Source of the DNA: Candidatus Cloacimonadota bacterium
GTDB taxonomy: Bacteria; Cloacimonadota; Cloacimonadia; G963667145
NCBI GenBank assembly: GCA_963676515.1
Contig: OY781061.1
Span: 1-32,000 of the forward strand
DNA length: 32,000 bases
Reading direction: 5' to 3'
Shown here: positions 1-32,000 of the stretch, piece after piece
Layout: every line of letters begins with the position of its first letter
How positions within the stretch are numbered: the first letter of the stretch is position 1
Notes under the pieces: generated by a model
Database searches by the model: none
The model's input: the letters and a program-made list of their open reading frames with translations, nothing else
What the model was told of the DNA's origin: nothing
Made by a program: the position numbers and the translations under genes

Positions 1-793
<793 letters not shown>

Positions 794-860
794 TCAGCGG
801 GACTTTAGAAACCACAGATAAACACGGATGACTGTCCCTTGATAGCATCGTGTGGAGAAT

Positions 861-1061
861 GGATTCCCGTTTTCACGGGAATGAGGACTGGTGAGAGAGA
901 GGAGCGAGTGGTGAGTAAACACAATGATTGATGGAGACACAAAGCAGACGATGAGCGAGAATAAGAACGAGTGGCAACACATGGCGAGTGGTGTGCAGGA
1001 ATGGGGACTGGTGGTGTGCTTCCTTGCCTTGCTTCCCTCATCCTCGCGAAAGCAGGGATTC
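861..1061. mobile_element. MITE-like element: ~26-bp imperfect inverted ends around a ~150-bp core
   Basis: Left end GGATTCCCGTTTTCACGGGAATGAGG (861-886); right end CCCTCATCCTCGCGAAAGCAGGGATTC (1035-1061) is its imperfect reverse complement; the core recurs at 1652-1974. No transposase ORF. Confidence 0.55.
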
Positions 1062-1651
1062 AAGGGCGGGGATGGGCTAACAAATACTTAAAGCAGGAAG
1101 CGTTAAATTCGTTGACCGCCTGAAACAAATGGCTGTGCAAGGAACTGTAGGGACGCAAAATTTTGCGTCTTCAGCGTGCGAGGAAGGTTTAGAATTTAGC
1201 TTACGGCTTTGGTATTTTGACCGTATGCTTTGTTTCGTATGCATTCCCAAGCTGGAGCTTGGGAACGAGGGGAAACCCCTCTGATAAGAGAGGATGCCTG
1301 CTTTTTATCTTTCAGCTGGACTCCATCTTTTCTTTGAACGCTCAACGAAAAGATAGAGGAGAAAAGAAAACCGCTCCGCTTCAATCCGCCAGAGACATGG
1401 CGTGAGGAGTTTACAGCGTTCGTGGTGGAGAGCACCTCCGAGATTTGTTCTTAGCTATCCATTTCCGATTGCTAGCGTTGCAATGCCAAAGACGACTGAC
1501 TGTGTCTCTGGCTCTGCCCGTGAAGCTGTAGAGACGCAAAATTTTGCGTCTTCAGCGTGCGGGAGAATGACAGTGACCACGGATGGACACAGATGAGGGC
1601 GTGTAGTAGAACTGCCCTGCCCCTGTCCCTTGATAGCATCGTGTGGGAGAA

Positions 1652-1974
1652 TGGATTCCCGCTTTCGCGGGAATGAGGGCTGGTGGGAGAGAGGAACGAG
1701 TGGTGAGCAAACACAATGGGTGATGGAGACAGAAAGCAGACGATGAGCGAGAATAAGAACGAGTGATGCTATAAGAATGGTAATGAGCAGGGATGAGGGC
1801 TGGTGAGAGAGAGGAACAAGTGGTGAGTAAACACAATGATTGATGGAGACACAAAGCAGACGATGAGCGAGAATAAGAACGAGTGGTAACACAAGGCGTG
1901 CGGTGTGCAGGAATGGGGATTGGTGGTGTGCTTCTTTGCCTTGCTTCCCTCATCCTCGCGGAAGCGGGAATCCA
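1652..1974. mobile_element. Second copy of the MITE-like element with the internal unit duplicated
   Basis: Left end TGGATTCCCGCTTTCGCGGGAATGAGGGC (1652-1680); right end CCCTCATCCTCGCGGAAGCGGGAATCCA (1948-1974); two copies of the 'CTGGTG(A/G)GAGAGAGGAAC(G/A)AGTGGTGAG...AACGAGTG' core. Confidence 0.55.
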
Positions 1975-2021
1975 AGGTTGGGTTGGGTTCGCTTACGATT
2001 GATAATCACCTTATTTTTCAG

Positions 2022-2050
2022 TTGACACGGTGATAGGTACGCTTAGTTTG
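2022..2050 (+). promoter_or_regulatory. Putative promoter: TTGACA at 2022-2027, TTAGTTTG at 2043-2050
   Basis: TTG-N18-TTAGTTTG upstream of the 2081 CDS; same layout recurs upstream of other genes. Confidence 0.5.
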
Positions 2051-2080
2051 GTTTGAAGATTTTACAGAGGAGGTTGTAAG

Positions 2081-2506
2081 ATGTTGAAAGAACTAAAATT
2101 AGGCAGGACATTTGTGGGCAGAGTGGCACAGGGAAAGGATGCACTTGATTCTATTACCGCATTTGCCCAAGAGCAAAACATAGTTTTAGGCAAAGTTAGC
2201 GGTATCGGAGCTTTGGAAAAGGTGACTATCGGCTATTTCGATGGCAAGCAGTACCATTACAAGAGCTTTGCTGAACCTGTAGAGGTGGCATCTTTGGAGG
2301 GGAATATTTCTCTGAAAGATGGCAGAGTGTTTGCACATTTGCATGTAAATGTTGCCGACAAAAATTTCAACTCTTATGGTGGACATTTGGCAGCCTCAGA
2401 AGTTTTTTGTTTGGAGTTTGTCATCCAAGAGTATTTGGGCGAAGAGTACACGAGGCAAGAAGATCAAGAGATTCCCTTGTCGGTGTGGAGCAAGAAGATT
2501 TATTAA
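2081..2506 (+). CDS. PPC (PCC/PD1, DUF296) domain-containing putative DNA-binding protein
   Basis: 141 aa ORF; ...GKVSGIGALEKVTIGYF...EVASLEGNISLKDGRVFAHLHVNVADKNFNSYGGHLAASEVFCLEFVI typical of PPC/DUF296; strong RBS GAGGAGG. Confidence 0.88.
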   Translation: MLKELKLGRTFVGRVAQGKDALDSITAFAQEQNIVLGKVSGIGALEKVTIGYFDGKQYHYKSFAEPVEVASLEGNISLKDGRVFAHLHVNVADKNFNSYGGHLAASEVFCLEFVIQEYLGEEYTRQEDQEIPLSVWSKKIY

Positions 2507-2539
2507 AAAAAGATTAAGAAATATAAGGAATTTTAGATT

Positions 2540-3517
2540 ATGGATATGAATTCGATGCACGATTTGATTACGCATTTGCCACAACATATATACAATGGTT
2601 ATCACAATGTGAGCGTGCCTGCTCAAAAGGGCAGTGTAGATAAGCTGGTGATCTGTGGAATGGGAGGCTCAGGCATAGCTGGACACATCATCGCTGGGGC
2701 TTACGGTGATAAGTTCCCTGTGAGAGTGGCTAGTGACTACAGCCCTGGGTATGTGGACGAACGGACATTGCTCATCGCGGTCTCTTACTCGGGCAATACA
2801 GAGGAGACCTTGGCTTGCTACATGGCAGCTCAAGAGCGGACAAAGAACATCGCAGGAGTAACCACAGGTGGCGAGCTGGAGAAGCTGATGGCAGGCAAGT
2901 ACCCACTAGTCAAACTGCAAGAGGGCTTCCCACCAAGAGCGGCGGTAGCTTATCTATTTGGTGCGGTGCACAAGATATTAGAGGCGTATGGCTTAGCAGC
3001 GAGCATCGAGCAAGAGATAAGTGCTACTACCAGCCAGTTGGCAGGGAAAGTGGAGGCTGTCTTCGAGGAATCGTCACTGGAGCAAAATCTCGCTAAACAG
3101 ATTGCTGTGAAGCTCAAAGGCAAGATAGCGGTGGTGTATGCTAGCCAGCCAGCTTATGGGTGTGCAGCTTACAGGATGAAGTGCCAGATAAACGAAAACG
3201 CCAATTCGCCAGCTTTTTGGCACAATTTCCCCGAGATGAATCATAACGAGATTGAGGGTTATTACCACCAAGATTTGCCGATAATGCCTGTGTTTTTGCT
3301 AGATTTCGAGTTGGAGCAGAGGTATCAGAAAAGGATAGACATCTTCTCTAAGCTGATAGATGAAAAGATCGAGATATACGCCGAGGGTAAATCGTATATC
3401 GAAAAAGTTTTTTCACTCATTTTTATCGGAGATATGGTGAGTTACTATTTGGCTCTGGAAAACGGTGTGGATCCTTTTGCTATCGAGAACATTATGTTTT
3501 TGAAAAAAAATCTTTAA
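2540..3517 (+). CDS. Bifunctional phosphoglucose/phosphomannose isomerase (SIS domain)
   Basis: 325 aa; VICGMGGSGIAGHIIAG, VASDYSPGYVDERTLLIAVSYSGNTEETL, and C-terminal NxNxxxFWHNFPEMNHNEIEGY are typical of the family. Confidence 0.9.
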   Translation: MDMNSMHDLITHLPQHIYNGYHNVSVPAQKGSVDKLVICGMGGSGIAGHIIAGAYGDKFPVRVASDYSPGYVDERTLLIAVSYSGNTEETLACYMAAQERTKNIAGVTTGGELEKLMAGKYPLVKLQEGFPPRAAVAYLFGAVHKILEAYGLAASIEQEISATTSQLAGKVEAVFEESSLEQNLAKQIAVKLKGKIAVVYASQPAYGCAAYRMKCQINENANSPAFWHNFPEMNHNEIEGYYHQDLPIMPVFLLDFELEQRYQKRIDIFSKLIDEKIEIYAEGKSYIEKVFSLIFIGDMVSYYLALENGVDPFAIENIMFLKKNL

Positions 3518-3531
3518 GGCTAGGGTTTTAG

Positions 3532-6830
<3,299 letters not shown>

Positions 6831-6834
<4 letters not shown>

Positions 6835-7415
6835 ATCATCGCCTTTTTTAAAATATTTTGGATAATCTCTACTGTTGTTTCGGTGGTGGTGTTTCCCATA
6901 TCCAAAACCAAATCGGCTACCTCTAAATACCAATCTAAGCGAGAATCGAAAAGCACTTTCATCTTGGCTACATCTTGCGAGAAGAGCGGTCTTTTCTTGT
7001 CGTTTTCCACCCTCTTGCAAGCTACTGCTGGCGGCAAATAAAGGAAGATGTTGTAGTAGTTCGCTTTTAGCTCTGAGCGTGCTTCTGCTATGGTGATTAC
7101 TCCGCCACCAGTAGCAAGGCAGATAGGCGTAGGCTCTTTAGCTATTTCTTTGAGCAAAGTTAGCTCCAGATTTCTGAATCTTGCTTCTCCAAAGTTTTTG
7201 AAGATATCGTAAATTTTGAGCATAGCCCTTTTTTCGACAAGGAAATCCAGATCAAGTGCTTGTCGCCCGAGAGCGTTGCAGATAGTCGTCTTGCCAGCAC
7301 CCATAAATCCCACAAGGCTAAGATGTTTTTTATTTGCGGGTAAAGAAACAAAAGGGGCGTTATCGCCCCCTCTGATTTTTAGTTTGTTAAATTTTTCGAG
7401 TTGTTTTTCGGTCAT
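6831..7415 (-). CDS. aroK: Shikimate kinase
   Basis: LVGFMGAGKTTICNALGRQALDLDFLVEKRA...FRNLE...ICLATGGGVI...RPLF. Region between Walker A and the D-x-D motif looks about 4 aa short versus E. coli AroK. Confidence 0.87.
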
Positions 7416-7416
7416 T

Positions 7417-8565
7417 CTATTTTACAGACTGTTTTAGTTTCTCCACCATATCTGTGGCTTCCCAAGGGAACTCTGCACGACCGAAGTGACCGTAAGCTGC
7501 AGTAGCAGCGTAAATAGGTCTTTTCAGATCGAGATGTTTTATTAGCTCAGCTGGTTTGAGAGGGAATATCTTTTTTACAGCTTCTACTATCTTTTCATCG
7601 GCGATGGAGCCAGTGCCGAAGGTGTCCACTAGCACAGAGACAGGGTCTGCCACTCCGATAGCGTATGCAAGCTGCACTTCGCATCTGTCCGCCAAGTCGG
7701 CTGCGACGATGTTTTTGGAGATGTATCTTGCCATGTAGGAGGCACTGCGGTCAACTTTGGATGGGTCTTTGCCGCTGAAGCATCCTCCACCGTGGCTACC
7801 TTTGCCTCCATAGGTGTCCACTATTATCTTGCGTCCAGTCAGACCTGTGTCGGCGTGTGGTCCGCCCAAGACAAATCTGCCTGTAGGGTTGATGTGGATT
7901 TTTGTGTCACTGTCAATTAAATTTTTGCCGATAACTGGCTGGATAATTTTTGCTAAGATATCTTTGCGGATTTGTTCCAGACTCACTTCTGGATCGTGCT
8001 GAGTGGAGACAACCACTGCTTCCACGCGGACGGGCTTGTCTTCTTTATATTCCACGGTTACTTGCGATTTGCCGTCGGGGCGTAAGTAGCTGAGCTCTCC
8101 AGATTTGCGAACCTCAGAAAGTTTTTTGGTCAATTTGTGGCTGAGCATTATCGGTAAGGGCATCAGCTCGGGAGTCTCTTTGCAGGCGTAACCGAACATC
8201 ATTCCTTGGTCGCCAGCTCCTTGCTCATGCTTGGTGTACTCGTCCACACCCATAGCGATGTCTCGTGACTGTTTGTCTATGGTGGTCATTACGGCACAAG
8301 TTCTGGCATCTATTCCGTAGTCGGCATTGGTGTAGCCAATCTTCCTCAGGGTGTCGCGTACCACAGTAGAGATGTCCACATAGCAACTGGTGGTGATTTC
8401 TCCTCCCACAAGTGCCATCCCTGTAGTCACGAAAGTTTCGCAGGCGACGCGTGCTTCAGAGTCTTGGGTTAAGATTGCATCAAGAATTGAATCTGAGATT
8501 TGGTCACAAATCTTATCAGGGTGACCTTCGGTTACAGATTCGCTGGTGAAAAAATAGTTTGTCAT
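7417..8565 (-). CDS. metK: S-adenosylmethionine synthetase
   Basis: [49 protein letters not shown]...[20 protein letters not shown]-type motifs (here [27 protein letters not shown]). Confidence 0.98.
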
Positions 8566-8572
8566 CTAAAAT

Positions 8573-8628
8573 CTCCTTTTTAGCTTTTTTTTGTTGTTGC
8601 GGTGCAATATGGATCAAATCCCCGCAAC
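8573..8628 (-). promoter_or_regulatory. SAM-II-like riboswitch in the metK 5' leader
   Basis: Reverse strand GTTGCGGGGATTTGATCCATATTGCACCGCAACAACAAAAAAAAGCTAAAAAGGAG: P1 GUUGCGG/CCGCAAC, loop GAUUU..CC-AUAUUGCA, 3' AGCUAAAAAGG, matching the SAM-II aptamer as I remember it. Loop UCC can pair with SD GGA. Confidence 0.85.
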
Positions 8629-8643
8629 TCTTTACTTAACAAT

Positions 8644-8663
8644 CAATTATCTCGTGATAATTG
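8644..8663 (-). promoter_or_regulatory. Perfect 8-bp hairpin/dyad CAATTATC-N4-GATAATTG early in the metK leader
   Basis: CAATTATC (8644-8651) TCGT GATAATTG (8656-8663), between the predicted promoter (8705-8677) and the riboswitch. Confidence 0.5.
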
Positions 8664-8676
8664 CTCTTATTTTCCT

Positions 8677-8705
8677 CAAAAAAAGATTTCGTTAATTTGA
8701 GTCAA
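8677..8705 (-). promoter_or_regulatory. Putative metK promoter TTG(ACT)-N18-TTTTTTTG
   Basis: Reverse strand TTGACTCAAATTAACGAAATCTTTTTTTG; same spacing as other predicted promoters in the window. Confidence 0.4.
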
Positions 8706-10315
8706 TATTTTTTTCTGCTTTTTCTTTTAGGTCGATCACTAAATTGTCCTCTGTTGGACAAAGGTGTAACTTTGATAGGCAGATGAGCAAAACTTTTTGT
8801 ATTTAGTTTTTCGATCACCTTTTGCACCACTTTTCTATCAACCTCTAGTTCAGTTTTTTTTTCGTAAATATCTATTCGTCCTATCTCTACGCTTCTTTGT
8901 ACGCTTTTGATAAGATTAAAAAGGTCAGCTTTTTCAAAATCGTCATTTTTCCCGAGGTTGATTTTGATTTTGCTAAATCTTACTTTGGGAGCAGCGTTGA
9001 GGTCGGGTAATTTATGGTAATGACTCCAGAGTCTACTTAGTTGCATACCGACGAAAGATCTGATGAGCTCTTCTTTGGAAAAACGAGAAAACTCGAGGTA
9101 GGCAGCTTGGGCGAACTGGTCTAGTTGCTCGTCTACTTGGAAATCTTCTAAAGTTTTGCTCAATTCCATGAGTCTATTTTGACAAACTTCATCGCCAGAG
9201 GGTATCCGCTGAAACTCGATGGGAAGCCCTAACATCTTTTGGATAGTATCTATTTTTCTTTTCTCTTTTTGTCCGACGATGGAGACGCATATTCCTTTCT
9301 TGCCTGCTCTGCCAGTCCGCCCACTACGATGGACATATATTTCTGTGTCGTCTGGTAGTGCGTAATTGATGATGTGTGTGAGGTCTTTGACATCTATTCC
9401 ACGAGCGGCAACATCTGTAGCGATGAGCAATTTTAGATTTTTACTGCGAAATTTTTTCATCACTAACTCTCGCTGAGGCTGAGACATATCTCCATTGAAA
9501 GCTTCTACACGGTAGCCCAGCTTTTGCAATGCCATGCAGATATCTACTGTGTCTCGTTTGGTTCTGCAAAAAACAATGCCGTAAATGCCCGCGAAGTTGT
9601 CTAAGATTCTGGAGAGTACAGCGGTTTTTTGTTTGCCAGAGCAAAGATGGTAGTAATGTTGTACATTCATAACACCTTGATTTTGCTTGCCGATAGTTAC
9701 CTTGAGTGGATTTTTCAGATATTTGTTTGATGCTAGGCGTTCTACTTGTTTGTTCATCGTAGCAGAAAAAAGAAGCACCCTTTTTTCAGGATTGGTGAAA
9801 GACAAAATCTCTTCTAACTCTTCTTGGAAACCCATGTCTAGCATTTGGTCAGCTTCGTCTAGCACCAAGCATTTGATGCTGGAGAGGTTGAGTCTACGGC
9901 GATTGAGGAAATCCAGAGTCCTGCCTGGAGTACCTACGACCACTGCTGGATGCGTAGCTAGTGCATCTATTTGTTTTTTTATGTCGCCTCCACCGAAAAG
10001 GCTAATAACCTTAAATCCGCGGGAGTTTATTGAATAATCTTTTAGCTCTTGGCAAATTTGTTGCACTAACTCACGGGTGGGAGCTAAGATTAAGTATTGT
10101 ACTTTTTTTTCTTTGGGGTCAAAAGACTGAATCATCGGCAGACCGAAAGTGGCGGTTTTGCCAGAGCCTGTCTGGGACAGGACTATAAGGTGTTGGTCTG
10201 ATTCCAAGACCATCGGTATCACTTTAGACTGTACTTCGGTGGGTGTGATAAACCCCAACTTGTTTATAGTGGATAAAATCTCTTGATTTAATCCTAATTG
10301 ATCAAAATTCGGCAC
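8702..10315 (-). CDS. ATP-dependent DEAD-box RNA helicase, CsdA/DbpA-type with C-terminal DbpA-like RNA-binding domain
   Basis: LSQTGSGKTATFGLPM, PTRELVQQ, VVGTPGR, VLDEADQMLDMG, LFSATM, ARGIDV, HRSGRTGRAG; C-term RSVEIGRIDIYEKKTELEVDRKVVQKVIEKLN. GTG start. Confidence 0.94.
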   Translation of the reverse strand: MPNFDQLGLNQEILSTINKLGFITPTEVQSKVIPMVLESDQHLIVLSQTGSGKTATFGLPMIQSFDPKEKKVQYLILAPTRELVQQICQELKDYSINSRGFKVISLFGGGDIKKQIDALATHPAVVVGTPGRTLDFLNRRRLNLSSIKCLVLDEADQMLDMGFQEELEEILSFTNPEKRVLLFSATMNKQVERLASNKYLKNPLKVTIGKQNQGVMNVQHYYHLCSGKQKTAVLSRILDNFAGIYGIVFCRTKRDTVDICMALQKLGYRVEAFNGDMSQPQRELVMKKFRSKNLKLLIATDVAARGIDVKDLTHIINYALPDDTEIYVHRSGRTGRAGKKGICVSIVGQKEKRKIDTIQKMLGLPIEFQRIPSGDEVCQNRLMELSKTLEDFQVDEQLDQFAQAAYLEFSRFSKEELIRSFVGMQLSRLWSHYHKLPDLNAAPKVRFSKIKINLGKNDDFEKADLFNLIKSVQRSVEIGRIDIYEKKTELEVDRKVVQKVIEKLNTKSFAHLPIKVTPLSNRGQFSDRPKRKSRKKY

Positions 10316-10587
10316 TAATTCTCCTTAAAATGGGTTTGTTTATATATAAATTAACTTTCTGATTTTTAATAATTTACTAGTTGTAAACTTTTGACAAGTG
10401 TAAATGTGTCAAACTATTTCCTTTTTGTAGGCGATAGCTTCGCTTGAAGGTAAAAAGAAGCAATGCTTAGCTTTGCTATTTTGCCCAAGGTAGCGTGCAA
10501 ATCTTCTACAACATTATGGTTGACATCATCTTAAGCAATTTAAATTTGCAAAGGGTACAATCAACTGAAAAAGGAAGTTTAAAAAAA

Positions 10588-11352
10588 ATGTTAGCCACGA
10601 GAATAATTCCTTGCCTGGATGTAGAAGATGGCAGAGTGGTAAAAGGTACAGGTTTCAAAGAGATAAAAGACGCTGGTGATCCGCTGGAACTAGCACGAAA
10701 GTACTATTTGCAGGGAGCTGACGAGCTGACTTTCTTGGACATCGGTGCTACTTACAAAAGCAAGCAGACACTTTTGGAGGTCGTGCGTAAGATTGCCAAA
10801 GTGGTGTTCATTCCCCTTACCGTAGGTGGTGGTATTCGCTCGGTGGACGATATCCGCCAAGCACTGCTAGCTGGGGCGGACAAGGTGAGCATCTGCTCGG
10901 CTGCGATAAAAAATCCACGCTTAATAAAGGAAGGTGCTGACATATACGGTAGTCAGTGTATCGTGCTTTCTGTGGATGCGAAGAGGGTTGGCGACAACAG
11001 TTGGCACTGCTTTACGGCTGGAGGACGAGTAGATACGGGCTACGATGTGTTGGAATGGGTGCAAGAGGCCATCGGGCTTGGAGCAGGCGAAATATTGCTG
11101 AACTCGATAGATGCTGATGGCACTGGCGATGGTTACGATCTAGAACTAACAAAAAGAGTGGAGGAGGTATCTTCCGTGCCAGTGATAGCCTCAGGTGGTG
11201 CAGGCAAGCTGGAGCACTTCAAGCAAGGCATTATCAAAGGGAGAGCGGACGCACTCCTGTTAGCTTCGCTTTTGCATTACGACAAGATGACCATACCCCA
11301 GATAAAGAAATATCTCAGTGGACAAGGACTGAATGTCCGACAAGGAGTTTAG
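10588..11352 (+). CDS. hisF: Imidazole glycerol phosphate synthase cyclase subunit
   Basis: Track ORF starts at 10495, but the family N-terminus [20 protein letters not shown] starts at ATG 10588 with AAGGAAG upstream; [35 protein letters not shown]. Confidence 0.94.
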
Positions 11353-11354
11353 AG

Positions 11355-12128
11355 ATGATAGACTATAGTATATTGCAGAAGAAGCTCTTCTTATTCGCGG
11401 GACCTTGCGTTCTGGAGAGTTTGGATATGGGAAGAAGAGTTGCCGAGTACCTTTTGGAGAAAGCACCTTGTCCTGTGATTTTCAAGGCGTCCTTTGAAAA
11501 AGCTAACCGCACCAGCTCTGATTCTTATCAAGGACCTGGTTTGGAGCAAGGGCTCACCAATTTGCAAAAGATTAAGCAGGAGTTTGATTTGCCGATAGTC
11601 ACAGACATCCACCTGCCTGAACAAGCCAAGGTTGTGGCAGAGGTAGCGGATATTTTGCAGATACCAGCTTTCTTATCGCGACAGACAGCTCTATTGCAAG
11701 CAGCAGCAGCTACGGGCAAGATAATCAACATCAAAAAAGCCCAATTTATGGCAGCGGAAGATATGCAGGGAGCTATCGGGAAGTGTGGTGACAACAAAAA
11801 TCTCCTGCTCACCGAGAGGGGAACGAGCTTTGGTTATCACAATCTGGTGGTCGATTTTAGGAACTTCATCAAGTTGCAATCTTTTGGTTATCCTGTAGTT
11901 TACGATGTAACGCACTCTATGCAAGAGCCATCTAGTGGCAAGACTAGCGGTGGCACTCCACAATACGCTTTGCCTCTGGCAGCTGCGGCTCTGGCTACTG
12001 GAGCGGTGTCGGGGCTTTTCGTGGAAGCTCATCCCCAGCCGAGCAAGGCTTTGTGTGATGCCAGCACGATGCTGGATTTTGCTAAGCTAGACGCTTTATT
12101 TGATATTATCAGAAAATACCAGAAATAA
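11355..12128 (+). CDS. kdsA: 3-deoxy-8-phosphooctulonate (KDO-8-P) synthase
   Basis: FAGPCVLES...FKASFEKANRTSSDSYQGPGLEQGL...VTDIHLPEQA...QIPAFLSRQTALLQAAA...GTSFGYHNLVVDFR...VTHSMQ. Confidence 0.96.
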   Translation: MIDYSILQKKLFLFAGPCVLESLDMGRRVAEYLLEKAPCPVIFKASFEKANRTSSDSYQGPGLEQGLTNLQKIKQEFDLPIVTDIHLPEQAKVVAEVADILQIPAFLSRQTALLQAAAATGKIINIKKAQFMAAEDMQGAIGKCGDNKNLLLTERGTSFGYHNLVVDFRNFIKLQSFGYPVVYDVTHSMQEPSSGKTSGGTPQYALPLAAAALATGAVSGLFVEAHPQPSKALCDASTMLDFAKLDALFDIIRKYQK

Positions 12129-12140
12129 GAGGAAAGAGAA

Positions 12141-12992
12141 ATGGATGTTTTGATCAAAGGAACTGGTGAAGGACTGAACTTTTTGGCAGTGGACTCTACT
12201 GAGGTGGTGAGGACTGCACAAAAAAAGCATAACCTCTCTATTACTGCCAGTGTGGCTTTGGGTAGGCTACTCACAGCAGGTTTGCTTTTGGGCTCGCAGA
12301 TGAAAAACGCTCGCAACAAGCTGACTCTGCGGGTTAATGGTGATGGATTGCTAGGCAATATTACCGTAGTGGCAACGCAAGACGGCAAAGTGAAAGGCAC
12401 GATTTCCAACGCTCAGCAAGAGGTGATGAAAGCCACAGGCAAAGGGTTTGACATTCCTAAGGCTATTGGCAAGGGGCTACTAACTCTGGTGCGAGACGAA
12501 GGGCTGAAAGCTCCTTATCAAGGGCAAGTGGAGTTGCAGACCTCGGAGATAGCTCAGGATATTGCACATCTTTTGCAGCAGTCGGAGCAAATAGCATCGG
12601 TGGTGGTGTTGGGTGTGCTGATAAACGAAAAAGCGGAGATATTGCAAGCGGGTGGGTTTATCGTACAGCTAGTACCTGGTGCTACTGAGTTTGTGATAGC
12701 ACAGTTAGAAGAAAAAATGCGAAAATTCCCCAATCTTACAGATTTGATGGATATGGGCTACTCTATCGGCGAAATAGTGGAGAAATTTGTGGTGGACGCT
12801 CCCCAGATTTTGGCAGAAAACCCCGTCGCTTACGAGTGCGACTGCAATCAAGAAAGATTTAAAAGTGGGATAAAACTTTTGCAAAAAAAAGAGATTGAAG
12901 AAATATTGGAAGAAAAAGGTAAAATAAAAGCGACCTGTAGTTTTTGTGGTAAAGTCTATGAGTTTGGCAAAGAAGATTTGGGAATGCTGTAG
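12141..12992 (+). CDS. hslO: Redox-regulated chaperone Hsp33
   Basis: Hsp33 fold; C-terminal CDC...CSFCGKVYEF (CxC/CxxC zinc-redox site). Confidence 0.94.
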   Translation: MDVLIKGTGEGLNFLAVDSTEVVRTAQKKHNLSITASVALGRLLTAGLLLGSQMKNARNKLTLRVNGDGLLGNITVVATQDGKVKGTISNAQQEVMKATGKGFDIPKAIGKGLLTLVRDEGLKAPYQGQVELQTSEIAQDIAHLLQQSEQIASVVVLGVLINEKAEILQAGGFIVQLVPGATEFVIAQLEEKMRKFPNLTDLMDMGYSIGEIVEKFVVDAPQILAENPVAYECDCNQERFKSGIKLLQKKEIEEILEEKGKIKATCSFCGKVYEFGKEDLGML

Positions 12993-13060
12993 AAAAAAAC
13001 CTTGACTTTAATTTCAAAAATATCTTTGGATGTAATAAATTGAATTTATAGGAGATAAAG

Positions 13061-14077
13061 ATGAGTAAGAGCATCGACTGGAATAACCTTGGATTTGAGT
13101 ATAGGAAAGCTAACGAAATGTTTGTGTGTCGCTGGAAAGATGGCAAATGGGGCGAAGGGAAAATGATGGCAGAGGATAGCTTGAGCGTGCATGTGTCGGC
13201 TACTGCTTTGCATTATGGACAAACCTGCTTCGAGGGACTGAAAGCTTATCGCACAAAAGAAGACGAGGTTGTGCTTTTTCGTCCTGAAGAAAATGCAAAG
13301 CGGATGATAAAAAGTTGTCAGCGAACTATGATGCAAGAGTTTCCTATAGAGCGGTTTGTGCAAGCGTGCAAAGCCGTGGTAAAAGCAAACGCTGAGTTTG
13401 TGCCGCCTTATGGTAGTGGAGCTACTTTATACATTCGTCCTTTTATGTTCGGTGATGGAGCCAACATCGGCGTCAAGCCTGCACCAGAGTTCGTCTTTTG
13501 CGTATTTTGTATGCCTGTAGGTGCTTATTTCAAAGGTGGGCTCACTCCAGTTAATTTCGACATCTCCGACTACGACCGAGCTGCTCCGATGGGGACTGGA
13601 GCGGTGAAAGTTGGCGGGAACTATGTAGCGAGTATGTTGCCTCATCAAAAAAGCGTAGCAGCAGGTTTTGCAGATTGCATCTATCTAGATCCCGCTACGC
13701 ACACCAAGATAGAGGAGGTGGGAGCTGCCAATTTCTTTGGTATCACTCACGACAATAAGTTTGTTACGCCCAAGTCGCCATCTATATTGCCTAGTATTAC
13801 CAAAAACTCTTTGATTTACCTTGCCAAAAATCATCTCGGGATGGAAGTAGAAGAAAGAGATGTGTTGATAGACAATCTGTCCGAGTTCAAAGAAGCGGGA
13901 GCTTGTGGTACGGCTGCAGTTATTACACCTATAGCGGGGATTAGTTACAAAAATAAGCTACACACTTTTTATTCTCAAGACGAGGTTGGACCAGTTACTA
14001 CTAAGCTTTATAATGCCCTCACGGGGATACAGTTTGGAGAGATTCCAGCTCCAGATGGTTGGATTGTTAAAGTTTAA
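13061..14077 (+). CDS. ilvE: Branched-chain amino acid aminotransferase
   Basis: ALHYGQTCFEGLKAYRTKEDEVVLFRPEENAKRM...LYIRPFMFG...KVGGNYVASM...YLDPATHTKIEEVGAANFFGI (PLP class IV). Confidence 0.95.
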   Translation: MSKSIDWNNLGFEYRKANEMFVCRWKDGKWGEGKMMAEDSLSVHVSATALHYGQTCFEGLKAYRTKEDEVVLFRPEENAKRMIKSCQRTMMQEFPIERFVQACKAVVKANAEFVPPYGSGATLYIRPFMFGDGANIGVKPAPEFVFCVFCMPVGAYFKGGLTPVNFDISDYDRAAPMGTGAVKVGGNYVASMLPHQKSVAAGFADCIYLDPATHTKIEEVGAANFFGITHDNKFVTPKSPSILPSITKNSLIYLAKNHLGMEVEERDVLIDNLSEFKEAGACGTAAVITPIAGISYKNKLHTFYSQDEVGPVTTKLYNALTGIQFGEIPAPDGWIVKV

Positions 14078-14127
14078 AAGAATTTAACGCATAATCAGAT
14101 ATTAATTATAAAAAAAGTGGAGGCAAG

Positions 14128-14646
14128 ATGAAAAATATTTTAATGTTAGTGGCATCGTTAACCTTTTTGTGGGGATGTGCCGCAAAAAAACCGGTGGTTA
14201 TTCAAGAAACCGCAAAAGAGGAAGTGGTAGTGGAGGTAGCTCAAAATGTTGAAGAGCAGACGGTGATGCTGGAAGATATAGCCCCTATGCTTGCTCAAGA
14301 GGAAAAAGTTGTCGAAGAGGTGGTAATAAGGGATGCAGAGTTCTACACTGTAAATCCTGGTGATAACCTTTATAAACTTTGCGTGCAAAAAAATATGTAT
14401 ATCTGGCAGTTGGCTGAACTCAATGGCATCAAAGATCCGAGCGTAATTTCTATCGGTCAAGAGTTGAAATTGCCTGTAGAAAAAAAGAAAGTTGTTAGCC
14501 AAGGTGATTTTTACAAAGTTGATATCGGTGACAATCTTTCGGGGATAGCCAATGAAGTGGATAAAAGTCAAGATGAGCTGTTAAACTTAAATGACTTACC
14601 TAATAAAAATCTAATTAGAGCTGGTTCGCTATTACGAGTAAATTAA
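14128..14646 (+). CDS. Putative lipoprotein with two LysM domains
   Basis: MKNILMLVASLTFLWGCAAKK lipobox; FYTVNPGDNLYKLCVQKNMYIWQLAELNGIKDPSVISIGQELKLP and FYKVDIGDNLSGIANEVDKSQDELLNLNDLPNKNLIRAGSLLRV. Confidence 0.88.
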   Translation: MKNILMLVASLTFLWGCAAKKPVVIQETAKEEVVVEVAQNVEEQTVMLEDIAPMLAQEEKVVEEVVIRDAEFYTVNPGDNLYKLCVQKNMYIWQLAELNGIKDPSVISIGQELKLPVEKKKVVSQGDFYKVDIGDNLSGIANEVDKSQDELLNLNDLPNKNLIRAGSLLRVN

Positions 14647-14663
14647 CAATTTTAATAAATTTG

Positions 14664-14690
14664 AAAAAGCCGCAAAACGCGGCTTTTTTT
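14664..14690 (+). terminator. Intrinsic terminator
   Basis: AAAAAGCCGC-AAAAC-GCGGCTTTTT plus T run, just after the LysM CDS. Confidence 0.9.
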
Positions 14691-14728
14691 CTTGAGCTTA
14701 TCTTAACTAAAAAGTGCGTAAAAAAAGT

Positions 14729-14757
14729 TTGACACAAAACCGAAAGAAAAAATATTG
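14729..14757 (+). promoter_or_regulatory. Putative tRNA promoter TTGACA...AAATATTG
   Basis: TTG at 14729 + N18 + AAATATTG (14750-14757); tRNA-Glu starts at 14779. Confidence 0.5.
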
Positions 14758-14778
14758 TGCTTAAAATCAAAAGATTTT

Positions 14779-14853
14779 GTCCCGTTCGTCTAGTGGCTAG
14801 GACTCCAGATTCTCATTCTGGCAACAGGAGTTCAATTCTCCTACGGGATACCA
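14779..14853 (+). tRNA. tRNA-Glu (anticodon CTC), CCA encoded
   Basis: GTCCCGT...ACGGGAT acceptor (one G-U), anticodon arm CCAGA-TTCTCAT-TCTGG, T arm AGGAG-TTCAATT-CTCCT, terminal ACCA. Confidence 0.95.
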
Positions 14854-14863
14854 TTTATATCGT

Positions 14864-14939
14864 GCTTCTGTAGCTCAGTTGGTAGAGCAACTGACTCTTA
14901 ATCAGTGGGTCTAGGGTTCGAATCCCTACGGGAGCACCA
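14864..14939 (+). tRNA. tRNA-Lys (anticodon CTT), CCA encoded
   Basis: D arm GCTCAGTTGGTAGAGC, anticodon arm ACTGA-CTCTTAA-TCAGT, T arm with GTTCGAATC, terminal ACCA. Confidence 0.96.
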
Positions 14940-14957
14940 TTTTTTTTCTAAAAGAGG

Positions 14958-15001
14958 ATCTATACTTTCCCTGTTAAAGGAGCGAAGATAGATTTTTTTT
15001 T
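14958..15001 (+). terminator. Probable intrinsic terminator after the tRNA pair
   Basis: ATCTAT...ATAGAT stem with partial internal pairing (CTTTCC / GGAGCGAAG), followed by a T run. Confidence 0.6.
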
Positions 15002-15051
15002 ATTGTCTAAAAAAGAAAAAAATATTTGACATCATCATCCGAATAAAAAAA

Positions 15052-15078
15052 CTAGCACTATAATAATTAGATTGCTAA
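15052..15078 (+). promoter_or_regulatory. Degenerate CIRCE (HrcA-binding) element upstream of groEL
   Basis: CTAGCACTA-taataatta-GATTGCTAA versus consensus TTAGCACTC-N9-GAGTGCTAA (15/18 with exact 9-bp spacer). Confidence 0.8.
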
Positions 15079-15091
15079 AAACAAATTTTAG

Positions 15092-16750
<1,659 letters not shown>

Positions 16751-16769
16751 TATTTACAAGATTAGTTGT

Positions 16770-16805
16770 AACGCTGGAAACTTTTAGTTTCCAGCGTTTT
16801 TTTTT
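16770..16805 (+). terminator. Intrinsic terminator after groEL
   Basis: AACGCTGGAAAC-TTTTA-GTTTCCAGCGTT followed by T run. Confidence 0.95.
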
Positions 16806-16887
16806 GCGGAAACAAAAAAGAAAAAAAGACTTGTTCTTGGTCTGATAAATTAAATCTTAGTTTTCAAAATGTAAGCGGAGTATTAAA

Positions 16888-17793
16888 GTGAAAATTGTTG
16901 TTTTGTATCAAGGTAGATCGTCGGAGCGAGAGGTTTCTTGCAAGAGTGGCAAAGCTATTGCAAAAGCGTTAGAAAATCTTCAGCATGCTGTCCTTCTTTT
17001 AGATCCAGCGGAGTTTTCTTATTTTGAGTTGCTCAAAAAAATCAAAGAGTTTGAAGCAGAGTTGGTTTTTTTGGGATTACACGGAGGTGAGGGCGAGGAT
17101 GGGAAACTTCAGGCACTTTTAGAACTGGAGAAAATAGCTTTCACGGGCTCAAATTTTAAAGCAAGTGCGTTTGCTATGGACAAATACTCTTGCGAGAAAT
17201 TGCTTAGTGCGTACGGCATTCCCATCGCAAAAGGGAAGTTGCTTCTTTCTACTTCCAGTAGCTCTGAGGTAGATTTTTTTCCTGTGGTGGTCAAGCCCAA
17301 CGATGCTGGCTCGTCTGTGGGTATCTCGATGGTAAAGAATTCAGAAAACCTTTTGCCTGCTTTGCAAGAAGCTTTTGCTTGTAGCTCAGCTGTAATTTGT
17401 CAAGAATTTATACCTGGCAGAGAGCTTACCGTGCCTATTTTGGGGGATGCACCTCTACCAGTAATTGAAATTAAGCCCAAAAATGGATTTTTTAATTATG
17501 AGAATAAATACACGAAAGGGAATACAGAGTACATAGTCCCAGCAAAATTGAGCGAAGAGCAGGCGGAAGAGGTGCAACGGCTAGCTATTTTGGCACACCA
17601 AGCCGTAGGAGCCGATGTTTATTCTAGAGTTGATTTTCGTTATGATGGCAAAAAATTTTATTTCTTGGAAATCAACACCTTGCCGGGAATGACAGCAACA
17701 TCTCTTGTGCCGATGTCTGCCGAAGCTGCAGGGATGAGTTTTGAACAGTTGGTAGAGAAGATAGCAAAGCTTAGTTTACAAAAGCAAAAATAA
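16888..17793 (+). CDS. ddl: D-alanine--D-alanine ligase
   Basis: GRSSEREVSCKSGKAI, FLGLHGGEGEDGKLQALLELEKIAFTGS, VKPNDAGSSVGIS, FLEINTLPGMTATSLVP; GTG start. Confidence 0.95.
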   Translation: MKIVVLYQGRSSEREVSCKSGKAIAKALENLQHAVLLLDPAEFSYFELLKKIKEFEAELVFLGLHGGEGEDGKLQALLELEKIAFTGSNFKASAFAMDKYSCEKLLSAYGIPIAKGKLLLSTSSSSEVDFFPVVVKPNDAGSSVGISMVKNSENLLPALQEAFACSSAVICQEFIPGRELTVPILGDAPLPVIEIKPKNGFFNYENKYTKGNTEYIVPAKLSEEQAEEVQRLAILAHQAVGADVYSRVDFRYDGKKFYFLEINTLPGMTATSLVPMSAEAAGMSFEQLVEKIAKLSLQKQK

Positions 17794-17804
17794 ACGAGGA
17801 TAAA

Positions 17805-18482
17805 ATGATAGGGACTCTGGTCAACACTGCAACAGTAATAGTGGGAAGTATCTTAGGAATTCTGCTGAAGTCGAAACTTCCCAAAAAAACTACAGATATA
17901 GTTTTCCAAGTGATGGGCATTTTTACTATTTACTTGGGATTGAGGATGGCTCTGGACGGTGTGAATATTTTATTGATGATTCTTTCTCTTGTTATTGGGG
18001 CAGTAATAGGGCAGGTTATAGGGATACAAGCACTTTTGGAGAGAGTTGCTGCTTATTTGCAAACAAAAGTGGGAGGAGAAGGAAGCCATTTTGTACAAGG
18101 GTTTATCACCGCGACTTTGCTTTTTTGTACAGGCTCTATGGTGATTTTGGGAGCAATAGAGGAAGGCAGTGGCAGGACTCCCACGCTTTACTTCACCAAA
18201 GCTATCATGGACGGCACTACATCCATCGTGCTAGCGGCATCTTTTGGTAGAGGCGTGTTGTTTTCATCTTTCGTGATATTTTTCATACAGGGGTTACTCA
18301 CAGGTGCTGTTTTTTATTTTGGTGATTTTTTGCCCGAAATTGTGATAACTCAAGTAGGAGCTGTGGGTGGAGTTATTCTTCTCGGTTTGGGCTTGACTAT
18401 CTTAGAAATCAAGAAACTAGCTATCGCTAATATGTTGCCAGCTTTGGTGGTAGCAGGTGTTTTGAGTTACTATTTTCTTTAA
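17805..18482 (+). CDS. DUF554 family membrane protein (YdfK/YqgA-like)
   Basis: MIGTLVNTATVIVGSILGILL...GVILLGLGLTILEIKKLAIANMLPALVVAGVLSY. Confidence 0.85.
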   Translation: MIGTLVNTATVIVGSILGILLKSKLPKKTTDIVFQVMGIFTIYLGLRMALDGVNILLMILSLVIGAVIGQVIGIQALLERVAAYLQTKVGGEGSHFVQGFITATLLFCTGSMVILGAIEEGSGRTPTLYFTKAIMDGTTSIVLAASFGRGVLFSSFVIFFIQGLLTGAVFYFGDFLPEIVITQVGAVGGVILLGLGLTILEIKKLAIANMLPALVVAGVLSYYFL

Positions 18483-18660
18483 GGAAAAATTTGGAATTCT
18501 AAACTTATGCCTGTTGGGTCAATTTTGCTTCTTTTGTTACAGGTTTCTCCTATCAAGCTATATAAAATACAAAAAGAGAATTTTAAGTAAAAATAAGAGG
18601 GAAATCGTTTGACAATATTTTTGAAGCTAAAATTTTATGAAAAAAAATATAGGAGTTGTG

Positions 18661-18876
18661 ATGTTCGTTGACGGTCTAAATATTATGGTTTTGGGAATGG
18701 GGATTGTTTTTGTTTTTTTGATAGTGATTTATTTATCTATGACACTTAGTTCTACTTTGATTCAAAAATTTCATCTAAAATACAATCCAGAACCTTTACA
18801 TGTAATAAAGGTGAATACTGGCGAAAAGGATTTGGTAGCTGTTATTAGTGCTGCCGTAGCTTATAGTAAAAATTAA
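18661..18876 (+). CDS. oadG: Oxaloacetate decarboxylase gamma chain (Na+ pump decarboxylase small subunit); track start is 18637
   Basis: MFVDGLNIMVLGMGIVFVFLIVIYLSM TM helix, directly upstream of oadA/oadB. ATG 18661 has a better SD (AGGAG) than ATG 18637, which overlaps the predicted promoter box. Confidence 0.8.
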   Translation: MFVDGLNIMVLGMGIVFVFLIVIYLSMTLSSTLIQKFHLKYNPEPLHVIKVNTGEKDLVAVISAAVAYSKN

Positions 18877-18896
18877 AAGGAAGAGGTAATAGTTTA

Positions 18897-20711
18897 ATGT
18901 CATTGAAAAAAATTAAATTTATGGATACATCTTTTAGAGATGGATTTCAATCTGTATATGGTGCGAGAGTTAAAACAGAAGATTTTTTGCCAGCTATCAA
19001 AGCTTCGGTAGATGCAGGCATAGAGCATTTTGAGTTTGGTGGTGGAGCGAGATTTCAAAGTCTGTTTTTCTATTGCAACGAGAGTGCTTTTGATATGATG
19101 GATAAGGTGCGAAAGACTGTAGGTCCAGATATTAAATTGCAAACTTTGGCAAGAGGCATAAATGTGGTAGGACTTTCTCAGCAACCCAAAGATGTCATCA
19201 AGATGCATGCGAAGCTTTTCAAAAAGCATGGAACTACGCATATTAGGAACTTTGATGCCCTGAACGATACAGAAAATCTCAACTACTCTGGAAACTGCAT
19301 CTCTAAAGAAGGTTTGCACCATCAAATATCTATCACGATGATGGGCTTGGCTCCAGGTCTTATCGACTCAGGAGTACATACAGCAGAATTTTATATGGAA
19401 AAACTGGACGAAATTTTAGAGGAAAAAATCCCTTTCGATTCATTAGTGTTTAAAGATGCTTCTGGAACTTGCCCTCCTAAAATCGTCTTCGACACTGTAC
19501 AAAAAGCTCGCAAAAAGCTGGGTAATAAAGCGACTTTGTGGTTTCACACCCACGCCACGGCTGGTATCGGCACGAACTGCATAATGGCAGCGATAGAGGC
19601 AGGCATAGACGGTATAGATTTGGCTCAATCTCCTGTTTCTGGTGGTACTGGTCAGCCCGACATCTTGTCTATTTGGCATATCCTCAAAGGCACAGATTAC
19701 ACTTTGGATGTTGATTACAAAAAACTTCTCCAGTCTCGTAAAGTTTTTGAAGATTGTATGGAAAAATACATGATGCCTTTGGAAGCTAAACAGACTGCGG
19801 CAAACATAGTCTTGTCACCAATGCCCGGTGGAGCACTCACAGCCAATACGATGATGATGCGTGACACCAAGACTTTGCACCTTTTCCCGAAAGTGATCGA
19901 TGAGATGGCAGAGGTAGTAGCAAAAGGTGGCTTTGGCACTAGCGTTACTCCTGTTAGCCAATTCTACTTCCAACAATCTTTCGTGAATGTTACTCAAGGT
20001 AGATGGAAGAAAATCACAGATGGTTATGGCAATATGGTGCTTGGCTACTTTGGTAAGACCCCTAGACCAGCTGATCCAGAGATTGTCGCTTTGGCAGAGA
20101 AACAACTCAAGAAACCGCCTTTTAAAGGGAACTCTCCTTTGGACATATTGAGTGATGGCGTACCAGAAGCAAAGAAGATGTTAAAAGACAATAGTCTCAA
20201 AGAGACAGAAGAGAACATTTTTATCGCTGCTACTTGCAAAGAAAAAGGAATTTCTTTCTTGAAGGGTGAAGCAAAAGAGGCGATTTATTACAAAAGCGAA
20301 ATAACAAAAAGCGAGAATAAAATCGCACCAGCAAAGGGAGCAAAGATGTCTGAGAACATGATAGTTACCGTAAACGGGAAAGAGTATAATGTAAATGTAA
20401 GACCAGATGGAACTGTAGCTGATGTAAAACCTGCTCCTCCAAAACCAGCGGTAAAAGTTTCTGCTAAACCAACTCCTGCTGCATCTACTGGTGGATCTGG
20501 AAGTAAAGTTTCTTCGCCTATAGCTGGACAAATCACCTCTATTAATGCTTCTGTGGGTGATGAAGTTTCCGAAGACACCGTCGTATTGGTGCTAGAAGCG
20601 ATGAAAATGGAGAACGACATTTTTGCCGAAACAGCTGGTACGATCAAAGAAATTTTGGTTAAACAAGGAGACACCGTAGCCGAAGGCGATCCTCTTTTTG
20701 TTATCGCATAA
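18897..20711 (+). CDS. oadA: Oxaloacetate decarboxylase alpha subunit / pyruvate carboxylase subunit B-like, biotinylated
   Basis: MDTSFRDGFQSVYGARVKTEDFLP, FHTHATAGIGTNCIMAAIEAGIDGIDLAQSPVSGGTGQPD, C-term VLVLEAMKMENDIFAETAGTIKEILVKQGD. Confidence 0.93.
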   Translation: MSLKKIKFMDTSFRDGFQSVYGARVKTEDFLPAIKASVDAGIEHFEFGGGARFQSLFFYCNESAFDMMDKVRKTVGPDIKLQTLARGINVVGLSQQPKDVIKMHAKLFKKHGTTHIRNFDALNDTENLNYSGNCISKEGLHHQISITMMGLAPGLIDSGVHTAEFYMEKLDEILEEKIPFDSLVFKDASGTCPPKIVFDTVQKARKKLGNKATLWFHTHATAGIGTNCIMAAIEAGIDGIDLAQSPVSGGTGQPDILSIWHILKGTDYTLDVDYKKLLQSRKVFEDCMEKYMMPLEAKQTAANIVLSPMPGGALTANTMMMRDTKTLHLFPKVIDEMAEVVAKGGFGTSVTPVSQFYFQQSFVNVTQGRWKKITDGYGNMVLGYFGKTPRPADPEIVALAEKQLKKPPFKGNSPLDILSDGVPEAKKMLKDNSLKETEENIFIAATCKEKGISFLKGEAKEAIYYKSEITKSENKIAPAKGAKMSENMIVTVNGKEYNVNVRPDGTVADVKPAPPKPAVKVSAKPTPAASTGGSGSKVSSPIAGQITSINASVGDEVSEDTVVLVLEAMKMENDIFAETAGTIKEILVKQGDTVAEGDPLFVIA

Positions 20712-20735
20712 TCTGGCTTTGATAAGGTTTTATTT

Positions 20736-21968
20736 ATGAATTATAAAAAAATTACAGTCGCTTTATTTTTGACCTTGGTTTGCTCTTCATTACTAGTAGC
20801 TCAAGAGGTTTCGATAGGCAAAGGCTTCGTGGAACTTTACGAAGGATCAGGGCTAAGAGGCTTTATGAATGTGGGCGGATGGAAAAATCTTGTGATGATT
20901 GGCATCGGCTTTTTGTTGCTTTATTTGGGAATTGAAAAAGAGTTCGAGCCTCTTATTTTGGTGCCTATGGCTTTTGGAGCTATCTTGTCCAACATTCCTT
21001 TCGCAGGCTTTATGGAAGCTCAGGGTATCTTGCGATATATTTATGACATCGGCGTCAAAACTGGTGTTTTCCCACTTTTGATATTTATGGGAATAGGTGC
21101 TATGACAGATTTTGGTCCGCTGATAGCCAATCCCAAGACTTTGCTTCTGGGAGCTGCTGCTCAGTTCGGAATTTTCTTTGCCTTGCTAGGAGCTTTGCTT
21201 TTACCTGCTATCCCTGCTATTGGATTTAATGGCTTCGATTTGGCTTCTGCTGGCTCTATCGGGATTATTGGAGGAGCGGATGGTCCTACTTCTATCTTCG
21301 TAGCCTCCAGACTCAAGCCCGATTTACTAGGTCCGATAGCGGTAGCCGCATACTCCTATATGGCTTTAGTTCCTATTATTCAACCGCCTATCATGAGATT
21401 TTTCACCTCTAAAGAGGAAAGAATGATTAAGATGGAGACTTTACGCCCAGTTAAAAAGCTAGAAAAAGTACTCTTTCCCTTGATTTTGCTGGCTCTCTGT
21501 GGCTTATTTTTACCATCGGCGACACCTCTTATCGGAATGATAGCTTTTGGTAATCTGCTCAAAGAGTGCGGAGTAGTCGATCGCCTAAGCAAAGCTGCCC
21601 AAAACGAACTAATGAACATTGTAACTATCTTTTTAGGTCTTGGAGTAGGTAGCAAATTAGCTGCCGAAAATTTCCTCAATTTCAACACTATCGGAATCTT
21701 AATCTTAGGTCTTTTAGCTTTTATGGTGGGAACCACTGCAGGCATTTTGTTTGGCAAGATTATGTGTAAACTCACTGGAGGCAAGGTCAACCCGCTCATC
21801 GGTGCTGCCGGTGTGTCTGCTGTACCGATGGCTGCTAGAGTGGTAAACAAGGTTGGGCAAATGGAGAATCGCTCCAACTTCTTGTTAATGCACGCTATGG
21901 GTCCGAATGTTGCTGGAGTTATAGGCTCTGCTGTAGCTGCCGGTGTTTTACTGGCTTTGATTGGTTAG
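20736..21968 (+). CDS. oadB: Sodium ion-translocating decarboxylase beta subunit
   Basis: Multi-TM; [57 protein letters not shown]. Confidence 0.94.
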
Positions 21969-21988
21969 CAATTAAATCTTTAAATTTG

Positions 21989-22019
21989 ACCGACAAGTTA
22001 ATAGCTTGTCGGTTTTTTA
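21989..22019 (+). terminator. Intrinsic terminator after oadB
   Basis: ACCGACAAG-ttaatag-CTTGTCGGT followed by T run. Confidence 0.93.
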
Positions 22020-22039
22020 TTTTATTTCGCCTTTTATGT

Positions 22040-22068
22040 TTGACATCAACCAACCTTTTTTAACCTTG
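22040..22068 (+). promoter_or_regulatory. Putative promoter TTGACA...TAACCTTG
   Basis: TTG-N18-TAACCTTG upstream of the ptb-like CDS. Confidence 0.45.
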
Positions 22069-22102
22069 TCGGATAGATTTTAAATTGGAATGAGGTAAAT
22101 AA

Positions 22103-23011
22103 ATGAAAACGATTACAAGTTTGAGCATGGCTATGGAAGAAGCTGCCAAATGCACTACAAAAAAAAGATTAGTAGTAGCCTTTGGACAAGATTCACACTC
22201 AATAGAAGCGACGAGCAAAGCTATTGAAATGGGAATTGTGGAAGTTACTTTAGTAGGAGAGAGAAGCAAAATTTTGCAAGTCTGCAAAAGCGAAGGAATA
22301 AATCCCAACATCTACAATATCGTAGACGAACCAGAAGAGATTGCTGCGGGCAAAAAAGCTGTCGCTCTGATAAGAGAGGGTAAAGGCGATATTATCATGA
22401 AAGGACTAATATCATCCGACAACTATCTTCGTGCAATATTGAATAAAGAAAAAGGGCTTTTGCCTCCTAAATCGGTGTTGACACATATCGGCATTGCCGA
22501 GATTCCAGCTTATCACAAGTTGTTGATGTTTTCGGATGGTGCTGTGATACCTGCACCAACTTTCGAGCAAAAAGTGGCGATAGCCAACTATTTAGCTCAA
22601 TTTGCTAGAGCTTTAGGGATCAAGAAACCCAAGATTGCTCCAATTGCCGCTATCGAGAAGATGCAACACAAGATACCTTCTTGTGTAGAAGCTGCTATGC
22701 TTTCTAAGATGGCAGACCGTGGTCAAATCAAAGATTGCATTATCGATGGACCGATGGCGTTGGATGTGGCTATAGACAAAGAATCTGCAGACATAAAAGG
22801 TGTAAAATCGGAAGTGGCAGGAGACGCAGATTGCCTTTTATTTAACGCAATCGAAGCGGGGAATGTTTTTTACAAGACGGTTTGCAAGTTTGCTAAGGCT
22901 GAATTTGCGGCCGTAGTGATGGGTACGAGTGTTCCTTGTGTGCTAGCTTCCAGAGGTGATAGCACGCAAACTAAGCTCCATTCTATAGCTTTAGCAACTT
23001 TTTTGGGGTAG
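22103..23011 (+). CDS. ptb: Phosphate butyryltransferase / phosphotransacetylase family
   Basis: VVAFGQDSHSIEATSKAIEMGIVEVTLVG, GDIIMKGLISSDNYLRAILNKEKGLL, SHIG/THIGIAEIP, IIDGPMALDVAID, VKSEVAGDADCLLFNAIEAGNVFYK. Confidence 0.85.
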   Translation: MKTITSLSMAMEEAAKCTTKKRLVVAFGQDSHSIEATSKAIEMGIVEVTLVGERSKILQVCKSEGINPNIYNIVDEPEEIAAGKKAVALIREGKGDIIMKGLISSDNYLRAILNKEKGLLPPKSVLTHIGIAEIPAYHKLLMFSDGAVIPAPTFEQKVAIANYLAQFARALGIKKPKIAPIAAIEKMQHKIPSCVEAAMLSKMADRGQIKDCIIDGPMALDVAIDKESADIKGVKSEVAGDADCLLFNAIEAGNVFYKTVCKFAKAEFAAVVMGTSVPCVLASRGDSTQTKLHSIALATFLG

Positions 23012-23196
23012 AAATAATCCTAGTAAATTTCACCATATTTATTAAAATTTGCTTAGTTTAACTAAACTCCTTTTAGACAAAGCTTAATAAAAACCAGCGT
23101 TACAATAAAAAAATAGTAAACAACTTTTTTTGTTCTTGACAAAAATCAGAGGGATAAAAAGTTGAATTGAAAGAGATTAGATAAAGGATATAGAGA

Positions 23197-23484
23197 ATGA
23201 CAAAAGCAAACTTGGTTCAAAAGATTTCTAGAGACACAGGAATTATCAGAAAAGATGTTGCGATAGTAGTAGACGCTTTTTTAGAGTCAACTATTGAAAG
23301 TTTAAAAGAGGGGAATCACATCGAAATTAGAGGATTTGGTACTTTTAAAAACAAAGTAAGGAAAGCTGGTATTGGTAGAAATCCAAAAACTGGGGTAGAA
23401 GTTGATATTCCTGCTAGGGTTGTGCCAACTTTTAAATTTTCCAAATCTTTTAAAGATGATGTAATCAACAGTAATAAAGCTTAA
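23197..23484 (+). CDS. HU/IHF family DNA-binding protein
   Basis: MTKANLVQKISRDTGIIRKDVAIVVDAFLESTIESLKEGNHIEIRGFGTFKNKVRKAGIGRNPKTG. Confidence 0.94.
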   Translation: MTKANLVQKISRDTGIIRKDVAIVVDAFLESTIESLKEGNHIEIRGFGTFKNKVRKAGIGRNPKTGVEVDIPARVVPTFKFSKSFKDDVINSNKA

Positions 23485-23500
23485 GACAGGAGAGATATAA

Positions 23501-23596
23501 ATGCCTTGTGGAAGAAAAAGAAAAAGAAATAAAATAAGTACTCACAAAAGAAAAAAAAGACTTCGTAAAGATAGACACAAAAAGAAAAATAAATAG
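23501..23596 (+). CDS. 31-aa AURKAIP1/COX24-domain-like basic protein (probable small ribosome-associated protein), absent from the ORF track
   Basis: ATG at 23501 with RBS AGGAG reads MPCGRKRKRNKISTHKRKKRLRKDRHKKKNK*; resembles the short bacterial AURKAIP1/COX24-domain proteins (MPSGKKRKRHKxxTHKRKKRLRKNRHKKK type). Confidence 0.88.
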   Translation: MPCGRKRKRNKISTHKRKKRLRKDRHKKKNK

Positions 23597-23606
23597 TAAT
23601 AGATAA

Positions 23607-23644
23607 GCTCCTTAGTTTTTATCAAGCTAGGGAGCGTTTTTTTA
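23607..23644 (+). terminator. Intrinsic terminator
   Basis: GCTCCTTAG-N11-CTAGGGAGC then G + T run; abuts the next CDS start. Confidence 0.85.
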
Positions 23645-24417
23645 TGAAAAAGAGTATTTTAACACTAGCAAATATTTTATTTTTTGGTAGTGCTTTTTGT
23701 TTTTTAGTCCCAGAAAAACTCACTTTCTCTCTTGAGTATGGTTTGATTACTGCTGGCGAGGCAACTTTGAGCATTAGTGAAGACTCTTATAGCGATTTTC
23801 TGTTTAACAATGGGGACACTATTAGTGTCTATAAAATTGTGTCTACAGCCAAGACTAACGATTTTTTTGATGTTTTTTATAAGGTGCGTGATACGATAGT
23901 TTCGATCTGGGGACAAGAAAAAAAGCTTCCCTTGGAGTTTAGCAAAGAGCTAAGCGAAGGGAGTTATAAGCAGAAAAGAACTCATTATTATTTCCATGAC
24001 AAAAAATTAAGCTTGTACAAAAAATACGATTTCAAAAAAAAAAAGTATAAAGACAAAATGATGAAGATTTCTAAAGAGACTCAAGATATACTTTCTTGTT
24101 TTTATCTGACAAGGTTACAAGATTTTGAAAGCCATCTTTTGACTAAAAAACCTTTCTATATAAATGTTGCTGCGGATGGAGACAATTACATTGCCAAAGC
24201 TATTTTTTTGGGAAAAAAGAGTATTTATTCTCCGCTATATGATGAAGATATCGAATGTTACAAGGTTCGTCCTATTTTAGCCAGTAACGCTTTATTCAAA
24301 AATGAGGGAAAAATATTTATCTACATGACAGCAGATGAGCGAAAATTGCCTATTTTGTTAGAAAGCGAGTGTATATTTGGCAAGTTTAAAGCTGTTTTGC
24401 GAAAGGTGGAACAATAA
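23644..24417 (+). CDS. DUF3108 domain-containing protein with signal peptide
   Basis: N-terminal hydrophobic segment, EKLTFSLEYGLITAGEATLSI...DTISVYKIVSTAKTNDFFDVFYKVRDTIVSI typical of DUF3108. Confidence 0.75.
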   Translation: MKKSILTLANILFFGSAFCFLVPEKLTFSLEYGLITAGEATLSISEDSYSDFLFNNGDTISVYKIVSTAKTNDFFDVFYKVRDTIVSIWGQEKKLPLEFSKELSEGSYKQKRTHYYFHDKKLSLYKKYDFKKKKYKDKMMKISKETQDILSCFYLTRLQDFESHLLTKKPFYINVAADGDNYIAKAIFLGKKSIYSPLYDEDIECYKVRPILASNALFKNEGKIFIYMTADERKLPILLESECIFGKFKAVLRKVEQ

Positions 24418-24449
24418 ATTATCTAAGCACTAAAAGTTATTACTTTGAT

Positions 24450-25451
24450 TTGCCTGAAACACAAATAGCCCAAAATCCTCCCGAAGTAAGAGGGCAGAGC
24501 AGGTTAATGTTTCTAGACAAAAACAGTGGTAACTGCCAAGATTTGCAGTTTTCCCAAATCGATAAATTTTTCTGTGCTGGAGATTTGTTGGTACTAAACC
24601 AAAGCAAGGTGATCCCAGCCCGCCTTTTTGGCAAGAAGACAACAGGAGCTTCTATCGAACTTTTTTTATTGAAAGAGCTAAAGGGTGATGTCTGGCAATG
24701 CCTGCTGCGACCTGCTTCCCGATTAAAAGTCGGGCACATGGTGCTTTTGGATGAGGGATTAAAAGCAGAAGTACTTAGTAAAGATGGGCAGGTAAACACC
24801 GTGAAATTTTTTGCTCCTGACAACCAAAATGTAAGGCTCTGGATAGACAAGGTGGGTAAGATGCCACTGCCTCCGTATATCAAAAGGAATGCCAAGGAAA
24901 GCGACAAAACAAGATACCAAACAATTTATGCTAAAGAGGATGGCTCCGTAGCCGCACCCACTGCTGGTTTGCACTTTACTCAAGAGATGTTAGAGAAGCT
25001 CGAGGAGAAAGGCGTAAAAATAGCTTTCGTTACTTTGCATGTAGGTCTTGGAACTTTTTTACCCGTCAGTACTAGCAATATCTTGGAACATAGGATGCAC
25101 AGCGAATTTTGCAAGATAGATGATCAGAGTGCTACACTAATAAACGAAACAAAGAAAAAGGGTAACAGAGTAATAGCCGTAGGCTCCACATCTGTGCGAA
25201 CTTTGGAAAGTTTCGCTGTAACTGAAGGGAAAGTTGACTCTGGATATAAAGATACAGATATTTTTTTGTATCCAGGCAAAAAGTTTCAGATTATAGATGG
25301 ATTGATTACCAATTTTCACCTGCCAGAATCAACCTTAATTATGATGGTGGCTGGTTTTGCAGGCTATGAGAACACTCTTAACGCTTACAAAAGTGCGGTA
25401 AAAAAAAAGTATAGATTTTTTAGCTATGGTGATGCCATGCTGATATTATGA
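24450..25451 (+). CDS. queA: S-adenosylmethionine:tRNA ribosyltransferase-isomerase
   Basis: PETQIAQNPPEVRGQSRLM...LVLNQSKVIPARLFG...TVAAPTAGLHFT...HVGLGTFLPV...VGTSVRTLE...NFHLPESTLIMMV. The TTG start at 24450 truncates the family N-terminus; true start may be ATA at 24414. Confidence 0.95.
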   Translation: MPETQIAQNPPEVRGQSRLMFLDKNSGNCQDLQFSQIDKFFCAGDLLVLNQSKVIPARLFGKKTTGASIELFLLKELKGDVWQCLLRPASRLKVGHMVLLDEGLKAEVLSKDGQVNTVKFFAPDNQNVRLWIDKVGKMPLPPYIKRNAKESDKTRYQTIYAKEDGSVAAPTAGLHFTQEMLEKLEEKGVKIAFVTLHVGLGTFLPVSTSNILEHRMHSEFCKIDDQSATLINETKKKGNRVIAVGSTSVRTLESFAVTEGKVDSGYKDTDIFLYPGKKFQIIDGLITNFHLPESTLIMMVAGFAGYENTLNAYKSAVKKKYRFFSYGDAMLIL

Positions 25452-28183
25452 ATAAGTTCTCAGATAGTCATCCGTTTTGGGTCGCCAAGATGCAAGACTC
25501 TATTGACTTGCTGGGCAAACCCATTGCTATAACTGTTTTTTTTTGGAATAAAGGTAAAGTAAGCAAAAAGAAAAAATTCCTGCTAGCTACTCAAAAAATT
25601 GAAGACTTTAATAAAATTCCGTTCGACAAATTGCCTACGACCAGTCAAATAAATAAAGCTTGCCAAGAGATAAAAGATATTTGTGAAGATTGTCCACTAT
25701 ATGTTTTTGCCGATTTGGGATTAAAAGAGTTTTTAGAAGAAAAGTGTTTTATCAATTTTTTGCTGTTTTCTAAAGCTGTGTTCCCTTTTTTGAGTTCTCA
25801 TACTTTGTTCTCATTGGCAGAGAGGTTTGAAGTAAAAGAAAAAGTTGCCAAAGAGGATAAAAATCACTTTGCCTTGCTAGCTGGTCTTGTGATGGCTACA
25901 CTCGATTATATCCAAGAAAAATTCCCCCCTGAGCTGTGTAGATATATGGGTGAAATTGGCACAGAGGCTAAGATCCCAGGGGCAGAGCTTTTTCAGCAAA
26001 TGTCTAATTTTTTGATCTCACAAAGCGTACTAAGCAGCTTTAGTCTCAAAAAATATCAGAAAGATGTGAACTATTTTGAACATATTGTTGAAGAAGAAAA
26101 AAGTTTTACCTTAGAAAGCATTTTCAAAAAAGGTGGGGTACTCAGCAAAAAATTTTCTCAATATCAAACTAGAAAACCGCAAATACAAATGGCAAAAAAT
26201 GTGCTGAACGCTTTTAAGAAAAAACAAGTATTGCTAGCTGAAGCTGGTACTGGCACGGGTAAGTCTTTAGCTTATTTAGCACCATCTTTGATTTATGCTC
26301 GTAGCTCAGGTAAGCAAGTGGTAGTCTCTACTAATACGATCAACCTACAAAAACAATTGATGAAAAAAGATGTGCCATTATTGATGGGCAGCCTGCCTCT
26401 TAGTTTTAGAGTTGCTTTGCTCAAAGGCAGAGGGAACTATCTCTGTTTGCAGAAGTTCAATCAGATAAAAAACGACCATTTCGAGCTCGGGCAAAAAGAG
26501 CTTTCTCAACTGTTTTTGATGTTACCATGGGCATGGTTCACCGCCACAGGTGACATTAGTTATCACAGCGGATTCAGCACAAATCTACGGATATGGAGTA
26601 GAGTGTGCAGTGACTCTAATTTTTGCCTGAAAAGAAAATGTTCTTATTTCAAAGATTGCTTTTTGTACAAGGCCAGAGCCCAAGCTACTAAAAGCGATGT
26701 AGCGATAATTAACCATTCACTTTTATTAACAGAATTATTGAATGAGATGCCCACTCTCACTCAAGCAGAGTGCATAGTGGTGGACGAGGCTCACAATCTA
26801 CACAATATCGCCTTGTCTTACTTAGGTCCACAAGTCAGCTACAACCAGATAAGTAAATTTTGGGATTCTCTTTATAGTAGCAAAAGTCGCTTTCAGAAAG
26901 GGTTTATTACCTTGCTAAAATCTAAACTGTCTGCTTCCAAAATCTCGGCAGAAGATAAAAAATTGCTAAATAAAGTTGTAAAAGATTTAACTAAGAAAGC
27001 AAGAGACAACAGCTCTGCGCAAGATCTTTATAGTAAGATTTTTGCCTTTTTTAGTGAAAAATCCAGTTATGGCAAACTTAGAGTCAAAAAATCGCTTTGT
27101 GATCTTGAGTTGCAAATTTTGGTAAAGGATTTACAAAGTTTGCACAGCGATTTGAATTTTTTGGCTAATTTGCTGGAACAACAAGACAATGCACTTTTCG
27201 TAGATTACGATATGATTACAGATCAACTAAAGAAAATAAAAGAGAGCACTGAAAGCTTTTTGAGTTTTTTTTCGACTTTACTGAAGCCAGACTGGGAAAA
27301 CTATTGTTTGTGGCTAAACGGTGGAGAAAATTTCTACTCGCTTTGTATAAACTACACGCCTATTCAGATTGGGGAGAAGCTTAAGGAAATCTTTTACGAC
27401 CGCATAGATTCGCTGGTTTTTTGCTCTGCTACCATTGCCCTGCGAGGCAAATTCAAATTTTTCGAAAACAGAATGGGCTTAGATTTGTTAGAAAACCAAG
27501 AAAGAGTAAAAAAACAGACCGTAGAATCACCATTTGATTATAAAAAACAAAGTAAAGTTTTTGTGCCTAAAGGATTACAACAACCAGGGACAGAGCTAGG
27601 CAGAGAAGAAATTTTGGGTAACATATTGGCTGTACTCCAAGAGAACCAAGTGGGATGTTTAATCCTTTTTACCTCTTTGTTCGATGTCAAAAAAGCACGC
27701 GATTTTTTGCTAAACAAACTTAAAAATAGGCTTATTTTGGCTCAAGATGGCTCGAAAAGTAGAGAATCTTTGCTGGAAGAGTTTAGCAAAGAAAAAACAA
27801 GTATATTGCTAGCGACTAGCTCTTTTTGGGAAGGAGTGGATGTTCCTGGACACGCTCTGCAACTTCTCATACTGTATAAGTTGCCTTTCGCCGTGCCGAG
27901 TGATCCTTTAGTAGAAGCTAGCTTGGAGTTCTTGCAAAAACACAATAAAAACTCTTTTATGCATTATATGCTACCCATGGCTTTGCTAAAGTACAAACAA
28001 GGATTTGGACGACTAATCCGCTCACAAGAAGATTATGGAATCCTAATCAGCTATGACAATAGGATTTTTACCAAGAAATATGGGGAGTATTTTAGTTTGA
28101 TTTTGCCGACGGACTCCAATTTTATTGACCATAAAGATTTACCTAGCAAAGTTAAAGATGTTTTACAAGAGCAAGCCAAATGA
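25448..28183 (+). CDS. dinG: DinG-family ATP-dependent helicase with degenerate exonuclease-like N-terminus
   Basis: AEAGTGTGKSLAYLAPSL, four-Cys cluster CSDSNFCLKRKCSYFKDC, VVDEAHN, VFCSATIAL, GSFWEGVD-type (SSFWEGVDVPG), KQGFGRLIRS. Overlaps queA by 4 bp. Confidence 0.9.
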   Translation: MNKFSDSHPFWVAKMQDSIDLLGKPIAITVFFWNKGKVSKKKKFLLATQKIEDFNKIPFDKLPTTSQINKACQEIKDICEDCPLYVFADLGLKEFLEEKCFINFLLFSKAVFPFLSSHTLFSLAERFEVKEKVAKEDKNHFALLAGLVMATLDYIQEKFPPELCRYMGEIGTEAKIPGAELFQQMSNFLISQSVLSSFSLKKYQKDVNYFEHIVEEEKSFTLESIFKKGGVLSKKFSQYQTRKPQIQMAKNVLNAFKKKQVLLAEAGTGTGKSLAYLAPSLIYARSSGKQVVVSTNTINLQKQLMKKDVPLLMGSLPLSFRVALLKGRGNYLCLQKFNQIKNDHFELGQKELSQLFLMLPWAWFTATGDISYHSGFSTNLRIWSRVCSDSNFCLKRKCSYFKDCFLYKARAQATKSDVAIINHSLLLTELLNEMPTLTQAECIVVDEAHNLHNIALSYLGPQVSYNQISKFWDSLYSSKSRFQKGFITLLKSKLSASKISAEDKKLLNKVVKDLTKKARDNSSAQDLYSKIFAFFSEKSSYGKLRVKKSLCDLELQILVKDLQSLHSDLNFLANLLEQQDNALFVDYDMITDQLKKIKESTESFLSFFSTLLKPDWENYCLWLNGGENFYSLCINYTPIQIGEKLKEIFYDRIDSLVFCSATIALRGKFKFFENRMGLDLLENQERVKKQTVESPFDYKKQSKVFVPKGLQQPGTELGREEILGNILAVLQENQVGCLILFTSLFDVKKARDFLLNKLKNRLILAQDGSKSRESLLEEFSKEKTSILLATSSFWEGVDVPGHALQLLILYKLPFAVPSDPLVEASLEFLQKHNKNSFMHYMLPMALLKYKQGFGRLIRSQEDYGILISYDNRIFTKKYGEYFSLILPTDSNFIDHKDLPSKVKDVLQEQAK

Positions 28184-28917
28184 GAAGGCTTAAACTAGTT
28201 CTAGAGTACGACGGGACAAACTATGTGGGAATGCAAAAACAGCTCAACGGTTTATCTATTCAAGAATTGGTGGAAAAGGCACTCGCTAAAATTTGCAAAG
28301 AGGAGATACAGATAACTCCTAGTGGGCGTACGGACGCTGGGGTTCATGCTCTTTATCAACCTGTGCACACAGACTTTCCTGTTGATTCCATTTCCCTTCA
28401 AAATCTGCAAAAAGCTCTGAACAGTTTATTTCCGCTAGACATAAGGGTACTCGGAATTTCTCAAGTGTCAAAAGATTTCCATGCTCGTTACGATGCCAAA
28501 ATAAGAACTTATCACTACAAAATTTGCAAAACAAAGACAGCCTTTAACCACAGATATTTTTCGCATTTCCCTTATTACGATTTGGACGGCAAACTTTTTC
28601 AACCTTATTTACAAAAGCTATTAGGAGAACATAGCTTTGTAAATTTTTGCAAAAAAAATCTCAATCTAAAGCATCATCGATGCACCATCTACAAAGCCGA
28701 TATAGAGAAAACAGATTACGGGTGGCTAATAGAGATATCAGGGAACAGATTTTTGCACAATATGATCAGACGAATCGTGGGAACTTGTTTAGTACTCTCT
28801 CTCGAAAAAGCCAAGCCAGAAAAAATTTCTAAGTTTCTGCTAGAAGAAGATATTCCTTCAAAATACAAATTCACCGCACCTGCTCAGGGGTTGTATTTGC
28901 AAGATGTCCAATATTGA
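28180..28917 (+). CDS. truA: tRNA pseudouridine synthase A
   Basis: LEYDGTNYVGMQKQ...GRTDAGVHALYQPVHTDF...FLHNMIRRIVG; overlaps the dinG-like gene by 4 bp. Confidence 0.96.
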   Translation: MRRLKLVLEYDGTNYVGMQKQLNGLSIQELVEKALAKICKEEIQITPSGRTDAGVHALYQPVHTDFPVDSISLQNLQKALNSLFPLDIRVLGISQVSKDFHARYDAKIRTYHYKICKTKTAFNHRYFSHFPYYDLDGKLFQPYLQKLLGEHSFVNFCKKNLNLKHHRCTIYKADIEKTDYGWLIEISGNRFLHNMIRRIVGTCLVLSLEKAKPEKISKFLLEEDIPSKYKFTAPAQGLYLQDVQY

Positions 28918-29111
28918 ATAATGAGACGAAATCATTCTTAAATATTGGGGTTAAAATTTTAAGCAAAAAAGAGCCAATTTTTAGCTAATCCAGCACTTTT
29001 TAGATATAAAAAAGAAACTTGACACCAACCTTCAAATTGAGCTTTTTGTCCAAAATACAATTTTTCAGTTTCCCTTGTGTGGATGACTGATTTTAGAGAA
29101 AAGGTCAATAA

Positions 29112-30044
29112 ATGAATAAAGTAAAAGTTTTTGCTCCTGCCACTGTAGCCAACTTGTGTTCAGGTTATGACTTATTGGGCTTAGCTATAGATTTTCCTGG
29201 TGATGAGATAGTGCTGACTGCTAAAAAAGAGCCGGGGTTGGTGATAACCAAAATAGAGGGAGATGAGGGCAAATTGCCTTACGACCCCAAGAAAAACTGT
29301 GCTACGGTAGCGATGCAAGCTTACTTAGATTTTATGAATTCGCAAGAAGGGTTTGAAGTCGAGATTTACAAGAAAATGCCTATTGGTAGTGGACTTGGTT
29401 CCTCTTCGGCATCATCCGCAGCGGGAGTTTTTGCGGTCAATTACTTGCTAGGAGAGCCATTGAAAAGAGAAGAGCTAGTACAATTTGCTATTCAAGGCGA
29501 AAAAGTTGCTTGCGGCAGCGCACATGCGGACAATGTTGCCCCATCTTTGCTGGGAGGTATGATCTGCGTGAACTCTTACGACCCTTTGCACATTGAGCGA
29601 ATTAAGCTAGGACTCAACTTTTTTGTGGGAGTTGTGCATCCTGATATAGAGATAAAAACTGCGGACGCTAGAGCAGTCTTACCCAAGACGGTGCTGATCG
29701 CACAAGTGGTAAAACAAACGGGCTATCTTTCTTCTTTACTGCTAGGTCTTAGTCAAGGTGATGAGCAGATGATTAGCTTTGGATTGCAAGATAGCTTGGC
29801 AGAGCCATATAGAGCAGAGCTAATCCCAGGATTTTTGCAGGTTAAAAAGCTAGCCAAGGATTTAGGAGCTTTAGGATGCGGGATATCGGGCTCAGGACCA
29901 TCTATTTTTGTAGTTACGCAAAAGAAAGAGTTAGCTCAAGAAATTTGTAATAAGATAGCCGATATTTTTAAAAGCAGAAATATAAAAAGCGATACTTATT
30001 GCTCTGGCATAAACAAAGAAGGTGCTAAGGTAATATCTACCTAG
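29112..30044 (+). CDS. thrB: Homoserine kinase (GHMP family)
   Basis: VFAPATVANLCSGYDLLGLAID, MPIGSGLGSSSASSAAG, GSAHADNVAPSLLGG, GCGISGSGPSIF. Confidence 0.93.
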   Translation: MNKVKVFAPATVANLCSGYDLLGLAIDFPGDEIVLTAKKEPGLVITKIEGDEGKLPYDPKKNCATVAMQAYLDFMNSQEGFEVEIYKKMPIGSGLGSSSASSAAGVFAVNYLLGEPLKREELVQFAIQGEKVACGSAHADNVAPSLLGGMICVNSYDPLHIERIKLGLNFFVGVVHPDIEIKTADARAVLPKTVLIAQVVKQTGYLSSLLLGLSQGDEQMISFGLQDSLAEPYRAELIPGFLQVKKLAKDLGALGCGISGSGPSIFVVTQKKELAQEICNKIADIFKSRNIKSDTYCSGINKEGAKVIST

Positions 30045-30078
30045 TGTTTTAATTTTGATAGATAAAAAGGATTTTTTT

Positions 30079-30561
30079 ATGGATAAGTCTAAAGAAATTT
30101 TCCCAAAAGAGAAACGCAAGTTTCAATTTTACGAGAAGTTAAGAGAAAAATATAGTACAAGAAGAAACTCTAAATCTGAGCTGAAAAATATCAGTGATTA
30201 CCTTTTTCTTTTGCCCGATATTTTTATTTTGGTAAGTAGATTGGCTCTTGAAAAGAGATTATCAGTTGCAAATAAATTTTTTATGTCTGCTGTAGCGGCT
30301 TATTTTGTTCTGCCAATAGATATTATTCCCGATTTTATCCCCATTATTGGATTTCTGGACGATTTTATGGTAGCTATTTTTGCTTTTGATCGTCTGTTTA
30401 AAGAGGTAGACAACAAGATTATTTTGGATAACTGGAGCGGAGAAGAGGATATGCTAGAAATAACCAAAAGGGTGGTAGATATGGCAAACAAACAAGTTTC
30501 TGGTAAAATATTAGGGAAAATAAAAAATTTAGTAAACTCCAAAGGAGAAAAAAGTGAATAA
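30079..30561 (+). CDS. YkvA/DUF1232 domain-containing membrane protein (track start TTG 30055)
   Basis: YFVLPIDIIPDFIPIIGFLDDFMVAIFAFDRL is the DUF1232 signature; ATG 30079 preceded by AAAAAGGA. Confidence 0.85.
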   Translation: MDKSKEIFPKEKRKFQFYEKLREKYSTRRNSKSELKNISDYLFLLPDIFILVSRLALEKRLSVANKFFMSAVAAYFVLPIDIIPDFIPIIGFLDDFMVAIFAFDRLFKEVDNKIILDNWSGEEDMLEITKRVVDMANKQVSGKILGKIKNLVNSKGEKSE

Positions 30562-31363
30562 GAAATTAGTTTGGGCTTTAATATCGATAGTTATTGCCGC
30601 TATCCTTATTTTTTCAGGGATAAAAATTTATTACAAAGTTAACCAAAAAGAGTGGTTAGCGATCGCAGGGAAAGCTACGAGTCAAGGAATGGAATTTCAA
30701 AACAAAGCAAAAATAAAAGAGGCTATAGTTGAATACGAAAAAGCTTTAGTTTATTATGGGCGTACGGTTGAAGATGACAATCAACTTTATATTGTTCTAT
30801 TTAACAATTTGGCTGGAGCTTATGGAGCAGATAAACAGTACGAAAAAGCAAAAAATTACTACGAAAAAGCTCTGGGACTTTATAAAAAACATAACGGGGA
30901 AAGACCTAGTGCTGTTTTTGCAAGTTTTTACAACAATATGGGCGGAGTTTATTTGGAAGAGAAAAAGTATCGTCTAGCGGGAGCAAACTTATTAAAATCT
31001 TTGGAAATCTTGAAAAGTTTACCTAAGAAAAGTAGGGACGATTTCGCCAGAATGGCAGCGTCTTTGACCAACTTGGGAGAGATATATAGAGACAATGCTG
31101 ATTTTTCCAATGCGATTAAATATTTCGGACAAGCTCTGCAGATAGATACGCAAAATATGGGAGAAGAAAGCATCGTAACTGCCGTGGATTACAACAATTT
31201 AGGGCTTGCCTATATGAACAACAAAGAGTATAAAAAATCTTTGAAAAATTACAAAAGTGCCTTGAAAATAGTGAAAAAACTAAATCCCAAGGATTTGAAT
31301 GTAAAAGTTCTGGAAAGCAATATTGAATATTTAAACAAGAAAATTGCTGAGGGAAAGAAGTAA
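30554..31363 (+). CDS. Tetratricopeptide repeat protein with N-terminal membrane anchor
   Basis: N-terminal TM; repeated A-x3-Y-x2-A-L TPR motifs (KQYEKAKNYYEKALGLYKKH, SNAIKYFGQALQI, KKSLKNYKSALKIVKKL). Confidence 0.85.
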   Translation: MNKKLVWALISIVIAAILIFSGIKIYYKVNQKEWLAIAGKATSQGMEFQNKAKIKEAIVEYEKALVYYGRTVEDDNQLYIVLFNNLAGAYGADKQYEKAKNYYEKALGLYKKHNGERPSAVFASFYNNMGGVYLEEKKYRLAGANLLKSLEILKSLPKKSRDDFARMAASLTNLGEIYRDNADFSNAIKYFGQALQIDTQNMGEESIVTAVDYNNLGLAYMNNKEYKKSLKNYKSALKIVKKLNPKDLNVKVLESNIEYLNKKIAEGKK

Positions 31364-31366
31364 ATT

Positions 31367-31963
31367 GTGAAAAAAAGTTTCTTAATAGCATCAGGCAATA
31401 AACATAAAATCCAAGAGATTCAAAAGATTTTGTTCGCTTCTGACTGGGAAGTTTTGTCAGGATTAGATTTAAATTTGCCCGAAGTGGAAGAAGACCAAGA
31501 CAGTTTGGAGGGTAACTCTCTAAAAAAAGCAAAAACTGTGGCTCTTGCTACGGGGGAAGCCACTATCGCCGACGATACGGGGTTATTTGTGGAAGCGCTG
31601 GAAGGTAGACCGGGCATCTATGCAGCTAGGTACGCTGGTGAGAGATGTAATTTTGCAGATAATAGGAAGAAGCTACTGGCTGAGCTAAAAGATGTCCAAA
31701 CTCGCAACGCTTACTTTGCTACAGTTATTACTTTTTGTAATCCTAAAGGCGAAAAGATTTGTTCGTGCCAAGGAGTTATGAAAGGAGAGATTGCTATCAA
31801 AGAGGTAGGCAATCGTGGCTTTGGCTATGACAATATTTTTGTTCCGCAAGGTTACACAAAAACTTTGGGAGAGATGAGCGAAGAGATTAAAAACGAAATA
31901 AGCCATAGAGGCAAAGCTTTGAAAAAAATCTTTCCAGAGATTAAAAAATATTTTAAGCAATAG
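31367..31963 (+). CDS. rdgB: RdgB/HAM1 non-canonical purine NTP pyrophosphatase
   Basis: IASGNKHKIQEIQKIL, LEGNSLKKAKTVALATGEATIADDTGLFVEALEGRPGIYAARYAG, GFGYDNIFVPQGY, SHRGKAL; GTG start. Confidence 0.95.
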   Translation: MKKSFLIASGNKHKIQEIQKILFASDWEVLSGLDLNLPEVEEDQDSLEGNSLKKAKTVALATGEATIADDTGLFVEALEGRPGIYAARYAGERCNFADNRKKLLAELKDVQTRNAYFATVITFCNPKGEKICSCQGVMKGEIAIKEVGNRGFGYDNIFVPQGYTKTLGEMSEEIKNEISHRGKALKKIFPEIKKYFKQ

Positions 31964-31972
31964 GGATAAACA

Positions 31973-32000
31973 ATGAACAAAGAAATTTTTCGACAATACG
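31973..32000 (+). CDS. Start of a probable phosphomannomutase/phosphoglucomutase (truncated by right edge)
   Basis: ATGAACAAAGAAATTTTTCGACAATACG = MNKEIFRQY(D?), matching the N-terminus 'MxxxIFRxYDIRG' of alpha-D-phosphohexomutases; too short for certainty. Confidence 0.5.

Follow-up and report, generated by a model that had tools for sequence, protein, structure and literature searches.

The riboswitch classes SAM-II and SAM-V have cores that superimpose at 0.37 Å (PMC6061858). The crystallised SAM-II RNA has 52 nt, UCGCGCUGAUUUAACCGUAUUGCAAGCGCGUGAUAAAUGUAGCUAAAAAGGG (PMC8494917). Most SAM-II riboswitches are accompanied by terminators (PMC2258182; PMC6061858), and the class is already reported in alpha-, beta- and gamma-Proteobacteria and Bacteroidetes (PMC2258182), with long-loop variants reported in 'Bacteroidetes, marine' (PMC2864571). 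In SAM-V, whose structure was described by Huang and Lilley, the third strand (G5-G11) occupies the P2 major groove, and its U8, U9 and U10 are members of the triples of the ligand site. U47 bulges out of P2, its pairing partners being the SAM adenine and U8, the triple U20:A48.U9 faces the sulfonium, a further triple is formed by U19:A49.U10, and A50, placed opposite A18, holds the amino-acid end of SAM. The linker residues A40-A42 establish A-minor contacts with P1, and the P2a helix has 2 bp with the Shine-Dalgarno (SD) inside (PMC6061858). A further class, SAM/SAH (RF01727), precedes metK in Rhodobacterales and, as it is described in PMC7367207, does not distinguish SAM from SAH.

The window considered here, i.e. 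the whole 32,000-nucleotide stretch of DNA, carries a metK gene on the minus strand. An earlier sequence-only reading of this DNA proposed that the metK leader RNA is a SAM-II-like riboswitch, and the leader that it quoted is the exact minus strand 8628..8573 (56 bases, GUUGCGGGGAUUUGAUCCAUAUUGCACCGCAACAACAAAAAAAAGCUAAAAAGGAG), with the SD AAGGAG at the 3' end. The predicted components of the leader and the genes around it are the following:

8702-8704, minus strand: stop codon of the DEAD-box/DbpA helicase gene located upstream of the leader
8622..8628, minus strand: 5' strand of P1, GUUGCGG, with full pairing to 8596-8602
8615..8621, minus strand: L1, the putative third strand of the triplex, GGAUUUG, equivalent of G5-G11 of SAM-V (GCAUUUG)
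8611..8614, minus strand: turn and 5' strand of P2a, A-UCC, of which U8613, C8612 and C8611 pair with the SD
8604..8610, minus strand: descending strand of P2b, AUAUUGC, mapped onto SAM-V and matching the metX SAM-II construct
8596..8602, minus strand: 3' strand of P1, CCGCAAC, complementary to 8622-8628
Between the P1 strands, minus strand: the loop GGAUUUGAUCCAUAUUGCA
8585..8595, minus strand: L3 linker AACAAAAAAAA, 11 nt, without a P3 hairpin
8577..8584, minus strand: ascending strand of P2b, GCUAAAAA, with the bulged U8582; 100% identity across six genomes
8584-8573, minus strand: the tail, GCUAAAAAGGAG
8573..8578, minus strand: SD AAGGAG, with GGA as the 3' strand of P2a, 7 nt upstream of the AUG
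8565-8563, minus strand: AUG start codon of the 382-aa metK ORF
7417..8565, minus strand: metK (SAM synthetase, 382 aa), with the Pfam S-AdoMet_synt N, M and C domains (E = 7e-44 to 6e-68)
6831..7415, minus strand: aroK (shikimate kinase), with the Pfam SKI domain, beginning 1 nt past the metK stop

The gene behind the leader is indeed a SAM synthetase, as the sequence-only reading had it, since the 382-aa ORF contains the three S-AdoMet synthetase Pfam domains. The aroK and metK genes are probably co-transcribed and also lie next to each other in relatives; an effect of the switch on aroK through this co-transcription is speculation. The remaining genes of the window are housekeeping ones (Obg, DprA, RseP, Hsp33, GroEL, Ddl, oxaloacetate decarboxylase, QueA and TruA). 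Two neighbouring tRNA genes (14779-14850 and 14864-14936, plus strand) are placed between a LysM-protein gene and groEL.

The nearest named homologues of MetK and GroEL belong to Cloacimonadota, with about 70-74% identity. On the strength of these homologues the host is assigned to a deep, small-genome (~1.55 Mb) Cloacimonadota-affiliated lineage and not to an alphaproteobacterium, which agrees with the non-alphaproteobacterial neighbourhood noticed at the outset. The lineage is represented by about seven contigs of 1.54-1.59 Mb, of which the one with the MetK of the window has 1.58 Mb; the names of some records end in 'c', which may stand for circular. It is a barely annotated small-genome sister group. 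The Bacteroidetes that host RF01726 members belong to the same FCB superphylum as Cloacimonadota. When one genome per species is considered, the best MetK is 73% identical (a Cloacimonadota MAG), the motif occurs in 0 of 80 loci, and the non-Firmicutes loci of this set contain no SAM riboswitch; such a scan is of no use for covariation. The aptamer is likewise absent, by regular expression and by the covariance model R1 introduced below, from four Cloacimonadota-type metK leaders (L001, L033, L210 and L211), which are short, and from the L070 metK leader.

The element was mapped onto SAM-V through the RF01826 consensus. Within the window, the two strands of the predicted pseudoknot P2b/P2a show perfect complementarity in the correct register, with one bulged U. 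P2b would be formed by C8604:G8584, G8605:C8583, U8606:A8581, U8607:A8580 and U8609:A8578, with A8608 facing A8579; the SAM-V equivalents from G8605:C8583 onwards are G21:C46, U20:A48, U19:A49, A18/A50 and U17:A51. The lower P2b has 2 bp in the window and 3 bp in two of its close relatives (L083/L085), and one lower-P2 pair differs from SAM-V by a compensating change, U:A to C:G. P2a would have 3 bp (C8611:G8576, C8612:G8575 and U8613:A8574), in which the loop UCC pairs with the GGA of the SD. The predicted H-type pseudoknot thus places P2a over the metK SD, AAGGAG, as the sequence-only reading had suggested.

The nucleotides that in the solved structures contact the ligand or build the triplex are all present at the expected positions (8621-8615, 8609-8605 and 8584-8577). 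The equivalents of U8, U9, U10, A18, U19, U20, G21, C46, U47, A48, A49 and A50 are unchanged in the window and in its close relatives. U8582 is the equivalent of U47, the pairing partner of the SAM adenine in SAM-V; A8581 corresponds to A48, in the U:A.U triple facing the sulfonium; and A8579 corresponds to A50, the binder of the SAM amino-acid end. The L3 linker is A-rich, as A-minor contacts with P1 require (A40-A42 of SAM-V).

Among the described riboswitches, the metX SAM-II RNA of the Sargasso Sea metagenome (RF00521) has several features that are also predicted for the window, namely an H-type pseudoknot with P1, the GAUUU(G) third strand, the UAUUGC strand paired with GC-U-AAA including the bulged U, an A-rich L3 of 11 nt without P3, and a short CC/GG P2a that overlaps the ribosome-binding site. 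The resemblance to the 52-nt construct is close in the loop core and in the tail GCUAAAAAGG. The blocks that the sequence-only reading regarded as shared with this construct (GAUUU, CC-n-UAUUGCA and GCUAAAAAGG) are real in the alignment, and the construct had been quoted nearly correctly, with one A missing in comparison with the sequence in PMC8494917. P1 was said to be changed and still fully paired, and this is the case (GUUGCGG, 8628-8622; CCGCAAC, 8602-8596). The window P1 has 7 bp of a sequence unrelated to that of the metX RNA, whose own P1 is also fully paired, and one spacer G precedes GAUUUG. The typical SAM-II members differ further from the window. Their lower P2b has 4 bp (UUGCAG/CUGC), compared with 2 bp in the window, and they contain a stable, GC-rich P2a of about 5 bp followed by an intrinsic terminator, whereas the P2a of the window has 3 bp, lies in the SD and is followed by no terminator. 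The window also differs from RF00521 members in its Cloacimonadota-affiliated host and in its gene, which is metK and not metX, metA or metZ.

On the leader, no Rfam family scores higher than the long-loop family RF01726 (Bacteroidetes and marine, Weinberg 2010), which has members directly before metK. In this family 3 nt separate P1 from GAUUUG, the mid-loop (GGCUG) is shorter and lacks the CC-n-UAUUGC spacing, the tail ends in GCUAAAgCAG, and long insertions are frequent, whereas the window has a 1-nt spacer and no insertion. SAM-V (RF01826; 'Candidatus Pelagibacter ubique' metY/bhmT; PDB 6FZ0) resembles the element nucleotide for nucleotide in the ligand pocket, and also in its translational layout, where AAAAAGGAG stands at the 3' end and the SD is part of a short, bistable P2a. 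On the other hand, the linker of SAM-V contains a P3 hairpin, and its P1 and its lower P2 (UUGUGC/GCAC) have 4 bp each; none of these traits exists in the window. The SAM/SAH class is an H-type pseudoknot that occludes a metK SD, as is predicted for the window, but its core sequence differs from that of the window. This class was considered and rejected, as RF01727 gives no match on the leader at E <= 10. By its predicted architecture the element is a SAM-II riboswitch of the minority translational type, like the crystallised metX RNA; the lack of P3 decides this classification.

At the Rfam gathering thresholds, only the two tRNAs are detected in the whole window. In a permissive scan of the leader the top three families are all of the SAM-II type and cover the same site at full model length, with E = 0.0015-0.011, values that apply to the 261-nt search and would approach 1 for the whole window. 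The three scores lie below the gathering scores: RF01726 'SAM-II long loop' reaches 27.9 bits (gathering 44), RF01826 SAM-V 27.7 bits (gathering 41) and RF00521 SAM_alpha 20.9 bits with E = 0.0096 (gathering 36). The last of these is the search by which the sequence-only reading wished to be judged, and it went against it. Nevertheless, P1 and the predicted pseudoknot are conserved in the metK leaders of relatives and P1 covaries, and for this reason the low RF00521 score does not refute a SAM-II-like reading. The score deficit is due to peripheral traits, namely the longer P1, a register shift, the 2-bp lower P2 and the lack of P3. The core pattern GATTTG-N(2-10)-ATTGCA-N(10-40)-GCTAAAAAGG has a single match in the window and no match in any of 100 shuffles; the core match is not due to chance.

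The covariance model R1 was trained on 39 metagenome aptamers with the lineage of the window left out. It finds one significant site in the 32-kb window, 8563-8632, at 57.3 bits (runner-up 9.5), in an alignment in which the window P1 is mis-registered. The model also scores the divergent metK leaders L089, L212 and L213 at 27-29 bits, though these would fail the search pattern. Both the metagenome set and the model were picked by the core pattern of the window itself and, consequently, the conservation of the blocks in that set is partly circular.

Six close genomes (L081-L086; contigs of 1.54-1.59 Mb) encode a MetK 87-92% identical to that of the window and retain the gene order helicase-metK-aroK. 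Among them, the 33-nt block that comprises P1, its loop and the complementary P1 strand is 97.4% identical and the 12-nt tail with the SD is 100% identical, whereas the fourfold-degenerate sites of metK are 45% identical and the upstream leader 56%. The aptamer is, to judge from this contrast, under strong purifying selection. Only two aptamer positions vary in the six genomes, both of which are also variable across the wider family, and GGAUUUG (8621-8615) shows no variation. The linker drifts in length (11-23 nt in the six genomes and 8-23 nt over all relatives) and is always unstructured. P1 is lengthened to 8-9 bp in L085/L083. P2a has 4-5 bp in the six genomes and 2 bp in L088/L089/L212, and the SD forms its 3' strand in every relative, 9-12 nt from the AUG.

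More divergent metK leaders (MetK identity 72-80%) keep the core, while their P1 stems are different yet complementary. In L088 (MetK 80%) the unit is placed downstream of an EF-G-like gene and P1 is GCGG/CCGC; in L089/L213 (MetK 74%) it follows an SBP gene, with P1 AAGAGG/CCUCUU in L089; and in L212 (MetK 72%) it also follows an SBP gene, with P1 AGACGG/UCGUCU. The aptamer-metK unit is therefore found in three distinct gene neighbourhoods, two of which lack the helicase. In the lineage alignment three P1 pairs have changes on both sides. The formal count for the lineage gives 77.7% paired and a covariation of 0.169, compared with 0.086 in shuffled (0 of 500) and at most 0.082 in slid alignments. 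As P1 is invariant in the six close genomes, this covariation rests on the three divergent leaders; the alignment is small, and MAFFT partly mis-registers two divergent rows (L089/L212). The P1 register differs between the subgroups, whose lower P2 has 2-4 bp, and for this reason the explicit bookkeeping and a partner-swap test were added.

The pseudoknot helices behave differently from P1. P2b shows zero variation among relatives and is thus silent for or against pairing, whereas the two strands of P2a match each other in every relative, with covariation at one pair in the wider family. At about -4 kcal/mol, the bare P2 duplex is weak, as is expected of a ligand-dependent helix. The pseudoknot-free fold of the leader is the P1 hairpin, and its z-score of only -1.65 is unremarkable, being ordinary for a pseudoknot RNA.

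The wider family was collected from metagenomes with a pattern that fixes only GAUUUG, AUUGCA and GCUAAAAAGG, and more than 120 matches were listed. The ORFs downstream of the matches listed are metH-like in at least 45 cases, metY-like (O-acetylhomoserine sulfhydrylase-like) in at least 31 and MetK in at least three, and some are small unknown ORFs. Four groups are recognised among the matches listed. One is formed by classic RF00521 members (36-60 bits), another by compact 38-nt copies directly 5' of full-scoring SAM-V, a third by RF01726 members (57.3 bits) immediately 5' of a Bacteroidetes-type metK (L119, L148 and L171), and the last by 51-nt aptamers with a P3-like hairpin. The third group, in which full-scoring aptamers already stand directly before metK, indicates that the sequence-only reading overstated the novelty of an association with this gene. 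SAM-II, which it described as mostly reported in alphaproteobacteria, was already known from other groups, including Bacteroidetes (PMC2258182, PMC2864571).

Many of the matches listed, including some with good P1 stems and a methionine-gene context, reach no gathering score. A sub-threshold score is thus normal for real members outside the seed lineages. The P1 sequence is extremely variable in this set and yet complementary, since on average a 5' strand forms 4.1 bp with its own partner and 2.5 bp with a swapped one. Across the 39 metagenome members, all six P1 pairs have two-sided changes (6/6), and the covariation is 0.251, against 0.114 in shuffled (0 of 500) and at most 0.113 in slid alignments. 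In P2a the CC/GG pairs are constant and the third pair covaries (UA 20, AU 4, GC 3, UG 1).

The compact 38-nt SAM-II copies (L090:1573-1610 and L103:737-774, both on the plus strand; L098, L108, L132 and about 60 similar loci) have a P1 of 3-4 bp and a core identical to that of the window, GAUUUGAUCCAUAUUGCA, and stand 5' of SAM-V before metH-like or metY-like genes. These upstream copies have no Rfam match at gathering level; the tandem arrangement of SAM-II and SAM-V is already known (PMC9481103). The 51-nt group (L139:1077-1127, plus strand; also L101, L122, L162, L164, L168, L195 and L207) is built of P1 GGGU/ACCC, a 3-bp linker hairpin and GGCUAAAAAGGAG, with the AUG 6-8 nt further on. 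Its scores all lie under the Rfam gathering level (for SAM-V, 28.9 bits where 41 are required), and the ORFs behind it (81, 155 and 221 aa) match no Pfam or PHROG family.

It is highly probable that the metK leader is an H-type pseudoknot aptamer of the SAM-II/SAM-V superfamily that works as a SAM-dependent translational OFF switch. The fold and the gene logic find comparative support in the identity of the contact positions, the covariation of P1 and of one P2a pair, the purifying selection and the gene association. The triplex, SAM binding, the discrimination against SAH and the translational OFF logic are transferred from the solved SAM-II/SAM-V structures. In the proposed mechanism, P1 (7 bp) would close a 19-nt loop, whose 3' half (UCC-AUAUUGC) would give P2b and P2a by pairing with the tail GC-U-AAAAAGGA. 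The 5' half, GGAUUUG, would then occupy the major groove of P2 as the third strand, and the A-rich linker would run along the minor groove of P1. By analogy with SAM-V, the ligand would slot in between the triples: U8582 would take the adenine of SAM, the U:A.U triple would face its sulfonium, and A8579 would hold its amino-acid end. Binding would lock the weak 3-bp P2a (CCU/GGA) and bury the SD AAGGAG. With the SD buried when SAM is plentiful, the translation of SAM synthetase would be shut off, a negative feedback.

The same fold might serve a changed ligand or logic, in which case the leader would be a SAM-II derivative that senses SAH, another SAM-related metabolite or a polyamine. A precedent exists in the SAM-I variants before metK that bind spermidine and not SAM (PMC10853860); the element also lies under all three Rfam gathering scores, and in the distant L089 and L212 the U17-equivalent is changed and the A-run is shorter. 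However, the changes of the spermidine variants sit in the former SAM pocket, whereas the pocket nucleotides of the window are all unchanged, the Rfam deficit stems from peripheral features, and control of metK by SAM is the feedback to be expected. This reading is accordingly very improbable. A genuine SAM aptamer whose main output is transcription, through a Rho-dependent or non-canonical terminator, or the stability of the metK-aroK mRNA, in place of SD occlusion, is a little less remote and still improbable. Terminators accompany most SAM-II members (PMC2258182; PMC6061858), and the leader could alternatively fold a small hairpin (CUAAAA/UUUUAG) whose loop contains the SD. But no terminator-like stem or U-run exists in 8400-8900, nor in the 7 nt that separate the SD from the AUG, and the SD lies in P2a of every relative, which is the layout of SAM-V and of the translational metX SAM-II. 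The alternative hairpin amounts to only -2.3 kcal/mol and is absent in L082, L088, L089 and L212; with its marginal energy and its absence from several relatives, it was not adopted as an 'ON' state.

That the leader is no riboswitch at all, and shows a chance likeness in an A/U-rich intergenic region or a terminator or stabiliser of the DEAD-box helicase gene, is the least probable of these explanations and is strongly disfavoured. The sub-threshold Rfam scores, the modest z-score of the P1 hairpin and the low G+C content of the region would fit it. Against it stand the lack of the core pattern in all 100 shuffles, the conservation of 97-100% compared with 45% at synonymous sites, the compensatory changes in P1 and the lack of a U-run behind the hairpin; moreover, the element accompanies metK in three different upstream contexts, of which two lack the helicase. 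Judged by its sequence and relatives, the leader is with high probability a genuine SAM sensor, a switch of the established SAM-II/SAM-V kind.

As such, it extends a known class, by a divergent member, to a new host lineage and is unsurprising to a specialist; a full-text literature search for Cloacimonadota together with SAM riboswitches returned no relevant report. It adds a predicted riboswitch-controlled metK to a poorly known small-genome lineage affiliated to Cloacimonadota. The biology is the expected feedback, in which SAM represses its own synthetase through a known fold, and raises no new question. For annotation, the three curated Rfam models miss real aptamers of the SAM-II/SAM-V type (the window type, the compact tandem copies and the 51-nt group with P3), which makes a case for a merged or re-seeded SAM-II/SAM-V model. 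A tentative and rather doubtful proposal is that the lineage of the window, L088 and L089/L212/L213 represent a distinct uncatalogued subtype between SAM-II and SAM-V, native to the Cloacimonadota-related lineage. This subtype would combine a long P1 with a lower P2 of 2 bp, would lack P3 and would have the SD inside P2a. If it were true, and together with the other sub-threshold groups, SAM-II and SAM-V would be one broad continuum across the FCB group, substantially under-annotated by the current models.

In a more radical version, the L089/L212 branch, with its distal pocket altered, could have a shifted specificity. In L089 and L212 the U17-equivalent is replaced and the tail is one A shorter. 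The tails of L089:2437-2505, L212:1436-1505 and L213:1437-1505 have four A's in place of five (ACUAAAAGGAG or GCUAAAAGGAG), and a pattern that allows the L089/L212 tail is CUAAAAGGAG. With A or G as the U17-equivalent and the shorter A-run, the internal loop that separates P2b from P2a turns asymmetric (3 by 2). The distal binding site of the L089/L212/L213 sub-branch may therefore differ and, as far as these sequences indicate, the distal part of the pocket is not strictly retained in all relatives.

Some further features of the surroundings of the leader deserve mention. No sigma-70-like promoter is detected in 8400-8900. The conserved TTGACT at the start of the leader was considered as a -35 box and discarded, as it overlaps the helicase stop codon and has no -10 partner. 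The U-rich tract GAAAUCUUUUUUUGAG (window 8675-8690, minus strand) forms about 13 bp with the aptamer tail and the SD in the MFE fold of the whole leader. As an anti-SD element it was rejected, because this long-range pairing is not conserved among relatives, where the complementary AAAUCU part is missing; it is probably a coincidence of an A-run with a U-run. The stretch that separates the helicase stop from the aptamer contains a perfect hairpin or inverted repeat of 8 bp, CAAUUAUC-ACGA-GAUAAUUG (window 8644-8663, minus strand), with no U-run 3' of its stem. The hairpin is partly retained in L081 (GGUUAUC...GAUAAUC), is unrecognisable in the other relatives, and might stabilise the 3' end of the helicase mRNA or serve as a palindrome to which a protein binds.
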